Shown here: piece after piece, positions 1-64,000 of the stretch
How the letters are laid out: every line of letters begins with the position of its first letter
How positions within the stretch are numbered: the stretch's first letter is position 1
IMG/VR virus record: IMGVR_UViG_3300049617_000207
Coordinates: 32,015-96,014 of that record
Length of the DNA: 64,000 bases
Source: a virus
Reading direction: 5' to 3' (one strand)
The notes under the pieces: model-generated
Databases searched by the model: none
The model's input: the letters and a program-made list of their open reading frames with translations, nothing else
Told to the model about the DNA's origin: nothing
Translations under genes and position numbers: made by a program

Positions 1-2
1 TT

Positions 3-416
3 GCCGTAACGGACCTCTGCAAGTCCTTTCAGGGCATCACAAATAGCAATCTCTCGTATCATTGCAAACAAATGGTGAAGCACGGCGTGCTCACCGTTCC
101 GAAGCCGGGCTTCTATCAGTTAAACGCCACGAAGCCAAAGTCCAGCGAACAAATACGAGCCGAAGTCGCAGCGCAACCCTCACGAGTCGTCCAATCGCAA
201 GAGTCCTTCCAGCACGGCAAAGAGAATGGCATAAAACCCGTCGACACCCTGTGGACGAAGTTGCTTACAAAGCAACTCGATTCGATTTTAGCCCGCATGG
301 ATAGCGAGCTTCCCGCGAAGGCGCTCTTCATGGTCGCGGATCGCGATGCCTTAACCGAGATGCTAAACCTCGCTATCTCGCGACGGCCGATGCTGCCAAA
401 CACCGTCGAGGTGTGA
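3..416 (+). CDS. winged-helix DNA-binding protein, 5' partial
   Basis: Frame is open from base 3 (AVTDLCKSFQGITNSNLSYHCKQMVKHGVL..GFYQL), an ArsR-like HTH plus wing pattern. Confidence 0.5.
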   Translation, partial: AVTDLCKSFQGITNSNLSYHCKQMVKHGVLTVPKPGFYQLNATKPKSSEQIRAEVAAQPSRVVQSQESFQHGKENGIKPVDTLWTKLLTKQLDSILARMDSELPAKALFMVADRDALTEMLNLAISRRPMLPNTVEV

Positions 417-576
417 TACAGGTTGGCGGCGAGTATGTTTGCGCCTGCGTGGTTCCCCTACCGCCGTATCATCGTCTCGCAGACGACGTGACCGCCGCCT
501 GCATGTGCGTGTGTCACCTGGGCGCCTGCGACTTCGCGCGGTGCGCAGCGCACGCGAAGACCAAGTCGTAAAACGC

Positions 577-614
577 GAGAGGCCGCCCGTCGCAAAACCG
601 GGCGGCCTCTCTTT
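577..614 (+). terminator. intrinsic terminator
   Basis: 13-bp inverted repeat GAGAGGCCGCCCG/CGGGCGGCCTCTC followed by TTT, between convergent genes. Confidence 0.7.
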
Positions 615-678
615 GATCGGTTCGCACTCTATCCGGGCCATAGTCACGTGGGATGCCTATGAGGATTTATTGCCTTCG

Positions 679-1002
679 TTATACGCCGTCGTAGCCCTTG
701 TCCGGCGGCTTGTCAGGATCGGCGCCGGGAATCATCCACGGCGGGAGCGGCTCCGCGCGAAACCCCTCGTCGAGCATGCCCTGCCGCGTGAGTTGCTCGC
801 GCCGGGCGAGGTGGTACTGATCCACGTAGGACAAGAGCGCCGCCTGATACTCCTTCGCGGCTTTTAGCTCGGCCTTCGCACCGTCGTACGCGCGCTCCGC
901 GCGGTCGCGCTCGCGGTTGGCCGCAAAGAGCTTCGCGAGCGCATCGTCGGGCGAGGCGATTTCGACGTTCGTGATTTGATACGGCGGGTTGTTTTGCGGC
1001 AA
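679..1002 (-). CDS. hypothetical coiled-coil protein
   Basis: 107-aa ORF, GGAGG upstream, phage-like codon use. Confidence 0.6.
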   Translation of the reverse strand: MPQNNPPYQITNVEIASPDDALAKLFAANRERDRAERAYDGAKAELKAAKEYQAALLSYVDQYHLARREQLTRQGMLDEGFRAEPLPPWMIPGADPDKPPDKGYDGV

Positions 1003-1017
1003 GGGCGCCTCCGTGCG

Positions 1018-1332
1018 TTACGCGCGAGTGAGCTTGGCGATGGCCTCGGGTGCGACGACCGCAACGCCCGCGGCGACCGCGCCGACGCCGCCCGTGGCAA
1101 CCACCGGCACCGTGTTCGTTGGGATGATCGCCGCGGTCGTGCCCGGCGCAGGCGTCGGGTTGAGGAGCGTCCGCACCAGGCCCGCGACTGAAGCAAGCGC
1201 CAGGCCGACCGCGACGATAAGCGCCGCGTGGCCGGGGAGGATGATCGCCACGGCGGCGCCGACGACGCCGAGCCCGCCACCGGCGACGTAGGTCACGATT
1301 GCGAGGAGGTCGGCCGGGTGGCGCGATGTCAT
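1018..1332 (-). CDS. small membrane protein (holin-like)
   Basis: Two to three hydrophobic helices starting at MTSRHPADLL. Confidence 0.55.
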   Translation of the reverse strand: MTSRHPADLLAIVTYVAGGGLGVVGAAVAIILPGHAALIVAVGLALASVAGLVRTLLNPTPAPGTTAAIIPTNTVPVVATGGVGAVAAGVAVVAPEAIAKLTRA

Positions 1333-1676
1333 CGGTGGTACTCGGCGACGCGCGCGCGGATCGCCTGCTAGAGTTCGCGCGGAGAACGTGCTAACATCGC
1401 GGCACTCGCCGGGCTCGCCTTCGCGACGCGCAGAGACCCTCACGGGTGAGTATGCCGAGGAGGCGGGGCGTACGACCGGCGGGAGCGACTTGGCAAGAGC
1501 CGTGAAAGCATCGAGGCCCCTGCAATGTGGGATCGCCTCGGACGCTCGGACGCCGCGCTGATCGGCGGTCGCGTGAGTCAGAGTGAAGCGAGGGGACGCT
1601 CTCGCGAAAGGCCGTGCGATACGACACGGAGAGCGCGCAGCGAGGCGGGGCGGGCGCGCACAAAAGGAGGCAAGCA

Positions 1677-1907
1677 TTGGGCTACGCGCTCACGCGCGAC
1701 CGGGTCGTCGCCAAGTGTCACATCGGGGAGGGCGCGCGCTGCTGCAAGTATCTCATGGCTGCGCTGCAAGGCTTCGAGTGCGCCGCGACCAACGTCACCG
1801 AGCGCGAGAGCATCGACGCGCGTGCCGCGAGCTTCACCGCCAAGAGCGGTCCCTGCGCGGACCCGAGCGACGCCACAAGCGAGGCGCGCGCGTACGAGCC
1901 GCCTTAG
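1677..1907 (+). CDS. hypothetical Cys-rich protein
   Basis: AAGGAGG ribosome-binding site before TTG at 1677. Confidence 0.55.
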   Translation: MGYALTRDRVVAKCHIGEGARCCKYLMAALQGFECAATNVTERESIDARAASFTAKSGPCADPSDATSEARAYEPP

Positions 1908-2126
1908 CCGTTCTTCACGGCGCACGACACGCAGCCGAACGTATCACCATCGCGCACCCATCCCAGGCTACCCGCTAACCGCTTCACCGCGTCTTGCGGG
2001 TCGACGTCGTCGGGCGGATCGCGCGCGAGCGCCCCGATGAGCGCGAGCGCGCATGCCGGACATGTGAGCGGGCGCTGCGCGGGCACGTAGAGCGCGCTCA
2101 ACGGAGCGAACGTGGGCGGGCGGGCC

Positions 2127-2330
2127 TTACGCGAAGCCGTTGCGGTGCCGGGCAAGTGCCGCGGCGTGCCATTCTTCGAGGATCGGATCGTAGACCGGCA
2201 GTTGCACGAGCGCCGGACGATAGCCCTGCGTGACGCCGACGACGAGCGCGGGCGGCACGTGTTCGGGCGCGGGATCGGGCGCGACGACAACGGCCGTCGT
2301 GGGCTGCGTGAGCTTCACTCCCTTCGCCAT
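2127..2330 (-). CDS. hypothetical protein
   Basis: ORF abuts the upstream gene. Confidence 0.5.
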   Translation of the reverse strand: MAKGVKLTQPTTAVVVAPDPAPEHVPPALVVGVTQGYRPALVQLPVYDPILEEWHAAALARHRNGFA

Positions 2331-2331
2331 G

Positions 2332-2940
2332 TTACGCGCCGCCTTTCATGACGTCGGGCTTTACGGTCGACGTCGCCGCCGCGGTCGCCGCCGGTGCCGG
2401 TCCACTCGCGAGGTACGGGCGGCCGGGCAGCGTGCGGTTTCCGGGCCGCACCTGGCCGCTCTGCGTATCGAACGTGACACCGGCGGAGGTGCCGGGGTGT
2501 CCGGCGGCAACCGCGATGGTGCCGCCGTCGCTCAAGGTTGGCGGCGCAGGCCGTCCGGCGAGCGCCGCGTCCGCGGCGGCGACCTTCCGTGCGCCTGCGC
2601 CAAAGAGGTACGCGCGCGCATGTGCGGCGGTCGAGATAACCGCCTGGGCGACGCGTTCGTAGACGGGGCCGCCCGCCTGCGGGACGATCCCCGACGGCAG
2701 CGTCGCGGGCTTGACGGCCTCGTCGGCGGCCTCGGGCTCTTCTTCTGCGGGTGCCGGAGCGGGCTCGGGCGGTGCCTGATCGGCGATGGCCTCGGTCGGC
2801 GTCGTTGCCGTGACGGGCGGCGGCGCATCGGGCGGGAACGTGCCCCCGTGCGCTTCCACCTCTGCGCGAGCCGCGGCCTCGGCGTCCGTGTGGGCCTGCG
2901 CGGCGCGCTCGGCTTCGAGCGCCTGCTGTTCCTGTTCCAT
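2332..2940 (-). CDS. hypothetical Ala/Pro/Glu-rich protein
   Basis: AAGGAGG RBS, 202 aa. Confidence 0.65.
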   Translation of the reverse strand: MEQEQQALEAERAAQAHTDAEAAARAEVEAHGGTFPPDAPPPVTATTPTEAIADQAPPEPAPAPAEEEPEAADEAVKPATLPSGIVPQAGGPVYERVAQAVISTAAHARAYLFGAGARKVAAADAALAGRPAPPTLSDGGTIAVAAGHPGTSAGVTFDTQSGQVRPGNRTLPGRPYLASGPAPAATAAATSTVKPDVMKGGA

Positions 2941-2981
2941 GTCGCCTCCTTGCGTTTACGATCCGAGTGCGCGCGCCGTCC

Positions 2982-3221
2982 TCATTGCACCTGCTTGACT
3001 AAGGCGTACTGTGCGAGCACCTCGAAGTGATGGGACTGCGTCTCGTGGCGCCGCAGCCACCCGAGATGCGACGCGCACGTGAAGCGCGCGCCGCACTCCT
3101 GGCAGAGCACGACGGCTACCGGATACTCGTGACACGTCGCGTAAAAGCACGCGTAGTCGACGCCGCGGTGCATCGTGACGTCGCCGGTCATACGCGTCGT
3201 CTTTTCCTCGCTCGACCTCAT
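2982..3221 (-). CDS. hypothetical zinc-finger protein
   Basis: CxxxxC, CxxC, CxxH motifs; ATGA overlap with terL. Confidence 0.55.
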   Translation of the reverse strand: MRSSEEKTTRMTGDVTMHRGVDYACFYATCHEYPVAVVLCQECGARFTCASHLGWLRRHETQSHHFEVLAQYALVKQVQ

Positions 3222-4771
3222 ACGTCAAGCATACCCCGAAAGAGCCGCACGAGTAGGTAGCGTCCGGCATCCATCGCGTGATCGTCGCTCTTGACCGGCC
3301 GCTCGTCGATATTCTTATCGTCTTTCTCGTCGGGGTGGTGGTACTTCTTTATCTCGCGGATCGTGTTGACGCACCTGCGCGCGATATACAGAATGGGCCG
3401 CCTGCGTCCCATTGGCTTGAGCGCCCACCGCACGACCGAGATACCGCCGACCACGTTGGGGAGGTTATTGATGAGCGCATGCTTATTCGCGGGCTCCGTC
3501 TGCACGCCGAGCGCCGCGAGCGTGGCCGCGTCACCGGCGTCGTGATCGGCCACGCGCCACGCCGTGTTCGTGAACCAGGGCTCGGCGATGATCGAGCGGG
3601 CGAAGACGTCGGCCGTGCGGCCCGAGGCGTAGTCCTCGGCAAAGATGATGACGTCGTCGCTCGGGGTCGGCTGCGCGTAGAGCGCGACGCACGGATTCGT
3701 GTAGCCGAAGTCGATGCCCGAGACCACGGGGAAGGCCGGGTTGTAGTCGTAGTCGACGACGTGGAGCTTCTCGTCGAACATCGGATAGGCGAGGCCCTTC
3801 GTGTCGGGCCGCAGCGAGAGCCATTGCGAATTCCACACGGACTCGTCCATGCGGAGATACTTGTGAATGACGTCGTCAATGGGCATCCACCCGTGCGAGC
3901 GCGACGCGCGGCCGGGGCCGGGCACGTAATGCTCGACGCCGTTCACGTCGGTCGTTTTCGCGCGGCACGTGGCTTCAAGTTGGCATGATCCGCAACCCGT
4001 GGGCGCGCCGTCCTGGTGACGCTCCGGCGGGCAGTTCTCAATAATTTCCCACACGCACCAAAAGTAGCGGCGCAAGTCACTCGCTTCTTCGAGTAACTGC
4101 TCCATCGGGCCGTACGCCTTCTTGCGGCTCGACGTGTAGATCGTCGCGGGCGGGTTGCCATTCGTGCGCACCGGCATGCTCAGACCTTCTTGAATTATCG
4201 TCCAGGATGTTAGCTCGATTTCGTCCCAATGCGCGCGCTCGGGATGCGGCGAGTTCACGCGGTTCATCGTTGCGGGCATAATCTCGACTTCACCGCCGTT
4301 GCGTAGCGTCGTCTTCGAGATGAGCGACTCGCCCCGCACATCGTTACGGAATTCCGGCAGCGCAAGAAAGCCCGTGATGTATTTGTAGCACTTCTTCGCC
4401 TGCTCTTCGATGGCGCCGATGTTGGCGATGGTCGTGCCGAAGTGCTTCATCATGAGATGATCGAGCAGCGCGAATTGCACGGTTTTGCCGCCCGTTCGCG
4501 GGCCAACCCATATCGCATCGAGCACGACGCGAAAGAACGCATCGGCCAGCGCATCGAACGGGGAGCAATGCCCGTCGCACACGGCCACGCGTGGGATCGT
4601 GTAGCCGTAGTGCTCTTGGATGTAGAGGTGCAGGTCGTCGCGGTCCTGCGGCGGGAGCGCGGCGGAGAGGACCGCGTACGATTCGGCAAGGGCTTTGACG
4701 TATTCGATTTCGTCATCCGTGACCACCAGGGCGGCTCCTTTTACGGTTCGAGTTCGTCCGCGTTGACCCAC
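3218..4771 (-). CDS. terL: terminase large subunit
   Basis: Walker A GPRTGGKT, Walker B WDEIE, nuclease motifs GIDFGYTNP and DDHAMDAGRY; start uncertain. Confidence 0.92.
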   Translation of the reverse strand: MGQRGRTRTVKGAALVVTDDEIEYVKALAESYAVLSAALPPQDRDDLHLYIQEHYGYTIPRVAVCDGHCSPFDALADAFFRVVLDAIWVGPRTGGKTVQFALLDHLMMKHFGTTIANIGAIEEQAKKCYKYITGFLALPEFRNDVRGESLISKTTLRNGGEVEIMPATMNRVNSPHPERAHWDEIELTSWTIIQEGLSMPVRTNGNPPATIYTSSRKKAYGPMEQLLEEASDLRRYFWCVWEIIENCPPERHQDGAPTGCGSCQLEATCRAKTTDVNGVEHYVPGPGRASRSHGWMPIDDVIHKYLRMDESVWNSQWLSLRPDTKGLAYPMFDEKLHVVDYDYNPAFPVVSGIDFGYTNPCVALYAQPTPSDDVIIFAEDYASGRTADVFARSIIAEPWFTNTAWRVADHDAGDAATLAALGVQTEPANKHALINNLPNVVGGISVVRWALKPMGRRRPILYIARRCVNTIREIKKYHHPDEKDDKNIDERPVKSDDHAMDAGRYLLVRLFRGMLDV

Positions 4772-5049
4772 CCGCTCACGCCGCGGGTTCGCCCGGCGAG
4801 TGACCGCACGCGCACGAAGCGGCCTTTACATTCAAGCGTGACGACCTGCCTATCGTTATCCGCCACCCTCGCGCGCCGCAGGATTTGCGATGGGCTCGGC
4901 CACTCACCCGCATCGTATTCTTCGAGGTTCTCCTGCGAGTTCCAGATAAGCACGTACGGCGCGCTATGTGACATGCCTGAAATATGCGCGGGTGCGCCGA
5001 CCGCGCATGCAAGAACGGTCGCGACGATCATTGGCTTTTCTCCTTGCAT
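4741..5049 (-). CDS. hypothetical exported protein
   Basis: Signal-like N-terminus, SH3-like C-terminal GWV. Confidence 0.45.
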   Translation of the reverse strand: MQGEKPMIVATVLACAVGAPAHISGMSHSAPYVLIWNSQENLEEYDAGEWPSPSQILRRARVADNDRQVVTLECKGRFVRVRSLAGRTRGVSGWVNADELEP

Positions 5050-5444
5050 GAGTTGGAGCCGAGTGCGTCGAGGTCATGGAAGAGTGTATCGAACGCATAG
5101 AGGCGCGCCTGGTTAAACGCCGGGGTCTCTTTTTGCTGCAGTTGGTCCGCGATAGCTTGGTTGGCCTCAAACTTATGCACGGCGGAAACGAATTTCGACG
5201 TGTAGGCGCATTGCACCGCGCGTTGCGCTGCGGCTTGCGCCGCGCGGTTGACGATTTCGTCGTGCGCGGCGTTGACCACGAATTGCGTGCGGATACTCTC
5301 GTACCCGAGCGTCGCAATCATGATGAGCCCGACCACAACGGTCATGAGCATGAAGCGATTGAGTTTATCGTTAGTGAGCGTGTGAATGTGCTCGTTGCTT
5401 TTCTCGATGGAAATTTCCTCGTGACCGTCGACAAGTGGCATCAT
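5028..5444 (-). CDS. single-pass membrane coiled-coil protein
   Basis: TM helix FMLMTVVVGLIMIATLGY followed by a helical domain. Confidence 0.6.
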   Translation of the reverse strand: MMPLVDGHEEISIEKSNEHIHTLTNDKLNRFMLMTVVVGLIMIATLGYESIRTQFVVNAAHDEIVNRAAQAAAQRAVQCAYTSKFVSAVHKFEANQAIADQLQQKETPAFNQARLYAFDTLFHDLDALGSNSCKEKSQ

Positions 5445-5929
5445 GTCTTCTTCTTCCGTGCAAATGAATTCGCCAGCGTTTGAAAAAATGTCAAATTTTG
5501 CAAGTCGCGCAGTTCGTCTTTGACCGAGGTGAGTTCGCGAAGAAGCTCCACGTTTGCACGCAGAGCTTCCGTGTTCGTGGTCTGCAGGTCGCCGATTTGC
5601 GCAATGAGCGTACTCATACGGCCGTCGACCAGGCCATGCACCTCGTCGATTTTCTCGCCGTTGGCATCGGTGCCGTCCTTAATCGCCGCGGCGTCGTTCT
5701 TGAATTGGCGCAGGGGCGTGACGATAAGGAGCGTGACCATCGCGCCGAGCGCGGGCGTGAGGATGGAGGCGAGTACGCCGATGATCGAGACCGTCAGGCC
5801 GTCGCCGTACTTGAGCGCCAGCAGCGCGCACACGGCGAATACCGTGGAGACCGAAAGGATCGGGACGACGACTTGCCATTGCTTCGGGTGCAGCGCCGCA
5901 TTAGCGAGCGTCGGTTTCATAAGAGCCAC
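5441..5929 (-). CDS. membrane protein with C-terminal coiled coil
   Basis: Two TM helices plus heptad pattern. Confidence 0.65.
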   Translation of the reverse strand: MALMKPTLANAALHPKQWQVVVPILSVSTVFAVCALLALKYGDGLTVSIIGVLASILTPALGAMVTLLIVTPLRQFKNDAAAIKDGTDANGEKIDEVHGLVDGRMSTLIAQIGDLQTTNTEALRANVELLRELTSVKDELRDLQNLTFFQTLANSFARKKKT

Positions 5930-5985
5930 CTTCCTTGGTGCATACTGCTTCTTCGTACGTGTAGCAGGAGTGACCCGCTAGAGTT

Positions 5986-7032
5986 TTAGTTCACCCGGCG
6001 CAGGTCGGCGGGTGCGGGGTCGCTCGCGGGCTCGATGATGTGCTGCCCCGGCTCGGGCCGCTCGACGTCGCGGATCGCCTCGAAGAGCATCTCGGCGCCT
6101 GGGCTCTCGCGCGCAAGCTCACGCGCGCTCCACCCGCATCGCGCGCAGACCATCGTGCTCGGCGCAAAGTCGTGCTCGGCCCCGGAGCACCGGCGCGCGG
6201 GTTTACTCGTGTATTGCTCGCGAAATTCCGCCTTCGTGACCGGCGGCGCCTCGACGTCGATGATCGGCCCGGTGCGCCGCTTGGGTGGCGCCGGTAGCTC
6301 GGGGCGGGGCACGTAGTCGTGTGGGATCGCGCGCACGGCCGCGATGCGCTCGGGCGTCACGATGCCGGGAGCGCCTGCGCAGTAGCGCCGGACGCGCGTG
6401 TTGAGGCCGTCGTCGTCCTCGCCGGGGTTACGCGTGAGGCCGTAGACGGCCGCGACCTTATCGGCGCGGGTGGGCGCCGCGGGCGCGAGTAGCTCGCCGA
6501 CGAGCACCGTCTGCACCGGCCGAGGCGGCTCGGCGAGCGGCGCGAGTACGTTGAAGCCTTCTTCTTCCACCGTGTCGACGAGCCCGCGGAACGGATCGGG
6601 CGGCATCGGCAGCGCGATGTGCTCGACGCCGGGGATCGCCGACGCCGCCTCGGCCATCGCGCGCCCGTAGGCGGAGTCGGGCGAGTAGCCGTGCCGGTCC
6701 ATAAGTTCGAGCATGCGGCTCGCGGTGTTACGCGGCACGCCGCCCGCTATCAGTCGCGCGAGCGTGCCGTTGTGCTCGTCGGCCGCCGCCTGGCTCGTTA
6801 CGAACGCCTCGCGCGCGAAGCTCTTGAAACGCTGGCTCGGCTCGTCGATTGGCGCCGCGGCCGGGCCGACCGTGCGCATCTCGTTGCCGGTCTCGACCGC
6901 GGCCTCTTGCATCGTGCGCTTGCACTTCGTACAGGGCGCCCGGCCGCTACCGAAGTCGTGTGTTCCGCGGGGGCATAGCGGCCTTGTATGCAGCGAACGT
7001 GGGTCGGGGCGGCGGGGCGAGAGGTTGTCCAT
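5986..7032 (-). CDS. hypothetical protein with two C-x4-HDF...CxxC modules
   Basis: CPRGTHDF..CTKC at the N-terminus and CSGAEHDF..CARCG near the C-terminus. Confidence 0.65.
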   Translation of the reverse strand: MDNLSPRRPDPRSLHTRPLCPRGTHDFGSGRAPCTKCKRTMQEAAVETGNEMRTVGPAAAPIDEPSQRFKSFAREAFVTSQAAADEHNGTLARLIAGGVPRNTASRMLELMDRHGYSPDSAYGRAMAEAASAIPGVEHIALPMPPDPFRGLVDTVEEEGFNVLAPLAEPPRPVQTVLVGELLAPAAPTRADKVAAVYGLTRNPGEDDDGLNTRVRRYCAGAPGIVTPERIAAVRAIPHDYVPRPELPAPPKRRTGPIIDVEAPPVTKAEFREQYTSKPARRCSGAEHDFAPSTMVCARCGWSARELARESPGAEMLFEAIRDVERPEPGQHIIEPASDPAPADLRRVN

Positions 7033-7273
7033 CGGGGTCCTCGATGCTCGGATCGTAGAAGATGATCGTCGGGCGGGGCTCGGCGCGGAAGATCATCTTA
7101 CGCGGCGCCTCGCCGGTGAGCCCCTTCTTCACCCGCTCACTCATCGCGCCGCGCGTCCCCGCGGATCGGCCACTCGGCGGAGCCGTAGCGCGGCGTACCT
7201 CGCTCCACTCTCTCCGCCAGGCGCGCCAATAGGTAGCCTAGCGAGAACGCGAGCATCATGCGCTCGAAGTCGT

Positions 7274-7672
7274 TCATACGTTACGCGGCTCGTCGAGCGC
7301 CGCGGTCGTCGCGCAGATTGGCTTGCCGGGGCCGTGGTCGTGGCCGCTCGCGCACGCTTCGGTCTGGAAGCGTTCGCCGTCGGTGCAGCACTCCGTGCAA
7401 ATGTCGTACTCGTGCAGGCACGTGAGACCGATGTCGTCGATGCCCTTGACCTCGCCGCCTGCCTCGGTGTGACCGTGGCCGCACTCGCCATAGACGCCCC
7501 AGGGCCGATGAATTCGGCGGATGCGCAAGAGGGCGGCTTTCGCAAGCGCAAGGTCGGCCGCGATGATGTCGAGCAGCGACCTGTCGAGCACCTCTCCCGG
7601 CGGCACGACGGTCTGCCCGGCCTGCGGCACGACGGTCTGCCCGGCAACGGAAAGGTCGCCGTCGTTTACCAA
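7274..7672 (-). CDS. hypothetical Cys/His-rich protein
   Basis: Multiple Cys/His; internal 24-bp tandem duplication. Confidence 0.55.
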   Translation of the reverse strand: MVNDGDLSVAGQTVVPQAGQTVVPPGEVLDRSLLDIIAADLALAKAALLRIRRIHRPWGVYGECGHGHTEAGGEVKGIDDIGLTCLHEYDICTECCTDGERFQTEACASGHDHGPGKPICATTAALDEPRNV

Positions 7673-7786
7673 AGCGGCACGCAGTCCGTGCAGTAGTACG
7701 GGTCGCGTTTGAAGTCCGGGGCATCGCGGCGCACGTCGTACTCACGACCGCAGTAGCGGCACCGGATCGAGACCACCGGCGGCAGA

Positions 7787-8125
7787 CTAGTTGCCACCGC
7801 AGCAGCCCCCACGCTCGTGCAGGTGAACGTGGACGACCATGTGATCGAGCCCGCGACGCAGGCCGCCAAGTTCACGGCGCTCGGCGCTCGCCTGGCGCAC
7901 TAAGTCGCCCAGGCGGCGCGTTGCGGCGTCAAGATGCCGGTCGACCGCGTCGAGGTGCGCCGTCTCGGCATCGAGCGATGCGCGCACGTCGCGCAGGTCA
8001 CTCGATGAGCGGGCAATCGCGTTACGCTGCGAGTCGATAGCGATGATCGCAAGTATAATGATCGCCGCCGCGACCACGAGGTAGACGACGAGCGAGATGA
8101 GATTCGCAACGCCCTTGGTGCTCAT
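7787..8125 (-). CDS. membrane-anchored coiled-coil protein
   Basis: N-terminal TM helix, heptad repeats. Confidence 0.6.
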   Translation of the reverse strand: MSTKGVANLISLVVYLVVAAAIIILAIIAIDSQRNAIARSSSDLRDVRASLDAETAHLDAVDRHLDAATRRLGDLVRQASAERRELGGLRRGLDHMVVHVHLHERGGCCGGN

Positions 8126-8388
8126 GGGTTGAGCCTTTCTTGGATGGCCTCGGCGCGCCGGTACTCTCCGCGCGCGGTCTTGCGCTGCCGCTTGACGTCG
8201 ACCGGCTTGCCGGACTCGGCCATCACGCGCTCGTAGCGTACGACGTCAAGGCACGTCGGCCCGTAGCCCGCTCGGCGCCACTTCACATTAACGAGCTTGC
8301 GATTGCAGCGCAAGCACGTGGGATGGTCGGCGTTCGGTACGGGCGGGAAGCCGCTCGTGTCGTGCTTGATCCGGTGTTTCTTAGGCAA
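8122..8388 (-). CDS. DUF6011-like zinc-finger protein
   Basis: CxxCxRxL...GYGPxC motif. Confidence 0.6.
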   Translation of the reverse strand: MPKKHRIKHDTSGFPPVPNADHPTCLRCNRKLVNVKWRRAGYGPTCLDVVRYERVMAESGKPVDVKRQRKTARGEYRRAEAIQERLNP

Positions 8389-9884
8389 CGTAGCCTCGCT
8401 CTGCCGCCGCGCGCGCGCAGCGTGCGGTTGCGGTCGCGGCCGAGTCGGGCTCGCGCTCGACGAGGATCGCGGACACGCCTTCGGCTGCCGCTGCGACGCC
8501 GGTCGTGCCGGAACCCGCGAAGCAATCGAGGAGCAGGCCGCCCGGCGGGCACACGAGCCGGATGAGGTATTGCATGAGCGCGACCGGCTTCACGGTCGGG
8601 TGCGCGTTCTTCTCGGGCTTCTCGCTCGGGTTGGCGTCGAAGAGCGAGAGCGTCCGCAGCGCGTCTTGTTTCTCGGCGCTGCTCGGCTTGGCGACGTAGA
8701 AGAATCGCGACGCGCCGCCGCGGTCGTCATACCCGCGAGCGTTATCTTCCTTTCGGTTCTTGGAAAGCCAATCACCGCCGTCTTTTCCGTTCCGCAAATA
8801 ACTCCGCGCCGACTCGCTCTCGCCGCTCTGCGCGTCGAGTTCGGCGACGCTGCAGCCGGGGACGCACTCCCACACCTCCTGCGTTTCGTCGCCGTAGAGC
8901 TTCCCGTTCGGAGCGCCGTCGCCGTTCTCGGCGCCGACGTTGAGAAACCCGCCCGGCGCGCTTTCCGCCTTCGCGCGGGTCGCCCTTCACGATGCGTTCG
9001 CCGACGCGCGCGCAGATCGGGTGATGCGAGAGGACCACGTTCGCAGGCCAGCGCCCACCGGCGGCCTGCTCAAAAGCCGGTAAGTCGGGATGCGCTCGAT
9101 GCCCCGCTGCGAAGTGACCGCCGCGTATGTCGTTGCGCACCGTCGAGCCCTGCAGCGCCTCGCCTTCGGTGCCAATCCGACACGCGTCGATGTTAAGGGC
9201 GCCCGTGCCGTACTTGAGCACGTTGGCCGCGACGCTCTTTTCCGCGAGCGGCTTGCGAACGACGATCCAATGCTCGGAGGCGGGCTTGAGCGCCGTGCCC
9301 CACCCATTCCACTTCTTCGCCGCGTCGGACTTCGCTTCGTACGCGGGCAATAGCTCGCCGGGCGGAAGCGGCGTCCCATCGGGACGCACTTTTGATGCCG
9401 TCGAAATCGCATGCCCGCGTGGGCCTGTCCCCAAGAGTTTGCGGTCGATAGCCGCGGAGACGTTATGTGATTTCGGGAAACCCTGCCCAAACAAATGAAC
9501 GACGCAGTCCCTTACCTCGAAGCCCGCATCCTCTAACGCCGTCGCGGTCCAATGCGACGTGCGCGGCAGCGCCCACACGACCCCGTGCGCGCCGGGCTTG
9601 AGCACCCGCAAACACTCGGCGAAGATCGGCGTGAGGGAGGCGATAAACTTCTCGCGATTCCCTATGTCGCGCGTGCCATTCGTGCCATAACGCGTCGTCG
9701 CGCGACGAGCATACGGGGAGTCAAATGCGCCCCACGATTCCGCAGAGGGGTCATCCCAATTTTTGCCCATGAACGCGATACCTGCGGGCGGATCGGTCAC
9801 GAGCGCGTCGACGGAGTCCTCGGCCATGTCGTGCAGCGCGTCGAGCGCGTCGGCGCACAGGACCCGCACGTACGCCTCACCCAT
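8381..9884 (-). CDS. N4/N6 DNA methyltransferase (beta class), split by a frameshift near 8950
   Basis: VTDPPA catalytic motif in ORF 8772-9884; HPTVKP and LDCFAGSGTTG in ORF 8381-8875; one extra base separates the two frames. Confidence 0.85.
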
Positions 9885-10595
9885 ACAGGCGCAGCCCCGC
9901 GGGATGCGTGCCGTGCTGCCGGATTTGATCGAGCGCGGCGTGCGCGACGTGTAGCGCCACCTCGGCCACGGGCGTCCGCGAGCCGCCTGGCAGGATGATG
10001 ACGAAGACGCCGAGCTTCTGCAGTTGCACGCGCGGATCGAGCGCGATGCGGTTGCGCTTCACAGGTCGCCGTCGCCATGCCGGATCGTGATGTTGGCGGA
10101 GGTGGCGATTGCGACGGCAACGATGGCGACGGCGGCCAGCAGGTAGAGCACGACCTTCATCGCGCGTAAATCCCACGGCTTACATCGAAGATTTCGCGCA
10201 CGGCTCCGCCCGCGTCGAGCGCCTCTACGCGTACCGCCCACGGTTGCCGCTCTAGCGAAGCCAAGGTGCGCGCGGTTAGCTTCGGTACAAAGCCCGCAAT
10301 CCATGACGGCATCCCCGGCTGACTCCAGATAACCCGCCACCCGCCGCCGTAACTCGCGAAGGGCGCGTCGTCGTCGACGACCGCGGTCTCGACGGCAGGC
10401 AGCGCGATAGCGAGCGGGGCGGCCAGCAGCGCGCCGAACCGAGCAAAGAACGATCCGCGCTTCATCGCGCGAGGTCCTCGGCGGCGGCGCCGCACCGTTG
10501 ACAGTAGAGCATGAGGTCGAGCCGGTGCTCGCAGCCCGCGCTCGGCGCCACGCGTTCGATAGCCGCTCGCGCGCGCTGTAGGATACGCTCGGACG

Positions 10596-10832
10596 TCATC
10601 GCGCGGCCTCGATCCGCGCGAGCGCCTGATCGGCCGCAACAGCAAGCTCGTAAAGCTCTTCACGCGACACGGAGAGCGTCGTCGTGAATTGGTTCTCGAC
10701 CATCGCCTGCGACCTGTCGATGAAATAGGCGCGCAGCCGCGCGAGCCGGGCGTAGCTCGGCTCGAAGGTTCCGCGGGCTGCGAGGCTCCCGCGGATCGGA
10801 TCGCGGACGTCCGCGAGGTCGACGACGGCCAT
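10596..10832 (-). CDS. hypothetical protein
   Basis: GGAGG RBS, 78 aa. Confidence 0.55.
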   Translation of the reverse strand: MAVVDLADVRDPIRGSLAARGTFEPSYARLARLRAYFIDRSQAMVENQFTTTLSVSREELYELAVAADQALARIEAAR

Positions 10833-10880
10833 GTTTGCGCCCTCCGTGGCGATGCGAGGTGTTAGGTCGGCGAGGTCATC

Positions 10881-11063
10881 CTAGACGCGACGATACCACG
10901 TGGACGCACGCCGCTCTATCTCTCCGAGCTTCCGCTCGGCCTTCTTCTGCCGCAGGTACTTGGCAAGCACGCGCACGGCCTCGCTCTCGGTCACGCCTGC
11001 GTGCTTTGCAATATCGGGTAAGGCGCGCCATTCACCGGAAAGCGCGTTCCACAGATTCGCCAT
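10881..11063 (-). CDS. small winged-helix DNA-binding protein
   Basis: LPDIAKHAGVTESEAVRVL HTH plus wing; has its own promoter at 11074-11102. Confidence 0.55.
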   Translation of the reverse strand: MANLWNALSGEWRALPDIAKHAGVTESEAVRVLAKYLRQKKAERKLGEIERRASTWYRRV

Positions 11064-11073
11064 ATCGCTTCCG

Positions 11074-11102
11074 AGTATATCAGCGCGGGGCACCAAAGTC
11101 CA
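11074..11102 (-). promoter_or_regulatory. sigma70-type promoter with the GGTGCCCC box inside the spacer
   Basis: TGGACT-N17-TATACT; box at 11087-11094. Confidence 0.6.
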
Positions 11103-11120
11103 CTTTTCCGCGCGCGCGCA

Positions 11121-11447
11121 CTACGTCCATCGCACCACGACTTCGTTCCAGAGCGTCGCGACCGGCACGAACACACGCGGCCACGACCGCGCCCACGCCT
11201 TGCAGCCCGCCCACTTCCAAAGCCGCTTGGGCACGAGCAGCGCCACGTAATACGGGCGGGTCGCGCGCCGGGTCGCGCGCCGGATCGCCCGCGACGCCCG
11301 CTCCCAGGGCGGCCCGTCGCACGACGGGCAGACGTTGACACTACGGTCCTCGCCATGACGGCAATAGCCGAGAAAGCGCGGCCGGAAGACCATCTCACTC
11401 CGACCCTGCGGCACGAGCCAATACGGCAGCCGCAGCCTCTCTTTCAT
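11121..11447 (-). CDS. hypothetical protein
   Basis: ATGA overlap with the upstream gene. Confidence 0.45.
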   Translation of the reverse strand: MKERLRLPYWLVPQGRSEMVFRPRFLGYCRHGEDRSVNVCPSCDGPPWERASRAIRRATRRATRPYYVALLVPKRLWKWAGCKAWARSWPRVFVPVATLWNEVVVRWT

Positions 11448-12127
11448 TGCATGGCCTGGCCCGGTGCCGACGGCAACACCGTGCGCATCCGTGCGACCTT
11501 GGCCGCCAGGGTGTCCGTGCGGATACCGACCCGCTGCGCCGAGGTCATGTTCCGCCACGCGGTTATCATCGTTTGCATGGCCTCCCCGATGTCCGTCGTC
11601 GGCTCGGTCTTCGTGGGCACCGCAAGGCCCAGGAGCGCGCACAGGGCCTTCTCGATCCCGAGCAGCGTCTTGCGCTCCGAGGCGATGACCGAGCGCAGCG
11701 ACGCGGCCGATTGGAGCTTACCCGCGGCCCACGCGGCATCGGCCTGGGCCTCGTACTTCGTCATCGCCGCTTGACTGCGCGCCATGAGCTTCTCGTAACG
11801 GTCGGCCTGGACGGTTACGAGCGCCGCCCGCTCGGGGTCGCCCTCCTCGATCCGGCGCCGGGTCTCCATCCGCACGTCAAGAGAGACCGTGCGCCGGTCC
11901 ACGTCGAGCATCCCGGCGATTTGCGAGAACGTGTACCCGGCGATACGCGCGTCGTAGGCACGCACCTGGCGTTCGAGAACCGCCGGATCGGTTGGGTCGA
12001 GCACGCGCTCGCCGCGGTCGTAAATCGGGTTCGCAGGATCGTGCGGCACCCCCTTACGCGCCCGGCGCGCTTTGCGGTTGAGCGGCCGAGGGCGGCCGTC
12101 CGTGGACCCTAATGCGACATCGTCCAT
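11444..12127 (-). CDS. terminase small subunit-like HTH protein
   Basis: AYDARIAGYTFSQIAGMLDVDRRTV HTH, helical body, LLGLAVPTK end typical of terS-like proteins. Confidence 0.55.
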   Translation of the reverse strand: MDDVALGSTDGRPRPLNRKARRARKGVPHDPANPIYDRGERVLDPTDPAVLERQVRAYDARIAGYTFSQIAGMLDVDRRTVSLDVRMETRRRIEEGDPERAALVTVQADRYEKLMARSQAAMTKYEAQADAAWAAGKLQSAASLRSVIASERKTLLGIEKALCALLGLAVPTKTEPTTDIGEAMQTMITAWRNMTSAQRVGIRTDTLAAKVARMRTVLPSAPGQAMQ

Positions 12128-13047
12128 GATGATGCGCACCGTATTCCCGCACGAATACCCCTCTTTCCTGCGCGCGCGTATCCTAGTATGCTTTAGCACA
12201 TGACAACGGAACGAAAAGCCGCGATAGCGGCCGACCTGCGCGAGCCGGGCTTCGAGTGCGCGTGGCGCGACGACGCGCGTGACCTCCTCGACGCCCTCGA
12301 AGAAGCGGATCGCAAGCTCCTCACTCGCGCGCCGCTTCGGGATAGCCGGGCAGGTCGGATCGCTTCACGCCACGTTCGAGGATGTCGCGGGTCGGCACGA
12401 GGTGCGTCTTGCCGGTGACGGCGTCGACGATCCGCTTGGTCGGCCCAAACTGCGCGACGACGTGCTCGATATAGGCAAGGTGGCACGGCTCGGAGCACGT
12501 GTTCTCGTAGGCCATCCGCTCGAAGCTCTGCCCGCAATTCTGACACCGCTTCATTTCGTTCCACTCCTTGAGCGCGTCGCGACACGCGACCATGAACCGG
12601 GCGGCGGCGTCCTCGTCCATGCCCAGGCTCTTCGCGACCGTGTAAAACGTCGCATCGTGACGCGCCGCGGTCGCCGCCTCGATGAGATAGGTGGCCTGCC
12701 GGATCGCCTCGGCCGGATCGAGCAACACGTGCAGCCGCCGGTCGCCTTCGACAAGTTCGAGCTTCACGAACGGCGCCTTATTCCAGAGCCCAAACATCGA
12801 GTCGATGAGGATGTTGGAGGATGTCGGCTGCTCGGATGCGCGCTCGCGCTCGGGGCCGCTCACGCCGCGGCCATCGCGGCCTTGTAGGCGGCGCTCTCGA
12901 CGGCGTAACGCGACAGGCGGCACGGACACTCCTCACCGTGCTGGCGACCTCGGCAGCCGCTCCCGAAGTCGTCGTGCGCCTGAGCCCCGTGCCCGCACCC
13001 ACAGACCGGCCCGCAGCGCCGCGGCTCGGCGTCGACCACGCCCTCCC

Positions 13048-13284
13048 TCATACCCACGACTCCACGATGCACGGATCGTCCGTGACGTCACGCGGTATGC
13101 GATAGAGCCCCTGCTCCTGCAACGGCGCGCGCGCTTCGGCCAGCGTCGCGAACGTCTGCGCCTCGCCATTCGTGACCGGCCCATGCGCACCGCTCAAGAC
13201 GCCCCACCGGCGCACGACGTAGAGGCCGGGGAAGTCGCTCGGACTCTCATACACGGTCCAGCAGGCGAAGACGTCGGTTTCCAC
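13048..13284 (-). CDS. hypothetical protein
   Basis: GAGGAGG RBS; WTVYESPSDFPG...DDPCIVESW. Confidence 0.65.
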   Translation of the reverse strand: METDVFACWTVYESPSDFPGLYVVRRWGVLSGAHGPVTNGEAQTFATLAEARAPLQEQGLYRIPRDVTDDPCIVESWV

Positions 13285-13291
13285 TCGTGGC

Positions 13292-13315
13292 CTCCTCTCC
13301 TCGTATGCTCTTACA
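13292..13315. repeat. phased 8-bp repeat array (parS-like)
   Basis: CTCCTCTC CTCGTATG CTCTTACA. Confidence 0.55.
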
Positions 13316-13691
13316 CGCTTCGAGGGGAATCCCGCCGGGCCTTTGCCTCGTGCCGGTCGACCGCGGCGGCGACGCCTTGGGCGTCACGCAATAACAGTTC
13401 CCTCATGGCAACTTCAAAGAGCGCGGACACCGACACCTTCCGCTTCCCCCGCTGCAGCACGTACTTTGCCTCACCGGCCGCGTCGAGCACCGATTGCGGA
13501 ATCGTGATCCCGATGCGGATGAGCGTATCGGGCGGGGCGGCCGAATAATCGGGCAGGCCGGGCGTCGGGCTGCGCCACTCCCCCGCTTCTTCTGCCGGTG
13601 GCCGCCGTCCGCGAGCAGGCGCCTCCGTCATGAGCGCGGCCACGTCCCCGGCGGCCCCACCGATAGCCTTGGCTTTTTCGAGTCTGTTCAT
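13311..13691 (-). CDS. ribbon-helix-helix partition protein (ParG-like)
   Basis: Directly downstream of parA; flexible N-terminus, then IRIGITIP strand and VSVSALFEVAM helix. Confidence 0.6.
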   Translation of the reverse strand: MNRLEKAKAIGGAAGDVAALMTEAPARGRRPPAEEAGEWRSPTPGLPDYSAAPPDTLIRIGITIPQSVLDAAGEAKYVLQRGKRKVSVSALFEVAMRELLLRDAQGVAAAVDRHEAKARRDSPRSV

Positions 13692-13739
13692 CTCGTATGC
13701 ACCTCTCCTGTTATCCTAGTACGCTCGCGCCCTAGAGTG
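13692..13739. repeat. phased 8-bp repeat array (parS-like)
   Basis: CTCGTATG CACCTCTC CTGTTATC CTAGTACG CTCGCGCC CTAGAGTG. Confidence 0.6.
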
Positions 13740-14460
13740 CAAGAGTAGATGAGAGCATGCCGTACGCCTGGGCCGCTGCCGACCGCGGCGCGTATGCCAG
13801 CACGGATCGCTTCGCGAGCCCCGCCTCCGCCGCCGCAACGCCGCGCGGGATCGTCGCGATGATCGGGCCGTAGCGGGCCACCTCGGCCTCCTGGTCACGC
13901 GTGAGCGCAAGCCGGGCCTGATACATCGTAAGGACGATCCCGGCGAGCTTATGGGCCGCCTCTAGGCCGTGCAGGAGGCCAAGGCTCTGCTCCGCCCCGC
14001 GTACCGCGAGCGGCTCGGCGAGCACGGCGAGAAGCACCTGATCGGCCACGGTCACGGCGGCCTGCACGAGCGACCCGAACCCCGGCGCCGAGTCGATGAT
14101 GATGACCTCGAAGCTCGACCGGCGCAACGCCGCGAGGATCGAACGGTCGCGCGAGCCGTCAAAGAGGAAGCCCAGGCGCGGCGGCGCCGCCAGGAGTGCG
14201 AAGCCCTCGGCCACGCGCACCGCGGCCTGGTCGCCCGTGTCCGCTCCGGCCAGGACCGGCAGAATCGTGCGGCTCTCCATGAGAGCGCCGGGGTCGATAC
14301 CGCACGCGAAGCTCGCACCGCCCTGCGGATCGGTGTCCACCAGGAGCGTCCGCTTCCCGCTGGCCTGGGCCGCTGCCGCAAGCGCCACGGCAGTCGTCGT
14401 CTTACCGACCCCGCCCTTGCCCGAGATAACCCCGATGATCCGGGGTGTGACAGTTCCCAC
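13732..14460 (-). CDS. parA: ParA partition ATPase (type Ib)
   Basis: KGGVGKTT deviant Walker A, LVDTDPQG, IIIDSAPG; no N-terminal HTH. Confidence 0.9.
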   Translation of the reverse strand: MGTVTPRIIGVISGKGGVGKTTTAVALAAAAQASGKRTLLVDTDPQGGASFACGIDPGALMESRTILPVLAGADTGDQAAVRVAEGFALLAAPPRLGFLFDGSRDRSILAALRRSSFEVIIIDSAPGFGSLVQAAVTVADQVLLAVLAEPLAVRGAEQSLGLLHGLEAAHKLAGIVLTMYQARLALTRDQEAEVARYGPIIATIPRGVAAAEAGLAKRSVLAYAPRSAAAQAYGMLSSTLAL

Positions 14461-14471
14461 CGCTGCGCTCC

Positions 14472-14549
14472 CTCGTCCTCTCGTATGCTTTTGCACTAGT
14501 CTACCACATGGCACGAGGATACCAGGACAGGGGACGCCGAGGATACGAG
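14472..14549. repeat. inverted pair of phased 8-bp repeat arrays upstream of parA
   Basis: Four forward units at 14472-14503 and five reverse units at 14510-14549, consensus CTCGTAT(G/C). Confidence 0.65.
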
Positions 14550-14563
14550 AAGAAGAAGCGCCG

Positions 14564-14980
14564 ATGGACGCTAACTCGTGTCACGCCCTGATCCTGTCGC
14601 GCGACATCTCGGCCGGGCTCCTGGTCGCAACGATGGCCCTGCTCATCGCAACCGCGGTGCTCAGCGCGAAAACGCAGCGCATCCTAATCGAACGCCAGGG
14701 CCGCCTCGATGAGATGCGCGAGATGATCGTGCGTGCAGAGTCCTCGGCGATGATGGCGTCGCGCGTCTCCGTGCCGTCCACCGGCGTCGCCTGCGCCGGG
14801 CTGCCCGACGGCGACCCCGCGGCCGTCCTGATCGTCCCGTGCCTCGTCTGCCATGACCCGGTACGCCTCGGCCCCCACGGGCGCACCGTCCACTCCGACT
14901 TCGGCATGCCCGTGTGCTGCCTAACCTGCGCCGCTCGCGGGCCGGGCGACAAGCTCATCACGATCCTCGCCACGCCGTAA
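14564..14980 (+). CDS. membrane-anchored zinc-finger protein
   Basis: TM helix plus CxxC..CxxC. Confidence 0.6.
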   Translation: MDANSCHALILSRDISAGLLVATMALLIATAVLSAKTQRILIERQGRLDEMREMIVRAESSAMMASRVSVPSTGVACAGLPDGDPAAVLIVPCLVCHDPVRLGPHGRTVHSDFGMPVCCLTCAARGPGDKLITILATP

Positions 14981-14981
14981 T

Positions 14982-15005
14982 CTCGTGCGCTCGTATGCTC
15001 TTACG
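14982..15005. repeat. phased 8-bp repeat array (parS-like)
   Basis: CTCGTGCG CTCGTATG CTCTTACG. Confidence 0.55.
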
Positions 15006-15082
15006 GAACAGGACACGACTTGACGCGTACGCTAGGATGGGTGGAAGAAGAAGGTCTACCACAAGCACAAGGAGGTGACGCC

Positions 15083-15346
15083 GTGGACCGTATCGACCTG
15101 CACGCCCTACCCGGCGTCGCGAAGTATCTCTGCGCGCGCCTGGCCTGGGACGGCTTCGACTACGATGTCGACGCTCGGCTCGATCCGGCCTCGGCCACCG
15201 TGCTCGTGACCCTCTTCGGTGAGCGGCGCCGGTGGCTCGACGAGGAGCCGCGGGTCCTGGCGCGCCTGCGTCGTCTCTACGAGCCCGCGTGGCGCACGCC
15301 CGGCTTCGCCGTGAGCTATCGCGTCGCGGATCGGGCCGCCGCCTAG
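15083..15346 (+). CDS. hypothetical protein
   Basis: AAGGAGGTGA RBS before GTG. Confidence 0.65.
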   Translation: MDRIDLHALPGVAKYLCARLAWDGFDYDVDARLDPASATVLVTLFGERRRWLDEEPRVLARLRRLYEPAWRTPGFAVSYRVADRAAA

Positions 15347-15352
15347 CAGAAG

Positions 15353-15391
15353 AAGAAGACGCCCGCGGCGGTTAGCCTCGGGCGTCTTCTT
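15353..15391. terminator. bidirectional terminator
   Basis: 13-bp inverted repeat AAGAAGACGCCCG/CGGGCGTCTTCTT between convergent genes. Confidence 0.7.
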
Positions 15392-15519
15392 GGTCCCACT
15401 CGATCCGGCGGTCGCGAACCGCGGGGCGCCGCTTCTGTTTGTGCGAGCCGCCCGGCCGCAGATTCACCGGCGGCCCCAGGCGCCCGACGCTCGGGGCCTT
15501 GGCGTTCTTCTTTGCCATG

Positions 15520-15867
15520 CTAGTCTTCGAGGTCTTCGAGCGTGCGCACGATGCGGTCGACCCGCAGCCCGCCGCAGCCGTTGATCGGCGAGATGCTCAT
15601 TTTCCACAGGGTCACGGCGCCGTCGAGGGTTTGGATCGCGCCCGAGATGGCACCGTCGAATTCGCCTGCTCCGGCGAGCCAATTCGTCTGCTTCACGGAG
15701 AGCCACTTCCCGGCGTGCATGTGCAGGTGCGCGTCGTCCACGTAGTCGCGGCGGAAGGTCGACACGTTCTTGCGGATCATGTCGAGCACGACGGGGACCA
15801 CGAGCGCCTGCACGGCCGGGTGCAGGTTCTTCGCGCTGTATTTCGGGGCTCTTTTGGCGTATGCCAT
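15520..15867 (-). CDS. hypothetical protein
   Basis: Follows the repeated promoter and conserved leader. Confidence 0.6.
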   Translation of the reverse strand: MAYAKRAPKYSAKNLHPAVQALVVPVVLDMIRKNVSTFRRDYVDDAHLHMHAGKWLSVKQTNWLAGAGEFDGAISGAIQTLDGAVTLWKMSISPINGCGGLRVDRIVRTLEDLED

Positions 15868-15912
15868 GATGTCGGGGTGTGCTTTCTGCGGGCCTTCGCT
15901 CGCGACTCGCTT

Positions 15913-15956
15913 ATCGTACACCCTGCGCGCTGGAAAGTCAATGCGACAGGTGCCCC
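15913..15956 (-). promoter_or_regulatory. repeated promoter copy 1
   Basis: GGGGCACC-N7-TTGACT-TTCCAGCGCGCAGGGTG-TACGAT. Confidence 0.85.
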
Positions 15957-15957
15957 G

Positions 15958-16044
15958 TTATCGCCGCTTCCACAGGTGGCACGTCTTCGCGTGCCAAGGT
16001 CCGGCCGGAAGCCCGTTCGCCGAGTAGCACGCACACTTGCTCAT
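15958..16044 (-). CDS. Cys-rich microprotein (28 aa)
   Basis: MSKCAC..HAKTC; ATGA coupling; its stop abuts the promoter box. Confidence 0.4.
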   Translation of the reverse strand: MSKCACYSANGLPAGPWHAKTCHLWKRR

Positions 16045-16214
16045 CCGCGCGTGCCCTCGAAGCACATGCAGTCGCCGCCCGCGGCGAGTGCCCCGCACCG
16101 GCAATAGCTCCCATCGGGGTGCCGGTTCGCGTCGTAGCGGGGATCGAGGCTCGGGCGCTGCGCATCGGAGCAGTCGCAGCCCAAGGGGCGGCAGGTCGGG
16201 CACTCGTCGTCCAT
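16041..16214 (-). CDS. Cys-rich microprotein
   Basis: 8 Cys in 57 aa; TAATG coupling. Confidence 0.5.
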   Translation of the reverse strand: MDDECPTCRPLGCDCSDAQRPSLDPRYDANRHPDGSYCRCGALAAGGDCMCFEGTRG

Positions 16215-16534
16215 TACGCGAAGACCTCGTCGCGCTCGGCGCGCTCGAAGTCCAGGAGCGCCGTATCGTGCGCGGCCTCGGCTTCGGCGGCCTCCGCCGC
16301 GTCGGCGGCGCACCGCGCGATGTGGTCGAGGCGGCGCTGCCCGAGCTTCCCGGCGAGTGCCTCCGCGATGCTCACGTTGTGCGCGTATGCGGTCCCGCTC
16401 TTGCGGCGAGCGGTGACGTTGGCGCTGCCGCTCTTGAGGATGCGCACGTGGGCGTCGGAGGCGACGGTGCCGCCGAAGTGCTCCGCCCACAGGCGGGCCA
16501 CGGCGCGGAATTGGTCGGGAGTTGGTGTTTCCAT
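16214..16534 (-). CDS. hypothetical protein (leaderless)
   Basis: ATG 6 nt after the -10 hexamer. Confidence 0.65.
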   Translation of the reverse strand: METPTPDQFRAVARLWAEHFGGTVASDAHVRILKSGSANVTARRKSGTAYAHNVSIAEALAGKLGQRRLDHIARCAADAAEAAEAEAAHDTALLDFERAERDEVFA

Positions 16535-16540
16535 GCGCCT

Positions 16541-16584
16541 ATCGTACGCCCTGCGCGCTGGAAAGTCAATGCCGGAGGTGCCCC
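16541..16584 (-). promoter_or_regulatory. repeated promoter copy 2
   Basis: GGGGCACC-N7-TTGACT-N17-TACGAT. Confidence 0.85.
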
Positions 16585-16585
16585 G

Positions 16586-17122
16586 TTACGTCACTCCGGC
16601 CTCGTCGTAGAGCGCGTCGATGTCGAGCGTGAAGTCGACGGAGTGTAAATGCACGAGCCCGGCGATTCGGTCGACATCGTAGGCAAAGTCGCCGGTCTCC
16701 GTGCGACGGTGCAGCCGCACCCACCGGCGCGTGGAGTCTACCACGAGATATTCCTGGAATTCTGCCATCGCCCGATATTCCGTGAGCTTCGGGCCGAGGT
16801 CGTCGCCCCGGTTCGGACTCATGATTTCGCACACGAGCTTACGCGGCTTGCCGTCGCAGATGACCATGAGGTCGGGGCTGCGCTCGGGGAATCGGCCGTG
16901 CTTGCCGGTACGCAGGCGCCCGGCGAGCCGCACCTTGCAGCCCGACGGCCGGAGGTGCGGGTTGAGCATCTCTAGCAGCCGCCCGGCGAGGTCTTGGTGC
17001 GCATCGCTCGGGATGCCCATATCGACGACCTGGCCGTCCACGTACTCGAAGCGGCCTTCGTGGCTCTCGGCGTACGCGAGAAATTCCTCGTAGGTAAGGG
17101 GCTTGGGCGTGGGCTCGTTCAT
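16586..17122 (-). CDS. Uma2 family PD-(D/E)XK endonuclease
   Basis: LTYEEFL..RFEYVDG..H; PDLMV; EIMSP; K..EY..EYLVVD. Confidence 0.85.
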   Translation of the reverse strand: MNEPTPKPLTYEEFLAYAESHEGRFEYVDGQVVDMGIPSDAHQDLAGRLLEMLNPHLRPSGCKVRLAGRLRTGKHGRFPERSPDLMVICDGKPRKLVCEIMSPNRGDDLGPKLTEYRAMAEFQEYLVVDSTRRWVRLHRRTETGDFAYDVDRIAGLVHLHSVDFTLDIDALYDEAGVT

Positions 17123-17376
17123 GCGCCGAGCTTCCCGGCGTAGCAACGCGCGCCTTTGTGCGCCCGGCGAAAGGCGAGCCGCGCGGCCATCGTCGCCTCG
17201 CGCGAAACGTGCCAGGAGATGACCCGCGAGGTCGCGTTCACCGGGTTGCCGGTGCTGCTGTAGCAACGGTGCCACGCGCTCACGCCGCCCGCCTCGGCGC
17301 TCGTGGTAAGCAGCGCCCAGGACTTGCCGGACACGCGCGGAGCGCACACGCCGCAGGTGCTCGTCGCGACGGTCAT
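17119..17376 (-). CDS. hypothetical protein
   Basis: ATGA coupling at both ends; CxxC. Confidence 0.5.
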   Translation of the reverse strand: MTVATSTCGVCAPRVSGKSWALLTTSAEAGGVSAWHRCYSSTGNPVNATSRVISWHVSREATMAARLAFRRAHKGARCYAGKLGA

Positions 17377-17555
17377 GTCGCGTCGTCGTCCGCAGTCCGG
17401 TTCCACGAGACGAGCGGGCGGCGCCCACCGTCGTCGTCGCCGCCGTAGTAGGCGGTGTGGCGGCCGGGGTGGCCTTGCGGCTTCTCGCATGGGGCGCCCG
17501 CCTTGTGCCAGGCGGCGCAGGTCTCGGAATCGGCCGTCTCGGTCGAAGTAGTCAT
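17373..17555 (-). CDS. Cys/His microprotein
   Basis: C..C.K..GH.G.H motif. Confidence 0.55.
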   Translation of the reverse strand: MTTSTETADSETCAAWHKAGAPCEKPQGHPGRHTAYYGGDDDGGRRPLVSWNRTADDDAT

Positions 17556-17556
17556 G

Positions 17557-17769
17557 TCAGTTGCTTTCTGTCGAGTAGACGACGGTGCCGGTCTCGTGAT
17601 CGTAGACGAAGGCCGGGATGTATTCGCTCGCCGTTCCGAAGCCGAGTGACCGGCGCTTGCGAGCCTCGACCTGGGCGCGTCCGAGGGCGCTGCCGAGGTC
17701 GGCATACATCGAGCGGGCGACCTTGATTTCGGGGGCACCGACGAGATTCACGGAGTAGCGTTTGTTCAT
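17557..17769 (-). CDS. hypothetical protein (leaderless)
   Basis: ATG 6 nt after the -10 hexamer. Confidence 0.65.
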   Translation of the reverse strand: MNKRYSVNLVGAPEIKVARSMYADLGSALGRAQVEARKRRSLGFGTASEYIPAFVYDHETGTVVYSTESN

Positions 17770-17775
17770 GCGCCC

Positions 17776-17819
17776 ATGCTACACCCTGCGCGCTGAAAAG
17801 TCAATGCCGGAGGTGCCCC
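17776..17819 (-). promoter_or_regulatory. repeated promoter copy 3
   Basis: GGGGCACC-N7-TTGACT-N17-TAGCAT. Confidence 0.85.
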
Positions 17820-17820
17820 G

Positions 17821-18423
17821 TTACGCCTCGTCGAGCAACGCACCCATCCGTCGGGCCTCCGCAGCGATGAATTGCAGCGCCATCGCGTCGTCGGAGAAGT
17901 CGTCCAAGAAGGCCGTGATCGAGGCTTTCACCTCGTCGCTCACGCCGACCACGATCCCAACGCTTGCGAGCTTGCGGATGAGGTCCTTGGGCGCGACGTC
18001 GGGGAATAGCTCCATCGCCCGCGGCAGGCCGCCTGTCGTGTACCCGAGCGCGAGCTTGACCGCCTGCGCGTTGCTCCACGCCTCGCGCTGCTTACGCTGC
18101 CGCGGCGGATCGGCCGAGCCCGATGGTCCCGGCGGCGGCGGGGGCGTCTCCGGCGGCGGCGCGGCGCGGCCGTTGGTCGACGGTTGGCGGATCGTGTTTC
18201 TCACGGCCTCGGGCTCCTCTCGCGCGGGCGGCGGGGTCTCGGGGGCGTCGCGGCTCTCGACGTCGTCGCCGGGCTCCGGGGGCGCCCAATACGGCCGCTC
18301 CGCCGGAGGCGGCACGCGCTCATCATCCCGCTGCGGCGCCCCGCCCACGATTCCCCGCAGGAAGACGGGCACGGTATCGCCGCGCCTGGCCAGTTGCAGG
18401 CCGGGGATCGGCGTGCTAGACAC
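17821..18423 (-). CDS. hypothetical Pro-rich protein
   Basis: 200-aa ORF whose stop abuts the promoter box. Confidence 0.65.
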   Translation of the reverse strand: MSSTPIPGLQLARRGDTVPVFLRGIVGGAPQRDDERVPPPAERPYWAPPEPGDDVESRDAPETPPPAREEPEAVRNTIRQPSTNGRAAPPPETPPPPPGPSGSADPPRQRKQREAWSNAQAVKLALGYTTGGLPRAMELFPDVAPKDLIRKLASVGIVVGVSDEVKASITAFLDDFSDDAMALQFIAAEARRMGALLDEA

Positions 18424-18451
18424 GTGGAGCCCGCTTGCTCATACGGCGTGC

Positions 18452-19021
18452 TTACGGCGTGCGCGCAAATAAGTCCCCCGTTAGCGGCTTTTGCGCCACC
18501 CGGATCGCAGCCAGCGCCCAAGCTCGGGCCACGTCCGCACGCCGTCGCTCCCGATGGCCGTCGCGATAAACCACACGCCGAAGAGGACGGTCGCAAACCT
18601 GGACCGTCCGCACAACGTCCTGCCCGAGCTTCCTGCGTAGGCGCCGCACGTGGACGTCAACCGTCCGCTCGTCGGCGACGACGTCGCCCCAAAGCTCGTC
18701 CATAAGCTCGTCGCGCGAGAACGCGCGCTCCGGGTTGCGCGCGAGATGCACGAAGAGGGCGTACTCCTTGGGCTTCAGCGCCACCCGCACGTGCCCGAAG
18801 CGCACCGTGTGCGCCACGGTGTCGACGACGATCCGGCCGACGCGTAGCTCGTCGCTCTGCGCCCGGCGTGCGCTACGCAAGGCGCACACGATCCGCGCGA
18901 CGCCCTCGCGCAAGTCCGGCTCGTCGGGGGGAACGGGATCGTGCCCGTCCATCCCCTCTTCCGCGTAGTAGGCGACGGCCTCGGCCATCGCGGGCGTGAG
19001 CTTAACAACGACCTCCTTCAC
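18452..19021 (-). CDS. OmpR/PhoB-type winged-helix protein lacking an intact receiver domain
   Basis: LKPKEYALFVHLARNPERAFSRDELMDELWG..RTVDVHVRRLRRKLG. Confidence 0.8.
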   Translation of the reverse strand: MKEVVVKLTPAMAEAVAYYAEEGMDGHDPVPPDEPDLREGVARIVCALRSARRAQSDELRVGRIVVDTVAHTVRFGHVRVALKPKEYALFVHLARNPERAFSRDELMDELWGDVVADERTVDVHVRRLRRKLGQDVVRTVQVCDRPLRRVVYRDGHRERRRADVARAWALAAIRVAQKPLTGDLFARTP

Positions 19022-19383
19022 GTCGGGACACCGTCGCGACGGATCGGCCAGGGCCGATGCGGCAGGCCCTTCCAGGACGCGGGCGGCCACGTCGCACGCT
19101 CGTCGTCGTAGGCGGCGAAGGCGAGCCGCGGCGGCGGGCCAGGATCGCGCGGCGGATCGGCGTTGACCGCCTCCCATCGCGCCTGCTGCTCGATGTCGCG
19201 CGGATCGTACGAGTCGTGCCAAACCACAAACCCGCAGTCGAGGTGCCGGTAGCGAAAGCAACACCGCAGCCCTTGGCCGTCCCGTCCGTCCATGTCGACG
19301 ACGCGGCGCCGGTAGCAGTCGGGGCAGCGCGTGTACGCGGGGCGCGGCCACGGAATCGAGGTCTTCGCGCGCGGCTCGCTCAC
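19018..19383 (-). CDS. hypothetical zinc-ribbon protein
   Basis: CPDC...CC...CGF; GTGA coupling. Confidence 0.5.
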   Translation of the reverse strand: MSEPRAKTSIPWPRPAYTRCPDCYRRRVVDMDGRDGQGLRCCFRYRHLDCGFVVWHDSYDPRDIEQQARWEAVNADPPRDPGPPPRLAFAAYDDERATWPPASWKGLPHRPWPIRRDGVPT

Positions 19384-19730
19384 CCGCGCGGCTCCATGCT
19401 CTCTTCGACCTTCTCGTTGAACCAGGCAAGCGCCACGCGCGCGGCAGCCAAGAGGGCGCCGTCGCCGTCGTTGGGGGCGTCGCCGCTCTGCGTGTAGCTC
19501 CCGAGGTCGGCGCGCCACGAAATGATCCGCGGGTTGTGGCGCTGCACCCACACCTCAATGCCGATGTCGCCGACCTCGATGTTGGTCGCGAGGAGGGCGC
19601 CGGGCCGGGCGAACCATTCGAGCTTGCAGGCGCACGAGCAGCCGAAGTAGCGGCCGTGGTTGCACATCGACTCGTGGAAGTCGAGGTCGGCCACGGGCAC
19701 GAGGGTCATGGGCGCGGTCGGCGCGGTCAT
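19380..19730 (-). CDS. hypothetical protein
   Basis: Coupled at both ends; Cys-rich N-terminus. Confidence 0.55.
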   Translation of the reverse strand: MTAPTAPMTLVPVADLDFHESMCNHGRYFGCSCACKLEWFARPGALLATNIEVGDIGIEVWVQRHNPRIISWRADLGSYTQSGDAPNDGDGALLAAARVALAWFNEKVEESMEPRG

Positions 19731-20140
19731 GCCGACACCGTGCGGCCCAGGCGCGCGGCGGCGGTGGCAGCCTGCTTGCGGAAGTGCTCGCGATGTTGGG
19801 CGGCGTGACGGTCGGCGTCTTCGCGTGTCGGGCACGGCGAGTTTGCTTGCACGCCGTTGATCGAGACGAAGAAGACGGTGCCGCAATCGTACCAGGGGAC
19901 TTCGACGACCATGACCGAGCGAAAGAAGCGCCCGAGCATGAGGTCGACGCAGTCCGCGCACACGTACTTCGCGGGCACGTCGCGCAGAGTCTCCGACGCC
20001 CATCCGTCGGCGTTGCCGCTCTCGCCGCAGAGCGGCAGGCGGATGCGGTCGCTCGGCACGGTGAGGTGGCGGGTCGGGCTGCTCCGGCGGTTCGTCTTGA
20101 GGGTCTCGGTCATCGGGTCGATGCCGTCGATTTTTGCCAT
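19727..20140 (-). CDS. hypothetical protein
   Basis: AAAGGA RBS; H..LCG..CxxC. Confidence 0.6.
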   Translation of the reverse strand: MAKIDGIDPMTETLKTNRRSSPTRHLTVPSDRIRLPLCGESGNADGWASETLRDVPAKYVCADCVDLMLGRFFRSVMVVEVPWYDCGTVFFVSINGVQANSPCPTREDADRHAAQHREHFRKQAATAAARLGRTVSA

Positions 20141-20190
20141 GTGGGTCGTGTCCTTTGGGCGCATCTCGCGCCCGGTGTCGGGGTGCCTTC

Positions 20191-20234
20191 ATGCTACGCT
20201 TTGCGCGCTGGAAAGTCAAGCGCATCGGGGCACC
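20191..20234 (-). promoter_or_regulatory. repeated promoter copy 4
   Basis: GGTGCCCC-N7-TTGACT-N17-TAGCAT. Confidence 0.85.
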
Positions 20235-20267
20235 TCTCCGTCACTCGTCGCATACGAGGGCACGAGG

Positions 20268-20303
20268 GGAAAAGAAGAAGAGGCGATGGTGAGTCGCCTC
20301 TTC
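20268..20303 (-). terminator. intrinsic terminator
   Basis: GAAGAGGCGA/TCGCCTCTTC stem followed by TTCTTTT on the minus strand. Confidence 0.65.
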
Positions 20304-20483
20304 GGGGGTGGGATCGGGCCGCCTGGCCCGGTTAGAAGACGTCGGTGTCGAGCGCCCGGCGCGCGTCCGCGTAGGCCGCGAACGCGACCTCGGCGCCGCG
20401 CGCCTCGCGGCAGAATCGCTCGCCGCTCTTGGGATCGTAGGCGTGGCCGCAAGCCGGGAAGGTCGGGCACTCGTACGCGTACC

Positions 20484-20508
20484 ATGATACGCCCTGCGCG
20501 CTGGAAAG

Positions 20509-20525
<17 letters not shown>
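20484..20525 (-). promoter_or_regulatory. repeated promoter copy 5
   Basis: GTGCCCC-N6-TTGACT-N17-TATCAT. Confidence 0.85.
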
Positions 20526-21222
<697 letters not shown>

Positions 21223-21226
<4 letters not shown>

Positions 21227-21438
21227 GGCGCCCGCTTGAGGTAGTCGAAGACGCCTTGCCGGGCGAGGTCGCTGTAGCGTTGCGTGCCGAACATCGGCCG
21301 CCCGCACGCCGAGCACGCGTACCATCCGACGTGCTCCGGCGCCCCCGGCCGCAGGAGCGTGAAGCCAAGCGGCGCCTCATCGACACGCGCCACCGGCAGC
21401 ACGTGGCGCCCGAAGAGACAACGCACGGCCTGCAGCAC
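21223..21438 (-). CDS. hypothetical zinc-finger microprotein
   Basis: CLFGRH...CSACG; coupled at both ends. Confidence 0.55.
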
Positions 21439-21701
21439 TACGGGTCCTCCTCGCTGCGGAACGCGCGGTCGGCGCCGTCCTCATCGTCGGGGTCGACGGG
21501 CTCGATCCCGTAGCCGACGATAGTGCCGCGCGTGGCGTGCTGCGGGATCATCCGCTTGAGCTTGGCCTCGGCCTCCGTGAACGGCATCTCCGTCGAGAGC
21601 ACCGCTGCAACGCGGACCTGCGCGCCTTGGAGGTCGTCGCCGCGGCCGAGATAGACGACGAAGAGCCGGTAGAGGTGCGTCGTCTCGTCGGGCGCGCTCA
21701 C
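21438..21701 (-). CDS. hypothetical protein
   Basis: GTG start overlaps the TGA of the displaced gene end. Confidence 0.6.
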   Translation of the reverse strand: MSAPDETTHLYRLFVVYLGRGDDLQGAQVRVAAVLSTEMPFTEAEAKLKRMIPQHATRGTIVGYGIEPVDPDDEDGADRAFRSEEDP

Positions 21702-21790
21702 TTACGCACCGGCCGCGGCGCGCCTGGCGCATAGCCCCCGGCGAGCACCTCGCGCAGTTGCGCGATAGCCGTGGCGCCCGTGATGTGCTT
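21698..21790 (-). pseudogene. displaced original 3' end of the 23056-23340 gene; its 5' part is the predicted TnpB guide
   Basis: Translates KHITGATAIAQLREVLAGGYAPGAPRPVRK*, versus EHISGSVAISQLRDVLSGGYAPGAPRPRR* at 23056-23145. Confidence 0.9.
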
Positions 21791-21900
21791 TCGATGTGTG
21801 CGTCCTTTAGGCAGCATTTTCACGCCTCCCGAGCCGGGTGCCCCCCGGCGATAACTCACTTAAAAGCGCCAACTGCGCTCGCCCTAGGATATTCCGCGCG
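21770..21900 (-). ncRNA. predicted TnpB omegaRNA (reRNA) scaffold plus guide; boundaries approximate
   Basis: Overlaps the tnpB 3' end as established for TnpB; stems AGCGC/GCGCT, GCCGGG/CCCGGC, GGCGT-GAAA-ATGCT, GTGAGTT/GACGCAC. Confidence 0.65.
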
Positions 21901-23030
21901 GCGTTCACGTCGGCGTGGTCGCGATGACCACACGCTACGCAAACGAACCGCACGCCATCCCGATTCTCCGGCGCGACGTGCGCGCACTCGGCGCACGTCC
22001 GCGACGTATTCCTTGGATTCACGCTAACGACTACGCGAGCGGCACATGCTGCCTTCTCGCGGATTAACGTGACCAATGTTCCCCATGCAACATCCCCGAT
22101 GCTACGATTAAGGCTCGACTTCGCCGCGACGTTCGTGCCCGGCTTCTCGACTGTACCTCTCGCCGACCGCATCATGTTTCGCACGGTGAGAGCTTCGACC
22201 GCGATGCCGTCATACGCGTTCACGATCCGGCGCGAAAGTTTATGCAGCGCGTCACGTCGTGCGTTCGCCTCGCGCTCCCGAGCCCGCGCCAATCGTCCTA
22301 CCGCCGCCGCCCGCGCCGGGTCCTTCCAATTCACACAACGGCCCAGGCTGTCCGTTGCGGTACGCTTGGCGACAACGCGCGAGGCGACCGCCACGCGCTC
22401 CGCTCGCTTGGCGAGATGACGCGGATTCGTGACAAGTTCCCCGTCCGAAGTGGCGGCCAACACGGTCACGCCAACGTCAAGTCCGACGACGGCGCCGGTG
22501 CGCGGGAGCGGCTCAACCTCGCGGTTGCACTCGAATATCGCGTGCCAACGCCCATTCTTCTCGACCACGAAGGCACGACCGAACGCGGGAATGGGCCGCC
22601 CCTTCCGCATGGTGATCGTGCCAACGCCGGGGACTCGCACTTTCGTCTGCGCCGCGTTGAATTGGAAGTAGCGGTCGCCGTGCGAAACCTCGATTTGATT
22701 CCAGCGTGAGGCTGCACGATAGCGCGGGAACCCACGCCCCTTGCCTTCCTTAACCCGGCGGAAGAACGCCGCGAAGGCGAGGTCGAGCCGGTGGAGAACC
22801 GCGTCCTGGCACTCCCGATGAATCGCCTTTACGCCAGGATCGTCGGCCCGTAACGCGGTCAACTCTGCAGACTGCATCTTTACGGACACCGTAACGCGGC
22901 GCATCCGGTACGCGTCTTTTCGCTCTTGCAGCGCCGCGTTGTAAAGATTCCTAGTGGCGTGCAGGACGTGCCAAAGTCTTCGCTCCTGTGAAGCGGACGG
23001 GTATAAGCGAACCTTGTGCATCCAGCGCAT
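21807..23030 (-). CDS. tnpB: RNA-guided endonuclease TnpB (IS200/IS605 family), 407 aa
   Basis: N-terminal KVRLYP...YNAAL; RuvC-I GLDVG, RuvC-II AVEAL, Zn finger CAEC/CVAC, RuvC-III HADVNAARNI; D-E-D triad intact. Confidence 0.96.
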   Translation of the reverse strand: MRWMHKVRLYPSASQERRLWHVLHATRNLYNAALQERKDAYRMRRVTVSVKMQSAELTALRADDPGVKAIHRECQDAVLHRLDLAFAAFFRRVKEGKGRGFPRYRAASRWNQIEVSHGDRYFQFNAAQTKVRVPGVGTITMRKGRPIPAFGRAFVVEKNGRWHAIFECNREVEPLPRTGAVVGLDVGVTVLAATSDGELVTNPRHLAKRAERVAVASRVVAKRTATDSLGRCVNWKDPARAAAVGRLARAREREANARRDALHKLSRRIVNAYDGIAVEALTVRNMMRSARGTVEKPGTNVAAKSSLNRSIGDVAWGTLVTLIREKAACAARVVVSVNPRNTSRTCAECAHVAPENRDGVRFVCVACGHRDHADVNAARNILGRAQLALLSELSPGGTRLGRRENAA

Positions 23031-23044
23031 ATTCTCTACCACTA

Positions 23045-23053
23045 AGTATAACA
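23045..23053 (-). promoter_or_regulatory. extended -10 promoter of tnpB
   Basis: TGTTATACT, 14 nt upstream of the ATG. Confidence 0.55.
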
Positions 23054-23055
23054 CA

Positions 23056-23340
23056 CTAGCGTCGCGGGCGGGGGGCGCCAGGTGCGTAGCCGCCCGACAG
23101 GACATCTCGTAACTGCGAGATGGCGACCGAGCCGGAAATGTGCTCGGGCATCCGCTGCCAATGCGTCACGAGGAGCTTCGCCTGCTCGACGATCCGCGCG
23201 TCGGCCTGCGAGAAGAGCATCGTGTCGAGCCCGGCGAGGATCGCCCCGCGAAGCTCCGGCTGCTGAATCCGCTCCGCGACCGTGCGCGCCGTAGCAATCG
23301 CCTGCTGCGCCGGGGTCGGCTCGACCGTCATCTTACTCAT
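23056..23340 (-). CDS. hypothetical 94-aa protein with an element-supplied recoded C-terminus
   Basis: Intact ORF; the last ~28 codons include TTA, CGA, ATT, GCA and CCT, unlike the rest of the gene. Confidence 0.8.
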   Translation of the reverse strand: MSKMTVEPTPAQQAIATARTVAERIQQPELRGAILAGLDTMLFSQADARIVEQAKLLVTHWQRMPEHISGSVAISQLRDVLSGGYAPGAPRPRR

Positions 23341-23381
23341 GGGCGCCGCTTCGCGTCTCGCGTACGCCGTCCCTACGGCCA

Positions 23382-23425
23382 GGGCACCCCGTTACGTTGT
23401 TTTTCGCGCGACGGCGTGGTATGCT
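23382..23425 (+). promoter_or_regulatory. promoter-family variant upstream of ssb
   Basis: GGGCACCC box, TTGTTT-N17(CGCGCG)-TATGCT. Confidence 0.6.
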
Positions 23426-23451
23426 AGAGGCCACCAAGGAGGGCAAGTCTG

Positions 23452-23883
23452 TTGCCTAGTTTCAACCACATAACGCTCGTGGGCAATCTCACGCGCGACC
23501 CCGAGATTCGCTACGTCGACGGCGGCGGCAAAGCCGTTACCAAGTTTTCGCTTGCCATAAATCGCAAGACCAAGGGCGCCGACGAAACCATGTTTATCGA
23601 CATCGTCGCATGGGATCGCCTGGGCGAAGTCTGCAATCAGTATCTCAAGAAGGGCGACCCCGCGCTCATCTCTGGACGCCTCGCCATTCGCAAGTACGAC
23701 GACAAGGATGGCAATAAACGCACGGCCGTCGAGGTCGTCGCAAGCGACATGCAGATGCTCGGAACCAAACGCGATGCCGCGGCACCGGCACCGGCACGTA
23801 GCGGCGCAGGCGGCGGATACGCACCGGCGAGCGGCGGCCGCACGGAAGAGGAAGAGGATGCTTTCGACGACATTCCCTTCTAG
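23452..23883 (+). CDS. ssb: single-stranded DNA-binding protein
   Basis: NHITLVGNLTRDPEIRY, YLKKG, acidic tail DDIPF. Confidence 0.96.
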   Translation: MPSFNHITLVGNLTRDPEIRYVDGGGKAVTKFSLAINRKTKGADETMFIDIVAWDRLGEVCNQYLKKGDPALISGRLAIRKYDDKDGNKRTAVEVVASDMQMLGTKRDAAAPAPARSGAGGGYAPASGGRTEEEEDAFDDIPF

Positions 23884-23914
23884 CGCGCTGAAAAGCCCAA
23901 GGAGGGGCGCACCG

Positions 23915-24430
23915 ATGCAACCGCTAACCGAAAACCCTATGCCGACCAAAGTGCGCGTGAGCGCCGAACCGAAGTTTACCCAATGGTTATGGTTCCAGCG
24001 AGACCGCTCGGACTCCGTGGGCCGCGTCGCACGCTTTGCGTTCGCCGACGTCGGCCCCGGCGGGCGCGAGCGCCCCTGCTGGCCGCACGCCTCCAAGACC
24101 GTCGGGCACTTCGTCATGCACCTGCGCACCGAGCACCCGAAGGACCCCGACGCGCCGACCGAGATAGTCGTGCGCGACGCGTTCTCGGAGTTTCGCGAGT
24201 TCCTCGCCTCGGGCGGGAAGGTCCCCTTGCGACACGGCGGCGTCCGCGCGACCGTCGCCAACGTCAACCGGCACCGCGGGTACGTGCTCCCCGGCGATAC
24301 CATCGAAAAGATCAAAGAGCTTGCCGAGCACGGCGACGTGAAGCAAGGCAAGCTTCTTGAGCGGCTCGTGGCCGCCGAGCACCGGCGGGTCTTCGGCAAG
24401 CCGAAACCAAGCGAGGCCGTGCCGTCTTGA
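23915..24430 (+). CDS. YozE-like SAM domain plus C-terminal RHH-like protein
   Basis: FTQWL..QRDRSDSVGRVARFAFAD...WP pattern. Confidence 0.5.
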   Translation: MQPLTENPMPTKVRVSAEPKFTQWLWFQRDRSDSVGRVARFAFADVGPGGRERPCWPHASKTVGHFVMHLRTEHPKDPDAPTEIVVRDAFSEFREFLASGGKVPLRHGGVRATVANVNRHRGYVLPGDTIEKIKELAEHGDVKQGKLLERLVAAEHRRVFGKPKPSEAVPS

Positions 24431-24455
24431 CCTTTTCTGCGCGCTAAAGTAGTAT
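24427..24455 (+). promoter_or_regulatory. promoter-family variant
   Basis: TTGACC-N17(GCGCGC)-TAGTAT. Confidence 0.65.
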
Positions 24456-24465
24456 GAAGGATATT

Positions 24466-24720
24466 ATGCCATCCCCAAAGCGAATCGCCTCCGGCGTGAT
24501 GGGCCGCCCTCGGACTCCCGAGACCGAGCGGCTCGTCGCGTACGGCCTGCACATCACGCCCGACAAGAAGAAGAAGCTCGTCGAGGTGAAGGACTTCGAG
24601 GGCGTCTCCATCCGCGAATGGATCGAGACGCAGATCGAACGCGCCTGGGTGAGCATGCAAGAACGCAAAGCCGAAGAGCGCGCCGACAAGAAGCTCGGCC
24701 GCCAACGGATCGCAAGCTAA
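24466..24720 (+). CDS. small DNA-binding protein (RHH-like)
   Basis: MGRP motif, GVSIREWI helix. Confidence 0.55.
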   Translation: MPSPKRIASGVMGRPRTPETERLVAYGLHITPDKKKKLVEVKDFEGVSIREWIETQIERAWVSMQERKAEERADKKLGRQRIAS

Positions 24721-24729
24721 AGAAGCCCC

Positions 24730-24951
24730 GTGCGCGCGAAGAAGCCCGCGCCTTCGGTGCCCACTCCCGCCCCGCCGCCGGTCCCTCCACCGACGTGGCG
24801 CGAGCGAATCGCAACGGTCGCGAACGGCATCGGCCGAGCCCTAGCGTATCGCGAAGCCCTCAAGGGAAGCCTGCCGACCTTTCGGGTGGGGCGCCGCCTA
24901 CTCGTCGGGGTCGCAGCCCTCGAACGTCTTCTCGGCGAGGCTATTGATTGA
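24730..24951 (+). CDS. excisionase-like HTH protein
   Basis: GIGRALAYR...G.LPTFRVGRRLLV...LERLL. Confidence 0.65.
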   Translation: MRAKKPAPSVPTPAPPPVPPPTWRERIATVANGIGRALAYREALKGSLPTFRVGRRLLVGVAALERLLGEAID

Positions 24952-24955
24952 CAGC

Positions 24956-24997
24956 AAAAGAGCAGCGACCCCGCGGGATGTGAGACCGCGGGGCCGC
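24956..24997 (-). terminator. terminator-like hairpin
   Basis: 12-bp stem 24965-24976/24986-24997 followed by CTTTT on the minus strand. Confidence 0.55.
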
Positions 24998-25116
24998 CCG
25001 CTATCCCCTCGGGTCTGCCGTGTGCCCCGAGGGCGAAGAGGCTCCCCCAATGCGGTGCCTACGGACACACGGGAGAAGCGCCTTCGTACGCGGCTCCTGT
25101 CGCACGCCGCGGCCCC

Positions 25117-25833
25117 CTAGACTTCCGGCATGATCCGCGGGTGTCCTAGCGCGTCAGAAAAGTGGTTACAGAAGCACGCGACCGCCCGCGCGAACGTCCC
25201 CGAGGCAGCCGCGCCGGGATCGGGCAGCCCGAGCCGCTCGTACGCCCCCGCGGCGAGTGCGTAGCGGTTGAGCGACTGCGGCACCTCCGAGCCTTTCACG
25301 AGCGCGTCGGCCGCGGTAAGTAGCTCGGCGTACGTCGCGCAAAAGAGCGGCACGGAGTAGTGCGGATCGGCGAGCTTCTCGGCCCGCTGCGGCCACGTGA
25401 GCGCCGCCATGCCGGGCAGCGCGACCACGGTCGCCCCCGGCACCTGGCCCGGTCCCCAATCGGTGCCCTCGGGCGTCTGCGTCGGGTTCGTGTCGAGATA
25501 GTGCCCATTGCGGCAGGCGAGCGAAAACCGGCTCTCCGCGCACATCGCCGCGGCCAAGAAGTCGACCGGCACCCGGTACTCCGCCGCCCCGGCGGTTAGC
25601 TCGGCCGCGATAGCCTCGACCTCCATGCTATTGGGGGGGATCATGAGCACGCCGCGGATCGGCACGTCGAGGTGCAGCACGTGCGCGACGATGATTCCCT
25701 GTAGCGTCGCGTTCTTTACCGGCATCGGGCCGGACTGAAAGCCGTCGCGATGCCCGAACGCACGCTCAAGCTCGGCGACGACGTCGGCGATTCCCTGCGA
25801 GCCGGTCGTGGTGAGGATGATGGGCGAGGTCAT
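25117..25833 (-). CDS. lytic transglycosylase / lysozyme-like protein
   Basis: AAEYRVPVDFLAAAMCAESRF, GPGQV, LADPHYS, ALAAGAY. Confidence 0.7.
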   Translation of the reverse strand: MTSPIILTTTGSQGIADVVAELERAFGHRDGFQSGPMPVKNATLQGIIVAHVLHLDVPIRGVLMIPPNSMEVEAIAAELTAGAAEYRVPVDFLAAAMCAESRFSLACRNGHYLDTNPTQTPEGTDWGPGQVPGATVVALPGMAALTWPQRAEKLADPHYSVPLFCATYAELLTAADALVKGSEVPQSLNRYALAAGAYERLGLPDPGAAASGTFARAVACFCNHFSDALGHPRIMPEV

Positions 25834-26516
25834 GAAGCGAGACTCCCGATAGGCTTGGCGTGCTCGGCGTCGGCGGCGAAGGCCGCCTCCGCGTCGACGC
25901 CGGAGAGGTATTCAACAGCGAGGTACTCCAACGCTTGCGCGTCGGCGTTCTTGGCCCCGACTAGCTCGTGCTCGGTCAACAGCACGTCGAGCGCGCGCCG
26001 GACGATGTCGTATTGGCCTTGAAACAGCGTGAACGTGAGCTTCACCGGCGGCGCTTCGGTCGGCTCCGGCGCCATCACGCGCTCCATCGCGGCAACGACG
26101 TCGGCGTCCGCGCGCATGAGCAGTTGGAGGTCCTCGATTTGACTCTGCGACTCCGGCAGCATGAGCGCGAGACTCTTGGCGTCCACGCCCGCACGTAGTA
26201 TTTCATCGACAAGCTCGGCGCGCTTGCGCGGATCGTCGTTGCCGCGCAGGCGATTGAGCGAGGCGAGCGCGATGTCGGCTTCCTTCTCGGAGACATCCCA
26301 CACCTGACATTCACCTTCGGTGCGCCCGAGCTTCTGTAGCGCGAGCCGCCGGTGATGTCCGTCGAGCAGCATGTAACGGTCGCCGGTCGGCCGCACGATC
26401 ATCGCCGGGTAATGGCCCGTGCGTTTGATGTTCGCCACGAGCTTCTTAAAGTCGGCCGCCGCAAGGACATTCGCGTTGCGTGGGTTCGGGTCGAGCCGGT
26501 CGAGCCGGAGCATCAT
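25830..26516 (-). CDS. ParB/Srx N-terminal domain protein
   Basis: PNPRNAN, YMLLDGHHR, LNRLRG. Confidence 0.85.
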   Translation of the reverse strand: MMLRLDRLDPNPRNANVLAAADFKKLVANIKRTGHYPAMIVRPTGDRYMLLDGHHRRLALQKLGRTEGECQVWDVSEKEADIALASLNRLRGNDDPRKRAELVDEILRAGVDAKSLALMLPESQSQIEDLQLLMRADADVVAAMERVMAPEPTEAPPVKLTFTLFQGQYDIVRRALDVLLTEHELVGAKNADAQALEYLAVEYLSGVDAEAAFAADAEHAKPIGSLAS

Positions 26517-27343
26517 GTCCCGTCGCCCTCCCAATTCCGATTTCGCTGGAAGCCCGCGGCGCGTGGATGGCCGCCGCCGCCGTAGCTCTCTGCGATTTTG
26601 CTCACGTCGACGTCGCCGACGGATCGCAGCGAGAAGACGCGCCCTTTCTCCGTATCGAAATAGCAAGCCGCGAACGGCTCGCCCACGGCCATCGCGTTGC
26701 CTGCATCGCTAATGAGCGTGATCGGCAGGTTTGCGACCGGCACGTCGTATCCGCCGATGACCATGCGACGGCGCGTGATCGGCACGAGCATCGCGACATC
26801 CGCTAACTGCTTACGCTCTAACGAAACGCCCTCGCGCCGCAGCGATTCCACCGGGCGGCGCATTAGCTCATCCCACGTCGCGAAGTCCTGCGGATACGAC
26901 GAGAGGGCGGCGAAGATTTCGCGCGTGCCCGGCAACGCGAACCGCCACAAGTCGCGGTCCTCGATGTGGAGCAGTAACGGCGGAGGCGGCCCGGAGTGAA
27001 ACCACGACCACGCAAGGATGGCGCCGGAGTTTTCCATGCGGAAGACGGCCGCGGCTCCATCCCCTCCCCACTCGCCATGCGCGTCGGGAAGAAAGCACAA
27101 GTCCGCTTCGGCCGTCTTGTGATGATCGAGCACGAGCAGCGTCCGGCACGACGCGATCATCTTTTCGAGCACGGGCCGCGGGTACGAGAAGTCGACGATG
27201 ACGACGTCGCGGCCGGTAACGTCGGGCGGATCGAACCCGAAGACGCCGCCGACAAATTCGGTGTTTGCGTGCGCCGCGTGAACGGCCCAGGCCGCCGCGA
27301 AGCCGTCGAAGCACGGGCTATGGAAAATGCACAGGCGCCTCAA
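26513..27343 (-). CDS. DHH/DHHA1 phosphoesterase
   Basis: HSPCFDG, IVDFS, LDHHKT, SLRS, GGGGHPRAAGF. Confidence 0.9.
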   Translation of the reverse strand: MRRLCIFHSPCFDGFAAAWAVHAAHANTEFVGGVFGFDPPDVTGRDVVIVDFSYPRPVLEKMIASCRTLLVLDHHKTAEADLCFLPDAHGEWGGDGAAAVFRMENSGAILAWSWFHSGPPPPLLLHIEDRDLWRFALPGTREIFAALSSYPQDFATWDELMRRPVESLRREGVSLERKQLADVAMLVPITRRRMVIGGYDVPVANLPITLISDAGNAMAVGEPFAACYFDTEKGRVFSLRSVGDVDVSKIAESYGGGGHPRAAGFQRNRNWEGDGT

Positions 27344-27633
27344 ATGACGTCCTCCGCGCGCGTCACGAGCCCGTCGCCCTCCACGAGCATGACGTCGGAG
27401 AGGAACGTGCAGCGCAGCGCGCAGGATCGGCCGGTACGCATGTGCGTGCCCCACCGCCACTCTTCCCGGTTCACGACCGGCTGCAGCCTGCGCGCGCAGC
27501 GCGGGCAGCGTCCGCAGGCAATCAGGATCGCCCGGCGCAGGCGCAGCGCCGCGTGCCGCCGCACGAGCAGCCACGTGCGTAGCGCCCCGTGAGGCGGCAT
27601 CGCGACCTCGGTTAAGATCGGCGCGCCGGTCAC
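27340..27633 (-). CDS. hypothetical zinc-ribbon protein
   Basis: CPRC...C.L.C; coupled at both ends. Confidence 0.5.
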   Translation of the reverse strand: MTGAPILTEVAMPPHGALRTWLLVRRHAALRLRRAILIACGRCPRCARRLQPVVNREEWRWGTHMRTGRSCALRCTFLSDVMLVEGDGLVTRAEDVI

Positions 27634-28007
27634 AGGCGCTCGCCCGTGGGCGCCCGGCGGGGGATCGGCGACTTCGACCGGGCGACGATAGCGGCCCAGG
27701 CGCGCGATTCCGCGGCGGGCGGCACGCGGATCGTCCCCTTGGCCTCAAGCTCGCGCCCGAGCAGCCGCCCGTCGTAGACCTCGTGGCAGCCCCAACACCC
27801 ACGGATCGCCACGTCCACGTGATCCCACGCCTTTGCGCACTCCGCGCGCCGGTAGACGTGGCACGTCGCGGCGGAGACGCTCGTACACCGGCGCCACGCG
27901 CCGCCCGCCCGGAGCTTCTCGAAGGCGCATTGCGGACCATCCCGCGCGAGCACCGCCGCCCGCTGCGCATCCTCGCGCTGCCGGGTGTCGTCGGTCTTGG
28001 GCTTCAT
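27630..28007 (-). CDS. HNH/NinG-like nuclease
   Basis: VLARDG..C...CH...CWGCH. Confidence 0.5.
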   Translation of the reverse strand: MKPKTDDTRQREDAQRAAVLARDGPQCAFEKLRAGGAWRRCTSVSAATCHVYRRAECAKAWDHVDVAIRGCWGCHEVYDGRLLGRELEAKGTIRVPPAAESRAWAAIVARSKSPIPRRAPTGERL

Positions 28008-28021
28008 CCCGTTGCCCCGCC

Positions 28022-28357
28022 TCACGACGTGCCCGCCCGCAGCGACGTGCCCGCCCGCCCGGCCGCGGCCCACGGCGCGGCGGTGTCGGCCATCCGGTCG
28101 GGGCCGAGGCTTACCTCGGTGAGCGCCGGTAGCTCGCCGAGTACCTCGACGGCATCGACGAGGTCGCGTGTCACCCCGCCGAGCTTGCGGATCGCCTGGC
28201 GCATACTGCGCAGCGCGAAGAACCCGGCCTCGCTAATCTCGAAGGTGGACACCCGCGCGCCGCACCGCAAGCACTTGCGCCGACGCCGGATGATGTTCCC
28301 TAAGAGCTTGCGCGAGTCGATGACGCTCGTGTCGCCGCCGCAGGTATCGCAGGTCAT
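28022..28357 (-). CDS. NrdR-like N-terminal zinc ribbon without ATP-cone
   Basis: CDTCG..TSVIDSR....IRRRRKCLRCGARVSTFE. Confidence 0.75.
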   Translation of the reverse strand: MTCDTCGGDTSVIDSRKLLGNIIRRRRKCLRCGARVSTFEISEAGFFALRSMRQAIRKLGGVTRDLVDAVEVLGELPALTEVSLGPDRMADTAAPWAAAGRAGTSLRAGTS

Positions 28358-28749
28358 TGGGCCGCCCCGCGCCATACGGTGAGCTTCTTGCCGTGCGTCA
28401 CCGGCCGGTCGCTCCGCACGACGGTCATCGTGTCGACGATAACGCCTTGGCGGGAGAGCGTGCGAAAGAGCGTGCCCGCGGCCTGCCGGTCTTTTGGCAC
28501 GTCGATGTCCGCGCGGCCCGCGAGTAGCTCGTCGACCCGGTCCCACACATCGTCGGAGGTGAACGCCTCGCCGAGCCCCGCGCGTTCGCTAATCGCTTGC
28601 GACACGAGCGCAAGCCAGGCCGGATCGGCCTTGAGCGACGCGACGGCGACGGCGCGCTCCGTCACCTCGCGAGTCTTGGCCTTATTCCTCGTCCGAGTCG
28701 AGTTGGGCTTCGGCCTCGTAGACCAGGCGAAGAGATTCGGTTGCTCCAT
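28354..28749 (-). CDS. hypothetical winged-helix protein
   Basis: FTSDDVW...AAGTLFR...HGK...VW. Confidence 0.6.
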   Translation of the reverse strand: MEQPNLFAWSTRPKPNSTRTRNKAKTREVTERAVAVASLKADPAWLALVSQAISERAGLGEAFTSDDVWDRVDELLAGRADIDVPKDRQAAGTLFRTLSRQGVIVDTMTVVRSDRPVTHGKKLTVWRGAAQ

Positions 28750-29025
28750 CCGTGGGCGTACCTTTCTCACCCATCCGTGGGCGAGCGTGCGGGCTGCTCG
28801 AAATGTGGTAGTGGCCCTCGGGACACGGGCCGTAGGCGTGGAAGTATCCCCGCATCGCGGGGTTGAGCCGCCCGATGTAGACCTCGGCCTGCCACATCGT
28901 GTAGAAGCGGCGCTTCGGGCGGTTGATCCGCGGGTTCATACAGGCCCGCGCGGGCCGCGCGGGCGCCACGTAGGGGATGCCGTGCCGGTTGCGCGGGAGC
29001 GCCCCGTCCGTGGGTGATCCGAACA

Positions 29026-30780
29026 TCACGACGCCTTACGACGCGGCGCGCGGATCGTCCCGCGGGCGAGCCCTAGCATGATCGCATCGAGCGCCTCGAT
29101 GGCCTCGTGCTTGGTCATGGTCGCGCTCGCCTCCACGTTGAACCGCCGCAGCGCCGCGCGCTGCTTCGCGGTCGCCGGTTCGCTGCGCCACTTCGCGTTC
29201 TTGTCCACGAAGATGCGCAGGTCGCCGCGGAAGTCCCGCACCCAAAGCTCGGCCTGCGCGAAGGCGAACCGAATCTCGTTATGCACGCCGAGCGTCTCGT
29301 CGCGTGCGCCCTTGCGCGAGAGCGTCACCGTGTATTTGCCCAAGAGGTCGCCGCGGATCGTGACCGCCTCATTGCGCAAGTTTAGCCGGTACACATCGTC
29401 GCCCACCGGCGTCCACACCATATACGTGAACGCATCGAGCGTCGAGGGCATCGGCGGCGGCAGGAACATGTCGACCGGCACGTAGGTATGTTTTTCACGC
29501 GCGCGCTCCATGAGGTGCCGCACGAGCACGCCCATTTGCTCGGACTCACTTACCCCCGAGAGACGCGCGAGCATGCCCGCATCGTTGACGAGTGCGGCCA
29601 CGAGCGGGTTATCGTTCATGAGGGCGGCGTGCTTGGCCGCGACGGCCACGACGGACCTGCCGCCCAGGTTGAAGGTCGGCGGCAGCCCGAGCAGCGTCGG
29701 CAGGTTCATAATCGAGTGGCGGCGCGTGGCATCGACAATGTCGATAACGGCGGCTTTTTTCTTGCCGGGGAAGAGGCGCGTGGCGCGCCCAATCATTTGA
29801 CAATACAAAACGGGAGACTTCGTCGGCCGCGCGATGATGACGACCTCTAGGCTCGGCTCGTCCCAACCTTCGCAAAGCACGCCGCAATTTGTCACAACGT
29901 CGTACGCGCCGTCGGTGAAGCCTGCGATGATCGCGCCCCGTTCGTCCTGATCGGTCGTGCCGTCGAGGTGCGCGGCGTTGAATCCGGCAAGAGAGAACAT
30001 TTCCGCTAAGTGCTGCGAGTGCGCGACCGATGCGGCGAAGACGACGGCTTTGCGGCCGGGCGTGATGTCTTTGTAGGCGGCAATGACGCGGGCGTTTCTC
30101 TCTGCGGTATCGACCGCGTTTGAGAGTTGGCCTGCGTTAAAGTCGCCTGCGACCGTCTTGACCGCATCGAGCGAGGTCTTCGTTTCCACCCGATAGCCTG
30201 CGAGCGGTACGAGTGCGCCGAGTTTCGTTAGCTCCGCGATGCCGATGCTGTAGGCGATAGCGTCATACGTGGCATCGAGCCCCACGTTATCCGAACGCTT
30301 GGGCGTAGCCGTCACGCCGACGTGGAGCGGGCCGCTCTGCGCGGTCACGCCGAAGGCGATGTAAATCTCCTGATAACTCGCGGACGGCGCGTGATGGCAC
30401 TCGTCGGTCACGATGAGCGCCGGGACGCCCCACCGGCTCGCGAAGTCCGCCAGGCGCGCGCCTTGGAGGGTCTGCACGGAGGCTACGCACACGCGATCCA
30501 TCGGAGTCGCCCGGCTCTCGGCCTTCTCGATGCCTACCATCTCGCCCGGATTCTCACCGAGGTACTTTGCGCGCGCCTGCTGGACGAGTTCGTCCCGGTG
30601 CGCGAGAATCAGGATGCGGTCGGTCGGCCGTAAGCCGAGCCGCTTCCCTAAATGCGAGAAGAGGATCGTCTTTCCGGCGCCCGTGCTCATCGCGACGACC
30701 ACGCGCCGCGCGCCGCGGGCGATGTGGTCGGCGACCGCGTCGAGTGCGGCGACTTGGTAGGGGCGAAGCGCGTAGGGCAT
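29026..30780 (-). CDS. SF2 DEAD/DEAH-box helicase (Irc3-like)
   Basis: LRPYQ, TGAGKT, DECHH, TATP, EGWD, QMIGRATR. Confidence 0.93.
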   Translation of the reverse strand: MPYALRPYQVAALDAVADHIARGARRVVVAMSTGAGKTILFSHLGKRLGLRPTDRILILAHRDELVQQARAKYLGENPGEMVGIEKAESRATPMDRVCVASVQTLQGARLADFASRWGVPALIVTDECHHAPSASYQEIYIAFGVTAQSGPLHVGVTATPKRSDNVGLDATYDAIAYSIGIAELTKLGALVPLAGYRVETKTSLDAVKTVAGDFNAGQLSNAVDTAERNARVIAAYKDITPGRKAVVFAASVAHSQHLAEMFSLAGFNAAHLDGTTDQDERGAIIAGFTDGAYDVVTNCGVLCEGWDEPSLEVVIIARPTKSPVLYCQMIGRATRLFPGKKKAAVIDIVDATRRHSIMNLPTLLGLPPTFNLGGRSVVAVAAKHAALMNDNPLVAALVNDAGMLARLSGVSESEQMGVLVRHLMERAREKHTYVPVDMFLPPPMPSTLDAFTYMVWTPVGDDVYRLNLRNEAVTIRGDLLGKYTVTLSRKGARDETLGVHNEIRFAFAQAELWVRDFRGDLRIFVDKNAKWRSEPATAKQRAALRRFNVEASATMTKHEAIEALDAIMLGLARGTIRAPRRKAS

Positions 30781-30799
30781 GTGGTATCCTCCGGGGACG

Positions 30800-30843
30800 A
30801 TGATACCATATAGCGCGCCGCAAGTCAAATGATGCGGGGCACC
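30800..30843 (-). promoter_or_regulatory. repeated promoter copy 6
   Basis: GGTGCCCC-N7-TTGACT-N17(GCGCGC)-TATCAT. Confidence 0.8.
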
Positions 30844-30879
30844 GCTCCGACTGTTTTCCCGCGCCTGGGGCGCCGTGTC

Positions 30880-31077
30880 CTACACGCGGGCAGCCACTTT
30901 TAGGATGCGGTGCGCGTTTAACTGAAAGCCGACCGCGGCCTCGCTGACACGCTCGCCAAACCGGCTATTGAAACCGGCCGTCACTTCGCGCAGCGTCATG
31001 GACGGGTAGTTGTCGCGCAGATAGGAGATGCGTTCGCCATCCGTGGGACCCCACCGTATTTGAGGAGTTCTTCGCAT
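30880..31077 (-). CDS. small HTH protein
   Basis: W....ISYLRDNYPSMT.REVT..FN.RFG. Confidence 0.55.
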   Translation of the reverse strand: MRRTPQIRWGPTDGERISYLRDNYPSMTLREVTAGFNSRFGERVSEAAVGFQLNAHRILKVAARV

Positions 31078-31151
31078 GGACGAAGATCGTTCGTGCTAAA
31101 GTCTAGCTCCGCCTGGTTATCGGGCCGCCCGCGCCGTTAGTTAGTTAGTGC

Positions 31152-31196
31152 GGTGCCCCGGTTCACCTTGCATTTCGCGCGCTACTCTGTTAGGAT
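31152..31196 (+). promoter_or_regulatory. promoter-family variant (leaderless)
   Basis: GGTGCCCC-N8-TTGCAT-N17(GCGCGC)-TAGGAT, with ATG 7 nt later. Confidence 0.7.
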
Positions 31197-31203
31197 TGGT
31201 GAC

Positions 31204-31773
31204 ATGATGACCCTACCCGCTACCGTCGACGACGCGCACCGTAAAGACGCACTCCGGCAAACCCTGCGCGCACTCGTGGCCGCAGGCGACACCGCCTCCG
31301 TGAAAGAGATAGGCAAAGAAGCCTACGCCACGTGTGCTCGCCTGGCAAACGAGATGCGTCCGCACAAAGACACGCTTGACGTCGTGCAAGACGTCATTTT
31401 AGAGCTTCTCGTCAATGATGGCCGCGAAGCCGTCAACGATCCCGACTTCGTGATCGCCCTCGAAGAGAAGAAGAGCGCGCGGCCGATAACGGACCAGGCG
31501 GCGCTCTACGACGCGCTCCACGCCCTCACCGTCGACGGCGAGCCGATTCCCGAGGAGCTTCTACGTGAAGCCGCCTACATCGACTTGCCGCCGCCGCCGC
31601 TCCCGGCCAAAGTCACGAATCTCACAAAGATAAAGCCCTTAATCAAACGCTTCGGCAAGCCTATCCAAGACGCTATCGACGCATGCGTCTCGTATTCACC
31701 AAGCCCGCGGCGCCTGATATTCCGCCCGAAAGAAAAACATGCTGGAAACCCAATTAACGCCCTTACTCACTAA
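31204..31773 (+). CDS. hypothetical recombination-module protein
   Basis: 189-aa ORF immediately before ERF. Confidence 0.65.
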   Translation: MMTLPATVDDAHRKDALRQTLRALVAAGDTASVKEIGKEAYATCARLANEMRPHKDTLDVVQDVILELLVNDGREAVNDPDFVIALEEKKSARPITDQAALYDALHALTVDGEPIPEELLREAAYIDLPPPPLPAKVTNLTKIKPLIKRFGKPIQDAIDACVSYSPSPRRLIFRPKEKHAGNPINALTH

Positions 31774-32527
31774 CGCCCTCGTCTCGCCCCGCCACTCCGA
31801 CGTCCACACGAAAATCCGCGCCGTCTGCGATGCCGTGGGCAACATGAGCAAAGAGAGCCAAGGCCCCGGCTATAAATTCGTGTCCTACGATTCGACGATG
31901 CAAGCCATTCGGCCGCACCTCTCCGCGCATCGGCTGCGCATTAAATTCTCGGAAGTCTCGTGCAGCGTCGACCCGAGCCTTAAAACCGGGAGCGGGAAGC
32001 CCGCGGTCGGTGCGCTCGTAAAGATCGCGCTCTACGTCATCGACCTCGACACAGGCGAATTCGATACGGTCGAAGCGTCGGGCTACTCGCTCGACGTCGG
32101 CGACAAGGCGGTCGCGCAAGCCATCACGATTGGCAAAAAGTATTGCCTCTTCGACGCCTTCGAGATTTCGACGTCGGGCGGCTCCAACGCCGTCGGCGGC
32201 GCAGCGAACGGCGCGAGCGATGATCCAGACGGGCGGCCCACCAAGAACGTCCGCGACGACGCGATGCGCAACGTGACGCCGCCCGCAGAGCGCGGGACCG
32301 AAGCCGCGCCGCCGGGCATGGTCGTGCAGATTCGCCGGACCCTCGCGCGACTCGTCGCCGCGGGGCAGGGCGGAGCGACCGAGGCCGCCGTGCTCGACCG
32401 GCACGCAAAGGGGAAGGCCAAGCTCGAAGACACGAATTTCGCGCAGGCCCAGGCTATCGACCGGGCGCTTACGAAATTCGAGCGCGGGCTGCGAGCGGCC
32501 AAGCCCACAGAGCGCACCGCCGCGTAA
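31739..32527 (+). CDS. ERF family single-strand annealing protein
   Basis: GYKFVS, DKAVAQAITIGKKYCL..F.I, DDPD. Confidence 0.8.
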   Translation: MLETQLTPLLTNALVSPRHSDVHTKIRAVCDAVGNMSKESQGPGYKFVSYDSTMQAIRPHLSAHRLRIKFSEVSCSVDPSLKTGSGKPAVGALVKIALYVIDLDTGEFDTVEASGYSLDVGDKAVAQAITIGKKYCLFDAFEISTSGGSNAVGGAANGASDDPDGRPTKNVRDDAMRNVTPPAERGTEAAPPGMVVQIRRTLARLVAAGQGGATEAAVLDRHAKGKAKLEDTNFAQAQAIDRALTKFERGLRAAKPTERTAA

Positions 32528-33190
32528 CGCGAGGTCTTCACGGATGAAGCGAGTCTTCGCGGCGCTCGATGCGCTGCTCTTCGGCCCTGGCGAGCCCTTC
32601 ACGCCGGGGCCGCGCTGGCTCGACGTCGGCCTCGCGCTGCTGGCCGCGATCCCACTCTGCGCGCTGCTCGGCCTCGCGGTCTTACTGCGCCCTTAAGCTC
32701 GCCTGTTGCGTCCCGCCGCGGATCGGCCTAGCATGAGAGCCCATTTGTAAAGCCGCACGGATGCGCGCGGAGTGACATCACGAACGGGGCGGTGCATAAA
32801 GCGCCGCCCCGTTCGCCCCACCCCGACAAAGAGATAGGCCGCGATGATACTAGCACGGATGCTCCTCGCCGTCGATAAGCGGCCGACCTGCTGCTCGCAG
32901 GACACACTTTTTTGCGCGCCGAAAAGGTGGGCAACCCGTCTCGCACGACGACCCCGAGACAAAATCAAAGAGCCGCCTCGGTCTCTACCCGTTGCGGCTC
33001 ACGAAACCTCGAATCCCAACGCGCTCTTCACTTCACGAAGGGCCTCGATCCACACCCAAACACTCACGAAAGGACGCGGATACGTGTCCCGACTTCCCTT
33101 TTGCACGAAAGGCAGAGACGTGTCTAATTTAACATACCCACCTGGGCTTCGGCAAGCCCCTCGCCTGCTCGTATCCGGCGAGGCGGGCCG

Positions 33191-34303
33191 ATGACCGAGA
33201 TAGCCCCCTGGTTCAAGTTCTACACCGAAGACTTCTGGAACAGCGCCGACGTGCAGGAGATGGGCGTCTACCACGCAGGCGCCTACCTGCGGCTCCTGTC
33301 GTACCAATGGGAGCACGGCTCGATCCCGACGGACCTGCACCGCCTGGCGGGCGTCCTGCGGGCCTCCCAGGCCGACGCGGCGGCGTCCTGGGCGCTCATG
33401 CGTCAATGCTTCGTGCCGGTGCCTGGCGCCCCGGATCGGGCCGTCAACGTGCGGATCGAGGAGGAGCGCGCGCACGCCTATGATCGCAGCGAGCGGCTCC
33501 GCCAACGCGCGACCCGCGGCGGCGAGGCGAAGGCGCGCAAGAGCCGAGAGGCCCTCAAAACCCGACTGCTGGCCGAGGCCGCGGCGCACGTCGAGCGAGA
33601 AAGAGGAAGGTCTACCGTAAGCACGGCCGTTTCAAGCCGCGCGACGACTGAAGCCGAGACCGGGACGGACGCCGAGGCGCCACCCACGCACGAAAGAGGA
33701 GTCGAAGCGGAAAGAAGGTGTGCTACAAGCACCGATTTCGGTGGCGAAAACGCTGCTAAAAGCACGACAGAGCATATAGAGCAAGGTACTCCCTACGGTC
33801 GTACCTCAGAAGACTCGTCACTTCGTTCCTCGTCGCCGGGTGCTGACGCACCGACGGCGGCGAGCGGTGAGGGGGACGGATCGGCGAAGGAGCCGGAGGA
33901 CCGACCACTCCTCGATCCGCCGGTAACGCCACAGGCCAAGCGGAAAGACCCGCGGCTCGAACGGACGCCGGACGACCTCTTGGCCTACGCCGTGCTCGAA
34001 GCGACCTGGCCGCTCATCGCCAAACAGGTGCCCGACCTCGTCGATACCCCGAAGCGGTGGCGCTCGAAAAATAAGGCCGGGGCACTCGCGCTCGCGCGGA
34101 AGATGACCCCGGAGCAGGCCGCCGGGATGCTCACGTTCGCGTACCAGGACCCGGAAGCGTCGCAGTTCTACGGCGCGCTCACCCGGCTCGACAAGCTCGG
34201 CGACGCGATTCCCCGGCTCGTCGCCCTCAAGGTGCAACGGGATCGGGGTGGGCGCCGCGGGCAGGCGGCGGTCGGTCGGACGCACGGAGCCCTCATCGGG
34301 TGA
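33191..34303 (+). CDS. DUF1376/YdaU-type replication initiator
   Basis: PWFKFY..DF......M.....GAYLRLL..QW..G.IP; directly upstream of the primase-helicase. Confidence 0.8.
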   Translation: MTEIAPWFKFYTEDFWNSADVQEMGVYHAGAYLRLLSYQWEHGSIPTDLHRLAGVLRASQADAAASWALMRQCFVPVPGAPDRAVNVRIEEERAHAYDRSERLRQRATRGGEAKARKSREALKTRLLAEAAAHVERERGRSTVSTAVSSRATTEAETGTDAEAPPTHERGVEAERRCATSTDFGGENAAKSTTEHIEQGTPYGRTSEDSSLRSSSPGADAPTAASGEGDGSAKEPEDRPLLDPPVTPQAKRKDPRLERTPDDLLAYAVLEATWPLIAKQVPDLVDTPKRWRSKNKAGALALARKMTPEQAAGMLTFAYQDPEASQFYGALTRLDKLGDAIPRLVALKVQRDRGGRRGQAAVGRTHGALIG

Positions 34304-36138
34304 GCCGGACGACCGGCTTCGACCAACCGATACCGTCGGTCGCCGAGACCTACCTGCGGCTCACCGGCATCGACCCGCGTAGCTCGACGATCCATCCGGC
34401 CGCCCACACCGTTGCCGTGCGGTGCGTGTCCGCCGCGAACCATCGGCACGGCGATGCCAGCGCGAGCTTGCATATCCACCTCGACAAAGACGTGTGGGTG
34501 TGCCGCGTCTGCACCGATGCCGGGAAGCAAATGGGCGGCCAATCGCTCGACCTCGTCGTCCACGCGGGGCAGGCCAAGGATCGCAGCGACGCGCTCGCCT
34601 GGCTCGTGCCACCGGAACCAAAGCGCACGCGGCGCCCGCCGCCGCCGGTGAACGAGCGCCGGATCGCCGCGCGCTACGCCTACGAGGACGAGAATCGTAC
34701 GCTCCTGTACGAAGTGATCCGCTACGAGTGGGACGTGCGCGAGGACGACGGCACGACGTGGACCGACAAGACCTTCTCGCAGCGCGCGCCGCTGCCCGAA
34801 GGCCGGTGGGCCAATAAGCTCGACGGCGTGCGCCGTGTGCCGTATCACTACCCCGAGATGATCGTTCTTGCGCTCGACGAGAGCCGCACGCTCTACATCA
34901 CCGAAGGCGAGAAGGACGTCGATACGGCGCTCTCGGTCGGCCTCGCGGCGACGACGAACGCGGGCGGCGCGGCGTGGGCGTGGTCGGCGGAATTCCTGGC
35001 GTGTTTTCAAGGCGTGCAGAAAGTCGTCGTGATCGGCGACAACGACGAGCCGGGCCGGGCGGCTGCCATCCGGCGCGCGGACCTCCTCGCGGACATCGTC
35101 GGCGAGGTGTGGCTCGTCGAAGCAATGCCGCAGGTGCCCGAGAAAGGCGACCTCTCGGATTGGGTCGCCGCGTATCGCAAGAGCACGCCCGACGCGTCAC
35201 CCGCACAAGTGTCGATGAAGCTCCGCACGATCCTTGCGGAATTCGCCACGAAGGTCACGCCCGAAGTCGACGACGGCAGCGCGCGCGCGTGGGAATTCTC
35301 GACGCTGCACTTCAACATTCTCGCGACCCAAAAACCCCCGGCGCCCGCACCGGCCACGGGCTTCCGGCGCATCGACACGGAGATAGAAGGGCTACACGCC
35401 GGGCAGACGACGGTCTACGCCGCGCGCACGGGACACGGGAAGACGGCCGCGCTAGAGCACACCGTTATTGCGAATTGGGAGCAGTTTAAGATTCTGCTGT
35501 TCGCGCTCGAAATGGGCGCGAAGCGGATGCACGACCGGCTTGTCTCGCGCGCGCAGGCGATGCGGCTCAAGGACTACCGCAACGCGATGCGGCCCGACAC
35601 CGTGCTCGACAAAGAGTGGTACGCGCGAAAGAAGTTGCGGATCGTCGGCAAGACCCGAAAGGCAACCGTCGATAACATGATCGAGCAGATTGAGCTATAC
35701 CGGCCGGACATCGTCGCTATCGACCACTTGCGCCACATCCCCGGATGGTACGACCTCACCGGCAAGAAGCGCGGCGACATTGCGCCGGTGGACATCATGG
35801 ATCGGCTCATGAGCACGGCCTCGAAGATGGGGCACCACAATATCCTGCTTAGTCAAATTAACCGCGAGGGCGACGGGAAGCGGCCGGAGCTATCGCACTT
35901 GCGCGACTCGGGAGCGGTCGAAGAAATGGCGGATAACGTCATCATTCTGCACCGGCCCTACAAAACCGTCGACGCGCCGCGCACCTCGCTCACGGAGGAC
36001 GACCTCATGGAAGCGATCCTGCGCAAGACGCGCGAAGGAGCCGAGGTGATCGCGCACATGGAATTCATCGGCGACCTCATGGCGCTGCAGGCACCGACGC
36101 CCGAGACGCTCGACCATTTTACGCGGTGCTGCCGGTGA
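34300..36138 (+). CDS. primase-helicase (Zn finger + Toprim + DnaB-like SF4)
   Basis: ITEGEKD, DNDEPG; ARTGHGKT, LEM, IDHL, LSQINR, LRDSGAVEEMAD. Confidence 0.92.
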   Translation: MSRTTGFDQPIPSVAETYLRLTGIDPRSSTIHPAAHTVAVRCVSAANHRHGDASASLHIHLDKDVWVCRVCTDAGKQMGGQSLDLVVHAGQAKDRSDALAWLVPPEPKRTRRPPPPVNERRIAARYAYEDENRTLLYEVIRYEWDVREDDGTTWTDKTFSQRAPLPEGRWANKLDGVRRVPYHYPEMIVLALDESRTLYITEGEKDVDTALSVGLAATTNAGGAAWAWSAEFLACFQGVQKVVVIGDNDEPGRAAAIRRADLLADIVGEVWLVEAMPQVPEKGDLSDWVAAYRKSTPDASPAQVSMKLRTILAEFATKVTPEVDDGSARAWEFSTLHFNILATQKPPAPAPATGFRRIDTEIEGLHAGQTTVYAARTGHGKTAALEHTVIANWEQFKILLFALEMGAKRMHDRLVSRAQAMRLKDYRNAMRPDTVLDKEWYARKKLRIVGKTRKATVDNMIEQIELYRPDIVAIDHLRHIPGWYDLTGKKRGDIAPVDIMDRLMSTASKMGHHNILLSQINREGDGKRPELSHLRDSGAVEEMADNVIILHRPYKTVDAPRTSLTEDDLMEAILRKTREGAEVIAHMEFIGDLMALQAPTPETLDHFTRCCR

Positions 36139-36141
36139 CGG

Positions 36142-36651
36142 CTACGGGGCGGGATCGAACGCGCGCCACAGGCGCCGCAGGCGGCCCGTTCCGGCGGCGG
36201 GATACGATGCCCAGGCCCCGAGCGTCGGCGGGCGGCTGCGGTGGCGCGTGATCCGAGCGACCGTCATGCGCTGCTCGTCGGGATTGCAGGCGATGACAAG
36301 CACGGCTTCCGTACGGTCGGGATGATCCTCGATGCCCGCGCGGGCGACGCGCTCGGCCTCTTCGCGTGAGGTATCCCGCCTTTCGAGCATCCACACCGTC
36401 GAGACAAAGGCGAGGGCGCCTTCGGGGTGGCCGTGCTGGCGTACGAGGCGCGGGATGACCACGTCGACGAGGTGGTTTTTGGAAGCGGCGTCGTCGAGGC
36501 CCAGGAGCGGGAAGACGTCGGCGCGCGCATCGGGATCGGGGCCGTAGAGGAAGAGCATCGGCTTCCAATCGGCGTTCGGCTTGAGCGTAAGAGCCAAGCT
36601 CTCGGCGCCCGAGCATATCTCACCGATGATCCGGTCGAGGCTGCGGGTCAT
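36142..36651 (-). CDS. hypothetical protein
   Basis: ATGA coupling; HPDRTEAV motif. Confidence 0.6.
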   Translation of the reverse strand: MTRSLDRIIGEICSGAESLALTLKPNADWKPMLFLYGPDPDARADVFPLLGLDDAASKNHLVDVVIPRLVRQHGHPEGALAFVSTVWMLERRDTSREEAERVARAGIEDHPDRTEAVLVIACNPDEQRMTVARITRHRSRPPTLGAWASYPAAGTGRLRRLWRAFDPAP

Positions 36652-37199
36652 CGGTCCCACACGGAGTCGAGGTCGAGCGTAAGTCCGACACTCGCAAGGG
36701 TCACGGTCGAGAAGAAAAACTCCATCGTGAGAAAGCCCTTCGTGCGACGTTGGAACAGAACGGCGAAATGGTCCTGTGGGTGGACGACGAGATAGTCTTG
36801 CACGGTCGGGATCGAGCAGTAAAGCCACACCTTATATCCGAGGTCGTAGCCGCCGGTCGACGGAGAGACAACCTCGACGACGAGCTTCGGGAAGGAGACG
36901 AAATTAAGGTCGTCGTTTCCGCGGTCGCGTTCGTCGCAGGTGACGACGAGGTCCGGCTCCGGGCGGTCTTCGCCTGCGACCACACCGATTTCGTTGACGT
37001 AGAGGTCGCAGTCGTCTCCGAGGGCCGCTTTCACGACGTCGCGGAGGCGCCCGAGAACGCGCGCGTGGCGGCGCGTGGCGGTTGACATCGCAACGACCTG
37101 CCCGTTAAGAAATTCGTGGCGGCCTTCCTGTCGCTCGTTCCAGGCGTTAAATTGCGCGAGCGTCATCCGCTCGGGCGGCTGTTGCGCTGGCGTGCTCAT
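36648..37199 (-). CDS. Uma2 family PD-(D/E)XK endonuclease
   Basis: RHEFLNG, PDLVV, LVVEVVSPST..YD...K...Y. Confidence 0.88.
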   Translation of the reverse strand: MSTPAQQPPERMTLAQFNAWNERQEGRHEFLNGQVVAMSTATRRHARVLGRLRDVVKAALGDDCDLYVNEIGVVAGEDRPEPDLVVTCDERDRGNDDLNFVSFPKLVVEVVSPSTGGYDLGYKVWLYCSIPTVQDYLVVHPQDHFAVLFQRRTKGFLTMEFFFSTVTLASVGLTLDLDSVWDR

Positions 37200-37498
37200 T
37201 AGATGATCCGCCCTTTCCCTTGCCGCGCGAGCGCGTACTCGTCGCGCACGGTCTGAATGAGAGCGATGAGTGCTTTTTCTTGGTCTAAGAGCGCGGCTGC
37301 AAGTGCGCTCATCGCGGCGTCGACGTCGGCGGCCGGGAAGACGGTCTTCGGATCGAGCGTGCCGACGCCCATCATGACGGCGATACCATGCGGGCGCCGC
37401 GCATGCACGGTTCCGCGGCGTAGCATCGGTCGGCCCGAGACGTGTGTGAGGTAAAGGACGGCGTCGCCGCGCTTGAAGCTCTGATCGGTGGCGGTCAT
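37199..37498 (-). CDS. hypothetical protein
   Basis: AGAAAG RBS, coupled. Confidence 0.55.
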   Translation of the reverse strand: MTATDQSFKRGDAVLYLTHVSGRPMLRRGTVHARRPHGIAVMMGVGTLDPKTVFPAADVDAAMSALAAALLDQEKALIALIQTVRDEYALARQGKGRII

Positions 37499-37719
37499 GT
37501 GTTGCTTTCTGCGGTAAGGAGGCGGGAGTGACCGCCGCACTCGTCGAGGTGCTGCCCGATGGCCCATGCCTCTTGCGAGGTGGCGCCTGCGTCCTCGGCC
37601 GCGTTGGCGGCCTCGATCATCGCGTACTGATCGTTATTGCCGACGCCGAGCGGGCAGGGCATTTCGGCGAGTGCTACGAGGTAGGCGGCTTGGGCGGCTG
37701 CGAGATGTGCGGTATTCAC
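37495..37719 (-). CDS. hypothetical protein (leaderless GTG)
   Basis: GTG 6 nt after the -10 hexamer. Confidence 0.55.
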   Translation of the reverse strand: MNTAHLAAAQAAYLVALAEMPCPLGVGNNDQYAMIEAANAAEDAGATSQEAWAIGQHLDECGGHSRLLTAESNT

Positions 37720-37725
37720 TCCCCC

Positions 37726-37768
37726 AGGATACGCCCTGCGCGCTGGAAAGTCAAGGAGCCGGGGCACC
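37726..37768 (-). promoter_or_regulatory. repeated promoter copy 7
   Basis: GGTGCCCC-N6-TTGACT-N17-TATCCT. Confidence 0.85.
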
Positions 37769-37771
37769 GTG

Positions 37772-38248
37772 CTAGGCGGCCTTGAGGGCCGCTTCGCGGA
37801 AGCCGCCGCAATGCTTCTGATAGTACGCGTACGAGCAGTCACCGCAGTCGTTGGGCGCGCCCCACACGCCGCCGGAGCGTAGCGCCCCGTGTCGCGAGGC
37901 GTGCGAGGTGAGCGGGTGGCCGCAGACGCAGAGCCGCTGCTGATCCCGCGCGTAGGCCGCTTTCTCCGCGGCCTCTTCGACCGCGCGCCGGAGCGGAGCC
38001 GCGCCGCTATATTCTTCGAGTAGCGCCGCGAGGTTGGCGTCGGTCACGATTCCGGCCTGCCACGACGGCAGGAACGTCGTTGCCTTGCGGCCCAGGCACT
38101 TCTTGCACGTGAGCGCGCCTGCGAGGGTCCCGGCGCACGAGTGCTTCGCCTGCTCGGCGTCGATGGCCGCCGTCTTCACGGCGATGCGCGCGAGCTTGGC
38201 GTCGAGCTTCGCGGCCTGCGCGACGACGTCGACCGCTGCCTGCGCCAT
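37772..38248 (-). CDS. hypothetical zinc-finger protein
   Basis: CKKC, CVCGH...H, CGDC..C..F. Confidence 0.6.
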   Translation of the reverse strand: MAQAAVDVVAQAAKLDAKLARIAVKTAAIDAEQAKHSCAGTLAGALTCKKCLGRKATTFLPSWQAGIVTDANLAALLEEYSGAAPLRRAVEEAAEKAAYARDQQRLCVCGHPLTSHASRHGALRSGGVWGAPNDCGDCSYAYYQKHCGGFREAALKAA

Positions 38249-38541
38249 TAGCGGACGCTCGCGAGAAAGGCCGCGGTCGCCGCGTCCTCGTCGCCGAAGA
38301 TCGTTACGTCGGCGGGCACCGCGAAGACTTCGTAGACTTTGTGTTTCACTTCGCGAGTGATGATGTTCGTGCCGTTCCACGCGTACACGATGTCGACCGG
38401 GCTCGACGCGTAGGGCGACGGGATCGACTTCACGCGGGGCAAGTAGCCGACGGGGATGAGCCAACCCTCGGCATCGGCGGGCAATTCTGCGAGGAAGCGG
38501 CCGTAGCCGACGTGGCTTGTGATGGTTTTGAGCTTCTGCAT
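38248..38541 (-). CDS. hypothetical protein
   Basis: Follows the promoter and conserved leader. Confidence 0.65.
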   Translation of the reverse strand: MQKLKTITSHVGYGRFLAELPADAEGWLIPVGYLPRVKSIPSPYASSPVDIVYAWNGTNIITREVKHKVYEVFAVPADVTIFGDEDAATAAFLASVR

Positions 38542-38578
38542 TTGTCGGGAATTCTTTTCTGCGGGCTAGGCCCGCGAC

Positions 38579-38869
38579 TCAATTAGGATACACCTTGCGC
38601 GCTAGAAAGTCAACAGAGGGGGGCACCTCCGGCGGTTGGCGCAGGCGCTCGGCGGCGCGCTCGCGCACATCCTCGCCGACCTCCCAAAAGTGGCGCAGGG
38701 CGCACTCGCTCGCGCGGGCGGCCCGTAGCTCCGCGCGGTCGTGCTCGATCCACGAGAGCGCCGTGAAGCCCAGGATCGCCGCGATAGCGATGCCGCAGAC
38801 GAGGTGCGGGCCGGTGAGCGCCGTGACGAGCGCGACGATGGTCGAGATTGAGGCAAGGTTACGGAACAT
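38579..38869 (-). CDS. small membrane protein
   Basis: Two N-terminal hydrophobic helices. Confidence 0.5.
   Translation of the reverse strand: MFRNLASISTIVALVTALTGPHLVCGIAIAAILGFTALSWIEHDRAELRAARASECALRHFWEVGEDVRERAAERLRQPPEVPPSVDFLARKVYPN
38585..38627 (-). promoter_or_regulatory. repeated promoter copy 8
   Basis: GGTGCCCC-N6-TTGACT-N17-TATCCT. Confidence 0.85.
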
Positions 38870-39152
38870 CGGGCGTGCCTTTCGCGGCGTCGAGGCGCTC
38901 GCGGGTGATGCGGGCGGGGTTGGCGCCGCGGTAGTAATTCTGTGCGACGTACGTGCGCCATGCCGCGTCCACGTGCAGGTGGTCCGTCGCGGGGCTGTAG
39001 CGGGTCCCCACGAGCGCGCCGCCGGTGAACCGTATGAGCGTGCCGTCGAAGGTCGCGCGGAGCGTCTGCGGCCTCCTGGCGGCCGGAGTCATGGGCACCC
39101 GGAACGTCGCAAGGATCGTCCACGCGGTAGCATCACAGAATGTTTGTTTCAT
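38859..39152 (-). CDS. hypothetical protein
   Basis: Coupled ORF. Confidence 0.55.
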   Translation of the reverse strand: MKQTFCDATAWTILATFRVPMTPAARRPQTLRATFDGTLIRFTGGALVGTRYSPATDHLHVDAAWRTYVAQNYYRGANPARITRERLDAAKGTPDVP

Positions 39153-39502
39153 GACCTAGAGGACGCCGAGCCGTCCGCGCGGATCGTGAGCGCCTTGCCG
39201 CCCGCGGACTTCGCTCGGCCGCGTGCCCGCTTCTTCGCCGCCGCGTAGCTCGCGCAGCGCGACCGGCGGCGCATGACGGTCGTGCCGTTCGTGGTCACGT
39301 AGTCGAAGGCCCAAAAGTCGCCGTTCGTGTCCGGCGCGACCGTGTAGCAGCACTCAAGGCCGACCTTCGCGACGAAGCTCTCGTAGAACCGATTCGACCG
39401 CCGGAGCGGGTAGAGCATCGCCGGATCGCGACCCTCGACCGCGTCGAGTTGGACGTCCTCGAAGGCGGAGCGGTGGCGTTCGAGCAGGTCGTCGCCGGTC
39501 AT
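39149..39502 (-). CDS. hypothetical protein
   Basis: Coupled ORF. Confidence 0.55.
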   Translation of the reverse strand: MTGDDLLERHRSAFEDVQLDAVEGRDPAMLYPLRRSNRFYESFVAKVGLECCYTVAPDTNGDFWAFDYVTTNGTTVMRRRSRCASYAAAKKRARGRAKSAGGKALTIRADGSASSRS

Positions 39503-39783
39503 GTCGGCGTCACGTTCTTGGGCTGCGGGCCGCGTTCGCCGCGGGTGATGGCCTCGATAGCGTCGGAGCGCGCACCGGCGCCCGGCTCGCGCCGCTCGAT
39601 TTCGGCGAGCACAAGGTTACGCTCGGCGACGAGCTTCATTGCGACCCGCGCCCACGACGTCGGGGAGCCTGTGCCGATGCGGTCGGCGGCGTTGGCGAAT
39701 TCGATGCCACCGGCCGCACACCGCGCGAGGTTGTAAAGCTCGGCGGTTTTCACGTTGCGGTAGCCGTTAAGCGCGGGCTTCAT
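39499..39783 (-). CDS. hypothetical protein
   Basis: Coupled ORF. Confidence 0.55.
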   Translation of the reverse strand: MKPALNGYRNVKTAELYNLARCAAGGIEFANAADRIGTGSPTSWARVAMKLVAERNLVLAEIERREPGAGARSDAIEAITRGERGPQPKNVTPT

Positions 39784-39957
39784 TTCGTCACGCTCTTGGA
39801 TGCGAACGCGCCGAAGAGCTTCGCGCAGTCGCTCCCGACTTCGTGCGAGCCGCAGTCGCCTGCGTCCGATTCGTAGGCGGCCTCGTCGCCCGGATGCAGC
39901 ACGACGCCGCCGGGAAGCCCTTGCGGATCATCGGCATGGTGCGCAGCGTCGCGGCCA

Positions 39958-40140
39958 TTATGTCGGCCACGTTCCGGCGAGCTTGCGGACGTCGACGAGG
40001 CAACGGACGATGCGCGTGCCGTTGTCGTTGAGGATGTAGCCGGTGGAGCCGCCGTAGGGGCCGGGGATGGCCTGTAGGCCGACGAGGGCAATGCCCTTGC
40101 GGGCGAGACCCTTGATGGTGGCTTTCGAGAGGTCGTTCAC
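39958..40140 (-). CDS. hypothetical protein
   Basis: Follows the promoter and conserved leader. Confidence 0.55.
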   Translation of the reverse strand: MNDLSKATIKGLARKGIALVGLQAIPGPYGGSTGYILNDNGTRIVRCLVDVRKLAGTWPT

Positions 40141-40178
40141 GGGTGATGCTTTCTGCGGGCCAGGCCCGCGACTCCCTA

Positions 40179-40221
40179 ACAATACACCCTGCGCGCTGAA
40201 AAGTCAACGCGCAAGGGCACC
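40179..40221 (-). promoter_or_regulatory. repeated promoter copy 9
   Basis: GGTGCCC-N7-TTGACT-N17-TATTGT. Confidence 0.85.
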
Positions 40222-40235
40222 TGTTTGGGCCGAGC

Positions 40236-40664
40236 CTAGAAGGCCACCCGCTTGCGGCAGACCGGGCCGATGCCCGCGAGGACCGACTTCGAGGCGGTCA
40301 ACGTGCGACCGCAGATAACGCACTCGCCGAGCAGCGCGGAGATGTCCGCCGCCTGCTCCAAGGTGAGGCGGTCGGCTTCCCGCACCGAGTAAATCGCGCC
40401 GGACACGTACACCCACTCCGTCCCCTTGAGGACCTTGGCGTAGAGGTGGCCGCTGCCCTTAGCGGTCTGCGCGCGGTACACGGTGCCGTCGGCGGCGCGG
40501 AAGGCGCCGGGGCCTTCGGGAGCGCGGTTGGCGAATTCGTCCGCGAGGTCATTTGCGCGGTCGGTGGTCTCGACGTAGAGCGCCAGCATCGCTTCGGTAA
40601 GGTTGTCGATGTCGGCGGCCGAGGCGTTCTTCTGATAGTCGGCTGCGAAGATTGCGGTGGGCAT
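40236..40664 (-). CDS. DUF6011 domain protein
   Basis: LYAKVL...G.CVICGRTLT...SV..GIGPVC. Confidence 0.75.
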   Translation of the reverse strand: MPTAIFAADYQKNASAADIDNLTEAMLALYVETTDRANDLADEFANRAPEGPGAFRAADGTVYRAQTAKGSGHLYAKVLKGTEWVYVSGAIYSVREADRLTLEQAADISALLGECVICGRTLTASKSVLAGIGPVCRKRVAF

Positions 40665-40712
40665 GTCGGGGTGTCTCGTTTCTGCGGCGGCTGCCGCGTT
40701 AGGTGATGCCTT

Positions 40713-40787
40713 ACAATAGCACGGGCGCGCCGTTAAGTCAAGTGAATCAGGGCACCGCTTGACACGTTTTGCAGCGCGTGATATAGT
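40713..40787. promoter_or_regulatory. divergent promoter pair sharing one GGGCACC box
   Basis: Minus TTGACT-N17-TATTGT (40713-40741); box 40750-40756; plus TTGACA-N17-TATAGT (40759-40787). Confidence 0.8.
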
Positions 40788-40824
40788 AGGCGGGTCGCCG
40801 GGCTTCCCGGCAGAAGGATTCAAC

Positions 40825-41214
40825 GTGCCAAACGAACCCGCCGAGCGAATCGGCAAGACCGGGGACGGGGTCGACGTACGCGTCGGCGACATCGTCTATT
40901 ACGTGCAGCACGCGACGTTCGCGCACGATAACGCACCCGAAACGCTGATCGTCGGAAAGCGGATTATTGCGATTTCGCCGTCGGGCTCACTCGCCGTCGG
41001 ATGGAGCATAAACGCCAAGAAGAACCGCATGCCGAATTATGGCGGGGGCGGCGGCTACGATTTCACCGGCCTCTTCTCAACGGCCGAGGCGTGCCGCGCG
41101 CAAGCCGTCGGCCGCACGCGCAGTAAGATCGCCGACCTTGAGTTGCAGTTACAGAAGGCAAACAGCGAGCTTGGGCGATTCCTCGATGCGCCCGTGAGAG
41201 AGCCGAGCGCGTAA
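40825..41214 (+). CDS. hypothetical protein
   Basis: AGAAGGA RBS, C-terminal coiled coil. Confidence 0.65.
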   Translation: MPNEPAERIGKTGDGVDVRVGDIVYYVQHATFAHDNAPETLIVGKRIIAISPSGSLAVGWSINAKKNRMPNYGGGGGYDFTGLFSTAEACRAQAVGRTRSKIADLELQLQKANSELGRFLDAPVREPSA

Positions 41215-41215
41215 C

Positions 41216-41677
41216 GTGAGCGACGTACGCGACCGGATCGCCACGGCGCCGGGCGGGCCGCTGCGCATCGAGCCGCGCGCGCCGCGGCCGGGTGCGCTCT
41301 GCTACGGCTCGATGTACGCCAAGTCGTGCTCGCGCGAAGCGACGGGACCCGACGGGCTCTGCACCTTTCACGCCGCGCGCTTTGCCCGGCACGAGATTTC
41401 GTGCTTCGAGCAGTATCTCGCCGGGCGCGGCTACGCGCTGCGCTACGTCGAGCTATGCGAGGACGCCACAACGCCCGGCCTGCCGGGTTACTACGCGGGC
41501 GTCACGAGTCACCAGGGCAAGTGGGTCAAGGTCTCGATCCGCACGCCGCACGATACGCCGCGCCGCCGCTCGTGGCTGCGCGACCGGACGGTGTTCGAGA
41601 TAGCGGAGATTCTGCGCCACGAGTGCCGCCACGTCGCGGACCCCGAGTGGGACTGCGGCAACCGCAGCATCCTGTGA
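41216..41677 (+). CDS. zincin-like HExxH protein
   Basis: ILRHECRH. Confidence 0.55.
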   Translation: MSDVRDRIATAPGGPLRIEPRAPRPGALCYGSMYAKSCSREATGPDGLCTFHAARFARHEISCFEQYLAGRGYALRYVELCEDATTPGLPGYYAGVTSHQGKWVKVSIRTPHDTPRRRSWLRDRTVFEIAEILRHECRHVADPEWDCGNRSIL

Positions 41678-41679
41678 GC

Positions 41680-42003
41680 ATGCCGGGGCCGCACGTCGTC
41701 GAGTACGAGACGGAGTGGCGGGTCGACGAGCACAGGCTTGACGTCGCGGGCGAAGACGTCGAGCGCATCGACTACGAATACGTCGGCACCCTCGAAGCCG
41801 CGCGCGCCGCCGTGCGCGGCAAACGCCTACCGACCATCTCGCGCTGCACGCAAGAGGTCCGCTATAACGAGTCGTACCCGAATGGCATCGTGGAGGCAGA
41901 GACGTCCGTCGTCGTGTGGAAGTCCATTGCGTTCAACCGCGCGATGAAGGCCGCGCGGATCGAGAACCGCAAGCGCGACCGCGCGTGGTCGGCGCGCCAA
42001 TAG
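41680..42003 (+). CDS. hypothetical protein
   Basis: ORF ends at the terminator. Confidence 0.55.
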   Translation: MPGPHVVEYETEWRVDEHRLDVAGEDVERIDYEYVGTLEAARAAVRGKRLPTISRCTQEVRYNESYPNGIVEAETSVVVWKSIAFNRAMKAARIENRKRDRAWSARQ

Positions 42004-42044
42004 GAAGAGGCTCCGGCGCGTGAGCGACGCCGGAGCCTCTTCCT
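42002..42044. terminator. bidirectional terminator
   Basis: Perfect 17-bp inverted repeat between convergent operons. Confidence 0.75.
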
Positions 42045-42065
42045 CTCCTCCCCCTTGGCGAAGTC

Positions 42066-42404
42066 TTACAGGACGGTCGCCTCGTGCGAGAGCGCGGCGT
42101 CGACCGTGAGCGACGCCTGTTTGAGCGCAGCGACGACGGTCGCCGTAAGCGGCTCCGTGATCGAGCCGCCGAACGCGTCGGCCACGCCCAGGATCGTCGC
42201 GAGGTAGGGTTGCGCGGCGGCCGGGACGTGCTGCTCGATGGCCGAGATGAGGGCCGTCGCGCCGTCGCCCTCGACCTTGGGCACCTCGACTTCGGCCTTG
42301 CCGAAAAGGGCGTCGAGTGCGGTCTTGAGCGTCGTAATGCCGAAGACGCCGAGCGCGACGCCGTCGGCTACGAGCGCGGTGTCGATGGGTGCGACTGTTG
42401 CCAT
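42066..42404 (-). CDS. hypothetical (holin-like) protein
   Basis: GGAGG RBS; hydrophobic; end of the late operon. Confidence 0.55.
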   Translation of the reverse strand: MATVAPIDTALVADGVALGVFGITTLKTALDALFGKAEVEVPKVEGDGATALISAIEQHVPAAAQPYLATILGVADAFGGSITEPLTATVVAALKQASLTVDAALSHEATVL

Positions 42405-42474
42405 AGGGAGAGCCTCCATGCGATGTGCGTGAGGCCGGTGACTTTCCCGCGCGCTTAACGCGACGCCTGGCGAG

Positions 42475-42747
42475 TTAGCGGGCCGTTGCCTTTTCGGCCA
42501 TGAGCCGCGCGACGGCCTCCTCGCCGTATGCGAAAAGCTCCGCACGCGACGCGAACAAGACGACTTCGAGCGAGCCGTCGAGGCGGAGCCCGAGGTAGAT
42601 GTGATCGTCGTCCTCGTGGTACGTCGGATGAGCTTTGAGGAGGTAGTCGATTTCGCTGACGGCGGCGCTGGCTTGGGCGAGCGTCATCTCGGCCGGATAG
42701 CGCAGGTACACCGAAGCGGCGAGGTCGGCGGCGGTGTCGGCGGTCAT
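42475..42747 (-). CDS. hypothetical protein
   Basis: 90-aa ORF. Confidence 0.55.
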   Translation of the reverse strand: MTADTAADLAASVYLRYPAEMTLAQASAAVSEIDYLLKAHPTYHEDDDHIYLGLRLDGSLEVVLFASRAELFAYGEEAVARLMAEKATAR

Positions 42748-42944
42748 GCGCGCGGGACTACGACGCTAGTACCGGCGTGTTCCTGGCTCGTAGGCGCGCC
42801 GCGCCGGGATCGTCTTGGGATAGTGCTCGGCCCAGGTCTTCCTGCAGTCCTGGCGCTCGCAGGCGCCGCCTTGTGCGCCGAGGTGGAATTCGCACGCGCC
42901 GAGGTGGTTGCGGGTCGTCGCGGGTCGAGCGCGCGGATCGAGGC

Positions 42945-43538
42945 TCACGCGACCTCGCCCGCCCAGGCGGGCCAATCCACGCTCACGCCCTGCGACACCG
43001 CTGCGAAGTTAATCCAATCCGTGAAGACGTCCAAGGCGTAATCATGATCGGTCGTCCACGCGTCCGGCGTCAAGCCCTGCGCAAGCTCTTGTGCGACGCC
43101 GCCGCCGCCCAAGTTGTAGGCCGCGAACACCGCCAGGTGCGAGCCGGGAAACTGCACGAGGAGCGGCTGCAGGAACGCGACCGCGGCGATGTCGGTTGCG
43201 CATTGGCGGTCCATGAGGTCGCCCCACCCCGGATAGCGCGGTTGGTTCGGGTCGCTCCAATCCACGCCGGAGGTGATTTGGAAGTCGCCCACGCCGCAGC
43301 CGGGGCCGCGCGCCATGCCGATTTGAAACGGCACGGCGATGGCACCTTGCGGGTTTTCACGGTCCATGATCGCCGCGAGCATGTTGGGTGAGGGCGCCGG
43401 TCCCGTCTGTGTGGCGAGGTCCGAGGCCGTGCGGAAGCGGTGGCGCGCTTCGTACAAGACCGGCCGCCACGAGACGGCGAAGTCCGGCCGAGAGGCCGCA
43501 TCGCGTATACCGATTTCCGAAACCGAGAGAGTGGACAT
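42945..43538 (-). CDS. endolysin, lysozyme/transglycosylase-like
   Basis: LAAIMDRE, GVGDFQI, FAAYNLG, TTDHDYA.DV. Confidence 0.75.
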   Translation of the reverse strand: MSTLSVSEIGIRDAASRPDFAVSWRPVLYEARHRFRTASDLATQTGPAPSPNMLAAIMDRENPQGAIAVPFQIGMARGPGCGVGDFQITSGVDWSDPNQPRYPGWGDLMDRQCATDIAAVAFLQPLLVQFPGSHLAVFAAYNLGGGGVAQELAQGLTPDAWTTDHDYALDVFTDWINFAAVSQGVSVDWPAWAGEVA

Positions 43539-43558
43539 CCAATGTCTCCTTAGCGTGT

Positions 43559-44725
43559 TTACGTTGCTGGCGTGCTAGTTGTGATGATTGTATACATGAT
43601 GCCGAGTCCAGGGCCGATTAGCGAGTTGTTATAGAGATTGAGTCCATAAAACCCAATAACGCCACCCGCGAAGTCCGAGAGGTCTCCTGCGACAAAAAGA
43701 ACGTACGCGTCCGTGCCGCCCGAGCTTTGCTGTACGTTTGCCGTACCGCCGATAATTTGGAACGGCACGGTGATGATCGCGTGCCCGTTCTCGTCGGTGG
43801 TTACGCCGCCGCCGTAAACGCGGTTCGCTGTAATCGTGAATTGGAGTTCCTGTCCGACGACCTCGACCCCGACCGAGTTGTCCGGCGAGCCTGCCGTCAC
43901 CGGACCCTTGAGGCCGTTAAGCGTCATGCCTTCGAGCGTGACCGCGCCGCCTGCGCCGGTGACGATTGCGATGGAGTTATCCGGGCTCGTGAGCGACATG
44001 ACGCCGACGCCGGTGTTGCCGATGGTGATGCTCTGCCCTTGCACCGCAATCGCAACGCCGGTGCCCGCAATGAGGCTGATTGCACCCGCGAGCGTTTGCA
44101 GCGACAGGACGCCGGTGTTGCTGATCGTGTACGGCGAGGTTGGCGACACCGCGATGCCGGGGCCGGGAAAGAGCGCGCTCGCGAGCGCCTGCGCGAGCGT
44201 CGGCAAGAGCAGCACGAGGTCCGCAGGCTCGACCGGGCCGCCGCCGCTTGGCGGAACCGTGACTTGCAGGATCGCCGCGTACGCACCGCCGGGGAACGCG
44301 CCGCCTTGCACGTACTCCCACGTCATGTCGTGCGCGGTCTGATAGAACGTCACGCCTGCGGTGACGGTTCCGTCGGGGTTGCGTTGGTTGCGCGTGAACG
44401 GGTGGACGGCACCGTCCTCATTGAAGGTCGCATAGATGATGTCGACGCGCGACTCCGCGGTCGTGTTCGGCGGGATCGCGAACACCTGCGGCGTGATGTT
44501 GTCGCACACGCGCCCGGCGACGACGCACGTTTGCCCCGCGCCGCCGATGCTCACGTTATTCTCGCCGTCGGTTGAGAACGCGAGCCCGCGCGAGGTGCCT
44601 TGAAAATTCGGGAAGCCGAAATAGATCGCGGCGGCGGCGCCGATGAGGTTGAGAAACTCCGTGTTTTCGGCGTTGAAGTCCGCGGCATCGACTTCTTCGC
44701 CGGACACCCAATTATTAAGCGCCAT
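43559..44725 (-). CDS. tail fibre / baseplate-attached protein
   Basis: Follows the baseplate genes; RVDIIY motif, repeated NTGV-SL units. Confidence 0.7.
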   Translation of the reverse strand: MALNNWVSGEEVDAADFNAENTEFLNLIGAAAAIYFGFPNFQGTSRGLAFSTDGENNVSIGGAGQTCVVAGRVCDNITPQVFAIPPNTTAESRVDIIYATFNEDGAVHPFTRNQRNPDGTVTAGVTFYQTAHDMTWEYVQGGAFPGGAYAAILQVTVPPSGGGPVEPADLVLLLPTLAQALASALFPGPGIAVSPTSPYTISNTGVLSLQTLAGAISLIAGTGVAIAVQGQSITIGNTGVGVMSLTSPDNSIAIVTGAGGAVTLEGMTLNGLKGPVTAGSPDNSVGVEVVGQELQFTITANRVYGGGVTTDENGHAIITVPFQIIGGTANVQQSSGGTDAYVLFVAGDLSDFAGGVIGFYGLNLYNNSLIGPGLGIMYTIITTSTPAT

Positions 44726-44737
44726 GTAGCTTCCTTG

Positions 44738-45421
44738 CTAGACCCCGACTTCGAGGACAGGGATGGTCTTATAGACGGGTTGCGTATTTGCCGCTTTTGT
44801 GACCGTGATCGTCGCGCCGAGCGCCGGATCGGTTGGTGCGAGCGCGTAGCTCACCGACGACGAGACGAGGCAAAGCGGGTCGGCTTCGTCGACGGTGAGA
44901 TACGAGTAGTTGAGAAAAAAGACGTCGCTCTCTTTGACCGCGTACGAGATTTCGACGACGAATTGGAACATGAGGATCGGATGGCCGCGGCCCGCATCGG
45001 TCGCGCAGGCCCCCGGATCGCTTTGCAAGTCGTACACGAAGCCGGAGATTTCGTTCCCACCGGCGACGGCGGTCGAGGCGAGGTAGGCGTTGAGCGCCGC
45101 TTCGAGCGCGGGGATCGTGAGGCGCCCGCGTGTGATCGCCGCAAGGATGCGTGCCCGGTACGGCACGTCAAGCTCACCTGCGAGCCGCGGGACCCCGTAC
45201 AGGACGCCGTGCGCGTCTAGGTAGGTGCCGGTCGCGTTTTGCACGGAGAGTTGCACTTGCAAGGCCGCGTAGTCCGCGAGCAGTTGCTCGATGCGGTTGG
45301 ACACGGACACGAGGATGGCTTTGATGGGGCCGACCGCGTATTGCGGGGGCGGCGTGTCGAAGTTGTACGGCGCCTCGGGGAACGCGTCGTCGAAGACGGT
45401 CGTTTGGTCGTACACGCTCAT
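44738..45421 (-). CDS. baseplate wedge protein (gpI-like)
   Basis: ATGTYLD.HG.LYGV.R..GE.D..YRARI. Confidence 0.8.
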   Translation of the reverse strand: MSVYDQTTVFDDAFPEAPYNFDTPPPQYAVGPIKAILVSVSNRIEQLLADYAALQVQLSVQNATGTYLDAHGVLYGVPRLAGELDVPYRARILAAITRGRLTIPALEAALNAYLASTAVAGGNEISGFVYDLQSDPGACATDAGRGHPILMFQFVVEISYAVKESDVFFLNYSYLTVDEADPLCLVSSSVSYALAPTDPALGATITVTKAANTQPVYKTIPVLEVGV

Positions 45422-46701
45422 ACGGGGATAACCACGGTTGCGACGCCGATAGAAGCCAAGTCCGCGCAACGCAAGACCTGCGAGGGCGACGGCTGCAGGT
45501 TCCCGGCCATGCCGTTAATCGTGACGCCGCCGATGATGACGTCGACGACGCCCGGCACTTCGGCGGCGTAACGGATGATTTCCGAGACGTACGCGGGTTT
45601 GCCGATGGTGAGCCCGGCGAAGTAGGTATAGATCGCGAGTTGCACGGCCGCGGCGACGCTTGCGGCCGTGGCCGTCGTGAGCACGTACTGCTGCGAGACG
45701 CGGATCGCCAGGGTGACGGTCGCGAGCAGGAGCACGGAGCCGACCACGTGGACCTGCGTGCCCGCCGCGCGGTAGAGGCCGCTCGTGAAGGCCGCCTGCA
45801 CCGTTGCCACGATGGGACTGTTCGCATCGGCGCCGAGGTTGCCGGAGCCGTCGTCGATGTAGAGTTGCCCGCGTCCGAGCAGGGGCGTGATGCCGTCGTC
45901 GGCCGTGTTCTCGGCGAGCACGGCCGAGGTGACGCCGGGGAAGCTCGCGGCGTCGTTCTCAATCGCGGAGATGGTGCATTGGGAGGCGTCGGCGATAGCG
46001 TTGAGGGTGCGCGCGCGCAGGCCGCCGCTCGGGGCGTCGTCGCCTTCGGTGTCGGCGCCTCCGGCGATGGCCGTCGGGTTGACGCCCGAGCAGCCGGGCG
46101 CGCCCGCGACGACGGTCTTGACGGCGCCGGGGATCGCGTTCCCGGCGCTTCCGGGGTTCGCGGCGGCGATGTTGACGACGCCGGACTGCGCGGAGCCCGC
46201 GGGGATCGTGGTCGGCGCGGTCGAGGTGTAGAGTACCGGGGACTGCGTGGGATCGGCCGGGTTCGAGGCGACGATAGCGCCCTTGGCGATGATCGTGTCG
46301 ACGGTGACGGGGCCTGCGAGGTTCGTAAAGACGTAGCCGCCTTGAGCCGCGACCGCGAGCTTGCGCGAGACGCCGAGGTCGGCGGCTTTGAGGTCGAGCG
46401 CCGTGCCCTTCGCGGTAAGCACGAAGGCCGCGTTTTGGACGTCCGTGAGCAGTTGGTAGGCGCCCTCGGCCGTGACGCCGGGGTACGTGCTGGCATCGCT
46501 CCCGAGCGCCAGGCACGCGCCTTCGAGGTAGGTCTCGGTGACGCCGCCGCCATTAAAGTTCGTAAGTAAACTATTGAGAGCTTCGACCGCGGCCTGTAAG
46601 GAGAGCAGGATTTGCGCGACCGTCGGGAACGCCGGTAACGTGATTTCGAGACCGTTACCGGGAATCGTTACCGTTGGGGGAAGGGATGCGGTGGTCGACA
46701 T
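45418..46701 (-). CDS. baseplate J/gp47 protein
   Basis: TAKG.ALD..A...GV.RK.A, G.AGN, GGAD.E.D..LR.R, VPGVVDV. Confidence 0.92.
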   Translation of the reverse strand: MSTTASLPPTVTIPGNGLEITLPAFPTVAQILLSLQAAVEALNSLLTNFNGGGVTETYLEGACLALGSDASTYPGVTAEGAYQLLTDVQNAAFVLTAKGTALDLKAADLGVSRKLAVAAQGGYVFTNLAGPVTVDTIIAKGAIVASNPADPTQSPVLYTSTAPTTIPAGSAQSGVVNIAAANPGSAGNAIPGAVKTVVAGAPGCSGVNPTAIAGGADTEGDDAPSGGLRARTLNAIADASQCTISAIENDAASFPGVTSAVLAENTADDGITPLLGRGQLYIDDGSGNLGADANSPIVATVQAAFTSGLYRAAGTQVHVVGSVLLLATVTLAIRVSQQYVLTTATAASVAAAVQLAIYTYFAGLTIGKPAYVSEIIRYAAEVPGVVDVIIGGVTINGMAGNLQPSPSQVLRCADLASIGVATVVIPV

Positions 46702-46739
46702 GCAGCCTCCGTGCTGTTGGTCATCTTAGCTTCTTCTTC

Positions 46740-47600
46740 TCACGCGGCTTGCCCGTAGTAGTTGTAAACCATGTTAAGCCGGGCGGCATCCTCGACGTTA
46801 ATCGCCATGATGTCGTAGGTGATGATCCACGAGTAGGCGTCGCTCTGATAGACCGAGACCGAGAGCGTCTTCGCGACGCGCGGCTCTTGCCGGAGCATGT
46901 CCTTGACGTTGGCGACCAGGATCGCCGCCTGCACCCCTTGGTTCGCCTGGCCTCCGCCGATGCCGCTCGTAAAGCCGAAGGTTTGGTGCATCGGTAGCTC
47001 ACCAAGCTCGGTGAGCAGGCGGATGCGCAGGTCTTGCGCGAGGCACGCAAGGCCGTTGACGGTGAGCAGGTCGCCGTTGGGGCCGACGACGCCTTCACCC
47101 GTCGTCGGATCGAGGAAGACGTCTGAGCCGAGCACGGGGTAGGGGCCAAACGCGGCGGCCGAGATAGTGCTCGGCGGGATCGTCGAGGCGATGGAGGCCG
47201 AGTAAAAAAGCACGTTGCTCGGGCCGCTCTCGTTGCCGTCGGAGTCGATGGCCGTTGCGACGTAGTATTCTTGCACGCCGAAGATCGGCGCCGCGTCGAA
47301 GAGTTGCGTGACGATGGTCGCGGGGCTAATGGGCTCGAAGTCGCAGGCAAGCGAGAATGGCCCGGCGAGAAAGGAGCCGCGGTAGAGCTTGAAGCTCGCA
47401 ATGGGATAGGCGCCGGTGAGCACGTTTTGCGCGACCCCGAAGGCAAGCACCGTCGCGCCTGCCGCCGTCGCCTGCGCTACGGATCGCAGCGTCGGCGGGT
47501 ACGGGGCTATCCGGCCAGGCGGGCAGATAAGGGTAACGGGGACGCTCGCGGAGAGCGTGCCCGATACGGTGAAGCCGGTGTCGCCGGTGACGGTTGCCAC
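46740..47600 (-). CDS. baseplate gp25/gpW-like protein with an N-terminal FN3-like domain
   Basis: GDL.TV.G..CLAQ.L..RL.TELGELPMH..FG, EPRV; YYVATAID..GNES. Confidence 0.8.
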   Translation of the reverse strand: MATVTGDTGFTVSGTLSASVPVTLICPPGRIAPYPPTLRSVAQATAAGATVLAFGVAQNVLTGAYPIASFKLYRGSFLAGPFSLACDFEPISPATIVTQLFDAAPIFGVQEYYVATAIDSDGNESGPSNVLFYSASIASTIPPSTISAAAFGPYPVLGSDVFLDPTTGEGVVGPNGDLLTVNGLACLAQDLRIRLLTELGELPMHQTFGFTSGIGGGQANQGVQAAILVANVKDMLRQEPRVAKTLSVSVYQSDAYSWIITYDIMAINVEDAARLNMVYNYYGQAA

Positions 47601-47601
47601 G

Positions 47602-47874
47602 TTACGTCGGCACGAAGTCGGTCACGGTGCAGGACACAAACCACGGTACGTCGCCGCCCGAGCCGATAGCGTCGCCGGTGGGCGTGTAGAGGCCGTCTTG
47701 CGTGATCGCCCCGGCGTTCGTGGCCCACGTCGTGTTCGGCCCCGGCTGCACGGGCGCGCTCAAGCCGTCCGCGCTGTTGACGATGCTCGCGGAAAACTGC
47801 TGCGACTCGCCGATAGCGACGGTTGCCGGATCGGGCGCGATGACGAGCGTGTAAGTGCCGATGGTTGGCGTCAC
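47602..47874 (-). CDS. Ig-like virion protein
   Basis: IAP..ATV..GESQQF.A...W....G.I..DGLYT. Confidence 0.65.
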   Translation of the reverse strand: MTPTIGTYTLVIAPDPATVAIGESQQFSASIVNSADGLSAPVQPGPNTTWATNAGAITQDGLYTPTGDAIGSGGDVPWFVSCTVTDFVPT

Positions 47875-47875
47875 G

Positions 47876-48970
47876 CTATTCGCCTGCGACCGCGACCCAG
47901 GTGGTGCCGCTCGACGACGCGCCCGACTGATTCACGTAGCGCCGCGTCCCCATCGCGCCGTCGTAACGCAGGTATTGCGAGCCGTTGGGCGCGGAAAACG
48001 TCGGTGCGCCCGTGCCCGAGTAATAGCCCGCCGTTCCGTTTGCGGTGCCGTTACCGGGAACAATCGAGCCGAGGCTTAGGAAGTTTCCGCCGGACTGCGC
48101 CTGCTGCGTCGCGGCGTTCGAGCCGCCGTTCGCGTAGAAGCGAATCGTGCCGGAATTGCTCGAAAGAAAGCCGATATTTAGGATCGAGGCGCTTACCGAA
48201 AACGTCGATGCCGAGCCGATGTTTAGTTGCCCGACTTGGAGTGTGCCCGATTTCGTTTGCGCCGTTGCGGACGTGTCAATCGGAGTCGTGACGAGCGCAC
48301 CGTTTGGAATCGTGCCTGCGGTGAGGCCCGCGCCGGAACCGTTGAACACACTAGCATATAATGGCCCACCATCAAAAGTGAACGCTCCGCTATGTGCTAA
48401 TCCAAAATCAAGAGACTGACTACCGTTCGAGCCAAGAAAGAGAATCCCGACGCTTGCACTACGTCCAGCAGCCACGTCGCCTGGCAGGGTGTTCCCCGTG
48501 TACGGCCCAGCCGTCAATGCGCCTTTAATGCCGAGGTTCCCGTTCTCGTCAAGAGCCCACAACTGCGAGCCGCCGAAGGTTGATACGCCGAGCGCCTTCG
48601 AGCTGACACCAGCAACCGCGCCGCCCGAGGTATCGAGGCTCGTAATGCTACCATCGGAACGGTAAAAGTCGAGGTACGTGTTCTGATTCGCTATACCGAA
48701 GCGGATGACGTTCGGCTGCGCGGTCGGGCCGTTGCTAATGGCCCCGTACTGCGGCAACGTGATCGAAGCGAAGCTCCCCGAGCCTGGCACCGCAACGTCG
48801 CCGCTTGCATCCGTGAGCGGCAGCGATACCCACGCCGACCCGTTCCACGCGAGCGGCCCGCCCGTCGTCGTGCTCCACGCGATGGAGCCCGCGCCACCGC
48901 TCGGCACAGGCGTCGTTGCGCCGAGTGCGATTGCGAGGTTGACCGGCGCGAGCGGCTCTGCGGTTTTCAT
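47876..48970 (-). CDS. tail fibre-like protein
   Basis: Gly/Ser/Thr-rich; GTGAP...APNGS.YLR.DG C-terminus. Confidence 0.7.
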   Translation of the reverse strand: MKTAEPLAPVNLAIALGATTPVPSGGAGSIAWSTTTGGPLAWNGSAWVSLPLTDASGDVAVPGSGSFASITLPQYGAISNGPTAQPNVIRFGIANQNTYLDFYRSDGSITSLDTSGGAVAGVSSKALGVSTFGGSQLWALDENGNLGIKGALTAGPYTGNTLPGDVAAGRSASVGILFLGSNGSQSLDFGLAHSGAFTFDGGPLYASVFNGSGAGLTAGTIPNGALVTTPIDTSATAQTKSGTLQVGQLNIGSASTFSVSASILNIGFLSSNSGTIRFYANGGSNAATQQAQSGGNFLSLGSIVPGNGTANGTAGYYSGTGAPTFSAPNGSQYLRYDGAMGTRRYVNQSGASSSGTTWVAVAGE

Positions 48971-50073
48971 CCGAGAACGATAACCCGGTACGTGTTCGAT
49001 GCGGGCGCCGACGCAAACGACACCGACACCGTATTCAGGGACACGGCGAGGTTATCGGTAATCACCTGCTCGCCCGTGGAGATGAGCCGAATGGAGACGA
49101 GCACGTCGAGCGTGCCGAGGTTGTGCGTGATCGTGTACGTGAGGGTCGAGCCGTCGCCAATGGTCGTCGCGTATTTACGCGCGACAACCGTCGTATCGAC
49201 TTGTAGGCCACCCGTGCCCGCAAGGACGCCACCGGCCGCAACCACTTCGGTTGAGACGACGGAGCCGACTTTCTGTAACCCGTTGCCAAACGTCAGATTC
49301 GCGCTGCCGTTGAATTGGTTTATCGCGACGGAGGTCGTCCCCGGCGTGATCGCACCGGAGGTCGGACTCGCGAGGATAAACTGCGACCCGCCGTACGCGG
49401 CGCCTTGCTCGACGTACCACAACGCCCCGAGCGTGAGTTCGTTGTTCGGGCTTGCATCGCCGCCGGGCCGCGCCCACGCGCCGGAGGAGACGAGCCACGG
49501 CCCATTCTGTGAGGTGGTCGTCTGCGCGGTGAGCAGCACGCGAGAGCCCGCCGGCAGCGCCACGCCGTCGATAGTCGGCAAGCCCGAGAGCGCCTGATTC
49601 GCAACCGACACGGCGGCCACCGGCGGCTTCGACTCGATTCCGGCCGCCGCGGCCTGCACGCTGTTGTCGACATAGTTTTTCGTGGCGCCGTCCTGCGGGT
49701 TCACCGGATCGGCGAGGCCCGTGATGTTCTTGGCGGCGAACGGCACGTTTGCCGTCGGCGCCGCGAACGCGCTAAGTGGATACGCCTGCACGACGGCCGC
49801 GAGGTCGGAGATGGTCGACGATGGTTGCGTGCCCGTCTGATTCGCGCGCGCAAGCGGGTTGACCGCAAGGGCGCTGATCGGGATGCCCGACGCCTGGGTC
49901 GCGTCGAAGGGAAGCCACGCCGAGCCGCTCCATTGCAGCGCGGTTTTGAGCGTCGAGTTGTAGTAGACTTGGCCGGGGAGCGGCGTGCCCGGCGGCGCAG
50001 AGAGCACTTGAAAGAGCGCGTTGAGTAACTGATTTTGCTTCAGGTCGATGTTGTCGCCGTAGGCTACTGCCAT
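48967..50073 (-). CDS. virion/tail fibre protein
   Basis: DPVNPQDGATKNYVD, TIDGV..RVLL..Q...QNG, ITHNLGT. Confidence 0.75.
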   Translation of the reverse strand: MAVAYGDNIDLKQNQLLNALFQVLSAPPGTPLPGQVYYNSTLKTALQWSGSAWLPFDATQASGIPISALAVNPLARANQTGTQPSSTISDLAAVVQAYPLSAFAAPTANVPFAAKNITGLADPVNPQDGATKNYVDNSVQAAAAGIESKPPVAAVSVANQALSGLPTIDGVALPAGSRVLLTAQTTTSQNGPWLVSSGAWARPGGDASPNNELTLGALWYVEQGAAYGGSQFILASPTSGAITPGTTSVAINQFNGSANLTFGNGLQKVGSVVSTEVVAAGGVLAGTGGLQVDTTVVARKYATTIGDGSTLTYTITHNLGTLDVLVSIRLISTGEQVITDNLAVSLNTVSVSFASAPASNTYRVIVLG

Positions 50074-50088
50074 GTTGTGCTTCCCTTG

Positions 50089-50406
50089 CTAGACGAGCGT
50101 CGCGCTTCCGGCGAACGCGGCTGAAAACGAGATGACCAACGTATTGAGGTCGGGGTAGGACAAGGTGCCCATAAGGACGGTGCCCGCGGTGTCGATGATC
50201 GTGACGGCGGGGTAATAGCCCAGGCCGTGCGTAATCGGCCAGGTGTCCGAAGCCGTCGGCTGATTCCACAAAAACGAGGGCGCGTCGGCGCCACCGTTAC
50301 CGGAGGGGAGCGAGAGAATCTCGGAGATGGGCACCCACGACGACGCCGTCGCGTCTTCCAGGCCCGCTTGATGCACGAGCACGAAGTCGGTCGCTTCGGT
50401 CGCCAC
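50089..50406 (-). CDS. small virion protein
   Basis: W.ITHGLGYYP.V...F...FAGSA.L. Confidence 0.7.
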   Translation of the reverse strand: MATEATDFVLVHQAGLEDATASSWVPISEILSLPSGNGGADAPSFLWNQPTASDTWPITHGLGYYPAVTIIDTAGTVLMGTLSYPDLNTLVISFSAAFAGSATLV

Positions 50407-50410
50407 CGCG

Positions 50411-50974
50411 CTAACCGCCCGTCACAGGAGCACCGGACTCGGTGTTATAGCTCGCCGAGAGGGTGCCGAAGCCGGGTGCGGACGGCGTGAAAAGCCCGAC
50501 GACGAAGCCGTCGAGCGCGCCGAGGTTGCCGTCCGTGTACCAATGCGCGTCGGTCGTGACGTCACGGACGAAGGCCCCGTTGAGATAGAGGCCCGCCGCA
50601 TACTGCTGCGGCACGCCGAGCGTGAGCCGTGCGTTCGCGGGCGTGACGAGGATCGTGTAATCCGGCAGGTAGCCCGCAATCGGTACGATGGTCCCGGCGG
50701 CAACGTCGAATTGAAGCTCGTCCGCGTTGTCGTCGGTGAGCACGTTGCCGTTGTCGTCGAGGGCGTGTGCGCCCGTCGTGTTGCCGTAGAAGCTCGGCGA
50801 TTGCGTCGGTGCGCCCTCGCCCGCGAACGTCGCCGTGTAGAGCGTGTCGGAGCGCAGCGTACCCGCAATGCTGCCGGTGCCGTCGGTCGTCCCCGTGATC
50901 GGGCCGGGCGTGATCGTGACGGCCACGCCTGCTGCGAGCGTCGCGCCCGAGTCGTCGAGAAATTGAATGGGCAC
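50411..50974 (-). CDS. Ig-like virion protein
   Basis: VTPA...L..G..QQY.A...DVT..A.W. Confidence 0.6.
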   Translation of the reverse strand: MPIQFLDDSGATLAAGVAVTITPGPITGTTDGTGSIAGTLRSDTLYTATFAGEGAPTQSPSFYGNTTGAHALDDNGNVLTDDNADELQFDVAAGTIVPIAGYLPDYTILVTPANARLTLGVPQQYAAGLYLNGAFVRDVTTDAHWYTDGNLGALDGFVVGLFTPSAPGFGTLSASYNTESGAPVTGG

Positions 50975-50979
50975 CGCTC

Positions 50980-52656
50980 TTACGTGAGGCCCGAGGCTTG
51001 CGCGTGCGCGGTTATTTTCGCTTGGGTTAGGGCCGCGTTGTAGACCGCGAGTTTCCCAAGTCTCATCATCGTGTTATGCGTCCCCGCCGACAGCATCCCC
51101 AGCCGCCCGTCGCCCGCCGGGTACGGATAGGTGTTCGCGAGAGAGTAAACCTCGACGCCGCTCATGTAGAGGAGGAACGTGGCCCCGTCGTACGTGAGCG
51201 CGACGTGAAAGAGCTTCTGCGGTGTCCACAGGACGCCGGAGACATTCTCGGAGACGCCCGATAGATTTATCTCGGCTGCGCCATAGCTTCCGTTCGCACC
51301 GATGCCGAGCGTGTTATTCTCATTTGGCCCGAAGGAGCCGACAAACGCATAGCTTTGAGTTGGGAGGTAATTCAACGCGACGATCATTTCCCAGGTGAAC
51401 GGCCCGGCCGTCGGAATCGAGGCGGCGGGGATCGTGAGATACGATCCGGCCCCGTCGGTCGCAAGGCCGGTTTCGCCGTCGCCGATGAGCGGGATGCCGA
51501 AGACGATGCCAGCACCGGCGCTTACGGCGACGTCGTACGTTGTGAGCGCCGCGCCGCCTGTCGCATCCGCTGCCGTCGTTGCACCGGGGGCGTCGTTGCA
51601 TTTCCAATAATGCTGCAGCGCCGACTCGGCCATGATCGCGGCGTCGTACCCGGCTCCGCTCGCAGAGCCGACGTCGATTGTCGCCCACGTTGTCGCCGTC
51701 GAGGCGTTAGCGCCGCCGGAGTCGAGCGCGTCGTAATGCGTTGCGACCTGCGCCGCCGTGAGCGCGGCGGCGTAGAACGCAACCCCGGCCGCACCTCCGT
51801 CAATTCCATTTACGTTGCGACCCTCGTATGTGTCGCCGAGGACAAAATCGCTACCGGCCTCCAGCGCCGCGCCTGCGTATGTGCCGACCGCGACCCCTTG
51901 GACATAGAGCGTGTACGTCGTGCCGTCATAGGTGAGCGCAATGTATTTACGGGAGCCGTCAAACGCGACGCTCGCATCCGCAATGGTCTGAATTACGCCG
52001 CCGATATTGAGGTAGAGGACGAGCCCGCCACCGGGTGTCCACACGAACGTAAATCCCGCGCCGCCAGCATCGACATCGCCCGTGCCCGCAATTCGCTGAT
52101 CCGACGTCGATGCAGGCGAGATGACGAATTCGACCGACCATACCGGGAGCGAATCGGGCACAATCGGTGCCGAGAACCGGATTTGATTCGCGATGCTGAG
52201 TTGCTTGGAATTCGGTTGGTCTGCGATGAGCGAAGCGATGTTCGTCGGCGGCGCCTGTCCGATATAGGAGCCTGCACCGTATGCGCTGCCGCTCTTCGTG
52301 TTTGCGGCGACGGTTGCGCCCGCAGCGTCGGCGAGTGGGTACTGCGCGACAGCGCCGTTGGTGAGTTGCGCCGTCGAATACCCAACAGAGCCCGTCGGCG
52401 GCCACGGCCCGGTGGTCTCGGCGACGTAGAGAGGCGGCGTGCCGCTCGCGGTGCGCGCATAAAGCGTACCGTTTTGCGCGAGCCCGCTCGGCGCAGCGGC
52501 TCCTGAGAGGATGCCGCCGCCGAGTGCGAGCACGTCGGAGAGCAGCGCGCGCGACGTCTCCGTGACGCCTGCCGTCCCCGTTTGGTGTTCGAGGATCGCA
52601 AAGTCGGCGGCGGTCGGCGCAACCTGCGGGGCGGCTCCTAGCGATGCGTCGGCCAC
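50980..52656 (-). CDS. tandem LamG/concanavalin-like domain protein (putative adhesin)
   Basis: Two (Y/H)(I/V)ALTYDG...LY..G and (F/V)Y.AALT.A....H repeats. Confidence 0.8.
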   Translation of the reverse strand: MADASLGAAPQVAPTAADFAILEHQTGTAGVTETSRALLSDVLALGGGILSGAAAPSGLAQNGTLYARTASGTPPLYVAETTGPWPPTGSVGYSTAQLTNGAVAQYPLADAAGATVAANTKSGSAYGAGSYIGQAPPTNIASLIADQPNSKQLSIANQIRFSAPIVPDSLPVWSVEFVISPASTSDQRIAGTGDVDAGGAGFTFVWTPGGGLVLYLNIGGVIQTIADASVAFDGSRKYIALTYDGTTYTLYVQGVAVGTYAGAALEAGSDFVLGDTYEGRNVNGIDGGAAGVAFYAAALTAAQVATHYDALDSGGANASTATTWATIDVGSASGAGYDAAIMAESALQHYWKCNDAPGATTAADATGGAALTTYDVAVSAGAGIVFGIPLIGDGETGLATDGAGSYLTIPAASIPTAGPFTWEMIVALNYLPTQSYAFVGSFGPNENNTLGIGANGSYGAAEINLSGVSENVSGVLWTPQKLFHVALTYDGATFLLYMSGVEVYSLANTYPYPAGDGRLGMLSAGTHNTMMRLGKLAVYNAALTQAKITAHAQASGLT

Positions 52657-52710
52657 GTGTGCCCTCCTTGGCTTCTCCTCCCCGTTCGCGCTCGCGCGCG
52701 CTTCGGCCCG

Positions 52711-53862
52711 CTACGTCGGCGGCGTGGGCACGTTTCCGGTCACGAGCCGCACGTTCGGCGAGCCCTCGACCAGCGCGAGCGGCGCCATCGACGAGAGCAG
52801 GTCCGCGAAGTCTAGGCTCGGCAAGCCGCCCTTGATCGCCGCGAGCCAGGCGCCGGAGTTGGGCACCCCGGAGAGAACCGCCGCCTGGGCCGACTGCTGC
52901 AGCGCCTTCCCCACGTGCCGCTTTATCTCGGCGATTTGGTTTTGCATGTGCGTTTGATTGAACGCCCCCTCGGCGGAGGATAGCTCGCTAAAGAGAGAGC
53001 CTAAGCCAACGCTTGCCGCGACGTGAGAGATGACGTTGCCGTTGCCGTCGTGCAGCGTGAAGACCTTCGGCAGCACCGTCGGGAAGCCGGGCGCCGTCGG
53101 AAACGACGCCGCGACCGCCACCGGCGGAGTCTCCGTTACGGTGCCTGCGGCGTCCGTGGTGACACTCACCGGCGAGTGGCTTACGATGGAGCCGTCGGCC
53201 GCCATCGTGACCGTCGCGCCGCTCGGATGCGTGATAGCGACGGTGGCCTGGCCCGTTGCCGGTTCGTCGAGCACCATGTGCAAGCCGCTTGGCATCGCGA
53301 TGGTGACGTTCGCGCGCGTGGGCTTGGGCGGCGGGATCGGATCGGCCGCAAGACCCGGCACGGGCGGGATCGGCGGCGTGGTCGAGGCGTCCGGCGGATA
53401 CTCGGCATACGTGACCTTGAGGCCGCTCTGCAGGCCGATGTCGTGCAGGCCGGGCGCGCCGTCGACCTGCGCTGATCCGGGCAGCGAGTGCAGGCCGCGC
53501 GAGCGGATGTAGGCGCCCGAGCCGAAGTGCCCGAGCGTGACGTCGTCGATGTTTTCGTGATAGATCGGGAGCGGGTTCGCGTACGGCAGGCCCGGCGTCT
53601 CGGAGTTGAAGTGGCCGAGCGTCACGATAGGATTCTGCGGGTTGCCGTTGACGAAATGGAGCGAGACCGTCTGCCCCTTGCGAAAGTTGGCGTTAAAGCC
53701 GGGCGCCGTCATCACGAGCGCCTTGATGCACAGGCCGCGGTTATCGCACGGCGTCGCATCCACGTACAAGCGCCGCGACGCGTCGATAGGGTACACTTTG
53801 GTCACGTACGCCAAGCACGCGGTGTCGTAGTGAAAGATGCGATGCGGATGGATGTCGCTCAC
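52711..53862 (-). CDS. baseplate spike (gpV-like)
   Basis: OB-fold G..V...F.NG....P; repeated H/P-SG beta units. Confidence 0.7.
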   Translation of the reverse strand: MSDIHPHRIFHYDTACLAYVTKVYPIDASRRLYVDATPCDNRGLCIKALVMTAPGFNANFRKGQTVSLHFVNGNPQNPIVTLGHFNSETPGLPYANPLPIYHENIDDVTLGHFGSGAYIRSRGLHSLPGSAQVDGAPGLHDIGLQSGLKVTYAEYPPDASTTPPIPPVPGLAADPIPPPKPTRANVTIAMPSGLHMVLDEPATGQATVAITHPSGATVTMAADGSIVSHSPVSVTTDAAGTVTETPPVAVAASFPTAPGFPTVLPKVFTLHDGNGNVISHVAASVGLGSLFSELSSAEGAFNQTHMQNQIAEIKRHVGKALQQSAQAAVLSGVPNSGAWLAAIKGGLPSLDFADLLSSMAPLALVEGSPNVRLVTGNVPTPPT

Positions 53863-55379
53863 GCCAGGATGTTGCCGGGGGCGGGTGAGGTCGCGGCGGC
53901 GCCGACGGGCGGCGGGTAGCGAAGCTCAAGGCTCGTCGTCCAATCCTCGCCCCACGTGCCTTGGTGCTCGACCGACGCAATGTACCACGGCTGATTCGAG
54001 GTATCGGGGCGCCCGGTGTCGAGCGCGACGTTCCAGCGCGTGCCCACGCGATAGTCCGGCCGTCCGCGCACCGTGATCGAGCCCGTGTTTAGGTTATTAA
54101 CCGACGTGAGGATAACTTTACGGCGCAGCGCGGCGGCCGGAAACGACATGTCGAATTGCGATTCATATTGGCCGTACCGATACCCGTAGGTCGCAATATG
54201 CGCATCGCTCGCGTTCTTGGCTTCCATCACGCCGTTGACAAAATTCGCATTGCCTTCCCACGTGGGCGTCCCCATTGCGCTCATCATGCCGCCCAGGCCC
54301 ATCGTTGCGTTGTTCGGCAGCACCGAGAGGAACGTGAGCAGCGTCGCGTCCGAAAACCCGAAGTCGTAGTCGCGGATGTCTTCGGGGCCGATAGTTCCGG
54401 CTATCGCGCCGTACGCTCCGCTCTGCGCGGCGGCGCCGGTGTAGTTGAATCCCGTCCACGCGGTAAGGGCATCGTCGTATATCAGTTGGCCTAGCTCGTT
54501 GACGAAGATGCGCGAGATGGGCGAATTCCGAAGCTCCATCACCGTTGCCCACACCGCGCCCGCCTGTGCCGTATATGGCGGATACGCCTTCTGCTTGGGA
54601 TCGAGCGGGAGGTAGTTCGCGTCAATGCCGTCGAGGCGAATGAAGTTTTTATACGGAAACCCGAACGAGAGATACTGCGCCGCCGCCGCCGGGTCCGCGG
54701 TGAACCCGCCAAGGTCCGCGAGTGCGCCGACGTTCTTAGCACATAAGAAGTCGAGCACTTGCACGAGGAATGTCGCGCCGCTTGCGAGCTTCGAGAGTGC
54801 AAAGTTTTGCAGGAGGTAGAAGTTGTCTTCCCCACTCGCCGTGTTGCCAAGCCCCGCCTGTGCGGCGACCGAGGTGTCGGGGATGCCGACCCAATTCGTT
54901 TCAAAGATTTTCGTAAGGTCGCGCCCCTGTATGGAAAGGATCGCTTCGCCGCCGGGCGAGCCGGAGACGCGCGCCCCGTCGACCATGCCGATAAAGATAC
55001 AGTTCGCGGTTCCAAGGCGCGTGACGGAAGCCGCATCCGCGTCGCCCCAATGGATTCCCGTGAGGTCGGGTTTAATCGCATCCGCAATACGATAGCCGTC
55101 GCCGCTCACGGATTGGCGTTGCGCGTAGAGTGCGATGAGGTCGTTTGGTGAGGCGCTCGCGGCGTAGACTTCGGTCCCCGGCGCGCTCGTACGCAGGACG
55201 GAGTCGTAGTCCTGGTTGAGCGGCACCCGGATCGAGAATTGCCCGGAGTTGCCGTCGTCGGACTTCGACCACGTCCACGTCTCCACGCCGGGAAGCTCAA
55301 AGAGCGTGCCCGTGAGCGCGGAGACGGCGAGCGCGTAGAAGCGCGGCCGGTCGAAGCTCCATGAGGTAAGCGATGGCAT
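53859..55379 (-). CDS. baseplate hub protein
   Basis: IFIGMVD, IQGRDLTK, G.ITVRG.P..RVG, YI.SVEH. Confidence 0.75.
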   Translation of the reverse strand: MPSLTSWSFDRPRFYALAVSALTGTLFELPGVETWTWSKSDDGNSGQFSIRVPLNQDYDSVLRTSAPGTEVYAASASPNDLIALYAQRQSVSGDGYRIADAIKPDLTGIHWGDADAASVTRLGTANCIFIGMVDGARVSGSPGGEAILSIQGRDLTKIFETNWVGIPDTSVAAQAGLGNTASGEDNFYLLQNFALSKLASGATFLVQVLDFLCAKNVGALADLGGFTADPAAAAQYLSFGFPYKNFIRLDGIDANYLPLDPKQKAYPPYTAQAGAVWATVMELRNSPISRIFVNELGQLIYDDALTAWTGFNYTGAAAQSGAYGAIAGTIGPEDIRDYDFGFSDATLLTFLSVLPNNATMGLGGMMSAMGTPTWEGNANFVNGVMEAKNASDAHIATYGYRYGQYESQFDMSFPAAALRRKVILTSVNNLNTGSITVRGRPDYRVGTRWNVALDTGRPDTSNQPWYIASVEHQGTWGEDWTTSLELRYPPPVGAAATSPAPGNILA

Positions 55380-56114
55380 TTAGGTAAACACTTGCAGGCC
55401 GCTGCCCATCGCATTATTCATCGTTCCCGGTGGGACCGGCGCCGGGGCCGCCGTCTGCGTAGCGGGGTCTTGCGCCGTGCCGTAGTCGTGCAGGATGGTC
55501 GCGCTGATCGTAAGGTGGGCCTGGTTCGGCGCGGCGACGTCCTCGCTAAACCGCACGGAGTCCTGCGTGATGATGAGCGACCGCTGCAAGACGGCGTCGT
55601 GAAAGCGCAGCACGGAGGGCAGCGCGTCGTCGAGCGGGGACGTGCGCTTCGCCTTTTCGAGCAGGTCGAAGAAGGCTTGAATTTGCGCGCCGGGCGTGCC
55701 GAGGTAGGTGACGATGCAGTCGACTTCGAGTTGCCCCGGCGCGATGCCCCACTCGTCCACGTAGTTGCCGACCACGGTTTGATGTACGTTTTGACGCGCC
55801 GTGGAAGTGATGTCGATTTTCTGCGCGAAGCCGCTGACACTACGCGGTGACACGCCGAGCGTGATCGTGCTCGCGGTGTAGAGGCTATTCGGCGTGCCGG
55901 GCGAGCCCGACGTCGAGTTACTCGATCCGGCCGTGCGCAGTTCGAGGGTGATCGTGCGAAACGACACTTGCGCTTGTGCCGTCGCGTTCGCTTTAATGCT
56001 CGCGCCGAGCGACTGTGCGGTTGCGTACGCGGCGGCCTGGGCCGCCGCGGCTGCGGCTTCCTCGTAGACAATGACCGCGAAGTCAAGGAGTGAGACCGGG
56101 ATCGCGTTACCCAT
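55380..56114 (-). CDS. tail tube initiator-like protein
   Basis: Sits after the tape measure; QT..G.YVDEWG motif. Confidence 0.6.
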   Translation of the reverse strand: MGNAIPVSLLDFAVIVYEEAAAAAAQAAAYATAQSLGASIKANATAQAQVSFRTITLELRTAGSSNSTSGSPGTPNSLYTASTITLGVSPRSVSGFAQKIDITSTARQNVHQTVVGNYVDEWGIAPGQLEVDCIVTYLGTPGAQIQAFFDLLEKAKRTSPLDDALPSVLRFHDAVLQRSLIITQDSVRFSEDVAAPNQAHLTISATILHDYGTAQDPATQTAAPAPVPPGTMNNAMGSGLQVFT

Positions 56115-58527
56115 GATACCCGGCCTTCCTGCTGCCGGGCAGAGCGGAGCCGGTCTTTGGGGCCTTCTTCTTTATCACCGTGTGGTGATGAATGTCGAGG
56201 CCGTCAAGGTCCCCCGTCGTCTTATGTGACACGGTAGGCTTACCGGAGTTCGCTTTGAGGCCCTCTTTTATATTGGCTAAGACTTCCGCCACGTATTGCC
56301 CTTGCGTTAGCGTGTTGCCTGTCGGCACGTAATCCATCTCACCCCAATGAGCCTGCCCGCCATAGTAGGAGGCGATGACGTCCGCTTCGCTGTTTGCGTC
56401 GAGGCCCTTGGTCTTGGCAAACGAATATAGGTCCTTAACGATGTCGGATGCAGTACCACGCTGCACGGCCGGATTTTTGAGGTATGCGGCTCGGCCCTTA
56501 TCGGTTACGTCTTTATCGCCGAGCGTGAAGAAGCCGCGCGTGTCGGTCCCCGCCGCTTGGAACGCCGCCTTCATTTCCTTCACGTGAAGCCACGGTTCGA
56601 CTTGGTAAATGCCGAGGGCTGTATCCGCTGCACCGGAGCCTTGGTTCTTCCCGTAACCCGACTCTGCCCCGCTAAGGCCGCCGAGGATGTTCCCGACCAA
56701 AACGTCTTGATTAAATGAGGCTTGCACATCATGCGGGAGCTTGCTAAAGTAGTTTTTGATCCCCCCGCGTTTGTTTGCGTAGTCGAGCCAATACTGCCGC
56801 GTCTGCCCCATGTAATCTTTCGTCTCGTCGCCGCCGTAATCGCTGCCCGCAGGGGCCATGCCGAATAGGGCGACTGCGGCGCCTGCCGCGATAGGCGCGC
56901 CAAGCCCGATGCCCGCCGCGTCACCCGCAGCCGCCGCGCCGCCGCCCATGAAAAGTCGTCCGAGCGGCCCAAGGAATCCCATTGCGGCTTTTAGAGCCGT
57001 CGGTCCAAGAGTTGCAACGGCGAGCGCGGCGATGAGCGCCTCGTTTGATTTAATAAGGTCCATAATGCCGCCGGTGATGTTGCCGTTGAGAATCTCATCG
57101 AGCGCGGCGGCGCTTTTCGAGAGTTGGCCGAGCACCTTCTGCCCGATTTGCAATTCCTTGTTTTGTATATCGGCGAAGAGCTTTTCGTCACCGCCGAGGA
57201 GCGACTTGTAATATGCCTGCAGGTTCGCGGCGGCTTTCTTGGCCTCTTCCTCGGGGGTTAGTGGCCCTTTGCCGCCACCGCGGCCTTCGCCGCCCTTCCC
57301 ATACGCCACGCGGATCGCGCGCATGTCGGAGGCTTGATCGTGGCCGCCGAGTTTTGTAACGAGGCTGTAGAGGGTCTTTGCGGCATCGGTATTCCCGCCT
57401 TCGGCGTTGAGGAGATTGCTAATGCCGAGGGTGCTTGTAATTCCGCCCTTGCCGGAGATTTTCGACACGTGCGCGAGAATTTTCATGTCGTCTTCGGGCG
57501 TGTTAATGCCGAGCATCATCGCCGCGGGGTCCTTAATGCCCGCCGAGGTGAGCATCGCAAGGCGATACATGGATTTGCCGACCGGAGCCATGAGGCTTTG
57601 GCTCGCACCGACGGCGGCGTTCACACCGGCGCTCGTGTTGAAGTATCCGCCCGCCTGGGAGATACCGGCCACCCACGCGGACGAGTCGGCGCCGCTGTAT
57701 TTGCCCAGGGGATTCGCGGCTTGCATCGAGCCGAGCGTCGAGGTCGCAAGGCCGATGAATTCGTCGAGCCTGCGTCCGAGTGGCCCGGCCGTCTCCGCGG
57801 CACCGAACACTCCGGCGGCCTCACCCTTGACGTCCCGGCCGGACATCGCGACGATCCCGCCCATTTGCGCAGCGAGTTGCGTCGGATCGAGCCCGTACGC
57901 GCGCGAGTAAAGGCCGATGGTGCCACCGGCCGCCGCGGCCTGCGCCGCCGTCGAGCCGGACGCCTTCCCGTACGTCGTGATCGCCTGCATCATCTCGGGC
58001 GCAGAAATGTTGTATTTCCCGCCTGCGTAGGCGGCTTTTTGCAGGAGCGCGGTGTTGCCCGCGAGTGAGCCGCCCGTGCCGATACCGAGCACCTGCGCCG
58101 TACGCGTCGAGGACTGCTCGAATTGATAGGCCATTTTCGTCGCTTGGCCGATGATCGCCGCAACGGCCGCGACGGCGCCGGTGATGGAGCCGGTCGCCAG
58201 GGCCGTCATGAGGCCGCCGATGGGGCCGAGCCCTGCGCCGCCGACGAACCCACCTAACGCGGCGCCACCCACGCCGCCGACGGCGCTTGACGCACCGCTC
58301 ATCGTCCGCTGCAGCGCGGACACGGAGCTTTGCGCGCCGCGCGCCCCACGCTCGACGTCGCGAAGCTCGCGTGCCTGGCGCCGGAGTTGGTCGGCTTGCT
58401 CGCGCTCCGCCGGTGACGACGCGGTCTTGCCGCGGAGCTTCGCAAGCTCCTCGAAGTCGCGGCGCAGCGTCTTGAGGCGGTCTTGCGTCAAGTCAACCAG
58501 GGAAATAGTTACCTTGGCATCCGCCAC
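56107..58527 (-). CDS. tape measure protein with a C-terminal lysozyme-like domain
   Basis: Ala/Gly-rich helical, 806 aa; AESG...ALGIYQ...YYGG...YV..V. Confidence 0.85.
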   Translation of the reverse strand: MADAKVTISLVDLTQDRLKTLRRDFEELAKLRGKTASSPAEREQADQLRRQARELRDVERGARGAQSSVSALQRTMSGASSAVGGVGGAALGGFVGGAGLGPIGGLMTALATGSITGAVAAVAAIIGQATKMAYQFEQSSTRTAQVLGIGTGGSLAGNTALLQKAAYAGGKYNISAPEMMQAITTYGKASGSTAAQAAAAGGTIGLYSRAYGLDPTQLAAQMGGIVAMSGRDVKGEAAGVFGAAETAGPLGRRLDEFIGLATSTLGSMQAANPLGKYSGADSSAWVAGISQAGGYFNTSAGVNAAVGASQSLMAPVGKSMYRLAMLTSAGIKDPAAMMLGINTPEDDMKILAHVSKISGKGGITSTLGISNLLNAEGGNTDAAKTLYSLVTKLGGHDQASDMRAIRVAYGKGGEGRGGGKGPLTPEEEAKKAAANLQAYYKSLLGGDEKLFADIQNKELQIGQKVLGQLSKSAAALDEILNGNITGGIMDLIKSNEALIAALAVATLGPTALKAAMGFLGPLGRLFMGGGAAAAGDAAGIGLGAPIAAGAAVALFGMAPAGSDYGGDETKDYMGQTRQYWLDYANKRGGIKNYFSKLPHDVQASFNQDVLVGNILGGLSGAESGYGKNQGSGAADTALGIYQVEPWLHVKEMKAAFQAAGTDTRGFFTLGDKDVTDKGRAAYLKNPAVQRGTASDIVKDLYSFAKTKGLDANSEADVIASYYGGQAHWGEMDYVPTGNTLTQGQYVAEVLANIKEGLKANSGKPTVSHKTTGDLDGLDIHHHTVIKKKAPKTGSALPGSRKAGYHG

Positions 58528-58551
58528 CCTGGCCTCCGTGCCATTAGAAGT

Positions 58552-58785
58552 CTAGGTCGTCCGTGCGCGCTTCGTCTTCTGTGTGTTCGCGAGCGCGCGC
58601 TCAAACACTCCCGAGTTCCCGCGCCGGACCTTCCGGCCGCGCGCGTCGTTACGCACTTTCTCTTCGACCATGTGAAAGAGCGTGTAATGAAAGGCGCTCC
58701 ACGACGTTATAGGAATCGGCCAACCGACGATTTTGTGCGTCTCGTGGAGCATCACGAGGTAATTTGCTATTCTTGGTTGGCCCAA
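58552..58785 (-). CDS. tail assembly chaperone, -1 frame extension (gpT-like)
   Basis: Overlaps the upstream ORF in the -1 frame after GATTTTT. Confidence 0.6.
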   Translation of the reverse strand: MGQPRIANYLVMLHETHKIVGWPIPITSWSAFHYTLFHMVEEKVRNDARGRKVRRGNSGVFERALANTQKTKRARTT

Positions 58786-59489
58786 TAAAAATCGAGTTCT
58801 TCCACCGTTGGGACGACGGCGTTACGCCACTCCTTATAGGCCGCCCACAGAGGGTAGACTTCGCCTTCGAGCACGTAGGGATCGCGTGTCGTGAGCCACT
58901 CCGGCGACCGCAGCGCGGGCCACTTCTCGGGCGTTGCGATGTTTTGCTTGAGCGCGGCGACCTGCGGCGACCGCTCGGAGAGATACCCAAAGCACGCCTT
59001 CTGTAATTCGCCGATAAGCGTCCACGTTTGGTCGGCCACCTTGAGCTTCCCGAGCGTACTGTCCGCAGCGTCGGCGAGCGTGGTCCCGGCGAAGGCCGTT
59101 ACCTCGATCATCTCCTGTTGGCGCGGGATACGCATGACGAAGAGCTTGTGCCTGATCGGCCCGAGGATCGTGATGGGGCCGTGTGTTTTGTTATCGAGGA
59201 ACGCGACGACCTTCGCCATGATGTGCGCCGGGGTGAGGTCGCCCGGCGCCTCGACACTCTCGGTCACTTTGACAGCGCCGGAGCCCGTCGCAATCGCGCG
59301 GTCGACGGCCGCTTCGACCCGGTCGGTGGCGCCCGCCACCGTCTCCATGAATTCGCGGATCGCCGCGGGCTCGGGCACGCCGTCGCCGCGGATTTTCGGC
59401 TTCTCCCCACCGGGTATACGCGCGTCGCGGGCTTCCTCGGGGAGCGGGGCGGCGTAGGGCGAGCTTGGGCGTTCGGTGTCGTTGGGCAT
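58767..59489 (-). CDS. tail assembly chaperone (gpG-like)
   Basis: Position between tube and tape measure; slippery end. Confidence 0.65.
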   Translation of the reverse strand: MPNDTERPSSPYAAPLPEEARDARIPGGEKPKIRGDGVPEPAAIREFMETVAGATDRVEAAVDRAIATGSGAVKVTESVEAPGDLTPAHIMAKVVAFLDNKTHGPITILGPIRHKLFVMRIPRQQEMIEVTAFAGTTLADAADSTLGKLKVADQTWTLIGELQKACFGYLSERSPQVAALKQNIATPEKWPALRSPEWLTTRDPYVLEGEVYPLWAAYKEWRNAVVPTVEELDFYWANQE

Positions 59490-59537
59490 AGGGTGCCTTC
59501 CGTGGCGAGGTGCCCTAGTGTTCGGCTTCTGTGCGCG

Positions 59538-59732
59538 CTATCCCGCGAAGAAGTGCGGTCGGCCGAACAAGAGCACGAGCACGAGGATGAAGAGCACGAC
59601 GCCGATGATCGGGTAGCCCGACCTGCCGCCAACCGAGCGCCACGGTGCGGTCGCGCCGCCGAAGAACCACCCGAGCACCCACAGGATGATGACGAGCCAA
59701 ACGATGTCGACGAGGAGCGAGTAAAGTGACAT
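59538..59732 (-). CDS. small two-TM membrane protein (DUF3309-like)
   Basis: GGAGG RBS; PW...GY..IG..LFIL.L.LLFG. Confidence 0.65.
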   Translation of the reverse strand: MSLYSLLVDIVWLVIILWVLGWFFGGATAPWRSVGGRSGYPIIGVVLFILVLVLLFGRPHFFAG

Positions 59733-59761
59733 GAGACGCCCTCCGTGGCGATGCGAGTTAT

Positions 59762-60580
59762 CTACGCCTTCGCGGCGCGCGCCATAGACGCCCGCTTGGC
59801 TTTGCGGCGCTCGGCCAAGACTTCTCGGTGCGTCTCGCGGTATCGCGCGTCCGCGGCTGCGAGGCGCTCGGGGTGCGCCGCCTGCCATGCGCGGGTGGTG
59901 GCCGTGACGCGCGCGCGATTGCGATTGTCCCATGCGCGCTTCGCAGCGATGTTCGCGGGCGCTGCGTTCGAGGCTGCACGGTTGGCTTTGAAGCACGGCT
60001 TGCATTTGCCGGTGTCCGGCCGCGGGTGCAAGCCGTTGCGGCAGAGTTGCGGCTTTGTGAGGTTGTCGAAGAGCGATGCCTGCGCGCCTGGGGCGATGTC
60101 CGCTTGTTTTTTCGAGTTGCAGGATCGGCACATTGGCTGCAGGTTGAAGGCATAGTCCGTACCGCCACGGGCGAGCGGGATGATGTGGTCCTTCGTGAGC
60201 CGCTGCTTTTGATCGCCGCACCAGGCGCAACGATGATTGGCTTTAACGAGGATCGCCTTCCACTCGGCCGCGTTGTGCGTTCCGTCGCACTTTCGTTTAC
60301 GTGCGCGGCGGCGTGAATTGCGTGCGCGGAGACTCTCGGGGTTCGCTTCACGCCAGCGTTTGGCAGTCGCCTTGACCGCCTTGGGATTCGCAGCGTCCCA
60401 TGCTTTCCGGGTAGCCGTGTTTCGCCGCGCGCTCTCGCGACGAAGTTTGCGCTGCTGATCGGGATGAGCCTCGCTCCACTTTTTTCTAGCGAGTTTGAGG
60501 CACTCGTTGCAACTTTTAGAGCCCTCGATCCACGGATGCAGCCGTTTCGCGCAAAGAAAAAGGTCGGTACGCTTCGTCAT
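59762..60580 (-). CDS. free-standing HNH endonuclease
   Basis: CAWCG...TKDHIIPLARGG.D...NL...C.SCNSKK. Confidence 0.9.
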   Translation of the reverse strand: MTKRTDLFLCAKRLHPWIEGSKSCNECLKLARKKWSEAHPDQQRKLRRESARRNTATRKAWDAANPKAVKATAKRWREANPESLRARNSRRRARKRKCDGTHNAAEWKAILVKANHRCAWCGDQKQRLTKDHIIPLARGGTDYAFNLQPMCRSCNSKKQADIAPGAQASLFDNLTKPQLCRNGLHPRPDTGKCKPCFKANRAASNAAPANIAAKRAWDNRNRARVTATTRAWQAAHPERLAAADARYRETHREVLAERRKAKRASMARAAKA

Positions 60581-60631
60581 ACCTACCCCGTTCGGGCGGC
60601 CTCTGGGCGCGTCCTCTATCCACCTGGCGGC

Positions 60632-61177
60632 CTACTCGGACCAGCGAAAAAAGCCGGAGCAATCCTCCATGATCGTGACGGAGTCGATTTCGTAGGACTT
60701 GCGCACGGAGGTCAGCACGCAGTCGTGCCGCACCGCGACCGCAACGCCGGACGCGTTGGCCTCGATGATGTTGAAGTAGAAGCTCGTGAAGTCGGCGCTC
60801 TGCAGGTATTGGCCGACCACCGGCCGCACGGTGCCGCCGAGCGCGTCGTCGATAGTCTGCCCGTACAGGAACGCCTTGTTAATGGTGAACGTGCCTTCGT
60901 AGACGCCCGGCAGGAGTGCGACGTCGACGGCGCTGCCGATGGCCTTGACGCGTTGCGTGTTGAATTGCTCGTCCACGCTCATCGTCTTGATGAGTCCTTG
61001 CACGATGCCGTTCATGACCAGGATGAGGTTGAGCGCGGTGGTCGTGAGCGCGGCGTTCCCGGCGATAGCAGCCCCGAACGCGCCTGCGACTTGCGCGGAG
61101 CCCGTGTTCGCGGAAATGCTATTCTGCAGGCCCGCGAATCCGCCGACGCTAGAGAGAGGTGGAACCGAGACAGACAT
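60632..61177 (-). CDS. tail tube protein
   Basis: Directly follows the sheath; beta-rich, 181 aa. Confidence 0.8.
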   Translation of the reverse strand: MSVSVPPLSSVGGFAGLQNSISANTGSAQVAGAFGAAIAGNAALTTTALNLILVMNGIVQGLIKTMSVDEQFNTQRVKAIGSAVDVALLPGVYEGTFTINKAFLYGQTIDDALGGTVRPVVGQYLQSADFTSFYFNIIEANASGVAVAVRHDCVLTSVRKSYEIDSVTIMEDCSGFFRWSE

Positions 61178-61202
61178 CCGTGGTCTCCTATGCGTCCGTG
61201 CG

Positions 61203-62786
61203 TTAGCCGCTTACCGTGCCGCCGAGCGACACGGAGGCGGAGTAGGGCAGCAGGTTTTGCGTCACGCCGAGATGGTTGAGCGGCAGCGTCGGCGCCATGT
61301 CGTAGGAGACGATGTCGTCCATGCCGGTCGCGCCGGTCGTGTAAATCGTGATCGAGGCGGAGTCGAACGCGGTGATCCACGAGTCGAGCAGCGCGTCTTC
61401 GAGCACGTCGCGGATGTCCGCGAGAATCGAGAGCATCGTTGCGTTCGTGTTGCCGCCGCCGATGGATTTGGGCGGCCCGAGCACCTTGGCTTTCACGTTT
61501 GCGAGCACGGCGTCGCTGACGCGCACGACGGAGAATTCCGAGAAAATCCACGGATCGCCGTTGCCGTCGGTCGGCGCGGTCGTGAGCGATTGCACGATCC
61601 GCACGCGGGCGTTCTTGCCCGTGCCGATTTGATCGAGCACGCACACGCCCGCGATAACGGCGTTGTCGCGGTCGCCCGTGGTCGAGAGCACCTCGTAGTC
61701 GACGCCGGTCGCGCCGGGGATGATTTCAAAGGTGAGCGGCGAGGCCGGTCCCCACGGGCCGGTGGCGCCGATAAGGGCGGCCATGCCGCAGATGAACGGC
61801 GCGACGTCCACGAGTTGCGTGAGCCCGGTCTTCGGATTCGCGTAGGCGATGCGCTGGCAGAAGACGCTCGACCGGATCGAGTCGAGCGCGTTTGCGGCGG
61901 CGATGCCACCGTTCACCGTCGCAAGCGAATTCTGCACGAGCGTCTGCGCGGGGATCGCCGAGCCGCGCGTTTGGTGAATGAAGCGGCGCAAGTTGCCGTA
62001 CGCGGACACGAGTGCCGCCTGCGCGTCGGCGTAGACCTGCGAGGGCGCGTCGTACACCTCGACGAGATGGCCGATGTCGAAGGGCGTGGTGAGCGCGCCG
62101 TCGACCGCGGTCTTCACGTCGGCAAACGCGATGTCTTGATTCCCGCCGCCGTGGCCGCCCGCGAGGTTCGTGACCGGCATGATCGTGGGCAGGCCGTCCG
62201 TCGCGACGGTGAGCGTGAGGAGCGGTGGGAAGCCGGTCGTGAGCGGCGGCGTCATGAGCGTGTTGCGTGCCATGACGGCTTGCAGTTGCGAGAAGAGCTT
62301 AATGTTATCGAACGCCGTACCGACGCCGCCGAGATACACGACGTTGCCGTTTTGATCCACGTAGGAGAAGAGAAACGCGACGGAGTCCGGCGCGGTGCCC
62401 GCGACGATTTCGACGGTGATTTGGTTGTTCCAATCGCCTTGATCGCCCGAGGTGAGCGTTGCGGCTGCTTCCGCGGCGCCCGCGAGGGCGAGGGTCGCAG
62501 GGGTCTTCGCGCCCATGACGACGGCGACGAACCCGCTCGCGCCACCGATGGCGCCCGCGCGGTTGAGCGCGTCCAGGAGCGGCCCCGCGCGCAGGAGGCG
62601 TGCGGCGACGTTGAGGTCCTGAAACTGATAGACGGTGCCGTTTCCCGCGCCACCGTCTGCCGCACCGAAAAACGCGAGCACGCCGAACGGGAGAAGCTCG
62701 AAGACGATTGAGGCGTCGATGTTCGTCTCGACGAGCACGCCGGGCGCGACGATGGTGCGCCCGGCAAAGGAAAAAGTATCCGCCAT
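61203..62786 (-). CDS. tail sheath protein
   Basis: PGV..E, G.WNN.I.V, SPLTF, RIVQSLTT, SVVRV.D. Confidence 0.9.
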   Translation of the reverse strand: MADTFSFAGRTIVAPGVLVETNIDASIVFELLPFGVLAFFGAADGGAGNGTVYQFQDLNVAARLLRAGPLLDALNRAGAIGGASGFVAVVMGAKTPATLALAGAAEAAATLTSGDQGDWNNQITVEIVAGTAPDSVAFLFSYVDQNGNVVYLGGVGTAFDNIKLFSQLQAVMARNTLMTPPLTTGFPPLLTLTVATDGLPTIMPVTNLAGGHGGGNQDIAFADVKTAVDGALTTPFDIGHLVEVYDAPSQVYADAQAALVSAYGNLRRFIHQTRGSAIPAQTLVQNSLATVNGGIAAANALDSIRSSVFCQRIAYANPKTGLTQLVDVAPFICGMAALIGATGPWGPASPLTFEIIPGATGVDYEVLSTTGDRDNAVIAGVCVLDQIGTGKNARVRIVQSLTTAPTDGNGDPWIFSEFSVVRVSDAVLANVKAKVLGPPKSIGGGNTNATMLSILADIRDVLEDALLDSWITAFDSASITIYTTGATGMDDIVSYDMAPTLPLNHLGVTQNLLPYSASVSLGGTVSG

Positions 62787-62787
62787 G

Positions 62788-63027
62788 TTATGCGCTCTCC
62801 TGCGGCGTGAGTAAATCGGCGACGGCCTTCTGTAGCTCGTCGCGTGTGAACGTCGCCGTGTGGTAGTCGCGCTTACGCACGCCGAGGTGCGCGGCGACCG
62901 CATGCGCGAGCGGGATTTCGTTCTTGGCTTTCATCTCATGGACGAAGCGCGAGAACGCGATTTTCCCGGCCGGTGGCGCAGCCGCGTTAGAAGGCGGGGC
63001 ATCCTGCCCAATGTCGTCCGCATCCAT
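62788..63027 (-). CDS. small hypothetical virion protein
   Basis: GAGGAG RBS; precedes the sheath. Confidence 0.6.
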   Translation of the reverse strand: MDADDIGQDAPPSNAAAPPAGKIAFSRFVHEMKAKNEIPLAHAVAAHLGVRKRDYHTATFTRDELQKAVADLLTPQESA

Positions 63028-63082
63028 GCGATGTCTCTCCTCGTTTCGGTCTCGGGTTACGGTGTTGGACGGCGCGTAAAGT

Positions 63083-63928
63083 CTAGCCTGGCGGATCGGC
63101 CGTCGTTGCAAACGTCACGGTCTGCGCGGTACTCGGCTCGACGGCCGCGGCATCGGCAAGGGTGCTGCGTACCGCGATGAGCGACGCGAGCGTGTCGATG
63201 CCCGCGAGAAAGTCTAGGTGCTTCGCCTCGTACGACATTTGCCACTCGTACAAAAACTTCGGGCCGCCGTCGAAGTCGAGGATGCCCGTTTGCATCGCGG
63301 CCGACGTGCGGATCGGCGGATTGAGGTAGCCGAGGTCGGCGAAGGTTTGCTCGGCTGCAAAGAGAGCGGTTTTAATGAAGTAGTACGTTTGCTTGCCGAG
63401 GTTGCGGTTGAGGCAATAGACTGACAGGTCGAGCCCGACGTTGCTCGCCTGGTTTTTGAGCGTCACGTGCTGGCCCGCTTCGAGGATCGGCGCGACGATA
63501 GGGGGGATCGGGGGCGTTGCGTTCGGGTCGCCGGGGATGCCGTCGGCGACGATAGGGTTTGGGAGTGTGAAGCGCCCGGTTAGCTCGCCGAGTGATTCGC
63601 GCGAGGCGGCGTCGGAGGAGAGGCAGAGCGTGATGACCGGCACGATAGCGCCCGCGGCGCTGCGCAGTTGCGAGGGCTCGAAGGCGCCGTTGAGGATGAT
63701 CGGGATGTCGGTAAGGTTGTAGTACGCGAAGATCGCCTGCAGCACGCTTTGCATGTCGACCTCGAAGTCGCGCGGCATCGTCCAGACGGTCGTGACCAGG
63801 CCCGGCCCGGCGTTATCGTTGGCCGCGGTGAAGTCGTTGTTCGGCACCTCGGGCACGACGCCGATGCGGACGGCCGTGTAGCCGGGGGGGATCGGCGGGA
63901 CGGAGTAGGGCGGCTCGATGACGCTCAT
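63083..63928 (-). CDS. tail completion/terminator-like protein
   Basis: Position upstream of the sheath; 281 aa. Confidence 0.55.
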   Translation of the reverse strand: MSVIEPPYSVPPIPPGYTAVRIGVVPEVPNNDFTAANDNAGPGLVTTVWTMPRDFEVDMQSVLQAIFAYYNLTDIPIILNGAFEPSQLRSAAGAIVPVITLCLSSDAASRESLGELTGRFTLPNPIVADGIPGDPNATPPIPPIVAPILEAGQHVTLKNQASNVGLDLSVYCLNRNLGKQTYYFIKTALFAAEQTFADLGYLNPPIRTSAAMQTGILDFDGGPKFLYEWQMSYEAKHLDFLAGIDTLASLIAVRSTLADAAAVEPSTAQTVTFATTADPPG

Positions 63929-64000
63929 TGGCCGCTTTCGATGAAGTGCGCGAACGCCTTTTCGATAGCGTCTTTAAGGAGCGGTGCGGTGTACGCGGCG

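Follow-up and report, generated by a model that had tools for sequence, protein, structure and literature searches.

The window analysed here, a 64,000-nucleotide stretch of phage DNA (positions 32,015 to 96,014 of the IMG/VR virus record IMGVR_UViG_3300049617_000207), contains a tnpB gene that is placed between two different versions of the end of one small gene, designated X. TnpB is known to retain its transposon by cleaving the site from which it has been excised. The locus raises the question of which of the two ends originally belonged to X, where the other one came from, and whether the arrangement could operate as a cassette that cuts the uninterrupted allele of related phages and at the same time rescues the gene in which it resides.

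Two ends of gene X

The genes X, tnpB and Y follow one another on the minus strand (Table 1) and their reading frames are all intact. No terminator-like site was found on this strand between the three genes, and the nuclease may thus be co-transcribed with X and Y. A second copy of the X tail lies directly after tnpB, as was noticed in the preliminary description of the locus, but it begins at 21789 and not at 21790 (21789..21698). The recount of the two copies agrees with the earlier one in that 21 of the 29 residues are identical and 15 of these 21 are specified by different codons, the other six by the same codon. The nucleotide differences number 30 in 86 aligned positions rather than 31 in 87, and the longest run common to both tails is indeed the 7-nt AGCACAT, found at 23144-23138 and 21789-21783. 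The left copy of this repeat comprises the last two nucleotides of codon 65, codon 66 and the start of codon 67. The replacement and the native tail share 72% of their amino acids and about 65% of their nucleotides, with saturated synonymous sites; in the flank-against-flank search the tail peptides match with an E value of about 1e-13. It had also been suggested that removal of 21790-23137 restores a clean gene. This deletion is not in frame. The clean in-frame deletion covers 1355 nt (21790-23144 or 21783-23137), and its product is a 95-aa protein, 89 residues of which (94%) are identical to P0002, the uninterrupted X protein of a relative, which is also 95 aa long.

Table 1. Coordinates of the features at the X–tnpB–Y locus (positions in the window)
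Feature	Position	Strand	Remarks
Gene X	23340..23056	minus	94 aa; ends in 29-codon tail
X body, codons 1-66, local phage type	23143..23340	minus	91% identity to the corresponding part of P0002
Left copy of the 7-nt junction repeat AGCACAT	23138..23144	minus	
Foreign replacement end of X, last 28 codons and stop, in-frame fusion; in functional terms the left part of the cassette	23056..23142	minus	
Residual inner left end, with extended -10-like TGTTATACT	23031..23055	minus	
tnpB	23030..21807	minus	407 aa, intact
Predicted omegaRNA scaffold and right end	21790..21960	minus	overlaps the tnpB 3′ end; ends ...CGAA
Predicted 20-nt guide template	21770..21789	minus	position relative to right end
Displaced native X end, last 29 codons and stop	21698..21789	minus	directly after the tnpB right end
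Gene Y	21701..21438	minus	87 aa; function not assigned by Pfam/PHROG

Judged from the sequences, the downstream copy is the native end of X, since the uninterrupted protein P0002 carries exactly this tail. All 29 tail residues of P0002 are identical to the downstream copy, and only 21 of 29 to the replacement tail; the X body is 91% identical to that of P0002 (Fisher P = 0.03 for the body-versus-tail difference). The downstream copy had already been taken for the original end, and a search for the empty allele had been recommended; P0002 bears out the former and answers the latter at the protein level. In the same protein-level comparison the native remnant is closer to the sister allele than to the inserted copy, and at this level it is undecayed. 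The guide match is likewise known only at the protein level, and with proteins that are 86% identical, the 20-nt target may contain synonymous mismatches. The TGA of the native end overlaps the GTG of gene Y in the layout previously described, and X was originally coupled to Y through this GTGA overlap. Gene Y has no Pfam and no PHROG match. Relatives of X or Y were not found in IMG/VR, the cultured-phage collection or the JGI metagenomes.

The insertion is located between codons 65 and 66, within MPEHITG, the motif with the strongest conservation in the small X family. The predicted structure of X is a four-helix bundle, in which the body corresponds to helices 1-3 and the tail to helix 4 (pLDDT 84). 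According to this model the tail is structurally needed, as it forms helix 4 of the predicted bundle. Because the spare tail is joined in frame to the resident body, X still encodes helix 4. The replacement tail keeps every family-invariant tail residue, and its residues S71 and S75 are present in other natural family members. Searches of Pfam, PHROGs, the ESM Atlas and Foldseek-BFVD returned nothing on the function of X.

The preliminary description regarded the spare end as recoded, which is not what the comparison of the tails indicates. The mismatch density is even, with 8 of 20 positions inside the guide region and 22 of 66 beyond it, the pS and pN values between the spare and the native tail are 0.82 and 0.16, and several of the substitutions in the spare tail are shared with other natural family members. 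These features point to a diverged natural allele that was brought in from elsewhere. Recoding in place under selection to escape the guide was rejected, as the mismatches are not enriched in the guide region. The number of identical codons is 6 versus 9.4 expected (P = 0.07), and the codon differences do not exceed saturation. The codons of the spare tail had also been called atypical. This argument is weak: the GC3 is lower in the tail (0.75) than in the X body (0.91) and in Y (0.93), but 19% of the 28-codon windows in the phage's genes have a GC3 as low as the tail. Codon usage was rejected as proof that the tail and tnpB travelled together, since it is not significant genome-wide.

TnpB, its right end and the missing left end

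The tnpB product matches the Pfam families HTH_OrfB_IS605, OrfB_IS605 and Cas12f1-like_TNB (PF12323, PF01385 and PF07282, respectively) and aligns end to end with the ISDra2 TnpB structures 8BF8, 8EXA and 8H1J (E 1.9e-27, residues 6-388). The RuvC D-E-D triad, reported to be intact, is complete with D185, E279 and D374, and both CxxC pairs of the zinc finger are present. Judged from these residues, TnpB is catalytically intact, and the intact triad rules out a nuclease-dead regulator of the TldR type. The closest relatives of the protein are 74-77% identical, and its cluster at 90% identity is found on one contig only. Relatives of this TnpB belong to ordinary insertion sequences of bacteria, which have full ends and in some cases lie inside genes; one of them, L100 (77% TnpB identity), sits in a carbonic-anhydrase-like gene.

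The scaffold is homologous to the right ends of the related loci L049, L101, L102 and L111, and the similarity stops at CGAA. Five independent insertions of 59-61% identical relatives all end in ...CACTACGAA and continue into unrelated flanks. The right end of the window element is thus at ...CGAA (21790), and the guide template is placed at 21789-21770, which agrees with the earlier prediction as far as the location is concerned. The start of the template is uncertain by 2 nt (21789 or 21787). The scaffold retains the consensus fold, five pairs of which differ on both sides, and neither TnpB nor the scaffold has signs of decay. No Rfam family, the intron families included, was matched at E up to 1 in the region 20300-23600. 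With up to 3 mismatches allowed, the genome contains no other site for the predicted guide, and a 14-nt near match at window positions 49717-49730 does not exceed chance. Compared with this guide, the hybrid gene has mismatches at 8 of the 20 positions, in agreement with the first count, and the first of them is at position 8. With these mismatches, the hybrid gene of the carrier should escape cutting.

The left end of the element is different from that of its relatives. The residual left end has a counterpart in L100 only in the ~30 nt that immediately precede tnpB. About 165 nt precede the tnpB start in L100 and L049-type elements, and about 25 nt in the window. The outer left end, which takes up about 140 nt in these elements, is absent, and the foreign tail is found in its place. 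The element has no subterminal left-end hairpin next to a target motif (TAM). The flanks 5′ of the left end read TCAG, CTAT, CATG and GGAG in four relatives, with no clear consensus, and CCCG(AG) in the window. When the replacement tail was aligned with the left ends of the relatives, the score equalled the mean of the shuffles; the possibility that the spare tail is left-end DNA coding by chance was rejected for this lack of similarity. The complete 96-kb genome has no match to PF01797, the family of the Y1 transposase TnpA, in contrast to the control genomes, and the absence of tnpA noted earlier thus extends to the whole genome. As the outer left end is missing and the genome has no tnpA, the cassette cannot transpose. 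Formation of the first cassette of this kind would call for an illegitimate junction within the left end.

A proposed home-and-rescue mechanism and the recurrence of the layout

An IS200/IS605-derived TnpB/omegaRNA unit thus resides inside X, its outer left end has been replaced by a foreign X end, and the resident last 29 codons have been displaced to the 3′ side of the right end, where elements of this family copy their guide. We propose that the TnpB-omegaRNA complex is directed against X in related phages that have the uninterrupted allele. The hybrid gene shares its upstream flank with this allele and would escape cutting through its guide mismatches, which begin at position 8. When carrier and relative infect the same cell, the carrier would provide the template for repair of the cut allele, with the X body as the left homology arm and the native tail together with Y as the right one. 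The repair would copy the spare tail, tnpB and the omegaRNA as a single block, and the rival phage would be handicapped by the cut as well. The observed mosaic, in which P0002-like flanks enclose a far more diverged spare tail, is the trace that one such transfer would be expected to leave. Whether the cassette is in fact an RNA-guided equivalent of the "mobile ORF" homing elements known from mitochondria we regard as evenly balanced; the single carrier genome and the rarity of the layout would argue against the homing reading.

Recurrence of the layout was assessed by flank-against-flank peptide matches confined to one reading frame, in a survey of about 260 related TnpB loci (about 150 viral and about 118 mostly bacterial). 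The preliminary description had recommended that recurrence at other genes be looked for among the homologues. One further gene was found, at the locus L208 among the about 150 viral loci; none was found among the about 118 mostly bacterial ones, and apart from L208 no related locus has a comparable one-frame match. L208 belongs to a different phage, its TnpB is 32% identical to that of the window, and its layout is the mirror image. A methyltransferase gene is kept whole there by a 38-codon replacement start, situated 52 nt from tnpB on the left-end side, and the native start lies directly after the right end. The two copies are 55% identical, in one frame only, and the duplicated start gives E values of 1e-14 to 4e-16. 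Both junctions contain a 7-nt repeat, and L208 lacks the left-end hairpin that is seen in relatives. An empty allele of L208 was looked for and not found. A second genome with the window cassette was not found in IMG/VR, the JGI metagenomes, the phage collection or the protein clusters. The search likewise did not reveal the same block in several genomes with different flanks, which would be evidence of transfer.

The window cassette and L208 may be independent members of a class of natural phage RNA-guided "home-and-rescue" elements, in which the left end has been swapped for a cleavage-resistant spare end. We advance this class tentatively, with the weight of probability slightly against it. 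If it is true, the swap would make an obligate homing element out of a transposon, one that can reside at conserved sites in needed genes, and in a co-infection such elements could either spread between diverged phages or keep them out.

It is rather unlikely, though well worth considering, that the layout is a one-off scar. In that case a host IS605-type insertion would have truncated X, and a rare illegitimate recombination with a diverged co-infecting phage would have linked the X end of that phage to the inside of the element's left end, so that X was rescued and the element left stranded. Under this explanation TnpB may still be produced, but the layout would be a repair accident and would not spread as a unit. 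The left-end interior junction must indeed have been illegitimate, and the same phage contains a second, unrepaired mini-element inside another gene. Against a single accident stands L208, which independently shows the loss of the hairpin, a diverged replacement end on the left, the native end at the right end and 7-nt repeats. The single known carrier genome, the rarity of the layout among relatives and the fact that these relatives, such as L100, are ordinary insertion sequences of bacteria with full ends all speak for a scar. The undecayed TnpB and scaffold, the native tail undecayed at the protein level, and a location in the best conserved motif of the family, as is typical of homing elements, speak against it. 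The scar and the homing element are not mutually exclusive, as the scar could be the birth of such an element.

A second alternative, which we consider improbable, is that the cassette is a phage-versus-phage weapon: TnpB would destroy or delay co-infecting relatives with uninterrupted X, and the copying of the cassette would be incidental. The predicted guide would match relatives and not the carrier, and the nuclease may be expressed together with X and Y, given that no terminator-like site lies between them. Nuclease-mediated phage competition also has precedent (PMC11620839; PMC13565253, intronless homing section), interference competition having been shown for an intron endonuclease of phage PhiPA3. 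However, a weapon would not require an in-frame native tail; for the guide, about 20 nt of this tail are enough. The same cut serves as weapon and as homing step, and sequence alone cannot separate the two. Finally, although the record is a metagenome-assembled virus, a chimeric assembly join of two strain variants is hardly credible, as the tails share at most 7 consecutive nucleotides, far under any assembler word length, the contig is complete with direct terminal repeats, the X, tnpB and Y frames are intact, and the independent contig L208 has the same design.

Comparison with known systems

A published precedent for the logic of the proposed homing cassette is provided by the mobile ORFs (mORFs). 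These are LAGLIDADG or GIY-YIG endonuclease genes in the fungal mitochondrial genes atp6, atp9, cox2 and nad3, with examples in atp6 of Allomyces macrogynus and in Glomus sp.; they come with a foreign C-terminal end, the duplicated copies are 64-81% identical in nucleotides, and the native copy is nearly the same as in the sister species (PMC3630166). The window cassette shares with them an endonuclease gene inside a gene, a foreign in-frame end and a native remnant downstream, and the copy identity of about 65% compares with the 64-81% observed there. The mORF nucleases are protein-guided, their remnant has no role, and their host is an organelle. In the window, in contrast, a transposon-derived element resides in a phage, TnpB is predicted to be RNA-guided, and the remnant would be the guide template. 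The window cassette would be mORF-like in operation but is not a member of the family, since its nuclease is TnpB. The arrangement had been put forward as undescribed for TnpB, and a literature search found no paper with this layout for TnpB, an absence that is not proof; the design as such is not without precedent, as mORFs do the same (PMC3630166). What is probably new here is an RNA-guided variant of a known homing design.

Similar to ISDra2 TnpB, the window protein has the characteristic fold and catalytic residues and a scaffold that overlaps the tnpB 3′ end. A guide taken from the right-end flank and the element-free site as the target, both known from ISDra2-type elements, are predicted here (PMC8612924, PMC10097598). 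The window element differs from IS200/IS605 elements in that it has neither tnpA nor the outer left-end hairpin and carries host-gene coding sequence. It also differs from the peel-and-paste retention of IS200/IS605 elements by TnpB (10.1101/2023.03.14.532601), as the proposed target is the allele of another genome and not the sister copy from which the element has been excised. TnpB-only IStrons are transposase-less, lie inside genes without destroying them and have been proposed to home (PMC10690162). They spare the gene by group I intron splicing, whereas the window element spares X at the DNA level by means of the spare end. Classification of the locus as an IStron was rejected, because Rfam gave no group I intron match in 20300-23600.

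TnpB-driven spread of IS605 among plasmid copies is a reported case of homing without TnpA (PMC11870625; review PMC13565253), and intronless homing is known for free-standing phage endonucleases, SegF and others (PMC13565253). In these systems, as proposed for the window cassette, the element-less allele is cut, the repair copies the element, and self is distinguished from non-self by substitutions near the site. The plasmid case, however, involves a complete insertion sequence in a non-essential site, and the Seg and Mob enzymes are protein-guided and located between genes, whereas the window element lies inside a gene. TnpB-driven homing between genomes is described as still awaiting validation (PMC13565253).

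The locus offers a clean case for testing, with no confounding transposase and with a defined predicted target. If the cassette works, RNA-guided nucleases would have independently reached the "cut and rescue" strategy of mORFs and engineered gene drives. Engineered "home-and-rescue" or "cleave-and-rescue" drives pair a guide that targets a needed gene with a rescue copy of the cut part that resists cleavage; they are man-made Cas9 constructs in insects, whereas the window element is natural, uses TnpB and resides in a phage. A working cassette would also indicate a route from a transposon nuclease to a tool of phage homing or competition, and some phage genes would be mosaics with ends and bodies of different histories. 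If there is no cutting, the locus is still a well-documented recombination repair of an insertion in a needed phage gene. The natural alleles predicted to be resistant and sensitive differ at 8 of the 20 guide positions.

Gene X and its two tails

Gene X, the small phage gene that harbours the tnpB cassette, is followed by tnpB and by a second copy of its own last 29 codons, which runs into gene Y. The tails are identical at 21 of 29 residues, and 15 of these 21 are encoded by different codons. This duplication, noticed in the preliminary description, was reproduced by our recount and by a flank-against-flank protein search (E ~1e-13). At the DNA level, 30 of 86 aligned nucleotides differ, not 31 of 87 as counted initially; the 7-nt AGCACAT, present at both junctions, is still the longest run common to both tails. 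The deletion thought to restore the gene cleanly (21790-23137) was wrong by this 7-nt repeat: deletion of 21790-23144 (1355 nt) gives an in-frame gene of 95 aa.

Features of the cassette locus (window positions) and of the related locus L208 (its own coordinates)
Feature	Position	Strand	Remarks
Gene X	23340..23056	minus	94 aa
Spacer X-tnpB		minus	25 nt
tnpB	23030..21807	minus	407 aa
RNA scaffold		minus	overlaps tnpB end
Second copy of last 29 codons of X	21789..21698	minus	
Gene Y	21701..21438	minus	GTG start overlaps TGA of second tail copy
L208 SAM-methyltransferase gene	1948..1214	opposite strand	intact; first 38 codons 52 nt from tnpB start
L208 second copy of 38 codons	3249..3139		55% identical; directly after right end

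Relatives of X are few. One of them, P0002, is an uninterrupted protein of 95 aa whose coding sequence lies on an NCBI/ENA contig of 590 bp. Its identity to the X body (codons 1-66) is 91%, and its last 29 residues are exactly those of the downstream copy; the X body joined to this copy matches P0002 at 89 of 95 positions. The downstream copy also retains the GTGA overlap with Y. The tail identity and the overlap indicate that the downstream copy is the resident end of X, as had been supposed, and P0002 shows, at the protein level, that the uninterrupted allele searched for exists in nature.

The upstream copy diverges from P0002 at 8 of 29 residues versus 6 of 66 in the body (Fisher P = 0.03). 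It had been described as a recoded 3′ end. However, pS between the tails is saturated (0.82; pN 0.16), mismatches are evenly spread (8/20 in the guide region versus 22/66 beyond), and the upstream copy keeps every family-invariant position, with S71 and S75 among the substitutions that also occur in other natural members. The upstream copy is thus a natural, distantly related tail allele, and recoding in place is rejected on the mismatch spread and the saturated pS. The argument from atypical codons also proved weak. GC3 is 0.75 in the upstream tail, 0.72 in tnpB and 0.91 and 0.93 in the neighbours, and a value as low as that of the tail is found in 19% of 28-codon windows across the phage's genes. 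Identical codons between the tails (6 observed, 9.4 expected) are not significantly below saturation.

Modelling of the X family from six members (pLDDT 84) predicts a bundle of four helices, the fourth of which would be encoded by the tail. No function was assigned to X from Pfam, PHROGs, ESM Atlas or Foldseek-BFVD. The insertion point and the predicted target lie within the family's most conserved motif, W-x-x-M-P-E-H-I/L-T-G. Such conserved sites are the usual location of homing endonucleases. A single-strand DNA-binding protein gene (phrog_44; 23452-23883, plus strand) is divergent to X, so X may belong to a replication or early region. A 39-codon ORF (21817-21698, minus strand; gene-caller record P0007) has its ATG 8 nt upstream of the stop codon of tnpB, spans the right end, enters the native X tail and stops at the GTGA overlap with Y. 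Judging by its position, this ORF could hand ribosomes over from tnpB to Y and preserve the old X-Y translational coupling.

The nuclease, its predicted guide and the element ends

In the TnpB protein, Pfam recognises all three domains of an IS605-type TnpB, and residues 6-388 align with the solved ISDra2 TnpB structures. The RuvC triad, reported as intact, is present (D185, E279, D374), and both CxxC pairs are kept. At E <= 1e-60 this very large family comprises 774 clusters. Apart from its own cluster, the nearest ones show 74-77% identity, and a related cluster with 58% identity is labelled Candidatus Eremiobacteraeota bacterium.

Related elements were taken from genomes and metagenomes. 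Five independent insertions of 59-61% relatives end in ...CACTACGAA, with unrelated DNA beyond; the right end in the window reads ...CACATCGAA, then AGCACATCACGG... This common ending sets the right end at 21790 and the template of the predicted guide at 21789-21770, where it had been proposed, with a 2-nt uncertainty since AG also starts three of the five flanks. A consensus scaffold fold is common to the window and these relatives, with five pairs changed on both sides; an Rfam search found no matching family. The hybrid gene, composed of the resident X body and the upstream, foreign tail, shares its 5′ flank with the empty allele and matches the predicted guide over the first 7 nt only. The alignment confirms the 8 mismatches in 20 nt (positions 8, 9, 11, 15 and 17-20). 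The genome contains no further site for the predicted guide at up to 3 mismatches. A 14-nt near match to its start, with 1 mismatch, lies at 49717-49730 (minus strand); it has >3 differences over the full 20 nt, and a control with the reversed pattern gives a comparable count.

The closest relative, L100 (TnpB 77%), lies within a carbonic-anhydrase-like gene of a bacterial contig. In L100 and L049-type elements a left end of about 165 nt is conserved before the start codon. The window keeps only its last ~25-30 nt, a -10-like stretch; the X tail upstream shows no similarity to the relatives' left ends, the alignment score being equal to the mean of shuffles. The complete 96-kb genome encodes no Y1 transposase, in agreement with the reported lack of tnpA. 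With the outer left end and the transposase missing, the cassette is no longer a transposon, and it could be moved solely by recombination. No TAM emerged from the sequences 5′ of the left ends in relatives (TCAG, CTAT, CATG, GGAG), which have no clear consensus for comparison with the CCCG(AG) of the window. In L100 (837-1080, Ga0209839_10025578) the element is full-ended, is inserted ~31 codons into the beta-carbonic-anhydrase-like gene and carries no spare end. In L049, an ABC-transporter binding-protein gene gets its last codons and stop from the element's left end.

A second duplicated gene end

Homologues were searched for a duplicated gene end by flank-against-flank comparison of 66 genome loci, 52 metagenome and same-MAG loci, 84 IMG/VR loci and 71 IMG/VR loci around the family of L208, the last set partly overlapping the 84-locus set. 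Once DNA repeats and low-complexity noise were set aside, one further case was found across the four sets. This is L208 (1214-3249 of IMGVR_UViG_3300037421_000080), on an IMG/VR contig of 137 kb; its TnpB shares 32% identity with that of the window. The methyltransferase gene is completed by a replacement start beside tnpB. The displaced native 38-codon copy matches in a single frame (E 1e-14 to 4e-16) and follows a right end (...TCAC) defined in six relatives; the start of this copy overlaps the stop of an upstream glycosyltransferase gene. The 7-nt CTCGAAG is found at both junctions, and the left-end hairpin seen in its relatives is missing. As read from its sequence, L208 is a mirror image of the window, with the gene start replaced instead of the end, and the design occurs there independently. 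A search for its empty allele found none.

Interpretation and a neighbouring remnant

The architecture, the native and foreign tails, the empty allele (as protein), the right-end boundary and the loss of the left end and tnpA are directly supported; nuclease and scaffold are intact, and the design recurs independently once. We propose that the omegaRNA would carry 21789-21770 as guide, that the empty allele would bear a suitable TAM and be cut, that the hybrid gene would escape cutting, and that repair would copy the block. The chances that the cassette is a functional homing or rescue element appear about even; its presence in a single genome and the rarity of the layout among the surveyed loci count against an active element. 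The main rival is a passive scar, left by a one-off rescue via illegitimate recombination following ordinary insertion. We regard this as possible and the less probable of the two; the same event would also be the simplest origin for a homing or rescue element. That the cassette is mainly a competitive weapon is improbable. The window covers bases 32015-96014 of its source record, a complete 96,014-bp IMG/VR virus genome with direct terminal repeats, and a chimeric metagenome assembly is hardly credible as the source of the duplication.

The nearest counterpart in the literature is the mitochondrial mORF, in which a LAGLIDADG or GIY-YIG endonuclease gene and a foreign C-terminal end are inserted in atp6, atp9, cox2 or nad3; the native gene end remains downstream and hardly differs from that of the sister species, with 64-81% identity between the copies (PMC3630166). 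TnpB is known to keep its transposon at sites vacated by excision (10.1101/2023.03.14.532601) and to drive spread between plasmid copies without TnpA (PMC11870625), and TnpB-only IStrons spare genes through splicing (PMC10690162). Non-restorative homing is still termed unvalidated in a 2026 review (PMC13565253). No description of a TnpB unit with a spare gene end was found in the literature searched, which is not proof of its absence.

A mini-element of 260 bp, belonging to another IS605 type (20914-21173, plus strand), lies within a minus-strand gene (~21226-20509). Its parts are a left-end hairpin region, the last ~50 tnpB codons, a scaffold and a right end; the insertion follows TCAC and is antisense to the host gene, which is nucleoside deoxyribosyltransferase-like (phrog_12607). 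The mini-element carries no spare gene end and simply interrupts this gene; its precise excision restores ...QPMIVTVL... At 20827-20845 (minus strand) the deoxyribosyltransferase-like gene shifts frame at a four-G run (TTCGGGGTGG), which reflects either a pseudogene or a homopolymer sequencing error.
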